From: Styela clava
Lineage: Eukaryota
Direction: 5' to 3'
Assembly (NCBI RefSeq): GCF_964204865.1
Contig: NC_135254.1
Location: forward strand, 17,236,001 to 17,300,000
DNA length: 64,000 nucleotides
Part shown: piece by piece, positions 1 to 64,000 of the stretch
Layout: the number at the start of each line of letters is the position of its first letter
Position numbering within the stretch: the first letter of the stretch is position 1
Translations under genes and position numbers: made by a program
Notes under the pieces: model-generated
The model's database searches: none
What the model was told of the DNA's origin: nothing
The model's input: the letters and a program-made list of their open reading frames with translations, nothing else

Positions 1-1316
1 TTGTAGAAACCTTCATATCAATAGCATATACCTCAAAGGTGCATTTTCTCCCAGTGAGCCGTTTGTTATGTGGTTCTTCAATTTATTACATATCTTCAGT
101 ATATTTGCTCGTTTTGTGAAACAACATATGTTACCAGCTATATAGCTATGTATACTTACAAGAATATGTGAAGAGACAAATGTCTGAAGAGTCAATATTT
201 ACAAAAAGCGATAAGTATCTCGAATAACCCTGAAAAAGTTGTATATATAGATATATATAATTACTAACTCTGGAGATAAAACGTTGAAATTAGTTTATTT
301 TCCTTGTGTGACATATAATGGTTGCTGATTTGAAACATAATAATGCAATTTTACGTTGCGACGTTGTATTGAAAAACTCATGTGCATAACATGATATCAT
401 AGTGACTCTGTGTACACTTTTGTAACCAAATATTAAATATTATCGGATATATGAATAAACAATTATTAATTATCCAGTTACGATTTTTATTCGTCGAGGG
501 GAATTCGACACTGAATTCTGTGATGTCAGGGTTCGGGTTAGCGAACGCGCGTTACTCAAAACATGGCGAGTGCTCTATCTACAGTGCTTAAAACGTGGCA
601 TGTGGTTTTTCCTCACGCCACACATTTTTTCACTAGTGACGAGGTTTTCTACAAAAGATCAGTGGGGTCATTGTCATATTGCACTTGAAACTAACATATT
701 TTTACAGTCTTTTTTTTCGAATTTGATTTCAGTCGTGATAGAGGAAACAGCGAATCGGGAATAAATCTGATATCACTAGATTGACCAATATAATCAGTAT
801 CATTTTTGACAACACCCGCAACACTTCGAAACTTTTAATTAGCTCAAGTTGTTTTTGTTGTTGAAGCTCTCTGAATTCGGATTAAGAAAATAGGTCAATT
901 CTTCAACACACATTGTTTGTTCTTAATTTGTCCTACTTGTCTTAGTGTAGTCAAACAACATCTGGAACATAATATGAGCTGCTTTTAAGCAGATAAATGA
1001 AGAAAACAGGGCAGATTCGGCAATATAATGGAACAATCTGGCATTGAGGAGACTTTTCTCGCCAAGTCCCAGTTTACAACGTTGAATGTGGTAGGTACTG
1101 ATTTGTAATTTATTTAAAACCATTTACTTAAACTTACAGTCAACTTTTCGCAATATTATAAACCTATTATGCGTTTGCTGCAACTTGTCTTGTATTCAAA
1201 TGTTCTTTTCATATTAATTATCTCTTTTTCGAAATAATATGTCAGAAAACTTCGTATATATACAATTAATGTGAGGCATAATCCAGTATTGGATATATCA
1301 GGAATATCAGGAAAAT

Positions 1317-2816
1317 ATGATGATAATCCGGCTCTTATTAATTTTCGTCGTGTTGCATGTTGTTCAAAGGTTAGTCTTAGTTAAAGTTGTATTTTATTAT
1401 ATATATAGAGAGTTTTTAATTCCTCAGAATTTATATACATGCAAACTATAGCAGGATGAGGGCCATGACTTATTCCATCGTTTCATATTCGGTACGATTA
1501 TTTCACAAAGACATGGGTATGTTTGTTGTTCAAAAGACGCGGCTGTCTTTAATCTTGCACTATGAGACTCGCAATTGACTTTTAATGATTCGGACAATAA
1601 TTCCTATGCTATTCATTTGAGTAAAGTCGATCAAATGTGAATTATTTCCAATTAACTTGTGTTTAGTAAAGTATATATACAAAAATATTTAGGTTATCAA
1701 AAAAATAATAGATAATGCAAATTCTATTCAATTCCCTAGTTAAAGATAATACATGGTGTCCATAAAATCCCTTCACAATTTCATTTTGTTTTGAAGTCAG
1801 TACTTAATATGTCTCAGCCAGGTATGTTGTTTTTTATTCAGTAATTGTGTAAGTATTTCCACTTCATTTAATACATCGGTGAAGGCCAAAACAATATATG
1901 ATATCGATAAATTGTACCTTGCCTTGTCATTCAGTTATCCGAGAGCAGCTTTGCCCAAATCGACACTAACACTTACAGCACTACGTAACGCCTCCTTTGG
2001 TTTTCCATTCACCAATTGCTGCAACGCTGTATAGGCCTTCCCAGGCGTCGTGTCTTTAAATGGCTTTATGATTTCTCCAACAGTGTTAATCCCTTCTTTG
2101 CAATTTTGAAAGGTTTTAACACTTCATGGACATTAGTTATATTAGGATATTAGTTATGCTATCCAAATAAACTTGATATGTAACATGTCATCTTACATTT
2201 AGTGCTCCGATGGAAGAGAACAGACCGGGTCCTCCCGCAGGTAATATGCCTAAATTTTATTTTTATCGATATTCAATTTTACAGATGTAATCTTGGAAAG
2301 AGCGCGTTGCGCCTAGCTGACATTGGTTTATCATGAGAAACATTACTAAAATACATTTAGGTTTGTACAAAGCAAGCGTTTTACCAGGAGTAAATTGAAT
2401 GCAAAAAAGACGCTGGAGTTGAATTATTTTTTTAATTTTTGGTTATAAATGTCTTTGTAACGATTTTTCGATATTCATTCGTATCCATTTGGTTTTAAAT
2501 ATTGCATCAAAAATAAAAAGTCTTTCCTATTTAAAAAAAAATCACAAACAAATAATTTTTTATAACAGAACTTCGAATTGACCTTGGCAAGAAACTTAGG
2601 GATTGGGGGGAAAAGGCTGTCAACTTCGGCAAAAAAACTTTCGAATTAGTCAAAGAAGGGATTAACACTGTTGGAGAAATCATAAAGCCATTTAAAGACA
2701 CGACGCCTGGGAAGGCCTATACAGCGTTGCAGCAATTGGTGAATGGAAAACCAAAGGAGGCGTTACGTAGTGCTGTAAGTGTTAGTGTCGATTTGGGCAA
2801 AGCTGCTCTCGGATAA
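1317..2816 (+). CDS. Secreted cationic amphipathic peptide precursor (antimicrobial-peptide-like), 112 aa; exons 1317-1369, 2203-2240, 2569-2816
   Basis: GT-AG introns with compatible phases (2, 1). The spliced protein is MMIIRLLLIFVVLHVVQS-APMEENRPGPPAELR-IDLGKKLRDWGEKAVNFGKKTFELVKEGINTVGEIIKPFKDTTPGKAYTALQQLVNGKPKEALRSAVSVSVDLGKAALG*. It has a hydrophobic signal peptide, a short pro-piece ending in R, a Lys-rich Cys-free helical region and a terminal Gly. Confidence 0.8.
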
Positions 2817-2836
2817 CTGAATGACAAGGCAAGGTA
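1915..2836. repeat. 186-bp inverted repeat: arm 1915-2100 is the reverse complement of 2651-2836 (550-bp spacer)
   Basis: By-eye comparison of taccttgccttgtcattcag...gttaatcccttctttg with caaagaagggattaac...ctgaatgacaaggcaaggta; no mismatch seen. Confidence 0.95.
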
Positions 2837-5217
2837 AATTATTTTACGATTTTTCCATTCTGAATTTTATTGTTACCGTTCCAGCTGTTCTATCATTGAA
2901 GGTGGTACAGCAAATCTATGTTCATCCATTCATAGCAAAAACAAAAATTGAACAGCTTAGAAAAGTTTTGCATACTGAAGTTATCAAAAAAGAACCTAAA
3001 CACGTGAATTAATTTTTTTTTAAAATTACAACAAATATTTATTATGAACGACACACAACAACAAGTCACAAAGCATGCAAATTTAAAAACCAGTTACTAT
3101 CCAGGTAACAAATAGGCAGCAGAAAAATTGCTTTTTTCTCGAATCATTTATCAAATTAATTTCAATAACTAAATTAAATACAATGCACTGTCTCCTGTGT
3201 CTTGAATTGTTGCTCCGAAGGAGTTCAACTTCGAACTTTTGTAATCCTTTATTATCAATCAACACGTGGATACCCAATGTTTTAAGTCTCCATGTAAGAC
3301 AGTCTAACGAAATATAATCCTAGATTGATAGAATTTACTTTGTATGTCTAACTAAAATATGATGTAGAAGCATCACCATTATGTCACTTAGTCCAACCCG
3401 AGTCCAATTAACTCTTGTTGCTAATCGCATTACTTGAGTACAATGCCTGACTGCTCTATATAGTATAGAGGCTTATTCTATTCCCATATCGTTAGCTTAG
3501 CAAATCCCATTTCCATGAGTATTCCTGTACAATGTTAATACACAATTCTTCCAATATGATCCTGTATCTTTTCTGGCAAACTTCGATTTATATCGCTGCC
3601 CCACTAGGCATATCACTGCTGGCTAATTCAATTCAAATGTGCAAAGATCGTTGATGTATTGAGTTTTTGTTAAATTGCAGATGACAGAAGACGACAGGAA
3701 AATCAAATTGAAACTGACGATGCAGGAACCACTTCCAACAATTTTTAATACTTATTTCTGTGTACGGCATTCATACGTCGCTAAGTGACAAAATAGAAAG
3801 CTAACTGTAATACCACTTGAAACGTGATTTCGCGACTTTTGGCTAGTGACTTTAGGAATAAAAATTACTGTGGGTGTATGAGTTTCGATGTATTCAATGG
3901 GCTTTTGCATTATATCAATTATGGGTTTTCTGTCTATTCTTGTAGCGGGTCAAATACCAAGTTTTTATACTACAACTAGACGTTAAAAATAAATGAGTTG
4001 TTTCGTGATCAAAACAAATTTTTAAACCGGTACGTTTTCCAAACAAATTACTTTCGAAGAATTCACATTTTTTTGCATTTGCACTTTTGCTGATATGACT
4101 TCAGTTTGTTTTTTTGCACCTTGTATAAACATAAAAAAAAAACAAATGTAATTTCCATGTAAATAAATCAAGTTAAAATAGTTTTCATTGTTTTCAGTTA
4201 TCGTGAACATGGAATATTTTAACGTAGCAAAATGTATAGTAAATGTTACCATAACTATCAGTAAAGGTTACGCGAGACTAACTCCCAATCCTTCCTCAAT
4301 GCCTTTCCACTAGAAGATCCATATGCGTATAATGCAAGGATGCTGTAGCTAAAAAAAAATACCATATATTGCAATTCAAGAGTCCTGCTGCACACTAATA
4401 CAAATGTATTTCTGAAACGTTCCGTCTGACCAAAATTCCGCCTGACCTCATGTAGACAAGCATTTTTTCTTCTGTGTGTCATGCAGCAGGAGTCTTGAAT
4501 TGCATAGAATTTTAACATAGGTGTTATTTGGTGAATTTTGAATGTAAAACTATTTTACTAATTCAATTGCGTGCTAATCGAAACGGAAGGGGCGTTGTTG
4601 ACTCCAAAGCGCTGGTGTAAAAGTACTAAGTTTAAATACCAAAACAATAAAGAAAATTGGTTATATTGTCATATATTGAAATCGTGGCGATGAGAATACA
4701 ATTGTAAGGGTGTTAACGGGACTGTGTCATAGTTTGGCATTTTACTCTGAAGTTGTGTTATATACTCCCGGGAGTCAAAATTCTGATCTTTCACCGAAAG
4801 CGAAGGAAACGAAGTCTATTGAGCGTGCTCAACAGTCTATCAATAGAGAATTGCATACACCACAGCCCTTTTGGTTAAGAAATTTGATGAAAGTATATAA
4901 CAGAACTAAGGATACTTATATCTGAGAAAGTTACCGGCGAGCACTCAAAATTTAAACATTCTGTTTTTTTTACATGGTCTTGACATATTATGTTCACTAA
5001 CGTATCTTCTAAATTCATACTGCTGTATTCTAATTATATCTACTTGTAGTCAGATTGCGCCTAATGTCATCGTGGCCAAAACCAGCCTGAAGCACGCTGT
5101 TTTAGTTTAGCGTGACGTTTTAGAACTGAATGTTCGCCATTACCATTCCAAAACGAAGGCCCAGGCCATCTTACTGCGTAATCATTACATCTTTAGTTCA
5201 TTACACTGTAATGAACT

Positions 5218-6139
5218 TGTAAGTTCGAAAATTGGCATTATCTTCTATCAATGGGGATTTCCCTAAAGTGAAACGACAAATGGAAAATTCCAGCTGTCCA
5301 CATATGTTGCAATCGACTCTCGCTGGACAAGTCTAATCTTGCCTCGCTCTCACGTGACTCGCTGCCGTGTTTGACGGCAGTCGTTGCTTAATATTCGCAT
5401 AGATTGCTTTTTATGTGTTAAGTTAGTTACGTTTAACGTCCGGTTGTAGGGATAATAATTGCCCATACCCAAGGCTTATGTTATTGGAACATATAACTGC
5501 TGTAACTTTTATTGTAGAATATTATATAAGCTATAAATAGACTGTAATTTGATTGATTGATTCTCTGAATCCTGAACTGAAATTGAAGTTATTTCTGAAT
5601 ATTTGTTATCGCCTGGCTTAAAACGTTTCGGTAAGTTTTAGTATTTGTTGTTTATGATAAGAATTCTTGTTATTAGTTCAAATAATATTCCAAATAATAA
5701 TAATTAATTGGTATTTAAATAGTATATAGTATTTCATGTTAATTAAATACTGTCAGTAGAGCTAGACAATGTCACATTGTTTAATGATTAAGTTTGCAAG
5801 TGCTTTAATGCATTATTGTTATTTTCTGTGGTCTGTATTTGAATATTTTCATTTAAATTCAGAAAACCGCTACGCTACACATCACCATACACATTGCATC
5901 ATTCTGTTATTAGTACGCTACACCTCTTTAACCTTATTCAACATTGTGAACTGTTTTACTGGATTTAATTCAATATATCAAATTTCATTGTACAACATTT
6001 GATATTTGTGGCATTGGAGGACACACTGAGAGTTGCGCGTTTTCGAATAGTTTTTCAAGAACCAAAGAACAGCCAGATATTTCAGTCACCCCCTTATGCG
6101 ACACCTGTATTTGCCAGGATACATAGAAAAGGTGTTACA
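5218..6139 (+). repeat. 5' LTR (922 bp)
   Basis: Starts TGTAAG and ends GTTACA; direct repeat of 12374-13295; the same 77-aa short ORF appears in both copies. Confidence 0.97.
5253..5291 (+). promoter_or_regulatory. kB-IRF-kB motif cluster in LTR U3 (second copy at 12409-12447)
   Basis: GGGGATTTCCC (5253-5263), AAAGTGAAAC (5265-5274) and GGAAAATTCC (5282-5291) match Rel/NF-kB and IRF consensus motifs; TATAAA at 5532-5537. Confidence 0.55.
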
Positions 6140-6162
6140 TAATAAGTTTTCGAAACGAAATC

Positions 6163-9100
6163 ATGAACTTGAGTTCGAGTGATGAAGATTACTCACCCAG
6201 AAAACTGGCTTTGAGGCAACTGGCTAACTATACAACAGCCGCTTGTCAGAAGATGCCATCACTGGCTGATGTCAAAAAACAACGTACAACATTAGAACAT
6301 TTATATTTCATGGCTGAAAAAGCAATTGCTGATCAGGATTTGCATGTGCTAAATTCTGTTATGTCAAGTATTGATGATCCTTTTGCCAAACTTGTGGAAA
6401 TGTACTCTGAGAGTATATCAGCTGCACCCAATGATGAAATAAGATTGAAATTCGAAAATGAACTTTGGAATGTGAATAAAGACATTGACAACCTTTTTGC
6501 TCGAGTACGTGAATTCACACATTTACAAAACCCCAAAACGTGGAGTTCAAATCAATGCAAAGATTCTGAACTTCCCGATTCCAGAAGAGAAAGAGCGGAA
6601 AGTGAAGTCGTGTCCTTGTCTGGTAGCATACGAAGTAAACGCTCTTATGCGAGTAGCAAGACATCAATATGCAGCAAAGGGTCTGTACATATGGCCAAGG
6701 CACAAGTTAAGCGTGAAAGAGCTCGAATTGCATTGCAAAGAACAGAAGCAAAGCAGAGAATTGAAGATGAAAAACGCAAAATTGAACATGAAAATCAAAT
6801 ATTGGAAGCAAAATTTGATTTGCAAGAAGCAGAAGCAGAGGCTGCTGTTTGGGAGAATTTGTCTGTGGTTGATGATGCTGGAAGTTCTCGGTCTTCATCA
6901 GATATATTCATCAGATCTGGTGTTCAAAAGGAAGCTACAGCTGTAGTAACTTCGCGGACTGTAGAACACGAACAACAACCTGAGAGAAACGTTACTAATC
7001 AACAGGTGGTAAGTCAATCATCTCCTATCGCTACAACTAAACCTGCTGTTTCACCTAAACAAGATGTGGTGTCTTCAAGCAATGATGACAGCGTGAATTC
7101 TGGATTTTCCCAACAGTCCGCTGATTTTGCACTGAACACAGATTCAAATAATGAACATAATATATCTAAACCTTTGGTCACTGACACTGATAAATTTGCT
7201 CAGAGTATAGCCAGAGCTTTTGGTGAAGCCATGCATGCTCCAAAGTTGGAATATTTGACATTTTCTGGTAATCCTATTGACTACTATATTTTCAAGAAAA
7301 ATTTTGAAACTAATATTGATGCTAAAGCACCCACAGATGCCTTGAAATTAGCTTTCTTACTGCATCAATGCAAAGGAAAAGCGAAATCGCTCATACAACA
7401 CTGTTCTATATTTGAACCAGAAGTGGGTTATGCCAAGGCTAAAGATATTCTTCATAAGAAATTTGGAGATTCAGATGTTGTAACTGAAGCTTTTAAAGAA
7501 CAGTTGCATCGTTGTTCGATTATAAAACCAGATGATCATGCAGCACTGCAAGACTATGCTCTTTTAATGAGAAAATGTGTTCTTGTGCTCGGTAAGCTTG
7601 ATAGCCTTGGAGAAATGAATACATCTGATCGTATTATCGATTTTGCCAGTAAGTTACCATACAGCTCACAGAAAGGATGGGAAAGGAAAGCTGTGAAGAT
7701 CAAAAATAATACTGGTAAAAAGGCTCAGATATGGGACTTGGCTGATTTCATTGAAGAGGAAGCTGATATTGCAGGTTCAAATACTGCGAAATCATTGAAC
7801 ATCAGAAGACGTGAAGATAAGCCACAACAAAAACGGCAATCAACACGAAAGTCTACAACTTATACTGTGAAAACTGAGGATGTCAAAGCAACTTCTCATG
7901 TCCAGAGTCCTGCTATTTTAAAATGTAAGTGTTGTTCCTTTTCCCACCTTTTGTCAAAATGTGAAAAGTTTAATTCTAAATCGATTGAAGAACGAGTAAA
8001 ATTCCTGAAAGAAATTGGTTTCTGCTTCAATTGTCTACGTGGAGGTCACTTGGTAAAGGACTGCAAGTCACAATATACATGCTCTGTTAAAGGGTGTGGA
8101 CGAAGACATCATACTTTGTTGCATTTAAATACAAAGAAATTAGAAAATGAAGAAAATGCAAACTTCAAAAAGAATGATGACAAACAAAGCTCAATTCAGA
8201 AGAATGTGACTACTGCAGTTCAAGCTAATTCAAATGCATGCAAGAGCTCCATGTATACTTACAGAAATATTTTGCCTGTCAGGATTCGAGCAAATAACGT
8301 TGAAGTGGAAACATATGCTCTGGTCGATATTGGGTCCGACACAACTTTTTGTGAAACAAGCTTAATTGAAGAACTTGGTTTGACTGGAAAACAAAGAACT
8401 GTTGAAATCAACACATTAGGACAACGACCAGTCATGCATGATGGTGTTGTTGTAAATCTCACTGTTGCATCAATTGACGATGCAGAAGAAATATTCATTG
8501 AAAATGTGATGTCTATTGACAAGATTCCAGTTCAACCAAATCCTATTCCATCTGAAGAAGAACTCAAGCTACTTCCTCATCTGCAAGAACTTAATCTACG
8601 TAAAATTAAAAATAAATATGTTTCTCTGCTTATTGGAACTGATTGTCCATATGCACATCATGTGTTGGAAGTTCGAACTGGAAACAAGAAGCAGCCATTT
8701 GCACAAAAGTCTCCATTGGGATGGTCGATTATTGGACCATCAGTGAATATGCCATCAACGCACAAGATTCATGTCAACTTTGTGAAGTCTGATATGTTAC
8801 TCGAAGAAGAGATAAGAAGAACATGGTGCACTGATTTTGAAGATGAGATTGGAGATTTGACATTTCCAACCTCGAAAGAAGATAGACATGTTCTAAATTT
8901 TCTGAAGAGCTCTGTAGAGCATTTCGATGGTCATTTCACAATACCTTTACCTTGGCGTCCTGGGACACAGCTGCCGAGCGGAAGTCGTGCATTGGCTGAA
9001 CGCAGATTGGAGTATCTCCATAAACGTTTGTCTAAAAATGATGATTTGAGAGAGAAATACACAGAAAAAATGCAGGAATATATTACAAAAGGTTTTGCGA

Positions 9101-12100
9101 AAAAGCTTTCGCAAGAAGAAGATATCCCTGCAGGTCCTGTTTGGTATTTGTGCCACCACCCGGTGTGTACCGCAAACAAACCGAAAGTGCGTATCGTATT
9201 TGATTGTGCTGCAATTTATAAAGGTGTTTCTCTTAATGACACTCTCATGCCTGGACCAGACTTGGTGTCAAGCCTTATTGGTGTGTTGACTCAATTTCGT
9301 AAGGGACGCATAGCTTTAGTTGCTGATATTGAAGCTATGTTTCATCAAATTAAAGTTAAGAAAGAAGATTGCAATGCTCTGCGATTTCTTTGGTGGCCAA
9401 ATGGTGATATTTTAAAGAAGGCAGAATTATATTTCATGGAACGTCATATATTTGGAGCTTGCAGTTCACCTTGCATTGCTTCATTCTGCTTGAAGGAAAC
9501 CGGAAAACGATTTGGTCATGAATTTGATAAAAGAATTTGTGAGATTATTGAAAATGGATTTTATGTAGATGACTGTCTTACATCTTCTGATAGTGATGAA
9601 GATGCAATAAACACAAAAACACAACTTTGTAATTTGATGAAGAAGGGAGGTTTCAATCTAACGAAGTGGATTTCAAATAGTTCCACTGTGATGGCCAATA
9701 TCCCAGAATCTGAACATACCAAATCTGTGAAAGAGTTGGATTTGCATGAACCTCGAAAAGAGCGTGTTCTTGGAGTTTTCTGGAATGTAGATGCCGATGC
9801 TTTTCAATTTCGTTCAACTGTACCTAAGTTGAAGACATATACAAGAAGGACAATTTTATCTGCAGTTAATTCACTATTTGATCCCCTGGGAATGCTCGCT
9901 CCCGTGATTCTGGTAGCAAAAATGTTGCAACAAGAAATCATCGAAAAAGGTTTCGGCTGGGATGAAGTAATTACAGAAGACAATATTAAAGACTGGGACA
10001 CTTGGTTCAAACAGCTCACTGATCTTGAATATATTTCGATTCCAAGATGTTTCAAGCCACAAGAATTTGGAAATATCAAACATTGTGAGATACACCATTT
10101 TTCAGATGCTTCTAGCTTCGGTTATGGTGTAGTTTCGTATTTGAGGCTGGTCGATGAAAATAATCAAATACACTGCTCATTTTTATGTGGTAAAGCAAAG
10201 GTGGCTCCTCCGAGGGCTGAAAGCATTCCTAGACTAGAACTTGTTGCTGCTGTGCTAGCTGTAAAGGCAGATAAGTGGCTACGATTAAAGTTGAATTATT
10301 CCGATTGTGAGTCCGTATTTTGGACTGATTCGAGTGCAGTGCGTCAAAGCATATGTAATCCAAGAAAACGTTTTCGTACCTTCGTTGCAAATAGATTGGC
10401 CAAGATTCATCGACAGTCAAAGCCGTCTCAATGGCGACAAGTGCCTTCAAAAATCAATCCGGCTGATGACGCATCACGAGGCTTATCATTGAAAACTCTC
10501 ATCAATAAAAGTCGTTGGCTGCTTGCACCTGAATTTTTATGGAAGACCGAAGATAGTTGGCCAAGAAATTCTGAAGATAAAACGGACCTGCCTGATGAAT
10601 TTCAGCCAATTGAAAGAAAGAAAGTGGCAACAATTATTGCTTCGGATATTGACACAATTGACAACTTCATTAAAAGCTTTTCTGATTTACAAAGGCTCAA
10701 GATTGCCACTGCATGGGTGTTACGCTATAAAAGTTTCCTTCGTAACCACAATTCTGTTACCACAAGAAATATAACTGTGGAAGAAATGCAATACGCAGAG
10801 CAAGCACTTGTGAAATATGTTCAGCAGCAGAATTACAAATCTGTCATTGATAATTTATCAGACAAAAGTGAAATTGGTGACAGGAAGGCTCGTCACGAGA
10901 TGAAGAAAGCTGAGCATACAAAGTCAATTGCAAAACTAGATCCAATTATAACTGATGGAATTCTACGGATTGGGGGGAGGTTGGATAAAGCTCCTATTTC
11001 ATTCGAAATGCGACATCCCATCATTTTACCAAATGATCACCACTTAACCAGATTAATCATTGACTTCTATCACAAAAAAGTTGGACATTCAAGTGTTTCT
11101 CATACTTGGAATGTTATTCGTGAAAAATACTGGATCACAAGACCGAGAGCAACAATTCGGCATGAATTAAATAAATGTGTGACCTGCAGAAAAGCTAACA
11201 CACGACAAGGAGAACAGTTAATGGCTGAACTGCCATCTGCTCGTCTAAAGGTTGGTCAACCACCATTCTATTCAACAGGAATCGACTTCTTCGGCCCATA
11301 TTTGATCAAACGTGGGAGAAGTGAAATCAAAAGATATGGCTGCATATTTACATGCCTCACAACAAGAGCTGTACATATTGAACTGGCAGAAGATTTATCC
11401 ACTGATGCTTTCATAAATGCTCTTAGGAGGTTTATGGCAAGAAGATCAAAACCTTTTGAATTGCACAGTGACAATGGAACTAATTTTGTTGGAGCAGAAC
11501 GAATATTACGAGAAGAAATGCATAAGCTCGATCATACCAAATTAGATGGATTCTTCAAAAAACAAGAAATCCGCTGGTATTTCAATACTCCAACAGCCAG
11601 CAACCAAGGAGGTTCCTGGGAAATTTTAATTCGATCCATAAGAAGAATTTTGAACAAGATATTTTACAAATCTCCTGTTGTATCTCAAGATGTTCTGCAT
11701 ACTGCACTCCTGGAGGCAGAATACATAATCAATTCAAGACCTTTGTGTCCAGTTTCTTTTGATCCAAGAGATAATGCACCATTATCTCCAAATCATCTAC
11801 TTCTGCAAAAACCAACACCATGTATTTCACCTGGATTATTCAATAATCAAGATTCCTATAGTCGTCTACAGTGGCGTCGAGTTCAACTTCTTGCTGACGA
11901 GTTCTGGAGGAGATTCTGCAAAGAATATTTGCCAACCATAGCCATTCGTCAAAAATGGCCGGACAAGACAAGAAACTTCACTGTTGGGGACATAGTACTT
12001 GTGGTAAACAACAGTGTACCAAGGGGCAAATGGGACGAATTGTCAACACATATCCGGATCGATTTGACATAGTTCGTAATGTAGATGTCAAAACTCAATG

Positions 12101-12167
12101 GGGAGTACTGAGAAGACCAATCAACAAGTTATGTCTCATTCAAGAAGCAAATGTGGAAGAAAAGTAA
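6163..12167 (+). CDS. BEL/Pao Gag-Pol polyprotein; ORF 6163-12072, with the true C-terminus continuing in another frame to 12167 after a frameshift near 12032
   Basis: Gag FSGNPIDY; three Cys/His knuckles (CKCCSFSHLLSKC, CFNCLRGGHLVKDC, CSVKGCGRRHHTLLH); protease ALVDIGS; RT ADIEAMF and FYVDD; Pao RNase H FSDAS, IPRLEL, WTDS and NPAD; integrase HHCC, GIDFFGP, SDNGTNF and GGSWE; C-terminal GRIV...VR.VDVKT...RRPINKLCLI in the shifted frame. Confidence 0.95.
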
Positions 12168-12373
12168 TGAAAGAACTGAACTGTTTAAAACAGCTTTTTA
12201 TGGACTGTTTATTCAAGATGAGAAATCTTGAAAATATTGCACATGTACATACAAGTTGAGATTTCGTCAATTTTTATTATTTGACCATAATTTCGTTTTC
12301 TGCAATTTTTGAACTTTTTGTTTTTAAGGGAAATGTATTTATTGTCCCAATGCATACATTTGGGGGGAGTTTA

Positions 12374-13295
12374 TGTAAGTTCGAAAATTGGCATTATCTT
12401 CTATCAATGGGGATTTCCCTAAAGTGAAACGACAAATGGAAAATTCCAGCTGTCCACATATGTTGCAATCGACTCTCGCTGGACAAGTCTAATCTTGCCT
12501 CGCTCTCACGTGACTCGCTGCCGTGTTTGACGGCAGTCGTTGCTTAATATTCGCATAGATTGCTTTTTATGTGTTAAGTTAGTTACGTTTAACGTCCGGT
12601 TGTAGGGATAATAATTGCCCATACCCAAGGCTTATGTTATTGGAACATATAACTGCTGTAACTTTTATTGTAGAATATTATATAAGCTATAAATAGACTG
12701 TAATTTGATTGATTGATTCTCTGAATCCTGAACTGAAATTGAAGTTATTTCTGAATATTTGTTATCGCCTGGCTTAAAACGTTTCGGTAAGTTTTAGTAT
12801 TTGTTGTTTATGATAAGAATTCTTGTTATTAGTTCAAATAATATTCCAAATAATAATAATTAATTGGTATTTAAATAGTATATAGTATTTCATGTTAATT
12901 AAATACTGTCAGTAGAGCTAGACAATGTCACATTGTTTAATGATTAAGTTTGCAAGTGCTTTAATGCATTATTGTTATTTTCTGTGGTCTGTATTTGAAT
13001 ATTTTCATTTAAATTCAGAAAACCGCTACGCTACACATCACCATACACATTGCATCATTCTGTTATTAGTACGCTACACCTCTTTAACCTTATTCAACAT
13101 TGTGAACTGTTTTACTGGATTTAATTCAATATATCAAATTTCATTGTACAACATTTGATATTTGTGGCATTGGAGGACACACTGAGAGTTGCGCGTTTTC
13201 GAATAGTTTTTCAAGAACCAAAGAACAGCCAGATATTTCAGTCACCCCCTTATGCGACACCTGTATTTGCCAGGATACATAGAAAAGGTGTTACA
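12374..13295 (+). repeat. 3' LTR (922 bp)
   Basis: Follows the polypurine tract; no difference from the 5' LTR seen by eye. Confidence 0.97.
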
Positions 13296-14774
13296 GAACT
13301 AAAGCCTGAATTGCAATACCTTTTACTGGAATCGATACAGCAGTGCAAATGTATCGAACAGTAAGTCTGACGGAAGATTGAGCACTGTTCATTTACGAAG
13401 TTACCGCTGACCAATTCCTCTGTTCCCATTGATTCGTGTAAAATCCGATATTTTACCAAAAATTGCTATTTCATTTCACAGAGACGCCTTTCATTTCACC
13501 AGACTTGATCGTATATTGGTTACGATTGTCTATCGATCTGTCCATTAGTATAAGTTTTTTTTAATTGAAGCAAGTCAGTGCGACGTGATCGAAAGAGAAA
13601 GACAGTGTTCGGATAGGGTTAGCGGGTTGGATTAGACATATGTAGATACTGCGTATGGAGGGAGCCCTGCTTATTAATGTAGCAGGAATACTAAACAGTA
13701 GTTTTATTATTTAGTTACATCCGTCGTGGGTCAAATCCAAACATATGCGGAAAAATTTAAAATGCAACAAAGCTAAGACATTTCTGTAGAACAAACATCA
13801 TATATATATATATATATATATAACATGTCACGACAGCGTGTCTAATGTAAATCTGATTCATGCGAGACAATTTCGAACCATCAATATTCCATTTTGCTTG
13901 GCTTTAGAGTAAAAGGAATACGTAGCGTCAGTTAAGTTTTTTAAATGACGCTTTTGCACTTCTTGTACACGTAACCACTCATATATAGCAATCAATCATT
14001 CATTTTGGTTCTCTGACATAAACAATACAAAAAGTGAAGCGACAAAACAAAATGCAGAGATCTGGGAGACAGCCATTACTCAAAATAAAGTTTAAAAAAC
14101 GTACAATGTACGTGCCCGCCAACCAAAAAAATAATAATAAAACAAACACAGAAAAACGCGATTTACAACCGGGCAGTACTTTGTAGGCAATTTAACAAAA
14201 ACAGCAAATATGAAGTAGATAATTGAATGTAATGAACTTCTGACAACTTCTTCCGTCTTTGTTGATGAAAATTTGAACCGCATGTTGGTATTCAATTAGA
14301 ATTTATATAGACATCACCAATATTAATATATATATAAATGAAGCCGATTTTGAATTCTGTGTAGGCCTTTGAAATTATCGGTTGTGTATAGCACAAATCC
14401 GAATAAGTAGAAAGCTATAAGATACGTCGTTTGCCTTTATATATATATATATATATGCTATAGAAGGTACTGTTTCAAGAAAGTCGGAAATAATTACGGT
14501 TTTGCATTGACTATCCATCCAACTTTATTTCTGAGTGGCGATGGCCATGGAAAATTTACCCGATATGTATACCCTACGCGTTTAGTCATTCTCTTCAACC
14601 CCTAGGTCAACGCGCCCACACTGCACGCTATAATGCAATCCATTTTATATTTCATAACTGGAGTTTATTTTTGTATTCCAGTACAATTTTTTGTTTCCAA
14701 TTTTTATGTGTTGTTTCACATTTTCTCCCCGAACAAACATATTGAAAAGCATCCACTGGTATGACATATGATTT

Positions 14775-17726
14775 TTAAACTTCTCTTTGTGGTGTGATAT
14801 GTTCTTCAGTTTCACTTCCGTTTAAAATAACTCTTCCCCATTCATAATCTTCACCGGTAAACCATCTCAATACTAAAAAACAGCAAACAAAAAAATCGGT
14901 TGTTCACAGTTAGAAACTGAAGTTACCTTTGCAATTAGATAAATTGGTTATGAATATCGGAAATTATGAACCCTAATATTATCAATCGGTATCGGTACGA
15001 CTGATTTCCGTTACTGGCTGGTTTCGTTGACCGATTAATCTAAGAAAATACAAGTTACTAAACCTAAATCATAGCATGATATTTTTTTCGAATCAGAACT
15101 TATTTTGAGTAAATGATTATAGAAATAGCTACAAAAATTTATTGTACAAATTTGTTTCACAAATTAATTACTATAAGCGATTTAGCGACGTTTACCCTCA
15201 GTTACTAAAAGCAATGTTTTGGGGAAATAGGATCAAATCTTATTACAAAGTAAAACACATAAATCATATCGAAATATTCTGGTTGCAGTACGAACCTTTA
15301 CTCTGTCTTGATAATCTCGAAGATTCTGTTCTTTTCATTCTTCTACGTTTTCGAAACATTCTGGTTGCCAAGTACAAAAAAGTAAAAATAAAAATGTGTA
15401 CAGTTGAACGAAACTACTTTTCTATCCGAGGGATGGGATACTTGGGCCAGGATTTATTTATGTAATAAAAATTGTAATGTTGCTTGCAAACATTTTGTGC
15501 GTATTTTGTGATTTCGGATGCTAGTACGTCGTAGTTGGAAAATAATATAAGGCTCAATTACGGTACGAAAAAATGATACTATTCACACCTCAGCATTTTT
15601 ACAGAAGACTCATAAAGTGGTAGATATTTTAAAACCATGTAACGCAAGGTTTTCAGCTGTTGAATGTAAACTATTAGGTTCAGTAATATAATTAAAAACA
15701 ACCAAAGCTACACATTTGCTATCCTCAATAAATGAAGTCCCGGAAAGTAATAACGAGAAAGAAACCGATTAGGGTAGTCACAGTAAAAACAAACCTTGTT
15801 CTTTCTTGAAATATAGTCATGAACAATAATAATAAGATGGCAAATATTGCCATTGTTGTTAAAAACATTGTTTTTTGATTTATACCTGCAATAAAAGTTT
15901 TCCTCGGTAATTTCCGGCAAAAAAAAATGAAAATTTATTCCTAAGCTATACTTAGAACATAAAGAAAAATTGATTGTTTAACTTAAAAATTATTTTTAAA
16001 TACTACTAAGCAACTGAGCAATGCAAAGATGTAAGTGCACATCATAGCTTTTAGGCAAAAATAAGCCGTTCGTTAAGAATGTGCTCACTGAAATTGATTA
16101 GCAGAAACTTTTTAAATTATAGCGCAAGCTACAAACACTTCAAGGTAAAACAGCAGGCCTCCTAGAAAATAGGGAAATTGAAAAGCGTCTTTTAGAAACA
16201 CTTCCTTTTTTATTAGCTTTTCATTGTCCCCACGACAACAATTTAAAAAATTAATGCATAGATCCTCTTTGCTTGAAATAACAAAAAAATGTCTGACCTT
16301 CCGATGTTGGTGTAACACGTTCACAGATATAAGATCTTTTTACTTCACATGGAACGTCAAACCATTTATATTCTTCTTGTAAACCGGTTGAGCCCATGGT
16401 AACACAATCTTCTGGTATGTTGTTGAAATTATTTGGTTCACCACGCGCCCACTGCATTGGAGTGCCGGGTAAAAAATGTAGCAAGTCGCCATTCTCCCAT
16501 TGAAAATTAGAGTTACCTCCAGAAAAATCTTTTAGTCCAATAAAAAATGATCTGTACGGCGGTCCTGATAAAAGCAGTACGTTTTATCGAACTTAAAATA
16601 ATCTAAGCGATATTTTAAAAACGATATAGAAACACAAATCTCTGTTTCATAGTTTCGAATACCGTGGTGGATGATAATATGAGAGAGGATTGCTGGACTC
16701 CTCGCAGTGGCTCCACATTATTAAGTCGTCTTATTGACTTTCCTCTCCACTGGGATAAAACAGAAAGTCTCATCCTATCTATTAAATTTAACACTCACTT
16801 AGTGTATGTGGTATTATCACTCGATATATTAGATCGACCAAAAATCGATGAATATCATCGGCATCATCTATCACTAAATGTGAATCCATTTCATTGCATT
16901 CTCCTCTTGCTTCCTGCTGACTACGAAGATCTGAACCGTTGTAGATAAAATATTCGCGCAATCCGAAAGAATACCATTTCTGTTCATCTATAAATAATAT
17001 TTAAGACAGCGTTATCAAAATATAAATTCATTCATTATATATATATATTAGATATATAATAAAAGATATAAACTATTGAAAACGATGAATCGTGTTATGA
17101 GTAGTGTGGCTTATCTTTTTCAAGAATTTGTCCCCTCAAAAACCATAATATATATTCTGATTTCTGGAGTTAAGTCTATTTTGATGCAACCTGAAGGTCT
17201 TTTAATCAAAACAAGAGCAAGCCCCGTTAACATTGGGATATTCCAAATAGCCACAACTATTTTGGGTATCCCGTTCGTCCGAATTGGGATTTGACCGCTA
17301 TCATATAAGAAAGATATAAAGTCACGACTGCCGTTACCCAGGTTCCCCAACCTGTGGTACCACAGCACTGATCAATTTCTTGCGAAGGTCTTTAGGGTGG
17401 AACGCACGTACTGAGGTAATGATGTACGGTTGCTCATTTAAGACCCATGTCCTCATTTCACACAACTTACGAATAAATGCTTTTGCCTGCCATAATAAGC
17501 GACTTGCTGCGATTTTGAAAAAAACTACACGTAAATTCAATATATCTAATTAAACTTGATTTATAGGATATATATATATATATTGCCTATATATTTTTTA
17601 ATATTTTCAAACAAAGAGTATCAGATAACATACTTACCAACATCATTGTGTGACATAGTTGAGTAATTTACATTTGAGTAAGTAACAAAGTGTAGAATTC
17701 GCGGAGTGTAGTAATTTTTTGCAAGA
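14775..17726 (-). CDS. Single-pass membrane C-type lectin receptor (CTLD-TM-cytoplasmic tail); exons 17638-17726, 16799-16987, 16298-16564, 15795-15885, 15296-15360, 14775-14872; 5' end unresolved
   Basis: Phase-consistent GT-AG exons give ...EARGECNEMDSHLVI...FFIGLKD...FQWENG...WARGEPNN...EDCVTM...KWFDVPCEVKRSYICE, then TM MFLTTMAIFAILLLLFMTIF, a basic stop-transfer RMFRKRRRMKR and a tail ending TPQREV*. Confidence 0.88.
16670..16780 (+). mobile_element. SINE-like repeat fragment; family copies also at about 31318-31551 (+), 39590-39730 (-), 52285-52512 (-) and 57040-57240 (+)
   Basis: Shared blocks gagaggattgctggactcctcgc and ggaatacgYtcacYaccgcacctctgat, shared cctatc-type tail; GC-rich tRNA-like head (gtggcgcatcttgctaag) in the 52.5-kb and 57.05-kb copies. 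Confidence 0.55.
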
Positions 17727-19823
17727 CTATAAGGCGAGATTCATTGACAGAAATGCAAATTTAGACCAACGGGTTTCACACGCTACGACTAGCCTATTTT
17801 ATGGATGATTCGGTGCTATCCTGAAATTGCCACCCCACTGAATTTCTGATCTGTTTTCCTCATCTTTATTTAGGCTGAAATGATGTAGAAGGTGTGGCAA
17901 TAACTTGAACAGCTCATGATTATCTCAGATAAACAAAATAAAATAAAACAATAAGGGGTGGGGCAATTTCCATAATTCTCCAAATTTTGATAATAGTGAT
18001 GGTAGATCGGGATAATAGCTAGCATTTTAACTCAGGCTGATATCAAACACTGTCTAGTCTTCAAATCGACTGTTATGGCTTGAATCGCCAACCACTGTCA
18101 GAATATATTACGCTTTCAAATAACATCAACAGTAAAGCTCATGTATTACTATGCGATACACGGTACAATAGAGCTAGCGGTTACCGCAAGCATTTTCGAA
18201 ATATCGATAAATCGTGTTTGCAAAGACTTAAATTAATTTGCATTGATTTTAGAAGCTTCATGAAAATTAAAACAAAACGTAAAATAGAATTTAAAGCAAA
18301 AAAAATTTACTGAACGTGCAATCAATATCATCTTTATATAACGTATTTATAATGATGAACCCAGGGCATACATTCAAGCTGTTTTGCCACTATCGCCCAG
18401 ATTGGACTGTAAATTATAATTTGCACATGGAATGCTTGCACCATCTGACGTCCATGTCAAGACGAAGAGGCCACCAATGTAAGTTTATTCAGAATAGCGG
18501 TCATAGTTATTCGACATAACACGTCTGTATCCAGTAAAGGTTGTTCGTTACAGCTTTTACTTTTTTATCGGGCGCGTAGCGTTTACGTTACGCAGTACTA
18601 TTTCCGAAAATACTATTGACGTGTTGAATGCCAGACGTCTACAGCGAATAATTTTGTTCTGCACGGCAGCGTAGATGATTTGACTTGTATTTCAGCAACT
18701 AATAAATGAACGGCTGGCTTATTGATTTTTTTATGCATCACCAAATTTTGTGTACGGCGGAATTTCACTACTTTAATGTTGGCTTTGTACTCATTATAGA
18801 TAGAATTGCATGGTAGACAACACCTCAATCTAAGAAAAGGTCCGTCAGAGTAAAATAGCATAAAAATTTGTTTATCATTTTTATAAAATTAGCAACAAAA
18901 AATTGCTTAATGTTCTCTAAAACTAAAATTAAATTTCCGACATTCTAAAATTCAATAGTAACGGTAATATATTTCTCTTATAACTCCTTGCAGGCTTACA
19001 TACTGAAAATTAAGATTAGACGATAGAAATTCATTCAATGAATTCTCTATATTGCTTACAATATATTCACTTTGTCAATAGTTAATTGCTGCTTCCTTTA
19101 CGTAAGTCATTCGCACATATATATGGGAAATCACGAGAAATCTTTTCCCAACGTAAATCTATAGCAACATACTGAAATGACTCTAATAGCAATCGTCCCC
19201 AAAATGCAATTCCAATCGCAAAATTCACATGAAAAGCCACAATAAATTCCATGTAATGGAATTTTCTTGTTTAAACAGAATCAAGACTGCCTGCGCGAGA
19301 TTGATTTTCCGCTTTATTTTATATTAGATAACGATGAATGTTGGACGCGACATGCTATTCCACTTAGAAATAATGTTGCTCTACGTGACTACAAACCGCA
19401 CGCATATTCAGTAGCCAGGAAACATGTCCTATAAGGGTTAATGCTTTCAATTTTAATGTTTTTTTTTTTCATGAAACACTTCCGTATTACAACCAAAATG
19501 AAACCTGAAGCTGCGAAGCAAACACCAACATACTTAGTGGCTCAATGGTTGTGACACCGTTTGAACCATGACTATGGTAAGGTACTTGTTCGTTTTACGT
19601 GAAGCGTGGTAGATTTCATTTTCTTCGGGATAATACGAAAAATTCATTGCTTTTTGTTAGAGGGGTTGGAATCCTGTAAACTTGCGATAAAAACGACATT
19701 TTCAAATTTTTTCCATCAGGATAATAATTCTTTCCCCAAATATTTCCGTATTGAAGGTTAAAGAAGGTTAAAGTGTATACAATATATATACAAAATATCT
19801 AATAAATCATATACTGATTAATC

Positions 19824-19947
19824 GGACCTCCTGTAGTATGCGCACCAAGATGGCGCACAACCTAAACTCAGGAGGTGTACCAGGTTCAGGTATGGGCACC
19901 AGGTTCAGGTTGTGACGACATCTTGATGCGCATACTTCAGGAGTACC
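19824..19947. mobile_element. Palindromic MITE, Merlin-like (GG termini, 8-bp TSD)
   Basis: TIRs ggacctcctgtagtatgcgcaccaagatg / catcttgatgcgcatacttcaggagtacc; TSD GATTAATC on both sides. Confidence 0.8.
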
Positions 19948-20069
19948 GATTAATCTATCAACAACAAGAATTATCATTTTATTCTAATCTTTTTTCATCG
20001 TATAGACCCGTTTATTTCAAGAATCGGAATAATTACTTTATCTATCAGTACTTGGTCAATATGCGCCAA

Positions 20070-22033
20070 CATCCCTCTCTATTTTTGGACACGTTAGTGG
20101 ACATAACGATCGTTTCAATATTATGTTGCTGTTGTTCTTTGACACTTTTCGGACACCTAGTGGAACTCTATTAAGTCGCTTTCTTTTTGATTTCTGTACC
20201 AATTGCGCTGAAATTTTCTGTGGTTGAAGATAAATTTTTCTTTAGAAGGCTATTACTTTCATTTATTTAAAATATTCCTGATAGCACTGTAGGATTCGTT
20301 TTTTTGACACGTAATGAATTTAATTTTATGCTGGCACTCTTCGTGCTCATCGAACGTCGGTGGTGTGTAACAGAATGCTTGCTTTGCTAAGCCGTAGGTA
20401 CCGATAGCGTCAAAGGTAAGGACTGCTTCGCTCTGAATAACGTGTCCATATATTTGAGTATTGCTCTCTTGTTTACAAATATTATGATGTCGAGTTTTGG
20501 GGTGGCACGACATTTTATTAGAGCTTTGAGTTTCTTAAAGCGTTTTTAAATTCATTTCCAATCTACTTGGGTGATTTGCATAGGTAACTTGCCTGTAACC
20601 AAAATTTCGTATTTTACTTAATTTGAAAATTTATTTATGACGACCTAATATACGCCTGAAGTACCTATTATGGCACGGACTATAGTCTTATGGCGTCATT
20701 GAAAAGAAGGGACTCCTAAGTTCCATAGCCCAAGAACTCTCATGGGATGACCGAACATTTTAAATCCAGCCCTGCCTATAAGGCTCAAAGTGAATTTTGG
20801 AAAATCAAAATAATAGCCTTCTGGCGGCTTCACCTATTAGAAAATTCGAAAACAATTGTGCCAATAGTATCCGAGCAGAAGCGATTTTCCCCGACAAAGT
20901 GATCAGTAATTTATTTTCCCATCATACTAAAGTACACATTATGAGTACACAATAAAACAAGAGAGCAATGCTCAAATATACGGACACGTTAATCTGAGCG
21001 AAGCAGTCAATTCCTTTGACGCTACCGGTACCTACGGAGCTATTCGCCATTCCCCATTAGCAAAAATTTTGTTGCACACCACCGACGTTCGATGAGCACG
21101 TGATCAAAAGAACAACAAGAAGAGTGCCAGCATTTACCCACTGAAAAATTCAGAGCAATCGGTCCCGTCTTCTAAGAGAAAAGCGACTTTTTAGGTTTTT
21201 CACTAGGTGTCCAAAAAGTGACAAAGAACAACAACAACATAATATTGAAACGATCGTTATGTCCACCAACGTGTCCGAAAATAGGTAATGTGGTACTTCA
21301 GGGTGAAGAAAAGCGCGAGACACCAAGACTGGTTATCTATTTATGTACTATTGTAGTATTATTTTTTTATTTTATTTTTTCATAGTGTTCAAATGATGTA
21401 CTAATTGATTCTCATATATAGGCTCATTTAGAATTAAATATCTATTTCGGAAACGCACTACTCTTTTTCTACCATTAAATTAATTTAAAACAAAAACCAC
21501 ATTATGTTACTGTTATAAATGTGTCATTTTTCACAATAAATTCCCAACCCTGATTAGATGAATTCAAAATTTATCCTCGTTTTAATCAGATTTATCCTCG
21601 TTTTGTAAATAGTGTAAATGGTTCTCTATAAACTGAGAGTTAAATAAAAAAGAACCTGTGTCAATTTATGTATCTAATCATGTGTTGTATTGGGTGGTAA
21701 CTGACTCAGATGACCGTAACTGGTCGTATCGTTACCTCCCAGTCATACCGAAAACTTTTGTTTCACTTATTGGACACGTTTATTGGACACGTTTAGTGGC
21801 CATAACGATCGTTTCAAAATTTTGTTGTTATTCTATTGTTATTTGTCTCCGTCTCCATTTTTAAAAAATCGCTTTTCTCTTCGAATACTGGACCAATTGC
21901 TTGATATTTTCAGTGGTTAAAGATAAAATTTTTCTCCAGAAGGCTATTACTTTTTTTTTCGCTATGACGTCATCAAAATTATTGCCACTGGGTGGCGCTA
22001 CGTGTCCATATATTTGAGCATAGCTCTCTTGTT
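20070..22033. repeat. Cluster of three copies of an unclassified interspersed repeat (about 20070-20470, 20958-21282 inverted, 21770-22033); a further copy at about 49228-49408
   Basis: Shared blocks ggacacgttagtggacataacgatcgtttcaa, aaatcgcttttctcttcgaatactggaccaattgc and gtgtccatatatttgagcatagctctcttgt. Confidence 0.8.
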
Positions 22034-22661
22034 TTGTTATTATTATATTTTATATTATGTGTTTTCTGGTTGACGAAATAATAAATTCTCTCTCTTTCTC
22101 TTATCGAGCAGCGACACCCTAGCAAAACAATTGGTAGTTCCACATTTTCGAATTCTCTGCTCGCGTATACTTGTGCGGTTTTCCTTGTTCTAAAATTGAT
22201 GCCACAATTCATGGATGGCAATCCCGGACAATATCATTCAACAATACGAAAATAAAAATATTTTTTTTATGTTTATATATAGCAGCTTTCATCCAATTTA
22301 CATCACAAAAATCTTTTTATCAGAAGCCCGTTGATTTAAAAAATTGGACTGATTATACCAGCATTTGTGTCGTATATTCATAGACCTCTCGCCAATAGAA
22401 AGCGATATTATGATGGCAGGTTTTCGGCTGACAGTACATTTTATCAGAGCCTTGAATTCTCTTGAAGTGTTTTCAAATTCAACTTACTATTTAATCTACA
22501 TGAGTTATTTACATACTATCTTGCCTGTAACTGGAATTTATCGCATCTTTCATCGAATTTATATCAATAATCTTCAATTCTTACTCCTACGAAATTTCAA
22601 TCAGCAGAGACATCTTGTGACGACGAAAATATCTAAACGCTGATTCGGCAGTTTTCATTGA

Positions 22662-22792
22662 TGACGCCACACGTAGTAAACAGTCGAAGTTGAATCACGC
22701 TTATCGTCAATCTGTTAATGTAGAAATGTTATTGTAGAAAGTTCCATTTTAGTTTGATACCCGTTACCTGCTCAAAATGATGTTGTGAGTCA
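22662..22792 (+). promoter_or_regulatory. Candidate ATF6 proximal promoter motifs
   Basis: CRE-like TGACGCCA at 22662-22669 followed by an ACGT core, and AP-1 TGAGTCA at 22786-22792, 60-190 bp upstream of the ATG; motif match only. Confidence 0.3.
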
Positions 22793-22849
22793 CATGTCAG
22801 TAGTCAAAAGCCAGTACCGTTCTAATAACAGTAAAAAATATCTTTTATA

Positions 22850-25800
22850 ATGGAAGACCAAGTTCCTGCGCTCTTCCTTGAGAATAATTTGCTGTCGGAA
22901 GATGACTGGGGTAAGCGAATGATGAAATTATTTTACCTTATTATCAGTTACTTTTTCTAGAATAGAATTCTTCATTTCTTTCATTGTCGGTACAGTCAGA
23001 CAGTACTGTGAACACCACTTCTGCACTAGGCCTTAACATATATCAATATGATCTTTGTAAACATGAAAACCAATGACAGAATGCTGGAATGACTTCAATG
23101 AAAGCTGTCCCGTTACACAGTTAAAGCATTAGCTTAAATAGTATAAATTTATATTTCAATAGAATTATCTTGCGTTTTATGACTTTGGTGACACAGTCAA
23201 GACTATCTGACTTTTATGTCAAAATATTTGACATATTTTTTTGTCGTAGTGCTAGTATACAGTATTACTGTTTTATGCAATACAAAATATGAAAATTTTA
23301 ACAGATTTATTTTTTTCGTAGTATACTTCATTAGAATTTTCTAGACTAAAGCATAGTTGGAATCAAATACCAGAAGCAACCGTTACAAAATTTAAAAACT
23401 GATGCTAAAGAATAAAATGAATGAATAGCCTTATAACTAATTTTTCTATCAGCTTGAAGACAATTTTTTATCAATTGGGATTTCTGTATATGCTGATGTA
23501 ATTGTAGTATTATCAAATTTGTAGTTTCTCATAGAGTACATCTCATTTGATAGCTGTGAATTTTCTTTATTGCTATGTTAAGTATATATAATATGTTCCA
23601 CTTTTGATGATGTATAGACTAGTTGTTATATTAGATTCAACTCTACAATCATATATGAAATGATGTAGTCAAATGATATTTTATATTCCTATATATAATA
23701 ATATCATTTTATTGATTGTAGGAGGATCTCTGTCTCATCTTATTGATTTGAAAGATTTAACTTCAAATGATTCTTTGAACAATTCTCCAGCAAGTGGTAA
23801 TTTTTGTTAGATGAATATATCAATAGATCTAGAGCAGGGGTCGGGAACCTTTTTGGTCAAGAGAGCCCTAAAATATACATATTTTCAATTGCATTTCCGT
23901 GCGAGCCATATAACATTTCTTCACTTAATCAGGCCTGAAATGTTTACTCAAAAGTCAACACATTCCATGTCAATATACATTTAATGTGACTTCTGATGCT
24001 GCATGTTGTCGCTGCGGGCCTGGAACGGTTGCTCGCATGCAGCCCAAGTTGAAATCTACGATACTCATCACCCTTTTTCGTTTAGGCATCTCCGTAGTAT
24101 TTTAAAACTCTATCGCTTTGTGATGTCACAATATATCTTCCAGAATCCCCATGTTTTGTCACAATGCCTGTCTGGTAATTCTCTTACATAACATAGACAT
24201 GCGCTGGGCCCGCGTTGTCAAACGTATTGGGAATTTTTTGCCAAATTTGGCCATAAAATAGTTTGAAGTCTACTAACAATAGTAAGCTTAATCTTAGAAT
24301 AATAGATTTTTCTGGGAGCCATATGCCGTCACCAAAAGAGCCATATATGGCTCGCGAGCCATGGGTTCCCGACCCCTGATCTAGAGATTGACAAAAAGAG
24401 CTCTGGTCATTTGGAAGATTTCTGGGGAAAATAACTTTTCCGAAAAGTGTCCTAGATTATTAAAACTTTCGAGTTAATTCATACGCAAACAGAAGATTAA
24501 GTATTTTCTTCAATTTCATGTAAGCAATTGAGAAAGTTATGGGTTCTATTTTTGGGTCACCCCATAGTTGTCTTTGGTATAATTAAACTCACAATTAACT
24601 TTAAAAATCAATCATGCATAACCTTACAGCATCGACAATCGAATTTTTACATTGTATTATTCTAACCTCCATACTAGCTAGATTGCTATAGTTATTGCTA
24701 GATACTTGCTTTCAATCAAAAATATTATGTGGATAAGCTCATGATAAAACAAAATATATGATAAAATTACCTTGAAATTACAGTGATTTTACTACTCCTA
24801 ACCATTTCGAATCCACACATTCATAGTCAGTTGATACTTGTTAATGTCAGTTGTTTTTCAATTACCGGTAGTTGTTTGGCTAATAAAAATTATTCTGATG
24901 ATTATGCGGTAATAATATCTCATATTCTATTTGTAATTTATAAAACATTCGCTAATAGCTTAATTAGTAAAATTGCATACTCTATTGATTTGACAAAAAA
25001 ATGTGTTTAGATTACACTCATGAATATGACATTACACATTTTAATATACATAATACATATAATCCATTTTTTCAGATTTTTGTATTGAAGATGAAGGAAG
25101 ATATCAAGAATGCCAGCTTGACTTCTATGGTGTATGTAACTTTGTTCGTATATGTCCTATTCAATGGTCTTTGTTCAACATATTTTCTTGTTTTATTGGA
25201 TCCTTCCATGGTCTGTTTCCATGACCATGTTCAATGACCTAACTTTCTAAATGTGATGACCTCTTGTCGATTTTGTTTATATATGGTATTTATATTATGT
25301 AAACAACTTATTGCTCAAGGCATGGTTATAAACAGAAAATTGATTATGAGGGTCATAAAAGTTTATTTAAATTTGTATATATTTGATTTTGTTACAGCAA
25401 TCATATTCATACTAAAAATAAACATTCCAAAATTGAACATCTATTTAAATGCTATAATTAGTATTTGAATTGGTCAAATTTCGAAATTGTTAGGTGTGTG
25501 TGTGTAGTCTTAAAGTAAATTGCACTTTAATAAACAATTACAGTCTTTCGCGCCAGACAATTTGAAAACCCAAAATTTTTATACCTACCCATATCACTCT
25601 CCCAGTAGATTTTACAAAATCAAGTAGTAAAGGAAACATGTGATGGTTGCTTAAATAGCTTTGATTTGAGAATCAGTGTCATAATTGTTGCATTTCAGCT
25701 GCTTATTAATTCTTTCATTGTTATACATACAGCGTTCATTAGAAAATGTTCGGCTACCTGTGGAATATCGCAAAGGACGGTACTCCCGTAGTGTGTGTAC

Positions 25801-28800
25801 CAGTTGTGTTATTACAATTTTCCTCATTTCAATTCTATTACGAGGGCGAGGACTGTCTGTGTTAGTCAAGTGACTACACCCCCTGAATATATGCCCATAG
25901 GCTTCTGTCCATTTACACAACTTGATGTAAAGTAGGCAAACAAAATTAGTTACCTCCACTTCCGGAGCGCCCAAAGGACAGTACTCTAATACCCTATTCT
26001 GTGGAGGCATTATTAAAACGGCAATGTCTTGTCTGGAGTAATTTGTAATTGACAATATTTTTCAGTCTATCGGGTAGGCTACTGTTTAGCTATAAGTATA
26101 ACCACTTCTGGGTGCCGGGTTTACACACTCAGAAGCACATATTGAGTGTTCCTGTTCATTTGAAGTGTTGTTATAATAATCGATATATGTTTGTTTCTGA
26201 AGTCAAACTACAACCGGTTTTGCTCTTATGTGGTCATGAATGATAATGATTTTCACGCATTGAGTTTGATCAATGCTGTCAACTTTTATGATTACACTTT
26301 TATTTCTGAATTTAATATTTTTTTTCGAATTGTTAAACGATAAGAAATTTCCATTTTCCCTTTTTTTAAACAATTTTATACTAAGCATGACTTTTGCTCA
26401 TAACTCGTCATTATTATTAATCATCTTCATCATTTGTAAGGGGTGTTATGACCATTTTCCATCAATTTTATCTGCTCATTTGAAATTTACGAAGGAATAA
26501 TGGAAATAAATAAATAATATGATTAGCTTATTTGAATGAATAAAACGGGAGCATTACAATTCAAAATTCGAATCCTAGATTTCAATGATGAAGATGCCAT
26601 GTTTGAATAATTTGACTCTCCAGTATTTTTGTCCACTTGTCATATTTTTGGGCGTCTTGTATAGTTTTGTACCACAGTAACTTCTAGTGGGTGTCGCGTA
26701 ACAATATTTTTTATATGACATATTTATATGCCATTGTCTCTGAACAAGGCTCAGACCAAGCAGCTACTTCTAGGTAAGGAGCTACTTTAGTTAGAAAGGA
26801 CTTACTGTAATTCTTCTGTTTAGCATTGCCTTCCAATTTTATTTCATCCTTGGTGAGATGATGGGTATGGAATTCAAAACCGAGATTTTAACCTGCAATC
26901 AGGGTTGTCCAAAACGAATCGAATATTCGAAATTATTCGAATATCAAAGTATTCGAATACCTTTTCGGCTCATTTCCGAATAATTACGAATAGTAGTCAC
27001 TTTTCGCCGTAAACACGGTGTTTCGTTTTACCGGAATCTTCAAACGACTTTTTACGCTTTCTCACGTATTGTAATGACTATGAAATAGAGTACGCATTTT
27101 GATTGTTTATATTCAGCGCGAATGTACGTCGCATAGTGTTGCGACACATTTGCACGTTTGCGTTGGTGGACATTGCCGACATTCGTCTTTTAATTCACAA
27201 AATCATTTCCATTAGTCGAAAAATCGACAATCCCCGTATTTCCCGGCTAATAAGTCGCTTTTCTAGACCCAATTTTGGCTTGATTTTTTGGGGGGAGGGG
27301 CGCCTTATAGAGAAAGCATGTTTATTTTATGTGGCCTGCTTATTTTTCGCATTAGTCTTCTCAAGCATAATTTGTGTTAACCTTATATTTAGTTCTTATG
27401 GGTCTGCCAATCATGATATTTAATCGTAGGCCGGTTATCGTTACTTAAAAGAGAAAACACGGCCACCGCCACCGAGATAAAGTAAGTGATTTATGACCCT
27501 TTGGTTTTGCCGATTCAGCAGAAAACGACAGGGACATGAAACACAGCTGTGAAATAACCCATGGACGTACCGTGTGGTACTTATCACATTTCAAAATTAT
27601 TTCAACATTCGGGTTGATAGGTTGTCCAAAATGATTGCCGCTTTATAATTTAAATTTACCGCTTCGTTGTTGAGAATAGTTAATTCCGTGAGTATGGTTC
27701 TACCAAACAAACATGATCTGGTTCTGTTTTGACCCTATAAAATTATAGATTGTTCAAAATGATTGTGATTTTTAACTTAAAATTACCGCTTTATTGTTAA
27801 AAATAGTTAATTCTGTGAGTATGATTCTACTAAACAAACGTGATCTGGTTCTAAACATTATTATTGGCGCATATTAGCATAACTGAACAACAGGGAACAA
27901 TTTTTCTACCCGTCTTCTTGGAGGCCTATATGGAAAAACCCCTTTTTTTGAGTGCTAAAAATATACATCGTCCTATTTGCCTTGTAGACTTATTAGCCGG
28001 GAAATACGGTATCTATAGCCGTAATTGTTACGATATCCAATAAATTGTCACAAGTTGGGAAACAAGTTGATTTATTGGAAAAATACTCTCACCCGCTTTC
28101 TGGCAAATAATTTTGATAATGATGGTCAAAAGTATCGATAATGAAAGTATTAATACCAAATACCACGGGTATTTGTGGGCATGAAATGTGTGGTAAACTG
28201 CCCAATTATAATTAATTTCGGATTCGTATTTACAAAATATTAAAACTATTATAACTCAAAAATACAACGGCGATTTGTGGACTTGAATGTGTAATAAAGT
28301 ATAAATTATTTTTCCGACTTGTGACAATTTTTTCGTGAGTAGGAAAATAAGAATCAAAAATTAATTATATTCGGGCACAATATCACGGCATTCTGTGGAC
28401 ATAAATTGTGAGGCAAACTCGCGATTGATATTAATTTTTGATTCCTATTTTCGTATTTACAAAATACAACGGTGATCTGTGGACATTGAATGTGTGGTAA
28501 ACTACCCGATTATAAATAGTTTTTGAACCCTATTTTCGTATTTATAAAATAATAAAAGTATTATTACACAAACATACAACGGCGATCTGCGAACTTAAAA
28601 TGTGTGGTAAAGTTCCCGAACTCATACTTTATCCCGCTTTTTGACAAATAATTTGGATAATGGTTGGTATTTAAAAGTATGGGCGTTTTACTAGGATGAT
28701 TTTGTGTTGCGCACGCATTCAAATTCATCACCGATACCACTATTTAAAACGCCTTGTCGTATTATTTTAATTCTGTTAATTAACACAACTCATGTTATAT

Positions 28801-31800
28801 AAAATATATATCGCAATAATCTGCAAACATGAAATGCCTGGTAATATAGCCAGGTTGTAGATAGAAGTTATTTCATTGTTTATTGTATGAAAATTCCTTC
28901 ATACACTCAGATTCTATTACTGGATTTTATTTTCGAAGTATTCGAAATTTCATATTCGAAAATAATAATTTCGAATGTATTCGAAATAGTGAACTATTCG
29001 GTATTGGCCATCCCTGCCTGCAATATCATCATGGTTGAGCTTAGTGCCTCAACCTCCAGGCCAAGGCACCCACTCTTTTTCCATTTTATACTACATTTTT
29101 AAGTTATGGGTTACTATTTTAAAAGTGAAAATTAAGTCTTACAGTTTATGCAGTAATAAAAGCCTCACAATTTTTTAATTTAGGAAAATGGGCTGGGACA
29201 AAATGTTGACAGCATTCTTTCATCGGAGTCTTCACCATTGTCGGAAAATTGTGATTTTGTTGATGAACTTCTACAAGATTTATTACAAAATCAATCGTCT
29301 TCTCAACAAAATATTATTACAGGTCAGATTGTGATTGACGTATAGGGTGACTGAACCCAGGTCATTTGGAACATATTCTAGAAAGAACATAACTTCTGTG
29401 CAAAGAAAGTTCAGAAATTTAATGAAGGAATTTTCAACCATACTGTATGGTCTCAATTGCTAGTTTTGAACATACTTGACAAGCTGACTTGCTTGAGATA
29501 TACCTCGAACACAATATTATCTCTATAACTGACATGGTCAAACTACGGCCCGCAGGCCAAATCTGGCCTGTCGGGTAATTCAATCTGGCCCGCCAGATGC
29601 TGCCACAACCAAACTAAAACCAAATTTTGATGTTTTAGCGGAAAATAACTCAAGGAATTTTTTGATTTTGCGATTAAATTTAGTTTTCGCATGAGGCTTA
29701 TTGTTTTCCACTTTTTCTTTTGTAACACTGTAAACATTGTTCATAAAATATAACTTTTATGTCACACTTACATGGCCCACCAGTCTAGATGGGCAAATTT
29801 TATGGCCCCGGGTCCAAAAACTTTACCTATCCCTGCTCTACAACATGGTCACATTTTATATTCTTTATAATTCAGATGATATTCTTCTCCAACAAGTCAC
29901 TTCGGGTGATGTAGGAACGAGGAGGTACTCAACTCATACTTCCTCCTCATCTGCCTACTCTTCTTGCTCTGACTCGGGCACTCCATCACCAACTGATCAG
30001 TTTTCTGATCACGGTTCTTGCTCATCAATAGACTTTCAAGACCATGATGTTATAAATTCAACTGTCATCGAATCTGATACTCTATTGATGAAAAAGACTC
30101 CCTTGCCTGTGAAGGCAATTTCTAAACCAAATTTAGTAAATCCAAAATTGAGTCAAAGTAAACGCAACTCAAAGACAGTGGATTGTATTAAAAAACTACA
30201 AGAAACTGACTTGGATAAAGCTGTTCGGCTCGCATGTGAGGAAACAAACAGACTTTTGCGTTTACATAGGTCGGTATCAAACGGCCAAACCGAATCCCCT
30301 GTCTCTTCGCCTCTTAATAACGATGGAAATGGGGTCAAAACAACAGAGAACAAACCTGAAAATGATCTTCTAAAAAGTTTATGTGAAGAAACTATTCTCG
30401 ATAATTCAGTGTCTCAGAAGAAAAATCGCAAAATCAAAGTTACAGGTACATTACCAGGTCAGTAACTCTCAAAATCTGTGTTAATAATGAAAATTGATAT
30501 TTGTTCAGGCCACCAAGATTCAATTCAAATGCTTTTAATTTAACAAGTTGTGGAATAGAATAGTTGTTAAGAGATGTTTCTAAATGTATGTTTGCATATT
30601 TATGGCTCATAAACATTTTGTGAGTTATCCATCAACAGTTTTTAATAATAGCACCGTATTTGAATGAATATCTCTAATATTGAATGAAATAAGAAACTTT
30701 ATGTAAATTTTATAAAAAAAAGCAGTAGTTTTAAAAAAAATTTAACAAAGTAGAAAAAACTATTATGAACAGCATTGAATTAAATTTGGTTGGATGGCAA
30801 CTCTTCAACCATTAACTGTAAACACTTCTATCGGTACCAGGTTAGGGTTAGGCCATAATTTTATTCCGATTTTTTTTATTATAGTTCTATTACGTGGTGT
30901 GGGACTGTCTGTGATAGCCAAGTGAATATATATCCCTGCCCATTGGCTCTCGTCCCTTCACACAACTTGATGTAAAATAGGCAAACAAAATTAGTTACCT
31001 CCATATTGGTACACACACTTCTGGAGTGCTCTTCTATTAATAAATCACAAAAATATTTAAAGTACCGGTAATTGAAAATGTGTTTCATGCCAATTTACAC
31101 ACTTTTATCAATCAATAAACCTAGCATGTTTTTGAATTTTCAGACAATCATCCGAATTCTACTAAACCACAAAAAAGAAAAGCAAGCAGTCTTCAGAATG
31201 CAATTGACAGGTTATATTCTGCTAACAAGACAATGTGCCTGAGTTCACAATTGTCAAGTCAGCCAACGCCATTCAACCGTTCAGCATTGTTAAATAATCT
31301 AAATGGTAAGTAAGTGAGGGATATTTATGTGCGAGAGGATTGCTGGACTCCTCGCTGTTGGTAGGGTAGTTTACATAATGACTGGTTAATTACGGCTTCC
31401 TCCACCATTTGGTCTATGCATCTAAAACAAATAATTAGCTAACAATGCACATACCTGGATGGACACAAATGGACTGGTAACAGCACGAGAGGCTGTGGTT
31501 CGGCATATAATTAAACTGCCTTGTCGCTTTCCTATAAATCCTATCCTATCTCAAGTTGATAATTGAAGTTTGGAAAGGTACAGTACTTACTTACTTGTCT
31601 ATCAAAGACAGCTTGTACTACTCATCCATCAGGTTACTGTAATTTGAAATTTCACTTTTGCCCCTACATATACTTCAATTGCTATTTCTGATATTGTTTT
31701 ATCGACTATTTCTAGGTAATTCACAATCACATGTTACAAAGCCTGTGCAATTAGAATCCATCAATATAGGATCGAAGGAGTCGTGTTTTATTGTGAGTTT

Positions 31801-34800
31801 TGTATTTAAAAGCATTTTATCTTAATTAATAGAAACTCAATTGCAGTGAAAAGGCTCCGAATGATTTGTAAATTTTTATCATTTTTAGGTTTTTTATTAT
31901 ATCATATTTTTCGTCAATAACCTTTTTCAAGATCATATATGATGAAAGTACTTCATATGACTTTGAGTGTAAACTATGACCAAAAAGCTGTTTCATTGTT
32001 TCAGACTCAAATTTATCATAATTTTATTGAAGTTGAATGAAAATATTTTTTTGCCCTTGTTAAACAATATTAGTACATACCAAATTTGTGAATAGATTAA
32101 AATTTCTGGTAGATCAGAGAACAAAGTGAATTTTATTGTCCAAATCTAAAAATCTTTATATTGTAATTTATAGAACTCTATAGTAAAGTAGTGTGGACCA
32201 AAAAAATCCATGAATTTCTCAATTCTTTGAAAATGAAGAAATTTTACTCCACAAAAATTGTGTATTAAAAGTTTTCAGTATACTTAGAGTTAAGCTTTTT
32301 CTGGATTATGTTTTAAATGACCTAGGTTCTTGTTTGGGCGCTCCAAAAGTGTGTGTACCAATATGGAGGTAACTAATTTTGTTCGCTTATTTCACATCAA
32401 GTTGTGTAAAGGGACTGAAACCTATGGGCAGGGGGATATTTACAGGACTAACACAGACAGTCCCCGAACTCGTAATAGAACCAAAATAAGGAAAATCTGA
32501 ATAAAATTATGGCTTAACTCTAACCTGGTACACATACTACGGTAGTACTTTTTAAATGACCTGGGTTCTTGTTTTTGCGGTATCTTATACTTTCTAATTT
32601 TTCAAATACTTCTGCCAGGTATCTCAACCTTCGCAACCACCAACAACACAGAAAATTACATTAGAAGGGGTCAACGGTCAACAAACTTACACGCTCACCC
32701 CCACAACACCCCCAACAGCCGCCCCAATTCAAGTCTACATCAAGCAAGAATCACCCACATATCAATCAGCTCCATTAGTCAACGGATTTATTCAATCATC
32801 TCCACAAAGTGTTTTATCTAATCAGAAGGTAAAATATAGTCGGCCATGTTTTAACTTAATACCGTAACAGTATCTTGGATGCAATACGGCTCAGTTAGGT
32901 TTCTGTATCGTTAATAAGTGTTTCATTCATGTTTATATACCTTATATATCTTCTTTTTATTAAATACTTTGAGTGGGTATCAATCCTTCAATCTCTATTC
33001 GTTCTATCCCCTTTTTATTTTTTTTTGTTGGCTTCGTTATTGGTTAATAGAAGTTGAGCATTCTTTAATCAATTTTACATCAAGAATTTAGATTTAGGTA
33101 TATTATGTCACTTTTATTTTTTTTACACTTTTACTATTTTTACATTGTCTTCATGATGTCAACCATCATAACTGAATTCTAGATAATCCATCTATCTGAT
33201 TATGGATTTCCATAATTCTTTTTTCAATTGATTATTCGAAAGGGAATTATATTATGATTTATTTTTCAGGTGTACGTTACAACAGGTTCAAATTCTAATG
33301 TTACGTCAGCTCCATGCATATCCATTGTTAAACCTGAACAATTGTTATGTAACAATGGACAAACAATCGTTATACAGCAACCTCAACAACAATCTTCTTT
33401 ACTAAAACCAGTGAATATATCAAACATGAAACCAGGTTGGGATTTTGTTTTATGAATTCTTGACTAATTTTTTGGTCACACACGCTTACTCAGGGATTAG
33501 GGAGATTGATCTTTGAGCACAATTACAGGCGTCCACGAAAATTCCAGGAGCTACTAGAACTATAGGGGATTTATTATAGAATCGCACATTAGTATATACA
33601 AATTAATGCAAGATTTTTAGTGATGGCCTAGAACTGTGTAACTCTCATGCTTACCACCTCACTCAGGGATCAATAAACCACCTCACTCAGGGTTCAATAA
33701 ACCACCTCACTCAGGGTACAATAAATTGGGTAGGCAATGCCGAACCAACAAGATTTTTCCTGTCCTCCGAAATATATTAACTTCTTGGGTATTCAGGAGG
33801 GCTCGTATACAGCCGTGTTTGGAGCAAACGGTGTGAAATAAGGGCCAATGAAAATTGTTAATTCCACTGCAAAAATGGCGCAACTAGAAAAAGGGGGCTC
33901 CCGAAGTATGCGAACCAAGATGGCGGACATCGGAATGTAATATGTGTACTAGGTTAGGGTTAGGCCATAATTTTAGGTATAAATACTACGGGAGGCTCTT
34001 GGCTAGTCTTCGAACTGATAATAGGACTAAAATAAGGAAAATTGGAAAAAAATTATGGCCTAACCCTAACCTGTTACCCATGTTACGTTCCGATGTCCGC
34101 CATCTTGGTTTGCATACCTCGGGAGCACCAGAAAAAGACATTTAATTTTCTGAGTTTGAAATACCTAATTGAGTGAATTTCAATTTTTTCCTCAATTTGT
34201 TTCCTTGGGCCTTTCCATCTTAAAATAATTTAATTAATTTAATTGTGGATTCATTTCAGTTGTACTTTTACCACATTCTCAGGTACAGAACCTATGCTGC
34301 TTTCCCAGTCTGATTTATCACGCTTGGCTGCTCAAGGTGTCATCAAATTTCCGACCAAAAAAGTTGAACGGAATTTAATGCCGGTTTCTGATGAAAGTAA
34401 AGTGCAATTAAAAAGTAAGTTTGGACATTTTTAATGTTAAATAAAGTGGAATTTATATTGTTCTTAGCATGGCTATTATTTGGACTATAATATGTATTCA
34501 AAAAGTAGATTATTCAATTTTGGCCATTTTTGGTCATAACTTAATTTAGTCAATGCACTTTGAATTAATTTACAGGGGAATCGAAATCATTGTCACAAAC
34601 ATCCAAAGCTATCACTCCTACAGTATGTGATATACTTCCATCAGAAGCAGCAGGAATTATTAACGGTACTTCAGTGTTTGTGCATGGTACAAACAATCAA
34701 CCACAACGTGGAGAATTAGATGTAAGTGTGTTAATTTTATTAACATATATCTTTATGGAAAGGTAATAAATTATAGACAAAATTCCTCTTCGATTTAAGC

Positions 34801-37800
34801 TTATATAATATATATTGTGTTTTTCTCTTTAGGTAAAAGCACTAAAACGTCATCAGCGAATGATTAAAAACAGAGCTTCTGCTTGTGAGTCAAGGCAAAG
34901 ACGAAAAGAGGTAAAATGGATGAATTCTATAATCTGTATAGCATGTTATTTTTACACATTGTTGGTAATTTTTTTGGCGCTTTAGAAGTGTGTGTACCAA
35001 TATGGAAGTAACTAATTTTGTTCGCCTACTTTATGTCGAGTTGTATAAAGGGGCTGCTATTGTATAAAGCCCCTTTATGGGATATATTCACTTGGCTAAC
35101 ACAAACAGTCCCAAACTCGTAATAGAACTAAAATAAGGAAAATCGATAAATATAATTATGGCCTAATCCTAACCTGGTACACACACTACGGGAGTACCTT
35201 TTTTATATTATGTGTTATCCTACACGACCATTCATAAAACAGTGCATTTTTTATAATCCTTCAGTATCTGAAAACATTAGAAGACCAAGTTTCTGAAGTA
35301 GCTGAAGAAAACAAAGGTCTCAGAGAAGAAAATAACTGTCTTAAAGCAAGGCTTAGAGAATTGGAAATCGAGGTGGGTTGTGTTTTAACTAGAATTTTCT
35401 CGTTGTATATGAATATTCATAGTTTTTAAATGTTTTATGTTATGTTACAGAACCAGAATCTGAGGAATATCATCAATATAACACAATCAAAACAAAAGAA
35501 AGCTGCTTGTTTATTAATGCTCATGCTATTTATTGGAATTAATTTCTCTCCTATTGGGTAAGCTACTATGGGTAATAGTTTTTTTATGCAAGCGTTTCGT
35601 GTCTTCAATCTGAACAAGGTACTATGCAAGAGACCATTGTTTCTGAGGGATCTCTGGCTGAAACTCATGCCCAGTACTCACCCATGGTATCCCAAATTTG
35701 GGTTGGTAATGCCAAAACTGGAGAGATGCCAATTCTTACTCACATGGTATGTATCAGTGCCTTGTTAATAATATGAAGGCCTGAACACTATAATATTTAT
35801 GAATCTTATATGTCTTATGTGTTTTGTAATCTTAGCAGGTTAGACTCAAAAAATATTAATATTGAGATATGCCTGAATATATTTGTCAGTAAGTTGAAAT
35901 ATTTTATTCGGATAGACTACTCTGCTTGGCAAACTTAGGATATGATTTTCTTGTTTATCCAAGTAAATGTATGCCCTTCGGGCATCCTGCGAGGGGCGAC
36001 AGGGTTCTTGAATGTCTTGGATGATCAAGCCGTGAATGTTTTCTGACGTGCAGTCCGCTACCTATCACCACCCCTTCAGCACTGTCGTGACCCTCCAAGA
36101 ACAGTCATTTCAGTTCAAAGTGTATCAGCGTCGATTTGTCGGAACAAATAAATTGCCAGTCGATCATGTGGAAGCATTTGTCCATTCTGGGTTTACCAGG
36201 CATTCATTTCATGGCAGGTACCATTTTGTTTATCTATATTTATTATGAATTTCAGGTTGTTTGGAAATTCTGACGAGACCAATAATGATCCGTTTGTTGG
36301 AAGTTATCCCAGTAATGGTTTAGCTATGCCAGTATCTGGCCAAAGTTCTGTTCGATCTGGAAGGCATTTATTATCAATATTAAATGATAACGACGATAGC
36401 GGTAACAATAATTCGGTGAAAATGAGCAAAGCAACATCAAATCGCAATAAGATTAAAGCGGATGATAAAAGTTTAATTTCCTCCAAAACAGAAAGTTATT
36501 GGATGGATGATCTTGTCCAAGAATATAAAAACAAACACCTTGAAAAGTAAGAAATTATTTTTTTTGTTCAAAGCTATTATGAATTCAACCATTTTGTTAA
36601 CCTTAAATTAATTTTAATTGAAAGCCAGCTGATTTATTTTGAAAGTAATGTATCTTACAATATAATACAGAAATACATTTATGTTATTGTGCAGCAGCAC
36701 TCTTGGATTGCATTGTATTAACCAAATAGATTTTAAAATCAATCGTCCACATAGCTATTCTTTCATAGAATATTCTAAATATCGTAGTTCATATTGTCTC
36801 TGACAATGTGTTTGTCTACGCAAAATTTCTATCATCGGTTAGTCTTTGGACCAGTGGTTCTCAAACTTTTTAACTTGCGCCCCCTTTTTTAGAAATTGTC
36901 GAGTCTCGCGTCCCACCTCAAAAATAACTAACTAACAATAAGCTACAATCAAAAAGCACGTTGAAAATACGTGGATGGAACGTAAATATCCAAAATAAAA
37001 AAATGTAAATATCTAAAATAAGGCAGGCAAGATCAAATCTAACAAATATTTTTATTTTTAATTAGCTTCAAGCCCTCTCAAAAAATTGTCTAAGCCCACC
37101 CCTCTTGTGCGGCGTGCCCTATCGTATGATAACCACTGCTTTGGACCATATTCATTATCATTTTGCATACTTTCTAGTTGATGAGATGAATGGGCTCAGT
37201 TTTTTGATTGTTAACTAATAATAATAAGTTCAAATGTTCACTAAATATTCAAAAATTTGGCTCAACTCTGTTGGTAGATAATCTCTATTAGCTCTTTTCT
37301 CATTGTTTTAGTTTTCTTCGTCTTTTGAGTGAAACAACGTCAAACTCAGTGAAACGTATGTTGAGAAGAAAACTGAAAGAAGAATTAGGAATCTCTATTC
37401 CTTTACCTGTTCCACGACATAGAAGGATATCATACACTCGTAAGTTAATATTGATTTATTATATCAAACACATACCAGACAACAGTGAATGAATTATATT
37501 ATGAGCAGTCACTAGTGGATGATCATTTAGGCATGTTAGGTTCTTGATTTTCATTACTGTTAACATTCTATTGAATTAATTTATACCAATGAATTTTCTT
37601 TTTTCGAGATAGAAAATGGCTATTACACTATATTGAGATATAAAAATCGATTTGGGAATCAAGATGATTATTGTCTAAATATACAAATATGCCATCCTGG
37701 ATATTTTATTCATGTATATGTTCTAGGCCAGTGGTTCTCAAACCGTGCAGCAAAGAGAACTATTTGACAGGGCGTGAAGCTAAATAAAAATAAAAATATT

Positions 37801-40800
37801 TCTTAGAATTGATCTCGCTCGCCTTATTTTGGATATTTACATTTCTTTATGCTTTAGGGATTGCGATTCCATCCACGTATTTTCAACATGTTTTTTGAAT
37901 GAATCATACTTTCGCCTTAATATCTGTTATCTGTAGCTTATTGCTGGAACCACCGTTCCAGGTTATTAAAATATTCCATATCGAATAAATAGCCTGACAC
38001 AATAATAATAGATAGGTCTATTTAAAGAAGAAGAAAAAACAATTTTAACATTTTTCCTTCACAAAGTTTCAAATGTAAATGATTTCAAGTACTCGGTAAG
38101 CTACATCTGTATATTTGTCTTCAATGCTTTACTGCTATACTGAAATGAAAGTTCTTATGTTTAACGATTTTTATAGCTCGTGTTGCGAAACAAAGAGCAG
38201 ACAGAAACACCATGGCGAAGTCAACCATAAAATCAACAAATGAGAAGGTATTGTAACTTTAATGGCGTCTTTTTTTCTAAAAAATGTAAGAAATCAGAAT
38301 AAGACGGAATGTCGGAGATTAATTAAAAATATTCAACAAAAATTTTTTTTTAAATTCAATTTTATCTAATTTTATGAAGTTTATTTTAGCCTATACAATA
38401 ATTTTTGGATTTTTTTTCATGCTTGACAAATTTATTATCCATTAATTGAATTACACCGAGATAATTTCAAAATATTGTAACGGTCTTACTTGGGTATATG
38501 TAGTATACTGGAAATCATTTCTGTATCGGGTATATTGCGAACATCTAATATACCACAGCTATAGCTGGTATTCAGAATGATTGTCTTAGGTGCACAGGTT
38601 ATTTAACAGTTTCCTATTTACTAAGCATCCTTCCTTGTCTTGCGGGTACAGGATCTCATCATACTATGACACAGGAAGTTTTATAATATGAATGTTCATT
38701 CATAATTGTATCTATTATTCAAGCTTGGTTTATATAAAATTCACACCCAGGAATTGCCAAAATGAATTAATCTGCGATCCTGAAAATATAGAGTATCCAG
38801 AAAGTCTTGAAAAAAAACAATTGCAAAGGGAATTTATCAATACCTTTTATTGTTTTGGCCCTCACAGATGTATTGAATGAAGTAAAAATACTTAAACAAT
38901 TACTGATTAAAAAACAACAAACCTGGTTAAGATATATTAGGAACTGACTTTATAACAATATTGAAATTGTAAAAGGACTTTATGTGGCCCCTTTATTATG
39001 GAAATGGAATATCGCATATTTTTCAATATTTGACAAATTCCCAACATTCACGATGCTGATTCTATATTTTATTTTCGTAATAGAACGACCTTACTTCAAG
39101 TATATCTCCTATCATGAGGGGTGAGATGAAGATGCCAACATCTTGGCCTCAACCCTGCGAACAACCTCATGTTCAAGACCAATCTCCCGCGCTCAATGAG
39201 ACCGAAACCATCAGGTATGAGGGAGTGATCGTATGATTGCCAATATACTATTATACTTAACTAACAATAACTTTTTTCATTTCTGAAATAAGATTTAAAA
39301 TCTATTTCAAATGAAGGGGATATCATATGACATCTTTTCATTTATCTCAGTGGAAATGAAAGCCAATTAGACAGCCTAATCGTACAGTCAGACATGAGAA
39401 TTTTTTCCAATTAATCGTTTCAAATTCGTAAATAAATTATTAGATGGTAGAGGAAGCAATAAGTGAACAGATGTCCTATCCAGATGATCCAACCCATACA
39501 GCAGGGAGTACTGCAATCTTTGCACACATATCCTTTCCTTGCAGAAGTCGCCTATTTAGTTCCACAGACAGTAAAATTCAGAACTAGACTGGATAGGATT
39601 TACAAATTTATCCCAGGGGAGAGGAGGGAAGGTGATAAGTCGGCTTAATCATATGGCTGACCACCGCCTCTCGTACGGTTACCAGTCCTTGCCGAGTATG
39701 GGATTAATTGACCAGGTATTTGTTTCCAGATTCATGCGTGGTAACAGTTGAATGGTCAAATGCTAATATATACATGAATTTGTAGTTATGCTTTGTTCGG
39801 TTATAATTAAATCAAACTCTGAACAATCGGCAATGGATTTTGAAAGCCACATAAAATGTATAGTTGAATTCTAAAACTTTATTTAAACTTTTAAAAAATA
39901 TATAGATCTTGGAAAGCAATTATGAGCTCTGGTAAATAATATAACAGTTTCAATTGTTAGGATTTACCATATCTATGATTTTTAACCAGATACAAATAGT
40001 TATAATATATCATACCTCACAGGGTTCATTCAGACACATGGAAATACCCTTGCTGTTATAAGTTGTTTTCTAGTCATTGTCATCTGTTTATTATTTTAAT
40101 ATCTTATTTGATTTTTGTTTGTAGAGTCAATGATGATTTAACTCAATGGGCCAAACGATATTCTGTTGACAGACAAGAGAAAGCACAAAAGAAAGCCCAA
40201 ACCAAAAAGGTGACTTTTCTAATTCTAACTATGATTGATTTAATTCTGAATAACGCCATAGTATTTGATCTCATATTTTGTCTTTTCCTCAAGAAAATTG
40301 TTACTTTGAATCATTTTTGGCATAATAAAATTTTGATTAAATTTCACTGTAAATGTTTTTAAGGTAATCAATTTTAATCAATTTTTCTTTCTATATTCCT
40401 TGTTCCCTTGCAGATACATGTTATATTTATTGCAGCTAACTTCTAGTAAATTGTACTGTCATTATTATTATCACCTAACATTATTCTTACCTTCTAGCTG
40501 GTGGAGAAAAAAGTTAGAAATACCAAATCACCATCTTCTAGATATGACGACTTTGAAAAGTAAGTAGAGTGTCCTTTGAGAAATGTACTGCCTGCTTGTC
40601 ATGATTTCCATGTATGTTGTTTAGTTTTTATTCTGCATTCTGCATTTTCGAACCAAACATGGCCACTGATTTGTACCACTCTTCAATGCTCTGAAATCTT
40701 TCCAGTTGGACATGGCCGACAGTGGGATTTTGACTCGAAATATTGAAACTGCAGTGCCTATATAAGTATTTCAATTCTCGTCAACCACAGGCAATCATTC

Positions 40801-43629
40801 TGTTGTTCATTTATACTTCCGTAAGCAAGTCGTTGCATAAACAATAATGCGATATACACACTATGATATTTTTTTTATAAATATTTTTCTCTTTTTTGGA
40901 ATAGTTTAAAAAAATTCATTTTGGGAAGTTAGCTTCACAGTTTCAATCCAAAATGGTAAAAAATTATATATCAATCAAATCCACATTTATCTTATTTTTC
41001 CTGCATTTCCAAATACAAACCTTCTGAATAAACATCTTGTGTTCCTCTATGTGTTCCTCGTTTAACATGGGTAATATTTTGGAATGTTTTCAGAACAGTC
41101 AGTTATTTAGTATTGGTCATTCCTGGTTGAGATAATAAATTTAGATTAGAATTCAGTAATATATATAAATACCTTTCATTAAACTATTTGGAAATTTAGT
41201 TATTTATGTAGCCTCTATAATTTTACAGTTCCACATCTACAAATGAGATTGCGATTTATACAAGACCAAATCAAAAATTTGATGATTTTTTTGAAGCCAT
41301 CAGCAGAAGAAATGACACTTTCTATGTTGTCTCGCTAAATCGGGTATAGTAATAGTATTATAACAAGTTATACAATTATAAATTATTTGATATAAATAGC
41401 TTTTTTAGTTTCACTTTATTAATCAAGATTTTATAAAATAGCATATATGTAAAGCGTAGCTATGGTATTGCTTAGTGCAATTGACTCGTTTTTTTTAATG
41501 TTATCTTTTTTTCGTAACCGATAGACCTGTCGGTTCTGAATTTCAATACTTTAAGACGAAACAAGTCGCTAGAAGTCTATTAGTTTATCTTTTATCATCA
41601 AATTCTTTGGAAGTCTGATTCACCCCAAATAACATTTGGTGCAATTTTTTTAACATTTGGTGCAATTTTGCAGTCATGGTGGTTGCCATTTGACCACCAT
41701 GCTCATATATTTGCATTGTTCCATTATTTTTCCCCTTCATAATAAAGTAAATTATTAAATGCTGTTATATTTGTACAGGACCATTTATTATTGCCGGCAT
41801 CTGTTCAAAATACTTCATCAAGAATGAAGATGGCTCTTGTTATGCCTGCTGTCACCTCCAAAGGTATGACAGTTTGGTATTTTCATTGATAGTTTTCATT
41901 TTCTAATTTCAATCGGGATGGTAATTTTCATTTGGCTAAAGCAGGGTTGGTTACTTAAATTTTTAAAGAATAAAATAATGTTTTAGAATATGGGTCATTG
42001 AATATTTTCTAAATTGGGTCAACAAAGAGCTTATTGAAGTCGATGTAAATTCAAAGTTCTGATTGTAACAGTATTTCATTAGTTCAAGACTTCAGTTGCT
42101 GAAAATTCTTGAAGCCTTGAGAAGTTGCTGGAAATTTTTTTGTGTTTGATAGATGAATTTTGTTATATTGTATCAAATTCAATATGGCAATGACAAATCA
42201 AAATTTTGTGTTATTTGACGTTATACTAGCCAAACAGTACCTTGTGTTTATGTAATATCTCCCTGCTCCTACTGGTTGTAAATTAACAGCATCAACTATT
42301 TTAAGGTGGTTCTGCACATGATCATGTATCAGATGAATATGAAACAATGATTCATATTGAATGTGAGGTTCTAAACACAAGGATGTTCGACTTGAAACGG
42401 AAAGATGTTCCCGATTATCTGAATATTAACCCTAACATAAAGACTATAGGTAGGTAACTAATACCACTTGAAGAAGCTTTAAGTAAGGTTGGTTTATAGC
42501 AGTGGTTCCCAACTTGGAACTCTTCATTTTCCCCTCAATGTACATAAAAACTACTTTAATTGCTCGATTTTTAATGAATCCTTAGTCATTATTCGCACTC
42601 GCTCTTCTGTACAGTTCAAGTAGTTATGATGTGCCTAAATAAGCTTTCTAGTAGTAATAATAAGAAATATAGAATATTAGTGGTTGTACTACAGCAACTA
42701 CTAAGCAAAATTTCCTCTTGAGAATAAAAAAGTCTCCCCGGGGTAGGGAATTCTTCCTTGATTGGAAAACGCTGGTTTATAGTATGTCGACTATGTCAAT
42801 TTTTCACAGACAATGCAGCGAATGATACATTATCAAGCGATAAGGAAGGTCCCACAACAAAGAAAAGAAATATAAAAAGGAATTCCAAAAAAATTTGGAA
42901 AAAGTCACCTGCTACAAAGAAACAACGAAAAATTAAAGGTATGTACCATTATGTGTATTTGAGTTACTTTTGGACATGAACTCAGTATTGTTATCTTTTA
43001 AGGAAGCAACCTAATGTAAGCCTCACCCTTCTACAAGTTGGTTGGTACAAAACAGTTGAACCTATGACAAATACTAATTTAAATAAATAGAATTAAGCGG
43101 AAATCTTAAAATGTAATATTAAAAAACTATTTTAATATTTCAACTATAGAGTTTTGGAAGTAAGTAATGTTGTCCTTTTATAAGAGTCAATTACTTTTTC
43201 ATATAAGCCTATTTTGTTTGAGTATTTCATCCGTTGATACTAAATGTGTGTACCAATATGGAGGTAACTAATTTTGTTTGCCTATTTTACATTAAGTTGT
43301 GTTAAGGGACTGAAACCTATGGGCAGGGAGTATATTCATGTGGCTAACACAGACAGTCTCGAACTCATGATAGAACTAAAATAAGGAAAATGGTAATAAA
43401 ATCATGCCCTACATTTCATACCTGGTACACACACTATGGGAGTACCAAGTATTCAACCACATACTGAACACTAAGTAGTAGTATGTCACCTTACAGTGAA
43501 ATGTATATTCAAAATGACTTTTTTTTTAAAGAGAAAGAAAAAACTGAAGAACAGAAAAATCAAGAAGAAGATGCTTTCGTTTCTGATGTCACGGACCACG
43601 ATCGTTTCTATGAAATTCCCCCCACATAA
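22850..43629 (+). CDS. ATF6: ATF6 (ER-membrane bZIP transcription factor of the unfolded protein response), about 25 coding exons
   Basis: N-terminal LFLENNLLSEDDW (exon 22850-22910); bZIP KRHQRMIKNRASACESRQRRKE-YLKTLE (about 34833-35372); TM KKAACLLMLMLFIGINFSPIG; S1P site RHLL (about 36362); luminal motifs [42 protein letters not shown]...KMALVMPA and IHIECEVLNTR; stop at 43627-43629. Confidence 0.95.
23835..24378. mobile_element. Non-autonomous hAT (Charlie-like) element in an ATF6 intron
   Basis: TIRs caggggtcgggaacc / ggttcccgacccctg; 8-bp TSD ATCTAGAG. Confidence 0.9.
25779..25971 (-). mobile_element. About 200-bp Merlin-like MITE (family A)
   Basis: Termini ggtactcc / ggagcgcc; 8-bp TSD CAAAGGAC; internal block caaaattagttacctcca shared with five other copies. 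Confidence 0.85.
26900..29016. mobile_element. 2.1-kb non-autonomous hAT element carrying a nested element and internal tandem repeats
   Basis: TIRs cagggttgtccaa / ttggccatccctg; 8-bp TSD CCTGCAAT; subterminal TATTCGAA/CGAATA motifs at both ends. Confidence 0.88.
27234..28009. mobile_element. Tc1/pogo-like non-autonomous element nested in the hAT element
   Basis: 23-bp TIRs ccgtatttcccggctaataagtc / gacttattagccgggaaatacgg; TA on the right flank and TC on the left. Confidence 0.8.
30833..31030 (-). mobile_element. Merlin-like MITE (family A)
   Basis: Family A sequence; TSD CTTCTATC / CTTCTATT. Confidence 0.8.
32336..32549 (+). mobile_element. Merlin-like MITE (family A); further copies at about 34976-35198, 43245-43446 and 50399-50606
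   Basis: Shared sequence gtgtgtaccaatatggaggtaactaattttg...taacctggtacacatactacgg.agtac. Confidence 0.85.
33653..33724 (+). repeat. Minisatellite, 3 x 24 bp
   Basis: Unit accacctcactcagggWWcaataa repeated head to tail. Confidence 0.9.
33894..34129. mobile_element. Palindromic Merlin-like MITE with about 80-bp TIRs
   Basis: ggggctcccgaagtatgcgaaccaagatggcggacatcggaa... is inverted at the other end; 8-bp TSD AGAAAAAG. Confidence 0.88.
36852..37138. mobile_element. hAT (Charlie-like) MITE; related copies at about 37729-37956 and 43779-44090
   Basis: Termini cagtggtt...aaccactg; 8-bp TSD CTTTGGAC; shared internal block aaatatccaaaataaggc.ggcaagatcaaatctaac. Confidence 0.85.
42500..42774. mobile_element. 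hAT-like MITE
   Basis: Termini cagtggttccc / ggaaaacgctg; 8-bp TSD GTTTATAG. Confidence 0.75.
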
Positions 43630-46600
43630 CAAATGAATTATTCAAATATCACTTTTCAAGGATAAACATGAAATAAAGAATGATAATGAAGCATGAATGA
43701 CTTGTAGTACAGAAAAAAAAAAAATTTTCAAACTTTTTCTGGATTGATAAGATTAAAAAGCTCGGAATTACTCTATTCCAGTGGTTATCAAAATTTTTAA
43801 GTTGCGCTTCCTTTTTAGAATTTGTCAAGTCTCGCGCCCCACCGTGAAAAATATTAGCTAATAATAAGCTACAAATAACAGATTTGAAGACGAAAGTATG
43901 TTTTACTCAAAAAACACGTTGATGGAGCGGGAACAATAAAATAAATGAAAAGTTTTGAAATGTAAATATCCAAAATAAAGCGGGCAAGATCAAATCTAAC
44001 AAATATTTTTATTTTCAATCAGCTCCACATCCCCTCAAAAAAATTGTCTACACCCTCTTGTGGGACGCGCCCCACCGTTTGATAGCCACTGTTCTAATGT
44101 AACCTGATACCGTAGGCAACAGAGCCGAGACCCCACCACACAAGTTAGTTGAAATGTTGTCTTGCCCTATCGCAATATCTGAAACTTTTTTTTCCTAACA
44201 AATGAATTTAAAGTGCCTTCAAATTTAAAATTTTAAATCACATGAAATTAATGGAACATTTTTTAAACTCGATGTCAACTCGAATTAGCTCATTTTTTTT
44301 TTATCTATTTTAACCACTGTGTTGTCGATTATTGAGATTGAATGAAAACAATCATAAAAACACTGAGTACCCTGACAACCTCAGTACCCTATAATGAAAT
44401 AGATTTTCGTTTGTCAAAAACCTGTTATTTCATGAGAATTTTGTACATATTTTTTGAAGTTGAATAGGCATTAAAATATTTTACTTGTTTTTTCGTGGTG
44501 ATTTGCAATATTATTTCGATTGGCCTTGTCTGTCTAATTTTTTTATGATAAAAATTTTCTGTTTTGTAACAGAGTTGAGTTTGTCTTCTTGCTCGTTTCT
44601 TCTTGTGAATTTGAATGAATGAATCTTCAAAGCCAGCTGATCTATTCCATTAATTGACAAGATTTTCATATTTACCTTGAAAGTACGGGAAAAATAATAA
44701 TAGGGCTTTATTGTATAAAATTGTATCCTTCAGTTCCATTTCAATATGTGTTGGATTATTGAGAAAACCGTAACTGGTAAATGGTTTTAAATATCATCCT
44801 ATGACGGCAAGTGTGTTGATAGGTCAAATATTGTTTCCTTATTGAGTCTTTAATCAGTTCTGCAGCGCATGTTTTAATTTCCAGAAGTACTCATTTTACA
44901 GGAGTAAGCAAAGAAGTACAACTCTTTTCTGCTTATGCCCTAATTTTTTTTCGAAAATTATTAGTTCTCGTTCTAGACTACTTTTTAAAATAGTTTTTTT
45001 TATAGTTATGTTGTGGTAAATTCAGGCAGAAATTCTTCTCCTAAATAATTGTTTTATTTGTCTATCAAAAGTAGACATGCCATATATTTGAAGCATATTT
45101 TTACCCGTAATATTTGTTTATCAAACATAAACAAAAAAATCTATATAGAATCATGATAATATAATTGTATATTCATAAAGTTTCAACGGTGCTATAATAT
45201 ATTATATTTCATTTTTGCTTATTCATTTTTATTTTGAATGTTGGTGTTGTAGCAATTTTATTTTTTAATTTCTCGTGAGTATTGTATTCGTTTTGTATCT
45301 TCTTCATAATTGTCAGACGATACTACACAGTTGTTGCTATTATATCACATACATGATCTTGCTTCAATTTTTATTTTGGGCATGTTGGCAGGACATTCAT
45401 TGTCTTATTTGACTAATTTTCAACATTCTGCCTAAAATGTGCCAATCCTGTCTGCTATTTCGCTGAATCTTAATTATGAAACACACCCAGGCTTGTGGAC
45501 TCGGTCAAACTTGGTCTCAAATGGAAGTTCTGTTGTGAGCACTTTCGCTATATTTTTAGAATAAAAATTATATTAGGCGGAACAACTGAAAATTAATTCA
45601 AATCTAAAAAATCTGTGGTCTCAGTTTGGGAATTAAAAATATCAAATTCCTTTATGTTTATAATTACAAGAATTTACCTAGATATATTTAATTGAAATCT
45701 GCGTAAATATATTATAGAAATATATTAAAAATTCAGCAAATTGTATTTATTGTTGTTGTGATCATCTATGCTTGTTTGTGGTAGTTGTACGAATCTGTGA
45801 TTATTCTTTGATCGTTTATGAAGTAGTACGGAAATAAACAGCTTCAAGCAAATGCAGGAGTTTTAATATGTGAGCAAATCCAACTGTCTGCTTTAGTCAG
45901 ATCATTGTGCTGTAAGTCTAGAATTGTGGTTCCCAATCTTTTTTTTTCGTGACCCACTTTTGTTGCATAAAAAATTCTGTGGCCGATCTACTTTCTTATG
46001 CAAGAGAAAAACCAGGAAAACAAGAAATTTTTTTCCCAAAGATAACCACTTGAAATAATTGAAATGAGAATTACCGCCCAAAGCCAAAAAGCAACAGCAT
46101 CACTCAAAGTTTTAAACTAATTTATCAATAACTCTGGCAATAGGTTTGTGGCCACCTGAAAATAACTCTGTGGGCCATGGCACGCTGTGGGCGCTGAAAG
46201 GTTTTTAGAATTGTGGGCAGGCTGTGTACTGTAATGATACGTTTTGTAAACTTCATGGGAAGTATAGGTCTTATATTTGTGAGCTTTCAATAAAATGAAA
46301 AAAATCATTGAATGAAAAAACTTGTCGCCAACTTTGATTGAACGTAGTTTATTTGACACACAGCGTCATTCTTATGCGGAAAGCACATCGATGCTATCAT
46401 TGCAAGTGCAAACTTCCCATATGACGTGTCTGGCTAAGCATACACAACAACGCAATCAAGAATGAATGATCCGCGCGTATGTATGTCATGTTGTTTTATC
46501 TCGTCATCGGAAGTGTTATTAAAAGTTTCAGAGCGAGAACCTGTCTGACCAATATCGTTACAGTCAAGCTGGCCAAGCAGCCAGCAGTGATCAGACTTCA

Positions 46601-46861
46601 GCCACACTCTATGAAGAGTGATGGCAGCTGGAAACAGTAGCCTATTTAGTAAATAGCAACGTACAGATATTTAAAAAAACATTCAGGCTTACTCCATGAA
46701 CTCACAAAATACCAAGATAGTGAAACGTAGGCTACTCTGATATAGAATATCGCGAAATAGGTCACCGAGGCCTTATTATTTACGATATATATATATAATT
46801 CGACGAAGCAGTGAAAGAATCGAAAATGCAATGACCTAGATCAGACGAAGCGAGGTAGATG

Positions 46862-46989
46862 AAGCTCAGGAATTATACAATTGAACAATTATGTTGAAAT
46901 AAAGCGTACCGCTTACCGAAATGCTAAGCTCAGGAATTATACAATTGAACAATTATGTTGAAATAAAGCGTACCGCTTACCGAAATGCT
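46862..46989 (+). repeat. Perfect tandem duplication, 2 x 64 bp
   Basis: aagctcaggaattatacaattgaacaattatgttgaaataaagcgtaccgcttaccgaaatgct occurs twice. Confidence 0.95.
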
Positions 46990-47266
46990 ATGCGGAAATC
47001 TACGTGAAATTGAGTTGTAGGGGAGGTGGTGTATTAGTTGAAGTATTTAGAGGAATATCTCAATATAACTACTTTGGAGATTAATAATCACTGTCGATTC
47101 AAAACCCCATTCAACTCACAACAATGTTTTTCATCATTGTTTTTCGTGTAAGCCCTCATATATTTGCATTTTCATTTAGTCTGTATAATTAATTTGTAGT
47201 TTTATCAGCAATAAATATCAACTGTAAATACAGAAACGATTAGAAATCAGTATATTTATTATATAA

Positions 47267-50200
47267 ATGGCATCGTGCATATTTGATGACGACCTGAAAG
47301 GCAAAAATGAAAAGCTCGAACTCGAACGAATATCTAACGAGGCGGATATGTCGATAACAAGTGAAAATTTCAGCAAATTTCTTGACGAAAAACATCCTCT
47401 CTCGTTTTTAAGGGAAGAGTTCATATTTCCATTAATTAAATACAACGAAAATGGTGAGCATTTTATTATGAAACATTGTGTAGAATGTAGATTATGCTTG
47501 TACTCTACCGATTTATTATGAATCATCTAAGCATGTATATTAATGCTATGAATGTAACTTACAGCCGATTCTTCTCTTGTAAACGTAGACGAAAAATGCA
47601 TTTATATGTGTGGTAATTCACTGGGACTCCAGCCAAAGAGAACCGTTGAGTTGTCACAGCAGGTAATCATTTACGGGCATAATCTCTAAGCTAAAAACCT
47701 ATATAAGTAAGAAGTACCACAGGTAGAAGCTAATAATGATCCAACGAGCTGGTCAACAAGTAATTTACAAAGCAACATGACATTATGTACATAAGATACA
47801 CGCAATTGTGTATTGTATTTAACGAGTTTTGTATTGTAGTTTATTAACTATACCCACACATCTACCAGATATATTTAAGGATTTAGCGTAGATGAAAAAC
47901 CGACCTGAAACTATATACATACAGAACATTTTATTTTGCAATTGCTTTTGACCATTTTTAGTATTGAGGGAAATCAGCTTTGTCTCACATCAGATATTTA
48001 TAATATATAATGCCACTTAAACTACATTCTTTGTATTACGAATACAAAATTACCGTTGTATTCCTCGTGAAAATAGTAATTACTTCATTTACGACATAGG
48101 TACTTGACATGATGGCTCAAGATGAAATCTTGTCGGGGGAGAAATGCTATACCAAGCCTGATCCAGACATGATGTCACAAATGGCAAAAATAGTTGGCGC
48201 TAATGTCGACGAGGTGATACTTTTTTGAATAAGATTAATTAGAATGGTATTGATTATTCTGAAATTTCAAGCAAAGCAAAATAGGAAAAAAACAATTGAC
48301 AGAAGATCTTATTTACAAAAAAGTGATCCGGAAGTCATCCGCATAACGATGATGAAACTATAATATCAATTGCCGTTTGCCGTAATGCAAATATTTATCT
48401 TACTAGCAAATTTTCAAACCTGAACCTTCGGTCGTATTGCAAGCTTTCATTTTGTGGATTCCGGAAATTATCATAGCGCGAGCATTTGCATTTTAGTCAC
48501 TTATCAAGCCTTGATAAATTTTAGTTTCACAAAGTTTTCGTGTGGGAGAAAGAGCCTGAACAAAAACATACACAATATGGACTATCTACCAATATGAATT
48601 ACTATATAAAATAACAATACATTAAGTTCCCTTTTATGTATAGATCGCTGTTATGAATGGACTAACAGTAAATCTCCACTTGCTATTGGTGTCATTTTAT
48701 CGACCAACTGCGAAACGACACAAGATTTTAATTGAAAGCAAAGCATTTCCATCAGATCACTACATGGCAGAATCTCAGATTCAATACCATGGATTTGATC
48801 CAAAAACTAGTTTGATAACATTGGAGCCTCGACCAGTGAGTTTTTTTTTCTTTTGTGCTTGCTTGATGGTGATACCATACAAATATTTTCATTACAAAGT
48901 CTAGTATTTTTACCAACCATATTTGACGTGCTCATTGGGCCATAGTTTTTAATATAATATGAAGCCTGTATGTTCATATTTTGTGACAAGATGGCATTTA
49001 GTGGAAACTGGATTAATTTTCAATATGTACCCTATAAAGCAGTGGTTCTCAAACCCCCCCCCCCCCCCCCAAAAAATTTTTTTGTCAACGTCACAATTGT
49101 GGGGTGCGTCTCACCGTTTGAGAACCACTGCTATAAAGTAACGTAACAAATCAAGCAACATAATGGTCACCATGAATAGATGCAAGACGTTTTAAACAAG
49201 CCAATACAAAGTTCGTCTTTTGTTTGTACGATGGACATTCGTCTCTGAAAAATCGCTTTTCTCTTCGAATACTGGACCAATTGCTTTGAAATTTTCAGTG
49301 GTTAATGATAAAAATTTTCTCCAGAAATCTATTACTTCCTTTTTCGCTATGACGTCACCAAAATTATGTGACTCTATGTTTCCATATATTTGAGCATAGC
49401 TTTCTTGTAATTGAATGAGTTTATTCCTCTTGCATAGGAAGAAGATACTCTTAGGCCTGAAGATATTATTGACTATATTGAAAAGGAGGGGGAATCTATC
49501 GCCGTGATTTTATTCCCAGGTGTTCAATATTACACTGGACAATTATTCGATATGGAATCCATTACAAATGCTGGTCACGCCAAAGGATGCTGGGTAAGTC
49601 ATTATTTTTCTCATATTTTTATACGGCGTAATTTTTGCGACAAACATTGCCCTATGGCCTATACAAGAAGAATCCACTGAGACGCAAGAGGCTACTATAA
49701 TTTCTAAAGATCGCAATCTGTACGGTTCGTAGCCTTGTTCGGAACAAAAGGCACCAGTAAGTCGTCGTATAAAATTCTTTGGACTGGCTAGACTCGTGCT
49801 ACAGTGTTGTATTTTTTCGAAAGCGTGCTGGTATACTTGCGTATTGTGGTATTACAATGTCTGACATAATCTAATGCTGTTGTTGTCGCTATATCAAAAT
49901 CTCGCCTTCTATTTTCAGGTTGGTTTTGACTTGGCGCATGCTGTGGGAAATGTTGAAATTCACTTACATAACTGGAATGTCGATTTTGCAGCATGGTGTA
50001 CATACAAATATCTCAATTCTGGCCCCGGTTGTATCGCAGGAGCATTTGTTCACGAAAAACACAAAAACAATAATTTCCCTAAATTTATGGGTAAGTAATT
50101 TGTTTATTTTAAATAAGATAGCATTTGCATAGATGTATATATACGCTGACTGACACATGATTCCATTGATACTTATAAGTAGTATTTATTCAATTATGTA

Positions 50201-51978
50201 TTTAAAAATAAAGCTTTAGTATAACAAAGAGTCATAAACACTATTAAAAAAAATGTGGGCAAAAACAAAATTTAAGACGCAAAAGAAAGAGCAGTTCTGT
50301 AAATGCTAGTGATGATAAATACGGCTGAATCAAATTAAATGCCGGAATAAAAGATAAAAGTTTATCGCGTCAATTGATTTCCTAAATAATAAATTACCGT
50401 GATCCCGTAGTGTGCGTACCAGTTTAGTGTTAGGCTATAATTTTATCCCGATTTTCCTTATCTTATTTCTCTTACGAGTTCGGGGACTGTCTGTGTTAGC
50501 CAAGTGAATATACCCCTGCTCATAGGTTTCAGTCCCTTTACACAACTTGATGTAAAGTAGGCGAACAAAATTAGTTACCTCCATATTGGTACACTTCTGT
50601 AGCACCGATTTTACTATGCCAGTAACTGTGAACATATTTACTAATTTACGAACAGATTAGTGTGTACAAGATCTAAATTGAGAAAATTAACTATACAGGA
50701 CCTTATCAGGGAGCGAATTCTACTGTAATAAGTGATTACGAAATATCGTCTCCCTGTCCCCTAATGATGGCAAGTGTGAGAGCAAGTATGGAAGTTTTTG
50801 CGAAAACTACAATTAAGAAACTACGAAATAAAAGCTTTTTCTTAACGGGGTAGGTGCTGCGTCGACTCTATAAGCGTTGATGCTCATGGCAACATCCTCA
50901 TATTGCATACCAATTGCGTAACTACATTGTAAACTGTACTGGTATCTCCCCCTAAACTTTGCATAAATTATGCCATTGACCGCCATACTATTTTAATGTT
51001 GAAATTTGAAGAAAAAAAATTGGAAGTGAAAAAAATTTAAAATCAATCATGAATCGGTGAGATTCGATTAGAGTTTCTGCACGTTCTTTTTCAATAAATA
51101 TTATGAACAGCATTTTTTTGGTATTATTAGAATTACAAGGACTAAAGATTCTGAAGTACATTACCGATTACATTTCAGTTATCATTTGAAAACTTCAAGT
51201 TTATAATATATACATGGTCTACAATGCATTTTGAATATCTGGTATTTAAAATATGTCCGTATGCTAAATGCTTGACTAAAGTAAATGATGTGACTAAATG
51301 CTACATTTTCCATGACAGGCTTCTAAAATATCTGATACAACATTTTTTTCCAATGTCAAACAAAGAATTAAACCTACCAACCGTATCCATAATCACGCCA
51401 GATAACTTCCAAGAACATGGCGCACAACTCTCATTAGTTTTTTCTGTTCCATTAATCGAGGTTTGTGGTTTTACTATTTATTTATAAAAAAAAATTTTAA
51501 GGAATATATATATATATATATATATAAGTTTACATAACTTTAACTAGATTCTATGGAATGTTTTCATTCCATCGACTGTATATTGTCGAAAGAGTAAGCG
51601 AAATCAAATTTACCTTTCTCCGTGGCAGCAACTCGTTAATACATCGATAATGTAGGCTGTACTCCTAATTGTATATGAGGTCAGAACATCAAGTATGTCC
51701 CACAGTTCGTTTTTAACTTCGTATATATATACGTCTATTTTAATTATGGATACATAATACTCATAGTTTATGACGTGGTATGTGGTTAATTTTGATACCT
51801 ATTTTCATAGATTCACAAAGAAATGACGAAACGAGGAGTCGTGTGTGATGTCAGGAAACCCAACGTTATTAGGATCGCTCCTACTCCTCTTTATTGCACA
51901 TTTCACGATGTATTTCGATTTGTGGAGGTTTTGAGAGAGTCATTTCAAGCAGCTTCGAGCATTATAATTCGAAAATAA
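47267..51978 (+). CDS. KYNU: Kynureninase-family PLP enzyme with a divergent active site; 9 exons (47267-47453, 47564-47661, 48100-48213, 48644-48836, 49438-49593, 49919-50090, 50699-50849, 51319-51460, 51811-51978)
   Basis: Motifs [70 protein letters not shown] (PLP lysine) and [17 protein letters not shown]; splice phases consistent. Confidence 0.93.
49040..49130. mobile_element. 91-bp hAT-like MITE
   Basis: 15-bp TIRs cagtggttctcaaac / gtttgagaaccactg; 8-bp TSD CTATAAAG. Confidence 0.9.
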
Positions 51979-54252
51979 AAATTTTAATTCGATTGTTTAT
52001 TTTTTTCTTTCGTACCACCCATTCCTGCCTGGGCCCTAACTAACGACTACTTTTTATGAATTAATGAAATTAATGCTAACTATAATTAATTACCGGTAAT
52101 GAAAACACTGATCACGAATAAATAGTCACTTAATACCACAGTCGCATACACACCACATAATTTGCTGGTAGTCAACGATGAGGTACTGAAAACTTGGGCA
52201 TTAAGAGCTGACTAATGATTGATTGTTTGCTTTTTTTTCAAATCGTCTCCTGTTATGTCAAAAGAAGGATACGATATGATTTTACATATTTATCCCGGGG
52301 AAAGAGAAAGCCGATGAGACAGCCCAGCCATATGGCGAACCACGCCCGGTTGCCATTCCATGTCGGGTATGGGATTAGTTAGTTATTTGTTTTTTGGAAG
52401 CATGGACTTGGATGGTGGAGGAAGCAAACCTGCGACCCACGCAGATTAATCAGAGGTGCGGTGGTGAGCGTATTCCTTTTAACGCTTAGCAAGATGCGCC
52501 ACGCCGCCGAGCAATCATTTAACAATTGAACAGCCTCGACTCTCCTATCGTTACTTCGGGGAAGGTCTTTCATCAATCTTAACCTAATGCTTTGAGCTAT
52601 ATTTACGACTCATTGTGTGCAGGTTGTCTAGTCAGTGATCAGAGCGTTGGATCTATGTTGGCTTCGCAGGTCAAAAATAACTCATTAACTTGGTTTGACA
52701 AGAGACATGGTTCGCAATATGATTTTTAATTTTATCCAAATCCTCTGTCTCGCCATAAATATGTAAATCGTTTCCCATGACACCTCGGTCAAGATGTAAT
52801 TAATTGGGAAGGCCATGACGAGAAAAATTGACTCGAACCCGAGATACCCCAGTCTTTTCAAAAATAGTAGCATCGTAAATATATACTACTACGTAGCACA
52901 CCAAACGTATTAGTGACTCGTCATACATAGCTTTGTTCGGAGTGAAAAGATACAAGAAAGGAATTCAGCACTTTTGGTCGTTGGTACGTAGAAATCTAAA
53001 AAATAAATCGATTTTATTACCCACTCCCAACGACTCCCAACATACCGCCCACTCCCAAGATCTAAAAATGACAATCAGTCGTTGATGACAATGTAGCAAA
53101 ATATTATGTGAGGTTAAAGGTCGGAGAAGCATTAGGTTCGAGAAAATTTCCAACCTGTTCAAGTTCCCTAAAATCAAATTAGTGCTAGCCTATATCCTTG
53201 CATTTTTGGACAGGTTAAGGTACGGTATGATGAGATAAATCCTTTAATTTAGTAATTTAAGTGTAATGTGGTATTGGTAGTAGGTACGAAAAAATTGTTG
53301 CACATTAAAATTAGGCGACATATCAGACTACCCGCAGCTGTTTTTTTCATCGTACCGTAACGTGCGGTACCTGTAAGTAAAATTTTTCAATTCCAAATAT
53401 TAATTTTATTTTGACTTCATAATCAGCATAACACAAGATCAAATAATTGATAAAAACAAATAAATGAAAACTGATCAGGAAATCACGAAAGAAAGTACAA
53501 CCTTCAGTAAGGCAGGCAGAGATCCACATATTTAGCCTATTTCTTGTGGTGCAAAAACATTGTACATTAAAACAAATACTAAAAATTGAATGAATACATT
53601 GAGAAACATACAATATTTGAACTACAAACTGCAGAAAAGGCCAGAGCCAAAAGAAATGGTAGACGTGTTAATATTAGGTACGGTAACGTACCGTATATTT
53701 TATTACTTGTGAATGTATGAGGTATTGGAAAATTATGAATCTCCTCCATGCAGCCATTGGTGTAGGTCTGTAGGTGGGCGGTGCCCCACCACCGATAAGC
53801 ACTGTTTTGTTATTACTCCTCCATAAGCACTGTCTTGTTATTACTCTCGCCGGCATCGGCGTCGAGAGAGGCCGAAACGAAAAGAGTCCGCTAGTTTTCT
53901 AGAGATTTTAGTTTCCGGGTCTATTTTGTTTAATTATGTTCATCTTGCTATTTTTTTTGTTACCCTCTCGGGCTCTGTTTTATGCTGTTTTGTTCCATTT
54001 GCAACGTTTTGCGCAACAGAAAGACAGTGCAAAATGATGGGGAGAAAATACCACGAAGCAGAATATTGCCTTGTTTTCTCCTGTTTTCCATTAGCTTCAC
54101 ACTTAGCCGTGTTTTAAGTAAGTATTGAGACTGATTAAGATTTTGGTTACTATTACACAACACAGTTACAGCATTACAATTAGGTCTACGACCGATTTAT
54201 AGTTACTGAACCAGCAAGTTGTTCATGATTTGTTAGTTGACTCAACAGGGAA

Positions 54253-55164
54253 ATGGATTCCGATGAAGAGCGGGGAGAATCTGTGTTGGAAATGGCATTT
54301 AGCTTGATTAAAAATGGATTTGGTGGTTCGTACCAGAGAACAAATCCTAAACGCATTCACGCCCAAGATTTGATCATGCCTAATGCCTCAGGATGTAGTC
54401 CTATAAGCAACTCGGAAACCTTACCAAAAGACGAACTTGTTGCTCGAACAACAGGGAGTACTTCGTTAAATGGAAATACTGTAATTTCTCAGCAGGAATC
54501 TAATTCTAGTATGCCTTTCGCTAGGCATGTTGCTGAAAATGTTTACAATATGCCTACATCACCTTATATGCAAGAAATGATGCCTTACGATAGGCATGTT
54601 GCTGAAAATGTTTACAATATGCCCACATTACCTTATATGAAAGAGATGATGGGATACAATGGAGAAGTGTCTCTTGAAGACAACAATGCACAACTCATGA
54701 ATAACAAGTTAACTTCTGTTTTTCTAACATATGGCGACGAAGCATCTATACCATCGGTTATTGAGATTTATAAGTTTCTGAAACAAAACCTAGTTGAACC
54801 TCACGTAGACTTTATGGAGCAATCTATCAGGAACTGCAACAAAAATGTTTGGGCTAACGATAGAATAAGAGAATCTTCATTTATTATTGTCTGTGTTAAT
54901 GCAAACTACAATCAAATAGTTAATAAGTGCATGGCGACAGCTGACAATGATGATGCTAGTTATGCAGCTTATACCTTTAATGCACTTCAATCCATGTTTA
55001 TCCACAATGGTTGTTTGAATTACAAAGTCATACCAGTTTTGATTGATGGTGCAGTATTTAGTAGCTTGCCACTGTGTTTTCAAAGTACAGATGTCTATAG
55101 ATGGCCTGACAAAAGGGTTGAATTACTGGACAGAATTTTCAAAAACTTTTCTAAACATATTTAA
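54253..55164 (+). CDS. SEFIR-domain protein, Act1/CIKS (TRAF3IP2)-like, 303 aa with a low-complexity N-terminus
   Basis: VFLTY...FLKQN...HVDFME...W...FIIVCVN.NY...MFIHNGCLNYKVIPVL...LP..FQSTDVYRWP...LL.RI parallels the Act1 SEFIR boxes (VFITY, IDIFE, EFIKQGSMNFRFIPVL, VYSWP). Confidence 0.88.
   Translation: MDSDEERGESVLEMAFSLIKNGFGGSYQRTNPKRIHAQDLIMPNASGCSPISNSETLPKDELVARTTGSTSLNGNTVISQQESNSSMPFARHVAENVYNMPTSPYMQEMMPYDRHVAENVYNMPTLPYMKEMMGYNGEVSLEDNNAQLMNNKLTSVFLTYGDEASIPSVIEIYKFLKQNLVEPHVDFMEQSIRNCNKNVWANDRIRESSFIIVCVNANYNQIVNKCMATADNDDASYAAYTFNALQSMFIHNGCLNYKVIPVLIDGAVFSSLPLCFQSTDVYRWPDKRVELLDRIFKNFSKHI
54511..54648 (+). repeat. In-frame coding tandem duplication, 2 x 69 bp (23 aa)
   Basis: MPFARHVAENVYNMPTSPYMQEM / MPYDRHVAENVYNMPTLPYMKEM. 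Confidence 0.92.
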
Positions 55165-56228
55165 TCATCAGGGTGATCCAAGATAATTTCACCCATAAAT
55201 TTCTTGACTACTTTTGAATTACAGAAATGAGACAAAATTTAATCTAACACTTCAACTTCTATATGATTGTACCCTAAAGTTTCAACCTATTACACTTTGC
55301 ACTAATATTCTGTTCTTTCTAGAGTATGTATGACAATATATATCTTTTTCATGAAACTTTAGAGCTGAGTTTGGTCATGTGGTGGTATTAAGTAAAATAA
55401 GCTAAAACCAAACAGTGATGTCACAATGAGCATGTACATTTTCTATAACATAAGCATAGAGCGATGCCTAGAGGCCTGTTTTACAGTAAGCCATGGCCCA
55501 TGGTACAAACTGCCAAATTTAACATGGTTTGTTAAATCGTAGATGATTTGTAAAGTGAAAAGTAAAATCAGTTTTGCACATAGTATTGTGGCCCCCATCC
55601 AACTGATCATTTGGGAACTGCTGATCTTTGATGGTCTGTAAATGAGGTTTTCTTCATCTTGGATACATTTATTTTTTTAGATTTGGCAAGGCATTATTCA
55701 CAATCCTTCATTCTGGTTTGTGTAATATGGTGTTAATGCATAGATAGTAATAAATAGATATGGCCAGCTCAATATCAATGTGATTTTACATCAATATAGT
55801 TGTTCTTCTGTTGCAATATATAAGTCCTGTATCAAATGTTTCATAGAAGATATATATCCTAGTGATTGCATGTACCATGAAATACCTATTCAACTGTTTC
55901 CTTAATGTAATGAAATTCCAATCAGCTTTCTAAATATTAATTTTGCCTTCCAAAGAATTGTGATATACCATATCTAAAATTTGAACAATTTCTTCATAAC
56001 TGTAGCTTTTTATCTATAATGCTCATATGTCACCATAATGCTCAGATACTTAGTTCCAAGATCCTTTCATTCGAGGTGACCAAAAACCAAATATGTTGCA
56101 TTTCTATAATCGTAATAAGTTTCCAGTCTTTTTTTCTTCAAAGTTGTGCTTCACCTGTTTTTGGTGCTTATTAATCTATTCATATCATGTATTTGTTTTA
56201 GTTTTTTAAGTAATAGGTGTGATTAATT

Positions 56229-56744
56229 ATGCCATCACTATTTCTCACTTACGGTCCACATGATGAGAGGACCGTAGAAAAGGTAAAAGAAATTCACGAC
56301 TATCTCCGTACCGAACAGTCTATCCATTGCCATGTTGACTACAAAGACTTGAGAACCAGAAGCATGAACGTCAACATGTGGATAAATGACAATTTGGGGC
56401 GAGACTTTGTGTTGGTGGGCATTGGTAAAGGTTATACAGAATACACATGTAGCTATCTAAGCACAGATGATACTGATGACCCAAATAGAAGTTATAATGG
56501 GTCAATATTTGACAGACTGCAGTCGGAAATTATTCATAATGGTTGTTGGAATAAACGCTATATTCCTATATTATTGGACGGTGCTACAGATGATGATCTT
56601 CCAAGTATTTTGCGAACTACAACATTGTATCATTGGCCGAAAGACCAGCAAAAGCTACTGGACAGATTATTAGGAAGACAAGAATTTAAACCGCCTCTCA
56701 GAGGATCAAGGCCTATAGCCGTTGTCAAGTCTGTTCTCGGTTAA
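56229..56744 (+). CDS. SEFIR-only protein, Act1/CIKS-like, 171 aa
   Basis: LFLTYG...HVDY...MW...FVLVGI...EIIHNGCWNKRYIPILL...LYHWPKD...LLDRLLGRQEFKPPLRG matches the Act1 C-terminus (LLRLLREEEYVAPPRG); clear paralog of the SEFIR domain in 54253-55164. Confidence 0.88.
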   Translation: MPSLFLTYGPHDERTVEKVKEIHDYLRTEQSIHCHVDYKDLRTRSMNVNMWINDNLGRDFVLVGIGKGYTEYTCSYLSTDDTDDPNRSYNGSIFDRLQSEIIHNGCWNKRYIPILLDGATDDDLPSILRTTTLYHWPKDQQKLLDRLLGRQEFKPPLRGSRPIAVVKSVLG

Positions 56745-58016
56745 TCTAATGTAGCATATCGCTGATTGTGATTTCTACTAGTATTCGCTTCCTTTGACAA
56801 TATTCATATGAAGAATTTGTTTTAACTCAGCCCACTGTCTTTATTCTATTTGTGCGAATTGCTTCAAACCAATGTGTTATATCCTATGTACTTATACATC
56901 TGCTAAAATATATATAAATCAAGTAACTTGCGTCAAACATTTTCAGAAACTGAACAGAACAGGAGCCATCTTTTGGTCTCGGTTGCAAAGTTGCACATGT
57001 TTTATTTTTGATTATAGGTAGTGTGCCTTATTTCCATGGCTCGGCAGTGTGGCAGATCATGCTAAGTAAGCATTGGGAATACGTTCACTACCGCACCTCT
57101 GATACTCTACGTGATTAATCACATGTGAGAGAGAGAGACGATTGTGGTCTACGAGTTTGTCCACCATAGTTCTGGCTATCAGAGTTTTGCCATACGATTA
57201 AGAAGCCACCTTCCCTTTCCCCCGGAAAACAATGTGAAACCTAGTTTGCCTCACAAGTCTGCGTCTGCCTGAATTCTCAGTGACAAGCTAAATGGCTATT
57301 TAATAACCCACAGAAAAAAACTAACCTCTCTAGGAGACTTGGGCAACTTTAACACTTCCAACCACAGATAAATAAATATTATGATATTAAGTGCTTCATT
57401 GGAATATATCAAGGTGAAAAAAACCATTTAGACAATTTGAAATTTCACTGAAGACTAATCATTCAATATAAAAGTGAATGTAATTGTTTGAAGAAAATGG
57501 AATAATAGGCTTGGGTGAGTACCTCACCAGTAATGACGTTCTTTCACAGTGGCAAACAAATGGAAAAAACAAGATATATGAACATAAACCTGGACGAAAA
57601 CAATTTGCCATATCAAATAGACTGATGCCTATTATTAATGCTATATATTCCGATTTAAAGCTAAATAATGACTTAAAATTTGCCCATAGTCCCAAGGTCT
57701 CGATCAGAATTACACCCCGTGGATGAAAAATCGTCAAATCGAATACAGAATTTGGGTATGTATAGTGTATGCTTAACATGGTTTGGTCCACATGTAAAGA
57801 AAATTGAGTAGCACTTATAAAAGATCAACATTTAGGGCGACTTGGCTCCGCTTTCAAAGCGGAATAAATGTCTGTTAATGTAATTGATACTTGAATGTTA
57901 TTACATTCATTGAATAAAATTTTAATTTGTTTTTATAACAAAACCAAGGCAGAAGAATACGGTCCATACAAGAATAATCTTTTCGCTAAAATAGAAATAA
58001 ATCTTGGGTTATAAAG

Positions 58017-61000
58017 CTACATTTGATTCCTGTTCCCTTTGTATTCATCCTTTCCATATGTGACTTCTTCCAATCTCACATCTTCATCATCATTTGTAGC
58101 GTGCTGTTGTTGTTCTTTGACATTTTTCTCGTAAATATTGAGCCAGTTGTAAGGTTTGCAGTAGCAAAAAAACACATATATATTGCGACAGATCCCAAGA
58201 TGGAAGGGATTGTCAACTTGAATCTTTTGAAGATATGTAATTCTAGAAAATAGTCAAAAATATCTGGCATTATTGTGGTCAAGGTCAAGGGTGTAGCCAA
58301 GAAATTTCAAGCTACGAAAAATTGATATATATGATACAGAAAAATGCTTTTTATTTTTTTGACCATTGAAAAATTTAAGTCATTATTACAATAAGCCGTG
58401 GCCATGTTGGTGTAGCATTTATCACAGAGAAGTTAGCTGTGGCCTATTAACTATGATGGAGATTGGAGAAACTTCTTTCATAGACGCAATTCAATTTTTA
58501 ATTTAACTGCCGTATTTTCGACAATACAGGACTCAAGTTTGTAACTGATTGTCGGGAGATTCTAATAAATAAAAATGTTAGTTCTATGCATACGTAAACA
58601 TCAGATTTTACACTGTGCATGCTAAAAACTCAATTGACAAACATGAGGGAAGACTTGATATAACAGAGATTCATATTACCTGTGTCTGCTCATACTCTCC
58701 CACGTTGTGTGGTTTGAGAAAACCATGTAAGTGTGTATCGCACAAAGAGATCCAACGACAAACAAGAATATGGCTAATATTACATCAACCAATAATAAGA
58801 GTACATTGTTGTGAATCCATTCTTTGGAACTTGAAGAACTTTTATATCCAGTACTGAATAAATGAAATTGAACTTGAATCTTCATTCAACTAATGATTAA
58901 GCTATAATATTAACAATGCAATAATTTTATAAAAATCATATTCAAATTGTCACCAGAGCAATTCAATAAGACGGTTTTCCGCGAGCCCCTGGGGTCTGTG
59001 ATGACAGCCCATAGGGTCCGCAACTATATGAAAAGAGTCTGATTGATCTTTAATGATTGATTTCAATCCAAAAGCCATTGCATCATAGCGGATGAATATC
59101 CATTGCTGTCCGAAACGACAATTAATTATACATGTGTGGGGCATTAGGCAAAGAGTTGGACCTACAAGTTTGCTTGTCACAAATTGCTCTGAGAATCGAT
59201 AAATTGTGCAATGAAAAGCAACTTCATCCATCACATCAATTTGTTTGTGTTGTGATGTAAATGAAACATTATCCTTCCTCGTTGGTTAGGCGCAGAAATT
59301 GATACAGCATAGGATGAGGGTCCATCAAAAATAATGTTCACAAACAGGGGTCCGTGGAAACACCGGACTAGGATAACCTAATATTATCACATTAGTAAAC
59401 CAGCATAGGAAGTGAGACCTGATATAGCTCTATTATACATAAAATATAAACAATGTATGAGTCTGATTATATCAAAGCATTATGATTTATGACAAAACCG
59501 TTCCAATATCAATTTTGTCACACAATATTCACTGTGATAAATTGCGTTATTTTAGAAGATCGGCCAAGCTTCTGTCCTCAAAAATTCAAAGAGTTTGTTG
59601 TAATAATACATTACAAAGTACTAAATATGTTACCGTGCCAGAGTTAGAACCAGTTGAGCACTGGGCATCGGAAATTCTCGCATGAAATGACAATGATACA
59701 CAAAATGGAGAGTTAACAAGACTTACGTTGATATATAAATGCTCCATGAAATTAAGAGAAATTCATATGTTAAAAACACCCAAAACCATCTGTGATTTCT
59801 TTCTCCAACACAATTTGCCACCCACGGACAGTGGTGATCAAATTTTCTCACACAGTGTTTACATTCTCGACAATGACGTGCCCTCAATGGTCTCTGAATA
59901 GAAAAATGGTAATATATACTCAAAAACCTGCTTTCATGTAAGTTGCATATGTCAATCAATGAAGAAATTTGGTCAATATATACCAGATGAAAACACAAAG
60001 AGTATTCACTCTTGTATCCCTAGCAGAGAAAATGCTTGCAGAACTTGGAAATGAAAACAGTTCTCAAATTTCTCAGACAAAAAATACTATGGTACTGCGA
60101 TTCATATAAAGAGTTCATATATTATTGTGAGTTAATGATCAAATTTACCTACATAATGAATCAACTTCATTAAGCAACCAAATAAGATAACTGAAATATT
60201 CTGATATCATTTCTGAGTATTCAAATGCGGAATCTATTATTTGCCTGACACATAGTCACTTTGGATACATGAAATTAATTTGCGTTTTTTGCACTACTTA
60301 TTACCGGTAGGCTATATGACATATTTATACGCCTTTTGCACTGAACAAGGCTATGCTCAAGAAGTAACTGCGATAAAAAAGACTACTATAGTTTGAAATG
60401 TATTACACCCTGAATGAGGAGGTGGGCATGACATGGTAATCTGCAACACCATCACGGTCAAGTTTAAAGCTTAAACCACTAGGTCACCATGCCAACCAAG
60501 TATTATTGTTGCCTTTATCATTTTGATATTCACAAGAAGATTTTTCAAAAAACTATTCATTAGTTCAGGTTACTCCTAATAAAAACAACTTGATTACCTA
60601 CTAATAAACCTGTTAAATAAACAACAACTAACTTCTAAACCACAAAATCCACATCTTTGATGGGGCTCCAAGTTGAAACGATTTTTATCAGTTTTTCTGT
60701 TTCTTGATTCCGGTTCATTATTTGGTAACATGCTTTGCTTTTCTTCTTCGGATGAAAAATTAGAGTTTTCGTGTTCCTGTCTGTGCGATCTCATTTCATA
60801 TAATTCAACTTCATCATCACTATCATCCATCACAAGAGAGATCTGTAAAAGATTATGACAGAATATCTGTAAACCTAATAGTATAACAGTACTTTATATC
60901 AGTGTTTCTCAATGTGATTCCTTTGCCCATAAGAAAGGAGATTCAAGCTTGAATCTGGAACAAAGTTTGGAAGTTCAACTTGACAAGCTGATCGATACAC

Positions 61001-63585
61001 GCAAGGATTAGTTTGGGCATTGACATTCGAGCATTTTTGCCCCCATGAGTGGGGGAGGCCAGGGTTACTGGCAAATGAACTGAAAGTACATAAAACAATT
61101 CAGGTAATTAATGAAAAATCACAAAAGAATATAGGTTGAGAGACACTGCTTTACGTTAAATAATACCACAAAGCGACTAAATTGGGCCATTCTCAAGATT
61201 ATTAATATTAGAAGAATTGCGTGCATTCGAACAATTCACAGATTGCATATTTCTACCGACGCGAGAAATGGCAGCTGCATCCATCTAACCTTTGGCAATT
61301 TGTATGCTATATATCGAACCTGAGTTTTACAGGGCAAACAGAAGAATCTGTTTTGCAGTTACCGTAGGTTTTTATGCTATACAATTTTGTTAATGAGGCT
61401 TTGTCTGCTTTTATAAATAGTTATTAAAGAAACCTAATATCCACAATTCAATTCAGTCTCTGGCAGGTTTGTCACTGTATTTTCACATCATCACACACTA
61501 TGTGATACGATATAAAAGAACCCACTTCTACCTAGAGGTCAATAACAGTATAAAGCCAAGTCTAGTAAAATGATAGATTTGAAAAGCACTTCAGCGATGG
61601 CCAAAAATTAAATGATTTACTATACTAATGGTCTTTCGAATATTTATATTTTGGGTCAAGTAAAAAATAGACATTCACAGAAATCATTGCAAATTTGTAT
61701 GAATTGGATTTGGTAGTGCAGAATACCGTAGTTTTTTTTATAAACATTTTTTGATTGATTTTCTATTTTTTATAGTCAAAAGTTGAATGATGGCATAATT
61801 TTAAAATCCTAATATATCACAAATTTGTCATATTCTACATTTACAGCATCCATGAAGCCACTGTAATAGTCGAGCCCATTTTTTTCATAATCATTGAAAT
61901 ATCATATCAGACGGTTAAGACCATATGCAAACATCAAATGTCTTTTTTATTTGTTTACCATACCTCTCTCACGTCTGAGTCTGAACGTTTCACATACCCA
62001 GGGTCCATACATGATACAGTGAAATATAGAACTAATGATGCAAGAGTAACTGAACCAAATGCAATAGGAAGTGAATATGCACCGGAATCAATATGTGATC
62101 GTAGTACTGAAACATAAAAGCAATATGTTCACTAATTGAATCAAAGCATACTTAGTTAATCACAGCTGTTTCATGATGAAAATAAAGTGCTTTTATCACA
62201 TCGATTCAATACAAATTTTACATTGGAATTTTTTAATGCCTATGGCGCTATACTTAGACAACAAAGAATGAAAACAGGCCCTATGATTTAATTTATAAAT
62301 TCCCTTACGTTGCATTAAATGAAATGTAGAGGGACGCCAACAAATCTGATTGAATTAGCAATTATTTAACTTGACACATGATAAGTCGAGCATGAATAAT
62401 TCAGGAAATCAATAGAAGGTGAAGCAAGGGTTAACTTGTCTTCCAGGGACATCAATCCTAAATAACTCCTAATGGTATGTTACAAACCATTTGAATTATT
62501 TATATACTATTTCTATTAAAAAAAAATTGAACCATTTTGACTCGTCCCTAATCCATATAAACTAAAACTTCTTCCTAGTTTAATTTAATGAAGTTTAAAT
62601 TAAAAATCAATATGCTCTTACAAGTTACAACATATGGCTGAGGAAAGGAGTGCTTGTTAGTTACTATAGAATCAACAAAAAATATTTTTTGATAGCAATC
62701 TCAAACTTCCTTGAGAAACTAATTAACAAATTAGCATTATTAATCAAGTGAGACACAATAAATATGTTGGTCATCATTGCTGTAGTGCAGATTGGAGTGA
62801 AAAAACAGCAAAAACCTCCTGCATTTGGAATTCCGTAACCAAAAAAAACGTGACAAGAAGTGCCAGTATAAATAATTAAAAAGGTCAAAGTTATTATGCA
62901 TCCTTGATAATTTCTTAGGGAATATACCGTCATTAAAAGTCACTATAACCATCACCAATATATTTGTCTTTTTCGTTAACAAATGTGACTGAGACAATAA
63001 TATTGAGTTTTAACAGTCTTAAATGAATTTAGATGAAGAATTGATAACATTTTATGTTATTAAATGACAAAATGTTGAACGCAAGTTGTATTGAAAAATA
63101 AAATAAAAGTTTGTCTAATGCACAATATGTAAATCTGAAGCAAAGATATTACTCAACCATGAACCGATTTCGATGAATGGATTTTAGCAGTCAATGATTT
63201 AAAAAAAATATAATATATTATCACATTTATTGAAGCTTCATTCAATTATCCTTGAGATTATGAGTCATGTACACCCTGGAAGTGTCAACAAACAAAGTGC
63301 GGAGAAATGTAATTGCTGTCAATTCATCCCTGATACATACTGCTAAATAACATCAAAAAATATTTCCTTTATTGAACATATTCAAATGTTAACAAAACTT
63401 TTTGTTGTGTTTTGAACCATTAACACAAAAATTGGTAATCATTGATAAACCATAAACTGATAAAACTTACCAGTTTGTGTTCCCATGAGAGCAATCATAA
63501 TAGCTAGGGTGAGAACAACATGTACGGTGCGTGAGATTACTTTTATGGTACTATTGCTTTTGCCTTTTTTGAGATTATCCGCCAT
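58017..63585 (-). CDS. ZDHHC12: DHHC palmitoyltransferase, ZDHHC12-like; 6 coding exons (about 63471-63585, 61964-62106, 60632-60841, 59727-59893, 58680-58853, 58017-58242)
   Basis: [59 protein letters not shown] and [17 protein letters not shown]...NPF.LG..RN...FFC are all collinear with ZDHHC12. Confidence 0.93.
60900..61148. mobile_element. hAT-like MITE in a ZDHHC12 intron
   Basis: TIRs cagtgtttctcaa / ttgagagacactg; degenerate 8-bp TSD CTTTATAT / CTTTACGT. Confidence 0.7.
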
Positions 63586-64000
63586 GATACTGATTCAATT
63601 TTGATAGCAAACATCAGAATAAGACTCAGTAAATAAGAGCAAACCTCTCACAAGGCTCGCTAATAGTTTCCAGTGTCTTCCTAGCTACGAATATTTTATA
63701 ATATTATCCACTAGTCTAATATATTAATCTAATTAGTCTGTTAGAAATAAAAACGATATCAGTACATAAAAAAATCTTAAAACTTCTATTTTATAAATCA
63801 TTCATAAATAAAAGAATAGTCATACAGACATAAAAATTAGCTCTGTAGCAGGTTTTTAAATAATCCTATGTTTTGCCAAGTCACCTTAGTTAAATTAATT
63901 AAAGATTGGCAAATACATCAAATGATTGATGAGGATCAATTACAGAATGAGGAACAGCCAACAATTTACCAGACCACAATTTCAGAATTCGTGGTGTTCA

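Follow-up and report, generated by a model that had tools for sequence, protein, structure and literature searches.

A recent, polymorphic and probably repair-derived inverted insertion makes a coding exon of Styela clava one half of a predicted pre-mRNA hairpin

INTRODUCTION

Pairs of inverted repeats lying in introns, inverted Alus for example, drive A-to-I editing or back-splicing. Inverted copies of coding sequence have been described as a source of new regulatory RNAs as well: de novo hairpin RNAs (hpRNAs) of Drosophila derive from inverted exon fragments of their targets, sometimes beside the progenitor gene (PMC10317233), and an inverted-duplication origin is known for plant MIR genes (PMC10292708). 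Some insertions made during DNA repair are also inverted copies of nearby sequence. In yeast, such fold-back insertions begin at inverted microhomology, are extended by Pol-delta synthesis and are captured by NHEJ or alt-EJ at 0–5 bp of microhomology; most of them are 5–34 bp long, with a 41-nt spacer (PMC11724301). Snap-back SD-MMEJ is a model for templated insertion at double-strand breaks (PMC2943611), and replication template switching (FoSTeS/MMBIR) would leave the same scar (PMC8421209).

Here we describe a locus of Styela clava in which part of a coding exon and its antisense copy in an upstream intron form a long, perfect inverted repeat. By origin, as far as its junctions and empty site can be read, it is a member of the known class of templated inverted insertions; in its potential function it would resemble the de novo hpRNAs of Drosophila. 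All positions refer to the window, that is, the whole stretch of 64,000 nt that was analysed.

RESULTS

The host gene encodes a short, apparently orphan peptide

We aligned contigs from public sequencing runs to positions 1000–4000 of the window and obtained a gene model in which all joints are of the plus-strand GT..AG type (Table 1). The coding sequence comprises 339 nt (112 aa), and the translation of its last exon is 100% identical to the NCBI entry 'uncharacterized protein LOC144422891 isoform X2 [Styela clava]' (P0001, 96 aa). The original prediction, made from the letters of the window, had proposed a signal-peptide exon, a small exon 2, an exon 3 and a donor at 2834, all of which the RNA contigs bear out. 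Two details had to be adjusted: the stop codon, correctly placed within the right arm of the repeat, occupies 2814–2816 and not 2813–2815, and the left arm, rightly assigned to intronic sequence, does not lie in intron 1, because a 5′ UTR exon ends at 1090. The intron that hosts the arm comes second in the transcript but is the first to interrupt the CDS.

Isoform X2 of the NCBI annotation (P0001, MC-APMEEN...) starts at an ATG at 1086 in the 5′ exon and skips the signal-peptide exon at 1246–1369; with 1086–1090 joined to 2203, it would yield a non-secreted form. Unlike this isoform, contig 9 of X14, an RNA contig, includes the signal-peptide exon.

The gene is very strongly expressed in X5, an RNA-like dataset (spliced contigs) from sample S2, where the exons reach a mean word depth of 1e4 to 1e5 versus 5–74 for intron contigs. 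Among the runs catalogued as RNA, none contains the stretch under study. Extreme expression across 1245–4000, again at word depths of 1e4 to 1e5, was a feature of runs X5–X8. About 14% of the words in 1245–4000 also occurred in runs whose labels name three other organisms (B, C, D).

For the protein searches, exon 3 and P0001 served as queries rather than the joined spliced protein. Pfam offered no family for the peptide, the species' own protein was the only match in a search of 5.8 billion proteins, and no paralogs came to light when the entire genome was searched in six frames (E ≤ 1). A full HMMER scan returned three weak matches (E 3e-5 to 2e-4): two are long repetitive proteins and probably spurious, and the third is an unannotated 234-aa protein. 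Judging from these searches, we treat the gene as a lineage-restricted orphan.

Table 1. Features of the host gene, the MITE copy and the inverted repeat, with the three sequences that define the junctions (a slash marks a breakpoint or joint)
Feature	Positions	Strand	Evidence and remarks
5′ exon	1000–1090	+	Start unmapped; ends ...GAATGTG/GT; joint 1090/1246 in an X14 contig
Start-codon exon	1246–1369	+	ATG at 1317; hydrophobic, signal-peptide-like N-terminus; joints in X5 and X14
Intron hosting MITE and antisense arm	1370–2202	+	GT..AG, 833 nt; X5 (depth 16,815), X14
Left part of MITE copy	1749–1913	+	~86% identical to other copies; terminal inverted repeat CAGGGTGTCCATAAAGTC
Inserted segment (left arm)	1914–2093	-	Untemplated G (1914) plus antisense copy of 2658–2836
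MITE tail	2094–2139	+	End approximate: terminal repeat of this copy degraded
Small coding exon, 38 nt	2203–2240	+	X14 contig 9, X5 joints; inside hairpin loop
Intron	2241–2568	+	Loose contig end at 2240 reads first letters of exon 3
Last coding exon, 265 nt	2569–2833	+	Stop 2814–2816; contigs, joints, LOC144422891 match, frame
Right arm (donor of the copy)	2651–2836	+	Takes in 183 nt of exon 3 and the first 3 nt (GTA) of intron 2834–3680
3′ UTR intron	2834–3680	+	GT..AG; joint 2833/3681 in X5 (depth 17,868) and X14
3′ UTR exon	3681–4000	+	End unmapped, continues past 4000; X14 contig 13, X5 contigs
Recipient (arm-less allele)			...GATAAATT/TTCTTTGCAATTTTG...
Donor, reverse complement			...AAAATAATT/TACCTTGCC...GTTAATCCC/TTCTTTG/ACTAATTCG...
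Product (arm-bearing allele)			...GATAAATT-G-TACCTTGCC...GTTAATCCC-TTCTTTG-CAATTTTG...

An exon and its intronic antisense copy form a perfect inverted repeat

Direct comparison showed that 1915–2100 is the exact reverse complement of 2651–2836 (186/186 letters), as had been predicted. A repeat search extended the pair to 203 nt at 96% identity (1915–2117 and 2634–2836), with 516 nt between the two. In DNA and six-frame protein searches of the 377-Mb assembly, the arm had only two copies in the genome and is therefore not a repeat family. The expectation that it consists of host coding sequence held as well: 69% of the last coding exon, stop codon included, falls within the right arm, together with 3 nt of the real donor at 2834. 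RNA joints further confirmed that the loop contains exon 2 (38 nt, 2203–2240) and the acceptor of exon 3.

When 1880–2870 was folded as RNA, the minimum free energy was −482.6 kcal/mol, versus −224.6 ± 7.8 kcal/mol for shuffled sequences. The predicted fold places exon 2 and the exon-3 acceptor in the loop and the stop codon and the 2834 donor in the stem, the donor sitting at its base. The claim that the primary transcript can form double-stranded RNA thus agrees with RNA folding, which predicts a perfect 186-bp stem for the arm-bearing allele.

Two other identities for the repeat were considered and rejected. A long-terminal-repeat transposon spanning 1915–2836 is ruled out by the two genomic copies of the arm and by the absence of a flanking target-site duplication. 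The left arm might have been an exon of a minus-strand paralog; it holds a 62-codon open frame with neither an upstream exon nor a signal sequence in the loop, and the RNA joints, all of plus-strand GT..AG type, also oppose that reading.

Several further repeats lie in the window. At 4370–4392 and 4482–4504 there is a 23-nt inverted repeat (TGCAATTCAAGAGTCCTGCTGCA; 96% complementary, 89-nt spacer) that may represent the ends of another small MITE. Inverted pairs of 63–107 nt with 75–93% identity, located at 20079–21284, 30829–35052 and 36939–37908, are probably transposon copies in opposite orientation. None of these 63–107-nt pairs is near-perfect in the way of 1915–2100 and 2651–2836. The 3′ UTR intron contains a short low-copy repeat (3059–3121; depth ~69 vs 20 in the DNA dataset X1 described below).

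The left arm interrupts a MITE copy

Both flanks of the left arm, the left one from 1740 to 1913, belong to a family for which the genome contains at least 1,872 candidates; the 40 that were scored have 84–88% identity. In X1, which comprises four source-like DNA runs of one sample without differences from the window, depth over the element rises to 8,860, versus ~20 for single-copy sequence. Alignment of 29 copies gave a length of ~215 bp and the terminal inverted repeats CAGGGTGTCCATAAAGTC... and ...GACTTTATGGACACCCT(A)TA. The element is short and non-coding, occurs in many copies and ends in terminal inverted repeats, as a MITE does; it is probably Tc1/mariner-like, and its A/T-rich flanks suggest TA targets.

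Across the insertion point the MITE consensus is unbroken (...GATAAATT/CCCTTTGCAATTTT..., or in a longer reading ...GATAAATT/CCCTTTGCAATTTTAAAA...ATGGACACCCTATA), and the arm was present in none of the 29 copies inspected. At loci L008 and L013, a homologue of 2096–2132 (89% identity) begins within 2 nt after the MITE body. Because the tail adjoins the body at these two loci, 2094 to ~2139 is the tail of the same MITE copy that begins to the left of the arm, and 1914–2093 is foreign to it. The residual similarity at 2101–2117 had been taken for the relic of an older duplicate, which was not borne out, as these letters are MITE sequence. Likewise, the proposal of an old inverted duplicate homogenised by gene conversion is refuted by the continuous MITE consensus together with the arm-less allele described below.

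Loci L006–L034 are among the copies of the family, which also turns up in RNA contigs of X5 and X14. Loose contig ends of X1 at 1900 and 1913, which we considered as partial arms, turned out to be other, diverged MITE copies.

The assembled animal carries the arm

A 610-nt contig of X1 (depth 18.1) covers 2071–2680 without a mismatch and joins 23 arm-only letters to the MITE tail. It reaches 30 nt into each of the two arms and stops there, since a graph with k = 31 must break k − 1 letters into an inverted repeat. No arm-less joint or branch was found in the X1 contigs, and the assembled animal appears to be homozygous or hemizygous for the arm. As the contig is unbranched at full depth, the arm-bearing allele must be at least tolerated. 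The X1 contigs leave 1914–2070 and 2681–3058 bare, and the outer-left junction lies outside their cover, but such holes prove nothing. RNA contigs cover 2681–2833, a part of the second hole.

A fold-back chimera created during assembly or sequencing, in which case the animal itself would lack the arm, might account for the perfect identity of the arms and would sit comfortably with the bare stretches and the uncovered outer-left junction. Such a chimera, however, is expected as a palindrome around one point, whereas the insertion observed is clean, measures 180 nt, has microhomology at either junction and is separated from its donor by a unique spacer of 516 nt. Together with the arm-only letters joined to the MITE tail in X1, this makes an artefact very unlikely.

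The arm is polymorphic and recent

In a check of other individuals, we found an arm-less joint in both X5 and X21. Contig 16 of X5 (depth 24.6) joins 1885–1913 directly to 2094–2202 with 0 mismatches; since 2094–2200 is single-copy in the genome, the contig stems from this locus. In X21, which derives from a different sample (S18, 2026), one raw Hi-C DNA read contains the joint of 1913 to 2094 with 50 nt on the shorter side, and a ligation artefact would not reproduce that same joint. On the evidence of this one RNA contig and one DNA read, two other samples each have at least one chromosome that lacks the arm. Of the samples analysed, only that of the assembled animal is shown to carry it. 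The arm is thus polymorphic in Styela clava, a recent structural variant, and it is the arm-less allele that was found in X5, the sample with enormous expression of the gene.

Over 180 nt, copy and donor show 0 differences. For comparison, heterozygosity in S. clava is ~1.72% (PMC7540406), and X5 intron contigs differ from the window by 3–6 letters plus 4 gaps over 386–539 nt. At the polymorphic site 2765, the left arm (position 1986) has the state of the reference haplotype. Taken together, the 0/180 differences, the level of heterozygosity and the reference state at 2765 make the copy younger than the alleles now segregating. As read from its letters, the left arm is derived and very young.

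The junctions point to templated repair of a break in the MITE

Both junctions can be read (Table 1). At the inner one, the seven letters TTCTTTG (2094–2100) are common to recipient and donor and give way to imperfect similarity; through this microhomology, the identity of the left arm with the donor extends to 2100. Within 2 kb to the right of the break, TTCTTTG occurs a single time on that strand, at the inner end of the donor. The outer junction has AATT in common between recipient and donor, plus one extra G. The copy includes the GTA of intron 2834–3680, where the spliced mRNA has ATG (loose end at 2833). Because of this intronic GTA, the template was unspliced genomic DNA, and an origin from cDNA or a retro-copy, which would have the spliced continuation, is excluded.

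The locus combines an inverted copy of nearby sequence with an empty site, which both the MITE consensus and the arm-less allele reveal, a 7-nt microhomology suited to priming and a capture junction of AATT with 1 extra G. The left arm is probably a recent, still polymorphic templated inverted insertion that arose from the repair of a break in the MITE. Such an event would have begun with a DNA break inside the intronic MITE copy, between 1913 and 2094, and resection of the right-hand end over more than 740 nt. The resected 3′ end (the complement of TTCTTTG...) could then have folded back on its own strand, annealed to TTCTTTG inside exon 3, ~550 nt away, and been extended by ~180 nt, a stretch that takes in the stop codon and the first 3 nt of the next intron. 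After unwinding, the new strand would have been captured by end joining at the AATT of the left end, where one extra G would have been added; in the pre-mRNA of the resulting allele, exon 2 and the exon-3 acceptor lie between the arms of a perfect 186-bp inverted repeat. The inferred mechanism is fold-back synthesis or, alternatively, template switching during replication (MMBIR/FoSTeS type), and sequence does not tell the two pathways apart. On this reading, the chance similarity between MITE tail and exon would have caused the event rather than being its relic.

This scenario has close parallels in the repair systems introduced above. As in yeast fold-back repair, a single site has received an inverted copy of sequence from close by, with the template to the same side of the break. 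The inverted microhomology that would serve for priming adjoins the break and measures 7 nt here and 10 nt (imperfect) in yeast, and the second junction has 4 nt plus 1 extra base, in yeast 0–5 bp. The scale differs, however: the insertion is 180 nt long as opposed to the mostly 5–34 bp documented, and the spacer 550 nt as opposed to 41 nt in yeast. Moreover, what was an induced break in yeast would be a germline event here, found in the haplotype of a wild animal. Events of the FoSTeS/MMBIR type share the junction microhomology, an inverted templated segment from less than 1 kb away and the possible untemplated bases; unlike them, the present case is a single simple insertion, and the flanking DNA has no copy-number change.

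Long inverted repeats are prone to deletion. The arm could thus be ancestral and the arm-less form the result of a secondary, precise deletion of an unstable hairpin, for which TTCTTTG and AATT might in principle provide the endpoints. Yet the arm-less form restores the MITE with a letter-for-letter match to the consensus across the site, so that exactly the non-MITE letters would need to have been removed, and the zero divergence between the arms favours a recent copy. We regard this order of events as extremely improbable.

Possible effects of the hairpin on the host gene

The original prediction interpreted the hairpin as an evolved regulatory device that limits a cytotoxic peptide through Dicer-dependent endo-siRNAs, ADAR or a splicing switch, built on an old, gene-converted duplicate. 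Several observations are in keeping with such a device. A perfect 186-bp stem is predicted, with a folding energy (−482.6 vs −224.6 ± 7.8 kcal/mol) far below that of shuffled sequence; this stem would bury the stop codon and the 2834 donor and loop out exon 2 and the exon-3 acceptor. The genome encodes an ADAR-type deaminase as well as Dicer and Argonaute/Piwi domains, the gene is extremely highly expressed in X5, and inverted exon fragments of targets are what Drosophila de novo hpRNAs arise from (PMC10317233). Against this, the arm is missing from the S2 intron (X5) and from one chromosome read of S18 (X21), its position inside a MITE makes the arm-less state ancestral, and the supposed relic of older homology is MITE sequence. 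A self-limiting circuit is hence unsupported, as at least two samples lack the arm on a chromosome and one of them expresses the gene at a depth of 1e4–1e5. The idea of siRNAs acting against paralogs fares no better, since the six-frame search found none. We also found no sign of age or selection in the arm. With an insertion that is polymorphic and of zero divergence, in a gene without paralogs, an evolved circuit is highly improbable, and we infer that the variant is neutral or mildly harmful.

As to RNA editing, A>G changes were not in excess among the differences seen in RNA contigs (2/16 in X5 and 3/13 in X14); both samples are probably arm-less, so this is no real test. Nor do A>G changes cluster over the arm in these two samples; the variants there are 2656 A>G and 2765 A>T. 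The former is an allele and not an edited site, since it reaches 100% in X14, and the exon variants 2601 G>A, 2656 A>G and 2765 A>T all look like alleles rather than editing. Each of the three alters an amino acid (D>N, E>G and L>F, respectively), and two of them, although fixed in X14, have intermediate frequencies in X5. This amount of amino-acid polymorphism in exon 3 is unusually high for a short secreted peptide.

A young and unselected arm allele may nevertheless alter the output of its own gene, be it through splicing, through processing of double-stranded RNA in cis or through the excised intron acting as antisense. The exact repeat, the RNA-based gene model and the predicted 186-bp stem are compatible with such an effect, the required machinery for double-stranded RNA (ADAR-type deaminase, Dicer, Argonaute/Piwi domains) is encoded, and with arms 550 nt apart, pairing could compete with removal of the 833-nt intron. 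Co-transcriptional splicing, on the other hand, may remove the arm before the exon is made, and the apparently homozygous or hemizygous state of the assembled animal means that the allele is at least tolerated. On balance, altered output is a possibility that we hold only tentatively. Host intron and exon are both transcribed, but the intron coverage comes from X5, an RNA-like sample in which the allele is arm-less.

A narrower version of this idea, which we consider rather unlikely, is that the arm haplotype is a segregating 'proto-hpRNA' that would lower or re-route the output of the secreted-peptide gene in heterozygotes. It could do so by Dicer or ADAR processing, by a block of the 2834 donor or by antisense action of the excised intron. 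The likeness to Drosophila hpRNAs and plant MIR genes lies in an inverted coding-exon fragment of ~200 bp that makes long, perfect double-stranded RNA, here as a prediction. In the Drosophila hpRNAs, however, both arms are copies, carried by a transcript of their own that acts in trans to silence the parent, whereas in Styela clava one arm is a working exon, the other lies in the gene's own intron, and the variant is polymorphic. Dcr-2-dependent siRNAs have been shown for the former; the hairpin described here is known from sequence alone. As for paralogs repressed in trans, the genome contains no other copy of the exon or the protein (E ≤ 1), which leaves the host gene as the only possible target. 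Inverted Alus, too, are complementary segments within one pre-mRNA that flank exons and splice sites, but their arms are intronic transposon copies, whereas here one arm is coding and the pair is both perfect and unique.

DISCUSSION

The locus is a recent structural variant and not a proven regulatory device. It offers a clean natural case of a long (180 nt) templated inverted insertion in which both junctions, the empty site and the donor can all be read. The same insertion turns a coding exon into half of a predicted perfect pre-mRNA hairpin. The value of the case would rise only if arm-bearing and arm-less alleles differed in expression, splicing or small-RNA output. Were the proto-hpRNA reading true, the locus would be a junction-resolved example of the birth of a hairpin-RNA gene by fold-back repair. 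What it shows already, in a chordate relative, is how a single repair event can produce raw material for hairpin-RNA or miRNA genes.

What the first reader, a model, noticed from the sequence alone, without database searches (positions are those of the whole stretch)
1317..2816. Hidden gene for a secreted, cationic, probably C-amidated helical peptide (candidate new antimicrobial peptide family)
Seen: three short exons, none in the ORF track, splice in frame to a 112-aa precursor. It has an 18-aa signal peptide, a 15-aa pro-piece ending ELR and a 79-aa Cys-free region with 12 K, 2 R, 4 D and 5 E (net +5 by hand count). Helical periodicity (LGKKLRDWGEKAVNFGKKTFELVKEGINTVGEII) is broken by PFKDTTPG and GKPK, DLGK occurs at both ends, and the last residue is Gly. 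Established: a signal / short pro / cationic helix / amidating Gly layout is typical of cecropin-like and tunicate styelin/clavanin precursors. Inference: this is a host-defence peptide. I do not recognise the sequence as a known family.
Basis: partly seen in the sequence, partly recalled or inferred. Interest (0 to 1): 0.8.

Follow-up and report, generated by a model that had tools for sequence, protein, structure and literature searches.

The report
Orphan secreted helical peptide gene, Styela
A real, spliced gene found only in the sea squirt Styela clava encodes a small secreted, lysine-rich helical peptide that could be a new antimicrobial peptide, but nothing yet shows what it does.

Summary
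All three exons translate as described. Both splice joints (1369>2203, 2240>2569, GT..AG) stand in contigs of three RNA-type runs and in none of the DNA run. The joined product equals RefSeq XP_077968976.1, "uncharacterized protein LOC144422891 isoform X1" of Styela clava, 112 aa. So the gene is annotated but unnamed, not hidden.

New here: exon 3 ends at 2833, and a fourth, non-coding exon starts at 3681.

The gene is single-copy. It has no relative among 1.84 billion representative proteins, no Pfam family and no known fold.

The product has a signal-like N-terminus and a Cys-free, net +5, strongly amphipathic three-helix region.

Antimicrobial function is plausible but unproven. Charge density is low, and the charge layout on helix 1 resembles lipid-binding class A helices. 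Neither the pro-piece cut nor the amidation could be tested.

The four itemised coding variants are all amino-acid changes.

The exon's 186-bp antisense copy in intron 1 is perfect, lies inside a high-copy repeat, and is absent from another sample's alleles.

The scan noted other, unrelated AMP-like genes elsewhere in this genome.

The parts
1086..1090 (+). End (ATGTG) of an alternative upstream first exon used by RefSeq isoform X2 (96 aa, begins MC, no signal peptide). A GT donor lies at 1091-1092. The exon's start is unknown.
   Evidence: P0001 sequence read against the window. No RNA contig lies on 1001-1240 in X1, X5 or X7, so this isoform has no support here.
1244..1369 (+). Exon 1: a 5' leader (contigs start at 1244-1280) with a minimal uORF, ATG-TGA, at 1269-1274. 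CDS 1317-1369 encodes the signal-like MMIIRLLLIFVVLHVVQ plus the first 2 bases of S18.
   Evidence: (records 1, 17, 18).
1370..2202 (+). Intron 1 (GT..AG, phase 2).
   Evidence: Joint in X1, X5 and X7, none in DNA run X15.
1748..1913 (.). Copy of a high-copy interspersed repeat inside intron 1. The repeat resumes at about 2096-2120.
   Evidence: 1,863 first-look candidates, 40 scored at 84-88% identity; another copy at 38831-38984.
1914..2099 (-). Perfect 186-bp antisense copy of 2651-2836 (the last 183 nt of exon 3 plus GTA of the intron), inserted in the repeat copy. It has no Met and no start of its own. Weak similarity extends to 1910-2117.
   Evidence: Other repeat copies and two X1 alleles of this locus lack it.
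2203..2240 (+). Exon 2, 38 nt: completes S18, encodes APMEENRPGPPA and gives the first base of E31.
2241..2568 (+). Intron 2 (GT..AG, phase 1).
2569..2833 (+). Exon 3: residues 31-112, the amphipathic Lys-rich region, with stop TAA at 2814-2816 and 17 nt of 3'UTR. Coding variants seen in RNA contigs: 2601 D42N, 2607 G44R, 2656 E60G, 2765 L96F.
2834..3680 (+). Intron 3, in the 3'UTR, 17 nt after the stop.
   Evidence: Contigs of X5 and X7 leave the window sequence at 2833 and go on with 30 letters identical to 3681-3710.
3681..4024 (+). Exon 4 (3'UTR). The end is inferred from the 344 further letters of the X5 contig and an AATAAA at 3988.
   Evidence: The end is an inference.

Best explanation
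This is LOC144422891 of the ascidian Styela clava. It is a single-copy, four-exon, transcribed gene with no detectable relatives.

Shown:
- The splicing and the open frame.
- The identity with RefSeq isoform X1.
- The absence of homologues and paralogues.
- The composition, and the strong helical amphipathicity.

Inferred:
- The 112-aa product enters the secretory pathway and loses an 18-residue signal peptide (VQS|AP).
- It is released as a Cys-free, Lys-rich polypeptide of 94 residues, or 79 if the N-terminal Pro-rich piece is trimmed.
- It has one long amphipathic helix and two shorter ones, which fold back on each other in solution.

Most likely mechanism (about 0.4): a host-defence peptide. 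Its amphipathic helices open onto anionic microbial membranes and disturb them. The segment 36-55 (net +4) makes first contact, and the Ala/Val/Ser-rich C-terminal helix inserts. The C-terminal Gly may be converted to an amide.
For: Gene and product:
- Spliced contigs in three RNA-type runs, none in the DNA run. In X1, exon contigs have word depths in the thousands against 8-74 for intron contigs of the same run (the tool warns that depth is a poor measure).
- RefSeq has the same CDS.
- P(112 open codons) is about 6.6e-4.
- Only one locus in the 377-Mb genome.

Peptide character:
- 12 K, 2 R, 4 D, 5 E, no Cys, net +5.
- Mean hydrophobic moment above 2000 of 2000 shuffles.
- The AF2 single-sequence model has pLDDT 79.4 with helices 3-41, 45-57 and 61-80 of the exon-3 product.
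- 4 of 77 18-residue windows meet the hydrophobicity, moment and charge thresholds of the published Ciona linear cationic helical AMP (LCAMP) screen (thresholds read in the methods section of PMC7387483).
- The last residue is Gly.

Context:
- S. clava haemocytes make helical AMPs, the styelins and clavanins (introduction of PMC9966394).
- The gene is taxonomically restricted.
- Its four itemised coding variants are all non-synonymous, and three raise the charge: D42N, G44R, E60G.
- The C-terminal helix shares the hexapeptide ALRSAV, and 9 of 18 positions by eye, with Ciona Ci-PAP-A (Table 3 of PMC7387483).
Against: - No activity, tissue or induction data.
- Charge density is +0.043 (94 aa) to +0.063 (79 aa), with 9 acidic residues. 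That is low for lytic peptides.
- Helix 1 has Lys/Arg at a mean of 123 degrees and Asp/Glu at 153 degrees from the hydrophobic moment, with Gly on the apolar face. This is the class A, lipid-associating pattern rather than an all-basic polar face.
- There is no anionic pro-region of the kind that nearly all Ciona LCAMP precursors carry (discussion passage of PMC7387483).
- The precursor is 112 aa, outside that screen's 50-100 aa range.
- No paralogue cluster.
- None of the 7 GGGRNWYYCC matches in the window lies in 1-1316.
- The ALRSAV match is a recalled lead, checked only by eye. It sits at the opposite end of the precursor from its place in Ciona, and my rough estimate puts it at chance level if all known AMPs are the search space.
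- Four variants are too few to show selection. Two further differences in each of the X5 and X7 exon-3 pieces are not itemised by the tool.
Confidence: 0.4

Rival explanations
1. A secreted class A amphipathic protein that coats or carries lipid or hydrophobic surfaces, working like a small exchangeable apolipoprotein. It would be soluble as a folded-back helical hairpin and open onto lipid, tunic or particle surfaces without lysing them.
For: - Charge layout on helix 1: basic residues at the interface, acidic residues at the centre of the polar face.
- Mixed charges and low net charge density.
- About 8.5-10 kDa, Cys-free and all-helical.
- Abundant mRNA in one sample set.
- Its only sequence look-alikes among solved structures are idealised designed helical proteins.
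Against: - No Pfam apolipoprotein family at E<=1.
- The best self-similarity lags are 7 and 14, not 11 or 22, and they are weak (115 of 2000 shuffles reach them).
- No fold match above the chance level for helical models.
- A class A pattern also fits ordinary salt-bridged soluble helices.
Confidence: 0.2
2. A small soluble three-helix secreted protein with another extracellular role, such as a ligand, a reproductive or larval secretion, or a tunic component. Here the amphipathicity only serves to build its own hydrophobic core.
For: - AF2 predicts helices that pack back on each other, with TPR-like helix-turn-helix matches at Z up to 8.0.
- Heptad-like spacing of Gly 37, 44 and 51, with the best self-similarity lags at 7 and 14.
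- Matches to designed helical bundles.
Against: - pTM is only 0.45, so the packing is uncertain.
- The fold matches are within the range the tool gives as chance for helical models.
- No conserved relatives exist, as many ligands have.
Confidence: 0.2
3. The transcript is real, but the product has no selected function: a young, possibly de novo, lineage-specific gene drifting neutrally.
For: - No homologue anywhere and no paralogue.
- The exon differs between samples about as much as the introns do: 3-5 differences in 268 nt of exon against 8 in 385 nt and 4 in 539 nt of intron.
- All 4 itemised coding variants are non-synonymous.
- The reference haplotype tolerates a 186-bp antisense insertion in intron 1.
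Against: - A 112-codon frame kept open across two splice joints (P about 6.6e-4).
- A well-formed signal-like N-terminus.
- Amphipathic periodicity beyond 2000 of 2000 shuffles.
- Very high exon depth in X1 relative to its own introns.
- Fast evolution is equally expected of immune effectors.
Confidence: 0.13
4. A prohormone or neuropeptide-type precursor cut at its two Gly-Lys-Lys sites (37-39 and 51-53). With the terminal Gly, this would give three amidated peptides.
For: - Two GKK motifs; 220 of 20,000 shuffles have two or more.
- The terminal Gly.
- GKK as an amidation and dibasic cleavage signal is established knowledge (recalled).
Against: - The GKK motifs sit 14 residues apart inside one predicted continuous helix and look like part of its repeat pattern.
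- The three products would be unrelated to each other and to any known peptide.
- There are no acidic spacers.
Confidence: 0.07

Closest known systems
Ciona linear cationic alpha-helical AMPs (Ci-PAP-A, Ci-MAM-A, KH.S908.1; PMC7387483, passages and methods section read)
   Same: - A tunicate secreted precursor with a signal peptide and a Cys-free cationic amphipathic helix.
- 4 of 77 windows pass that paper's HeliQuest-type thresholds.
- ALRSAV is shared with the start of Ci-PAP-A, and AALG with the end of the KH.S908.1 peptide (by eye).
   Different: - The Ciona precursors run signal, then cationic helix (about 20-30 aa), then anionic pro-region. Here a short Pro-rich piece (net -1) comes first, the 79-aa basic region runs to the stop, and there is no anionic tail.
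- 112 aa exceeds that screen's 50-100 aa limit.
- Charge density is much lower.
- No similarity was detectable by HMMER.
- I could not align the Ciona sequences with a tool, because sequences from papers may not be typed into calls.
Styelins and clavanins of Styela clava (introduction of PMC9966394 read; precursor layouts recalled only)
   Same: Same species. Helical, cationic and secreted by haemocytes. C-terminal amidation is known for these peptides (recalled).
   Different: - They are 32 and 23 residues, Phe-rich or His-rich (PMC9966394).
- No match turned up in the genome-wide search with exon 3 or in the protein libraries.
- No direct alignment was made.
Insect cecropins (Pfam PF00272)
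   Same: A basic amphipathic N-terminal helix with a Trp, a Gly/Pro hinge, a more hydrophobic Ala/Val-rich C-terminal helix, and a precursor ending in Gly. The cecropin layout is recalled.
   Different: No Pfam hit at E<=1. The peptide is twice as long, has many acidic residues and has three helices.
Small exchangeable apolipoproteins (class A amphipathic helices; recalled)
   Same: A secreted, Cys-free helical protein of about 8-10 kDa, with basic residues at the polar/apolar border and acidic residues at the centre of the polar face.
   Different: No sequence or Pfam relation. No clear 11/22-mer repeat.

Membership tests
Cecropin family (PF00272) | Match to the family profile | tested here: not met
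   Pfam scan of the exon-3 product found 0 families at E<=1.
Linear cationic alpha-helical AMP precursors as screened in PMC7387483 | N-terminal signal peptide | tested here: inconclusive
   By hand rules only: R5, a hydrophobic core at 6-16, and V at -3 and S at -1 before A19. No SignalP tool was available.
Linear cationic alpha-helical AMP precursors as screened in PMC7387483 | An 18-residue window with hydrophobicity 0-0.6, moment 0.1-1.0, net charge +3 to +10 and no Cys | tested here: met
   4 of 77 windows pass. The best is 36-53, with moment 0.58 and charge +4.
Linear cationic alpha-helical AMP precursors as screened in PMC7387483 | Precursor of 50-100 residues with an anionic helical pro-region after the cationic helix | tested here: not met
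   The precursor is 112 aa. The only non-basic piece (19-33) is net -1 and lies before the basic region, not after it.
Linear cationic alpha-helical AMP precursors as screened in PMC7387483 | Antimicrobial activity of the mature peptide | not testable with these tools
   Needs synthesis and MIC assays.
Styelin / clavanin families of S. clava | Sequence similarity of precursor or mature peptide | tested here: inconclusive
   The exon-3 product matches only itself and its antisense copy in the whole genome, and only itself in the protein libraries. No direct alignment with styelin or clavanin sequences was made.
Exchangeable apolipoprotein-like class A helices | Basic residues at the interface and acidic residues at the centre of the polar face | tested here: met
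   On helix 1, K/R lie at a mean of 123 degrees and D/E at 153 degrees from the moment.
Exchangeable apolipoprotein-like class A helices | Tandem 11/22-residue repeats, or a profile match to apolipoprotein families | tested here: not met
   The best self-similarity lags are 7 and 14, reached by 115 of 2000 shuffles. No Pfam family.
Amidated peptide precursors | A C-terminal Gly exposed for the amidating enzyme, and the amide found on the peptide | not testable with these tools
   Gly112 directly precedes TAA. The amide itself needs mass spectrometry.

The most novel reading that the evidence does not exclude
This is the founding member of a new family of unusually long (79-94 aa), Cys-free, three-helix host-defence polypeptides specific to Styela. 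Standing alleles differ by up to three charges (+5 to +8). In some haplotypes a 186-bp antisense copy of the coding exon in intron 1 folds the pre-mRNA into a perfect hairpin, which could feed RNA interference or editing and so tune or silence the gene.
Probability: 0.15. Interest if true: 0.65.

Novelty: new member of a known kind. Interest (0 to 1): 0.4.

Why it matters
S. clava is the source of the styelins and clavanins. A further, unrelated and much longer secreted amphipathic peptide would widen the known repertoire of tunicate effectors and give a salt-adapted template for study.

It is also a clean example of an orphan gene with strong transcript support. The reference haplotype carries a very recent self-antisense insertion, so expression of the two kinds of allele could be compared.

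If it turns out to be a lipid-binding or structural protein, or a functionless young gene, it is ordinary.

Tried and rejected
Homology searches, all with the exon-3 product, found nothing real:
- The search for homologous proteins found only RefSeq's own entry, 1 of 2 candidates.
- phmmer over 1.84 billion representatives found itself plus two long repeat proteins. One is a SpaA-domain adhesin. Both score only by summing short repeats and I rejected them as spurious.
- Pfam gave 0 families.
- The ESM Atlas best score was 0.83, which is chance level.
- PDB sequences gave only designed helical proteins, E from 8.6e-4 to 0.33.
- Foldseek against the PDB gave 0 matches at E<=0.001.
- VIA-align wide gave TPR-like hairpins at Z<=8.0, within the tool's stated chance range for helical models.

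Paralogues: the exon-3 protein and the 5' region of the gene each match only this locus in the 377-Mb genome.

Literature:
- A 17-residue string of the peptide gave 0 papers.
- The locus and protein accessions gave 0 papers.
- The S. clava AMP listings cover styelins, clavanins and a clavanin derivative, Cla-H, only (listings; passages of PMC13604612).
- Supplements were closed and were not asked for. They could hold expression tables that name this gene.

Promoter: none of the 7 GGGRNWYYCC matches in the window lies upstream of the gene.

Assembly artefact as the cause of the inverted repeat is rejected:
- Short-read DNA contigs of X15 cross both inner junctions (records 13 and 14).
- X15 may, however, be the assembled individual.

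A retro-copy origin of the antisense piece is rejected: it carries 3 to 7 intron bases beyond the donor.

RNA editing as the cause of A>G at 2656 is unlikely. In X7 it stands in the same contig as G>A and G>C changes.

The joined step was left out. I searched the model exon by exon: exon 3 was searched, while exons 1 and 2 (17 and 12 codons) were only translated.
Full report
**What is there**

The window is AT-rich animal DNA (GC 0.30-0.39). It lies at C5:17,236,001-17,300,000 of a 377-Mb assembly. The exon-3 product is 100% identical to an NCBI protein of Styela clava, so this is the club tunicate.

Searches used exon 3 alone. Exons 1 and 2 are 17 and 12 codons and were only translated.

**Transcript evidence**

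The look-up of sequencing runs listed 18 runs holding part of 2569-3060. None is on record as RNA; 14 are guessed to be RNA. I laid X1, X5 and X7 (RNA by guess) and X15 (DNA-like, 0.98 of the words) on 1001-3400.

- All three RNA-type runs carry contigs that skip 1370-2202 and 2241-2568 with GT..AG ends. X15 has 0 such contigs.
- Single contigs of X5 (737 nt) and X7 (852 nt) run exon 1, exon 2 and exon 3 without a break.
- In X1 the exon contigs have word depths of about 4,500-31,800, against 8-74 for contigs on introns. The tool warns that contig depth is a poor measure of expression. I use it only to say that the spliced form far outweighs the unspliced form.
- A processed DNA copy cannot explain the joints, because the genome holds no other copy of exon 3.

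New anatomy: the X5 and X7 contigs leave the window sequence at 2833 and continue with 30 letters that equal 3681-3710. So exon 3 ends at the donor AAG|GTAAAT, 17 nt after the stop, and a 3'UTR exon begins at 3681. Its end, near the AATAAA at 3988, is inferred.

Contigs begin at 1244-1280. The leader holds one ATG-TGA mini-uORF at 1269.

RefSeq isoform X2 (96 aa, begins MC, no signal peptide) needs an upstream exon ending ATGTG|GT at 1090. No RNA contig lies on 1001-1240 in the three runs.

**Is it coding?**

- Background stop frequency in the window, with the retroelement and this gene left out, is 0.063 per codon. That gives about 6.6e-4 for 112 open codons.
- The N-terminus has one Arg, an 11-residue hydrophobic core and V-Q-S before A19, which fits the -3/-1 rule. 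This is a hand rule; no predictor was available.
- Residues 34-112 have 12 K, 2 R, 4 D, 5 E, no Cys or His, net +5.
- The mean 18-residue hydrophobic moment (0.418) was reached by 0 of 2000 shuffles. The maximum (0.632) was reached by 20 of 2000.
- AlphaFold2 without an alignment gives pLDDT 79.4 and pTM 0.45. It predicts helices at 3-41, 45-57 and 61-80 of the exon-3 product, which are precursor residues 34-72, 76-88 and 92-111.

**No relatives**

- The word-indexed search of 5.8 billion proteins found only RefSeq's own entry, 1 of 2 candidates.
- phmmer over 1.84 billion representatives found itself and two proteins of more than 2,000 residues. These score by summing many short repeat matches, and one is a SpaA-domain adhesin. 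I take both as spurious.
- Pfam gave 0 families at E<=1.
- The Atlas best score was 0.83, a chance level.
- PDB sequences gave only de novo designed helical proteins.
- Foldseek gave 0 matches at E<=0.001.
- VIA-align gave TPR-like hairpins at Z<=8.0, which the tool itself rates as common for helical models.
- In the genome, exon 3 matches only itself and its own antisense fragment, and the 5' region only itself.
- A 17-residue string and the accessions occur in 0 papers of the library.

**What it may do**

Pointing toward a linear helical antimicrobial peptide:
- The general layout: signal peptide, Cys-free Lys-rich amphipathic helices, terminal Gly.
- The species, whose haemocytes make styelins and clavanins (introduction of PMC9966394).
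- The gene's restriction to this lineage.
- 4 of 77 windows pass the hydrophobicity, moment and charge thresholds of the Ciona LCAMP screen.

Pointing away from a classical lytic peptide:
- Net charge is only +4 over 94 residues or +5 over 79, with nine acidic residues.
- On helix 1, Lys/Arg lie near the polar/apolar border (mean 123 degrees from the moment) and Asp/Glu at the centre of the polar face (153 degrees). Five Gly sit on the apolar face. This is the class A pattern of lipid-associating helices, and it also occurs in ordinary salt-bridged soluble helices.
- There is no anionic pro-region. A discussion passage of PMC7387483 says almost all Ciona candidates have one, placed after the cationic helix.
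- The proposed cut after ELR has no recognised site.
- Two GKK motifs at 37-39 and 51-53 are more than chance gives (220 of 20,000 shuffles). If used as cleavage and amidation sites, they would remove most of the charge. They lie 14 residues apart inside one predicted helix, so I read them as part of its repeat pattern. A prohormone reading stays open at low odds.
- No kappaB-like motif lies in the 1.3 kb upstream. All 7 window matches are elsewhere, 6 of them in the two LTRs of the neighbouring retroelement.

One further lead. The C-terminal helix shares ALRSAV, and 9 of 18 positions by eye, with Ci-PAP-A of Ciona (Table 3 of PMC7387483). I first recalled this and then checked it in the paper. 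I could not align it with a tool, and the motif lies at the opposite end of the precursor. A hexapeptide of common residues is expected by chance if all known AMPs are the search space (my rough estimate, not a tool result). It is a lead, not homology.

**Variation**

- RNA contigs show four itemised differences in the coding part of exon 3: 2601 G>A, 2607 G>C, 2656 A>G and 2765 A>T. None is in DNA run X15.
- They give D42N, G44R, E60G and L96F, so all four are non-synonymous.
- The first three stand together in the X7 contig and raise the charge by 3.
- Four of four is not significant against the roughly three in four expected by chance.
- The pieces of X5 and X7 have 3 and 5 differences, of which the tool itemises only 1 and 3.
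- Exon and intron differ between samples at a similar rate: 3-5 differences in 268 nt of exon, against 8 in 385 nt and 4 in 539 nt of intron.
- This fits either a fast-evolving effector or weak constraint.

**The antisense copy**

- 2651-2836 (the last 183 nt of exon 3 plus GTA) recurs, perfectly and inverted, at 2099-1914 in intron 1. Exon 2 lies in the 551-nt loop.
- The pre-mRNA is predicted to fold into this stem: -482.6 kcal/mol, z about -33, from 20 shuffles.
- The copy has no Met and no frame of its own beyond the fragment.
- It lies inside a copy of a high-copy repeat, with 1,863 first-look candidates of which 40 were scored at 84-88% identity.
- Other copies of that repeat pass from about 1913 straight to about 2096 (DNA joints; the copy at 38.8 kb).
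- Short similarities at both borders suggest a microhomology-guided event. This is my reading.
- In X1, the two contigs that cover 2094/2097-2202 both skip the insert. They end at the exon-2 border, and they lie on sequence that is unique in the genome.
- Their depths, 51.5 and 26, add up to the whole depth there, 77.6. So the animals of X1 appear to lack the insert.
- It is therefore a very recent presence/absence polymorphism of the reference haplotype, not a fixed part of the gene. This is an inference from contigs.
- X15 supports both inner junctions but may be the assembled individual.

**Verdict**

- That it is secreted, helical and amphipathic is well supported.
- That it is an antimicrobial peptide is the leading reading, at about 0.4.
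- The rivals are a class A lipid- or surface-binding protein (0.2), another soluble helical secreted protein (0.2), a functionless young gene (0.13) and a prohormone (0.07).
- The tissue and condition of the expressing samples could not be learned.
- Earlier notes of this scan describe other AMP-like gene families elsewhere in this genome. The genome-wide search shows they are not sequence relatives of this exon.

Noticed in passing
window 1914-2099 (with 2651-2836): A perfect 186-bp antisense copy of the coding exon sits in intron 1, inside a repeat copy. Two X1 alleles of this same unique intron lack it, so it looks like a recent presence/absence polymorphism rather than a fixed regulatory hairpin.
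   Followed up: partly
window 1748-1913 and about 2096-2120; also 38831-38984: An interspersed repeat family of about 165+ bp has at least 1,863 first-look candidates in the genome, with the 39 scored copies elsewhere at 84-88% identity. The type of element was not determined.
   Followed up: partly
window 1269-1274: A minimal upstream ORF (ATG directly followed by TGA) lies in the 5' leader, 48 nt before the main start.
   Followed up: no
window 1086-1092: RefSeq isoform X2 starts in an upstream exon (ATGTG|GT) and would lack the signal peptide. No RNA contig of the three runs laid covers that exon.
   Followed up: partly
window 5253-5263 and 12409-12419, flanking ORF 6163-12072: An uninterrupted 1,969-aa ORF, which I read by eye as a retrotransposon gag-pol polyprotein (no family search), lies between two direct copies of the same kappaB-like decamer cluster, which I take as its LTRs. 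It starts about 1.2 kb after the inferred 3' end of the peptide gene. I observed it only.
   Followed up: no
window 54253-55164 and 56229-56744: Two neighbouring ORFs each carry a SEFIR domain (Pfam E 8.1e-08 and 8.4e-09), as in IL-17-receptor/Act1-type adaptors.
   Followed up: partly

Follow-up and report, generated by a model that had tools for sequence, protein, structure and literature searches.

The kynureninase of Styela clava appears to have been split into two complementary paralogues. One lies in the window, that is the whole stretch of DNA analysed here (64,000 nucleotides, positions 17,236,001 to 17,300,000 of the forward strand of contig NC_135254.1, assembly GCF_964204865.1), and the other on a second contig, C4. 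Kynureninase is regarded as a homodimer whose two active sites are equivalent; the best explanation of the two Styela sequences, to which we give an even chance, is that their products pair as a heterodimer with a single composite active site, in which the window protein would be the cofactor-binding ('cis') subunit of the split enzyme. The working site would then consist of the PLP pocket of the window protein together with the trans loops of the C4 protein, leaving the other site, made up of the C4 pocket and the loops of the window protein, free to decay. In other words, exactly these two residue sets would have degenerated because they meet in the site that was free to do so. Most likely, the composite site would still hydrolyse 3-hydroxykynurenine or kynurenine and so supply HAAO and QPRT. 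Residue numbers throughout are those of human kynureninase, and the trans or cis placing of S75, Y275, R313, F314, M316 and R434 is presumed from general knowledge of fold-type I enzymes.

Structure and expression of the window gene

The window gene occupies positions 47267-51978 on the forward strand. It comprises nine exons, the frame of which is open over 1380 nt (459 codons and a stop codon, the latter at 51976-51978 within exon 9), and all eight introns have GT-AG borders. Its features are listed below, with per-exon matches to the kynureninase family model TIGR01814.

Exon 1, 47267..47453, + strand: start codon and N-terminal helix region, phase 1 end; joint 47453|47565 found in contigs X1, X2 and X9
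Exon 2, 47565..47662, + strand: GNSLG, S75 kept; weak match to TIGR01814 positions 25-46 (11 bits); joint confirmed by contigs
Exon 3, 48100..48213, + strand: remodelled 'H102 loop', with 0 Trp and 0 His
Exon 4, 48644..48835, + strand: NGLTVNLH and KAFPSDHY, with L137, T138, F165 and D168 kept; TIGR01814 positions 88-149, 82.4 bits
Exon 5, 49438..49593, + strand: GVQYYTGQ, with Y225, Y226 and T227 kept; TIGR01814 positions 150-199, 53.3 bits
Exon 6, 49919..50090, + strand: PLP core, FDLAHAVGN and TYKYLN, with D250, H253, Y275 and the Schiff-base K276; PDB alignment to human 247-299; TIGR01814, 77.9 bits
Intron 6, 50091..50698, + strand: without hidden exon; spliced out as GT..AG in contigs of three studies
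Exon 7, 50699..50849, + strand: remodelled, shortened 'W305 loop', with S332 kept and N333 = Ser; TIGR01814, 23.7 bits
Exon 8, 51319..51460, + strand: linker into the C-terminal domain; joints confirmed by contigs
Exon 9, 51811..51978, + strand: C-terminal domain, VIRIAP, with D426, R428 and R434 kept; TIGR01814 positions 356-398, 57 bits

Searched exon by exon at E<=1, exons 1, 3 and 8 have no match to TIGR01814, and exon 3 also has none among kynureninase PDB entries. The per-exon scores sum to ~305 bits, a figure which is not the curated test, since the TIGR01814 cut-off of 246.4 bits applies to the whole protein. Exon 6 closes with FPKFM and one further base, which begins a Gly codon. A repeat of very high copy number lies in intron 6 at about 50278-50601, where read depth rises to tens of thousands. 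Next to the gene, the window contains a retrotransposon and ORFs with SEFIR domains.

The window gene is transcribed and correctly spliced. Contigs X1 (1378 nt), X2 (1595 nt) and X9 (1517 nt), which come from three different studies, each carry 8/8 of its joints, and the DNA-like run X10 carries 0/8. The original prediction of an uninterrupted nine-exon kynureninase frame is in this regard borne out, as is the conservation of GNSLG, FPSDHY, DLAH, YKY and VIRIAP, which can be read from the translations of exons 2, 4, 6 and 9. The junction that brings exon 7 directly onto exon 6, which that prediction had left to cDNA for confirmation, is likewise real, as one contig in each of the three studies joins 50090 to 50699. 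It is hardly credible, therefore, that the gene model is an artefact in which a missed exon or an alternative splice form would restore the GWxGH loop. Moreover, no GWxGH-like coding relic is present in any intron: when loop segments taken from 154 relatives were run by tblastn against both strands of 47000-52300, every match had <=19.2 bits and E>=0.03; the earlier finding of no such exon within intron 50091-50698 accordingly holds. The C4 paralogue has the same exon boundary, and the 12 codons that separate the two copies here are therefore missing from inside exon 7.

Residues kept and lost in the window protein

The PLP core of the window protein is that of human kynureninase (KYNU, PDB 2HZP / 3E9K; EC 3.7.1.3). 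In the PDB alignment of exon 6, K276, the lysine that forms the Schiff base, and D250, the aspartate at the PLP pyridine, are both present, together with H253 and Y275. F165, which stacks on PLP, D168 and R434, which binds the carboxylate, are all kept at conserved columns, in AFPSDHY of exon 4 and VIRIAP of exon 9. S75, L137/T138 and Y225/Y226 are also retained; with them, the window protein has all of the conserved residues by which PLP and the amino-acid end of the substrate are held. Over exons 4-6 its identity to the KYNU of a mammal (Marmota) is 62-70%. It differs from the human enzyme in that the latter has W94, H102, W109, W305, W306 (F306), R313, F314, M316 and N333, none of which is found in the window protein, and a 305-331 loop which is 12 residues longer.

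These losses fall within two exons and, along with N333, take in both loops (W94-W109, which includes H102, and W305-M316) by which each subunit of a kynureninase dimer enters the active site of the other. Exon 3 has 3 codons fewer than its counterparts in the C4 paralogue and in mammals, and shows the changes W94M, G98E, G101S, P108C and W109Y along with the absence of H102. Exon 7 falls short of the C4 exon by exactly 36 nt (12 codons), with intron positions and phases identical, and of human 305-365 by 12 residues. Its first 11 residues include no W, R, F or M, while residues 12-49 align to human 328-365 and contain I-S-S-P at the position of I-S-N-P, such that S332 is kept and N333 is replaced by Ser. 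Neither H102 nor N333, the pair that sets specificity in eukaryotes, is therefore present. The losses of H102, W305 and N333 were correctly anticipated, there being no His in exon 3 and no W305 counterpart in exon 7, and the earlier estimate of a junction 'about 12 aa shorter' at 50090/50699 turns out to be exact against the C4 paralogue.

Such a protein could conceivably be the organism's kynureninase on its own, with a relaxed or altered specificity, the C4 copy being a non-catalytic leftover or regulator. Residues 102 and 333 confer substrate specificity, and their family-wide effects on turnover are marginal (PMC11329768); in other words, they tune specificity and not the chemistry. The Ciona KYNU is also without H102 and, in addition, genes for TDO, HAAO and QPRT are present in the Styela clava genome, from which it follows that the pathway still needs a kynureninase step. 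The active site of kynureninase, however, forms at the interface of two monomers, where D250, W305 and N333 interact with PLP (PMC9191678), and the window protein has lost W305. It has also lost F314, which contacts the substrate hydrophobically (PMC11329768, Table 4), as well as W306, R313 and M316; W305, W306 (F306), R313, F314 and M316 are each >=95% conserved in a panel of 155 kynureninases. A lone window enzyme is on these grounds improbable.

A second locus with complementary losses

The genome (377 Mb) has two kynureninase loci only, the window gene on contig C5 and the locus on C4. Searches with TIGR01814 matched 10 exons and searches with the Ciona KYNU (P0261) matched 11, all of them at one or other of these loci. 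The C4 locus (G000:C4:6758365-6761340) has an intact frame and eight introns with the positions and phases of those in the window gene, and its exon model is identical to the NCBI protein XP_039248450 (P0270/P0001), annotated 'kynureninase-like'. The two proteins are 36% identical, summed exon by exon. The only Pfam match of the C4 protein is KYNU_C; its predicted structure (pLDDT 91.4, pTM 0.90) superposes on human KYNU 2hzp with TM scores of 0.90/0.94 and an rmsd of 1.9 A, and a kynureninase fold is confidently predicted for it. Searches found no orthologue of either copy in another species.

The C4 protein retains H102, W305, W306, R313, F314, M316, S332 and N333, and has lost the cofactor side, with S75I, deletion of F165, D250V, H253D, Y275G, K276R and R434T. 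It is the only paralogue to which the genome search proposed with the original prediction leads. In the human enzyme one monomer supplies H102, W305 and N333, and its partner supplies F165, D168, D250 and K276 (PMC11329768, Fig. 5 legend). By this division the window copy has lost 3/3 trans and 0/4 cis residues, and the C4 copy 0/3 trans and 3/4 cis.

The same pattern emerges from the 119 columns that are conserved at >=90% in the 155 kynureninases. Both copies keep 68 of these, the window copy alone 31, the C4 copy alone 17 and neither 3, all three of the last having changed in Ciona as well. Among the 105 columns kept by Ciona the corresponding numbers are 64, 28, 13 and 0 (one-sided Fisher p=0.013); over all 119 columns the one-sided test for mutual exclusion falls short of significance (p=0.11), such that significance arises only on conditioning on Ciona. 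The per-exon identity table repeats the complementary pattern. Terminal branches of the window and C4 copies, respectively, are 0.10/1.63 changes per site in exon 4, 0.00/2.37 in exon 5, 0.07/0.91 in exon 6 and 0.48/3.36 in exon 9, and in the loop exons 2.25/0.65 (exon 3) and 2.48/1.24 (exon 7).

For comparison, the Ciona branches are 0.42, 0.71 and 0.49 in exons 4, 5 and 6. The window branches there are far below these values, which indicates that the PLP core of the window protein is under strong constraint and, therefore, that the loss of H102, W305 and N333 is targeted and not part of a general decay, as had originally been proposed. A point against the split enzyme is that tunicates vary in the H102 loop anyway: at position 102 the KYNU of Ciona savignyi carries R, and its exon 3 terminal branch is 2.17.

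The branch lengths also bear on whether the window gene is in decay or survives as an expressed relic without function. Its two loops are strongly diverged, and its exonic variants include more non-synonymous than synonymous changes (8 versus 6), which as evidence of constraint is weak. A decaying gene, however, would not be expected to keep a 459-codon frame open over nine exons with canonical splice sites, spliced in three studies, nor to retain 99/119 of the highly conserved columns, among them 69/71 in exons 4, 5, 6 and 9, with core branch lengths near zero. By exon, the columns kept are 24/26 in exon 4, 10/10 in exon 5, 23/23 in exon 6, 6/8 in exon 8 and 12/12 in exon 9. Decay is thus very unlikely.

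A composite active site or a new activity

A different amino acid substrate, possibly in secondary metabolism, was the inference originally drawn from the remodelled loops. According to this idea the window protein would be a neofunctionalised homodimer, a PLP hydrolase or lyase with its pocket reshaped by the loops of exons 3 and 7, and the C4 protein would be an unrelated pseudoenzyme. The intact and very slowly evolving PLP core is what such an enzyme would require, and the absence of variants in exons 3 and 7 across four runs is compatible with constraint on new loops. Moreover, no transcript-derived protein was found for the C4 copy: its 90% protein cluster consists of two NCBI/UniRef entries plus an ENA fragment of 49 aa, none of them from a transcript assembly, and a search for fragments matching a 151-aa piece of it found none.

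Comparable loop changes are also seen in a mite homologue, RWS05720.1 of Dinothrombium tinctorium (P0129, 'kynureninase-like isoform X2, partial'), which keeps F165, D168, D250, H253, K276 and R434, and in which Ile occupies position 102, GG stands in place of WW, the loop is shorter and N333 has become His. It differs from the window protein in having Asn for Y275. Dinothrombium is an arthropod, and its loop change is therefore independent of that in Styela. As K276 is kept despite a similar loop loss, loop-less kynureninase-like enzymes may exist on their own, which tells against the heterodimer.

On the other hand, neofunctionalisation gives no reason for a PLP-less C4 protein to keep H102, W305, W306, R313, F314, M316, S332 and N333, nor for it to retain 12/14 conserved columns in exon 7 as against 16/23 in exon 6. 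It would also leave the genome with TDO, HAAO and QPRT but without kynureninase activity, and the neighbours of the gene in the window hint at no secondary-metabolism cluster. We consider it unlikely, although it is the most probable of the alternatives. The residues lost from the window protein act across the dimer interface and the C4 protein keeps exactly those, so that a new substrate is not needed to account for the data; a new or secondary-metabolism role has no direct support, and the C4 complement and the presence of TDO, HAAO and QPRT are explained without it.

Within the composite-site heterodimer, the second pocket may have met a fate other than decay. Conceivably, the PLP-less C4 pocket and the exon 3 and exon 7 loops of the window protein have been put to new use as a non-catalytic site for ligand binding or regulation in an obligate heterodimer with one catalytic site per dimer. 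Re-use would account for the remodelled window exons being without variants and ordered-looking in sequence, yet it is improbable.

Relation to other paired enzymes

Impaired enzymes that are activated by pairing with a dead paralogue are known from the AdoMetDC prozyme and deoxyhypusine synthase of trypanosomatids, the folds and cofactors of which differ from those of kynureninase. A closer parallel is serine palmitoyltransferase (SPT), a fold-type I PLP enzyme which likewise has two homologous subunits, LCB1 and LCB2 (SPTLC1/SPTLC2), with the PLP lysine and key catalytic residues in one only. There, hLCB1 is without the PLP lysine but keeps other residues thought to be catalytic, the working hypothesis for the hLCB1/hLCB2a heterodimer is a single active site, and the bacterial SPT is a homodimer (PMC3794620). 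The Styela genome similarly holds two paralogues in which the PLP lysine and cofactor-side residues occur only in the window copy, and in which the trans residues are kept by the lysine-less C4 copy and lost by the lysine-bearing one. SPT differs in belonging to the alpha-oxoamine synthase family and in being membrane-bound, ancient and universal in eukaryotes, whereas the Styela pair is of the soluble type and seen so far in one species. Among the papers searched, judged by titles and abstract openings, none describes a kynureninase pseudoenzyme or a heterodimeric kynureninase.

Kynureninase is a drug and protein-engineering target, for example as HsKYNase (PMC11329768, PMC9191678). If the heterodimer is real, the Styela pair would be a clean case of subfunctionalisation by half active sites, which would reveal the residues that truly act in trans, and would set a young case beside the ancient division of serine palmitoyltransferase into LCB1 and LCB2. 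Were the second pocket also to have been re-used, the pair would offer a young, single-lineage snapshot of an enzyme/pseudoenzyme pair of the LCB1/LCB2 type arising and gaining regulation.

Structure and transcripts of the kynureninase gene

Within AT-rich animal DNA (GC of the window 0.30-0.39), the kynureninase homologue has, as had been described from the sequence, an uninterrupted frame over its nine exons (E1 to E9); the frame is 1380 nt long, with 459 codons and a stop, and eight of eight introns start with GT and finish with AG. Searched one exon at a time, and not as a joined protein, the gene has the following matches to TIGR01814, the NCBIfam profile of kynureninase.

47267-51978 (+), kynureninase homologue, nine exons
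E2, weak match, 11 bits
E4, profile positions 88-149, 82.4 bits
E5, profile positions 150-199, 53.3 bits
E6, profile positions 201-253, 77.9 bits
E7 residues 11-49, profile positions 276-313, 23.7 bits
E9, profile positions 356-398, 57 bits

E1, E3 and E8 have no match to this profile at E<=1, and of the 22 profile positions separating E6 from the matched stretch of E7, about 11 are without a residue. From the alignment to the solved human kynureninase, residue 1 of E6 is human position 247, such that D250, H253, Y275 and K276 are present, and residues 12-49 of E7 are human 328-365, reading I-S-S-P against I-S-N-P in the human enzyme. With the numbering fixed in this manner, the motifs of the original prediction are real, as are both of its ‘replaced’ loops, the H102 loop in E3 and the W305 loop (GWxGH) in E7. 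The PDB also yields weak matches, a HAD hydrolase for E3 (E=0.13) and polyubiquitin for E7 (7 bits per repeat), both of which are noise.

Thirteen public runs, from one organism and four studies, contain the stretch of the gene; the share of its words is 0.20-0.36 in nine of them, close to the exon share, and 0.85-0.87 in the other four. Contigs were examined from X1, X2 and X9, which are runs of three different studies, and from X10. A single contig in each of X1 (1378 nt), X2 (1595 nt) and X9 (1517 nt) reproduces the eight modelled GT..AG joints in full, among them the 50090|50699 junction, for which confirmation in cDNA had been sought; X10 spans the introns and has 0 of the eight. As the ‘RNA?’ labels of the runs are only guessed, it is from the lack of introns that the three contigs are taken to be spliced transcripts; they carry no information on strand or expression level. 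Exonic differences among the four runs number 14 (6 synonymous and 8 non-synonymous), none of which lies in E3 or E7.

The GWxGH-loop segments of 154 relatives, compared by tblastn with 47000-52300, gave nothing above 19.2 bits, bearing out the earlier statement that intron 6 (50091-50698) holds no GWxGH-coding exon. The spliced contigs and this null result rule out a hidden exon or alternative splicing that would restore the loop, and the same two lines of evidence make it scarcely credible that the unusual protein is an artefact of the gene model.

The neighbourhood of the gene and its introns also contain the following.

6163-12072 (+), uninterrupted ORF of 1969 aa, BEL/Pao-type LTR retrotransposon (Pfam Peptidase_A17, RVT_1, Integrase_H2C2, DUF1759, DUF5641)
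29737-30465 (+), Ser-rich ORF of 242 aa, no Pfam match
49032-49054 / 49116-49138, 23-nt inverted repeat around a poly-C/poly-A tract, resembling a MITE
49144-49467 and 50278-50601, repeats of very high copy number in introns 4 and 6, respectively
54253-55164 and 56229-56744 (+), two proteins each encoded by a single ORF, 303 aa with a SEFIR domain at 33 bits and 171 aa with a SEFIR domain at 36 bits

Summed over contigs, the depth at the high-copy repeats ranges from thousands up to hundreds of thousands in each of the four runs, and loose ends and odd joints are numerous there. The SEFIR ORFs lie just downstream of the kynureninase gene and look like tandem paralogues.

A second kynureninase locus

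The original prediction had called for a genome search for a canonical KYNU paralogue, and the sole other locus that came up is on contig C4. Over the whole assembly (377 Mb, 380 contigs), TIGR01814 gives 10 exon matches in two places only, the window gene on C5 and the C4 locus, and the kynureninase of Ciona savignyi gives 11 matches in the same two places. A third, canonical copy is absent from both searches, in which the best candidates were scored and for which the assembly may have gaps.

G000:C4:6758365-6761340 (L011:3366-6341), + strand, second kynureninase copy, nine exons with intron positions and phases as in the window gene

Every exon translation of the C4 copy is contained in P0270 (XP_039248450.2, ‘kynureninase-like [Styela clava]’), which differs at 14 of 465 residues from P0001, the other deposited version of the protein. 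The frame is open over 465 codons and 8 introns, and the predicted structure (pLDDT 91.4, pTM 0.90) superposes on human kynureninase 2hzp with a TM of 0.90/0.94 and an rmsd of 1.9 A at 35% identity. Judged by its open frame and predicted fold, the C4 protein does not appear to be a wreck. Its cluster has zero members from transcript assemblies, and a fragment search with a 151-residue piece of it returned no C4 fragment.

Complementary losses in the two copies

Each window exon separately, together with P0270, was aligned to 155 full-length kynureninases, in which 119 columns are at least 90% conserved; human numbering is the Marmota position minus 1, an offset verified at K276, W305 and N333. 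Among these columns the window copy lacks W94, G98, V99, G101, H102, P108 and W109 in E3 and W305, W306, R313, F314, M316, N333 and L346 in E7, with six scattered losses elsewhere (A30, D37, V131, A171, Y367, R399), and keeps 24/26 conserved columns in E4, 10/10 in E5, 23/23 in E6 and 12/12 in E9. Its E7 is 12 codons shorter than that of C4 between identical intron borders, such that the missing residues were deleted within the exon.

The C4 copy keeps W94, H102, P108, W305, W306, R313, F314, M316, S332 and N333, that is, 12/14 conserved columns in E7 and 7/11 in E3. Its cofactor side carries the changes K276R, D250V, H253D, Y275G and R434T and a deletion of A164-F165-P166, and its losses include S75, L137, T138, N140, Y170, Y225, Y226, T227, A252, C273, G283, D426, R428, P430 and more besides. 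Of the 119 columns, 68 are kept by both copies, 31 by the window copy only, 17 by the C4 copy only and 3 by neither (G101, W109 and A171, all three of which are changed in Ciona too). Over the full set of 119 columns mutual exclusion is not significant (Fisher, one-sided, p=0.11); over the 105 that Ciona retains it is (64/28/13/0, p=0.013).

The same division is seen in rates of change. The topology of the per-exon maximum-likelihood trees is unresolved, such that the duplication cannot be dated from them, and only branch lengths are used.

Terminal branches of the per-exon trees, in changes per site (window copy; C4 copy; Ciona)
E3: 2.25; 0.65; 2.17
E4: 0.10; 1.63; 0.42
E5: 0.00; 2.37; 0.71
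E6: 0.07; 0.91; 0.49
E7: 2.48; 1.24; 1.54
E9: 0.48; 3.36; 1.80

By these lengths the cofactor core of the window copy has changed less than its counterpart in a canonical tunicate kynureninase, and its two loops rank with the fastest-evolving rows; for the C4 copy the reverse holds. Correspondingly, identity to Xenopus, Ptychodera, Crassostrea and Marmota is 59-77% over E4-E6 and only 28-33% over E7 for the window copy, against 38-61% and 44-48% for the C4 copy. Decay of the window gene is very improbable, being contradicted by the spliced contigs, the core branch lengths and the conserved columns.

Relatives of the pair

The pair has so far been seen in a single species, Styela clava; the following searches turned up no orthologue of either copy. 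A profile search with E4 and E4' had P0001 as its sole match at E<=1e-30 (among the best 150 of 1562 matches at E<=0.001), and the next best match to full-length P0001 was 42% identical (among the best 120 of 452 matches at E<=1e-20). By tblastn against the window gene, no protein of 269 comes closer than ordinary KYNU does, with identities of about 44-59% along the aligned exons. Two fragment searches for orthologues gave one unrelated match (Perkinsus) and none, respectively.

The Ciona savignyi kynureninase (P0261, UniRef H2Y9D3), otherwise canonical, has Arg, Cys and Leu at the positions of H102, G101 and W109, respectively, from which it follows that the H102 loop is already variable among tunicates. 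Further afield, a ‘kynureninase-like’ protein of the velvet mite Dinothrombium tinctorium (P0129, RWS05720.1) keeps the PLP lysine, D250, F165 and R434, and has Ile at position 102, GG for the WW pair, a shortened loop and His at N333. By its sequence this would be an independent case of loop loss of the same kind; it may represent the split a second time, or else indicate that proteins of this type act alone. Four further proteins without K276 or W305 (P0080, P0097, P0136 and P0071) were set aside by eye, as they look frameshifted, truncated or exon-skipped.

A proposed composite active site

According to PMC9191678, the active site of kynureninase arises where the two monomers meet, and D250, W305 and N333 are residues that interact with PLP. 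PMC11329768 names seven key residues of the site, H102, F165, D168, D250, K276, W305 and N333, and marks F165, D168, D250 and K276 as coming from the ‘second’ monomer; in the same paper H102 and N333 form the hydroxykynurenine motif, R434 binds the carboxylate, and W305 and F314 pack against the substrate ring. Of the seven, the window copy lacks 3/3 of one monomer and retains 4/4 of the other, and the C4 copy retains those 3 and lacks 3/4 of the other. From fold-type I architecture, R434, Y275 and S75 presumably belong with the subunit of K276, and R313, F314 and M316 with that of W305.

These sequences give roughly even chances that the window protein (A) and the C4 protein (B) pair as a heterodimer, which would be the one arrangement able to rebuild a complete kynureninase site from the two genes. 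In other words, the PLP pocket of A would be closed by the loops of B, and the second site, which combines the pocket of B with the loops of A, would be dispensable as a whole; were it so, both sets of losses would be accounted for together. Weighing against this reading are the absence of transcript-derived members from the C4 cluster, the occurrence of the pair in one species so far, the variability of the H102 loop among tunicates, and the mite protein. Serine palmitoyltransferase, also of fold-type I, has the same solution. PMC3794620 places its PLP lysine in hLCB2a only, hLCB1 being without it and retaining other residues thought catalytic; one site per heterodimer is presumed, and the bacterial enzyme is a homodimer. 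No report of such a kynureninase pseudoenzyme or heterodimer pair was found in the literature searched, as judged by titles and the starts of abstracts.

Exon matches to other enzymes of the pathway are present in the assembly.

G000:C10:21120881-21130332, tryptophan 2,3-dioxygenase (TDO, PF03301)
G000:C3:20684108-20685951, 3-hydroxyanthranilate dioxygenase (PF06052)
G000:C3:8696144-8697579, quinolinate phosphoribosyltransferase (PF01729)

With these three genes present, the route from kynurenine to NAD on either side of kynureninase is encoded, and the intervening kynureninase step is still needed. The original prediction saw in the window protein a neofunctionalised enzyme, here a homodimer acting on a new substrate, which fits both the conserved core and the invariance of the remodelled E3 and E7; it is nonetheless rather unlikely, since it gives no account of why a lysine-less paralogue should preserve the trans residues and leaves the pathway without its enzyme. 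Less probable again is a stand-alone kynureninase of relaxed specificity, which must manage without W305, F314 and the remaining loop. To return to the heterodimer, the window protein appears from its cofactor side to be a member of the kynureninase family that fails the conserved features of the trans loops, and, on the evidence of the two sequences, it most likely needs its C4 paralogue in order to act as a kynureninase does.
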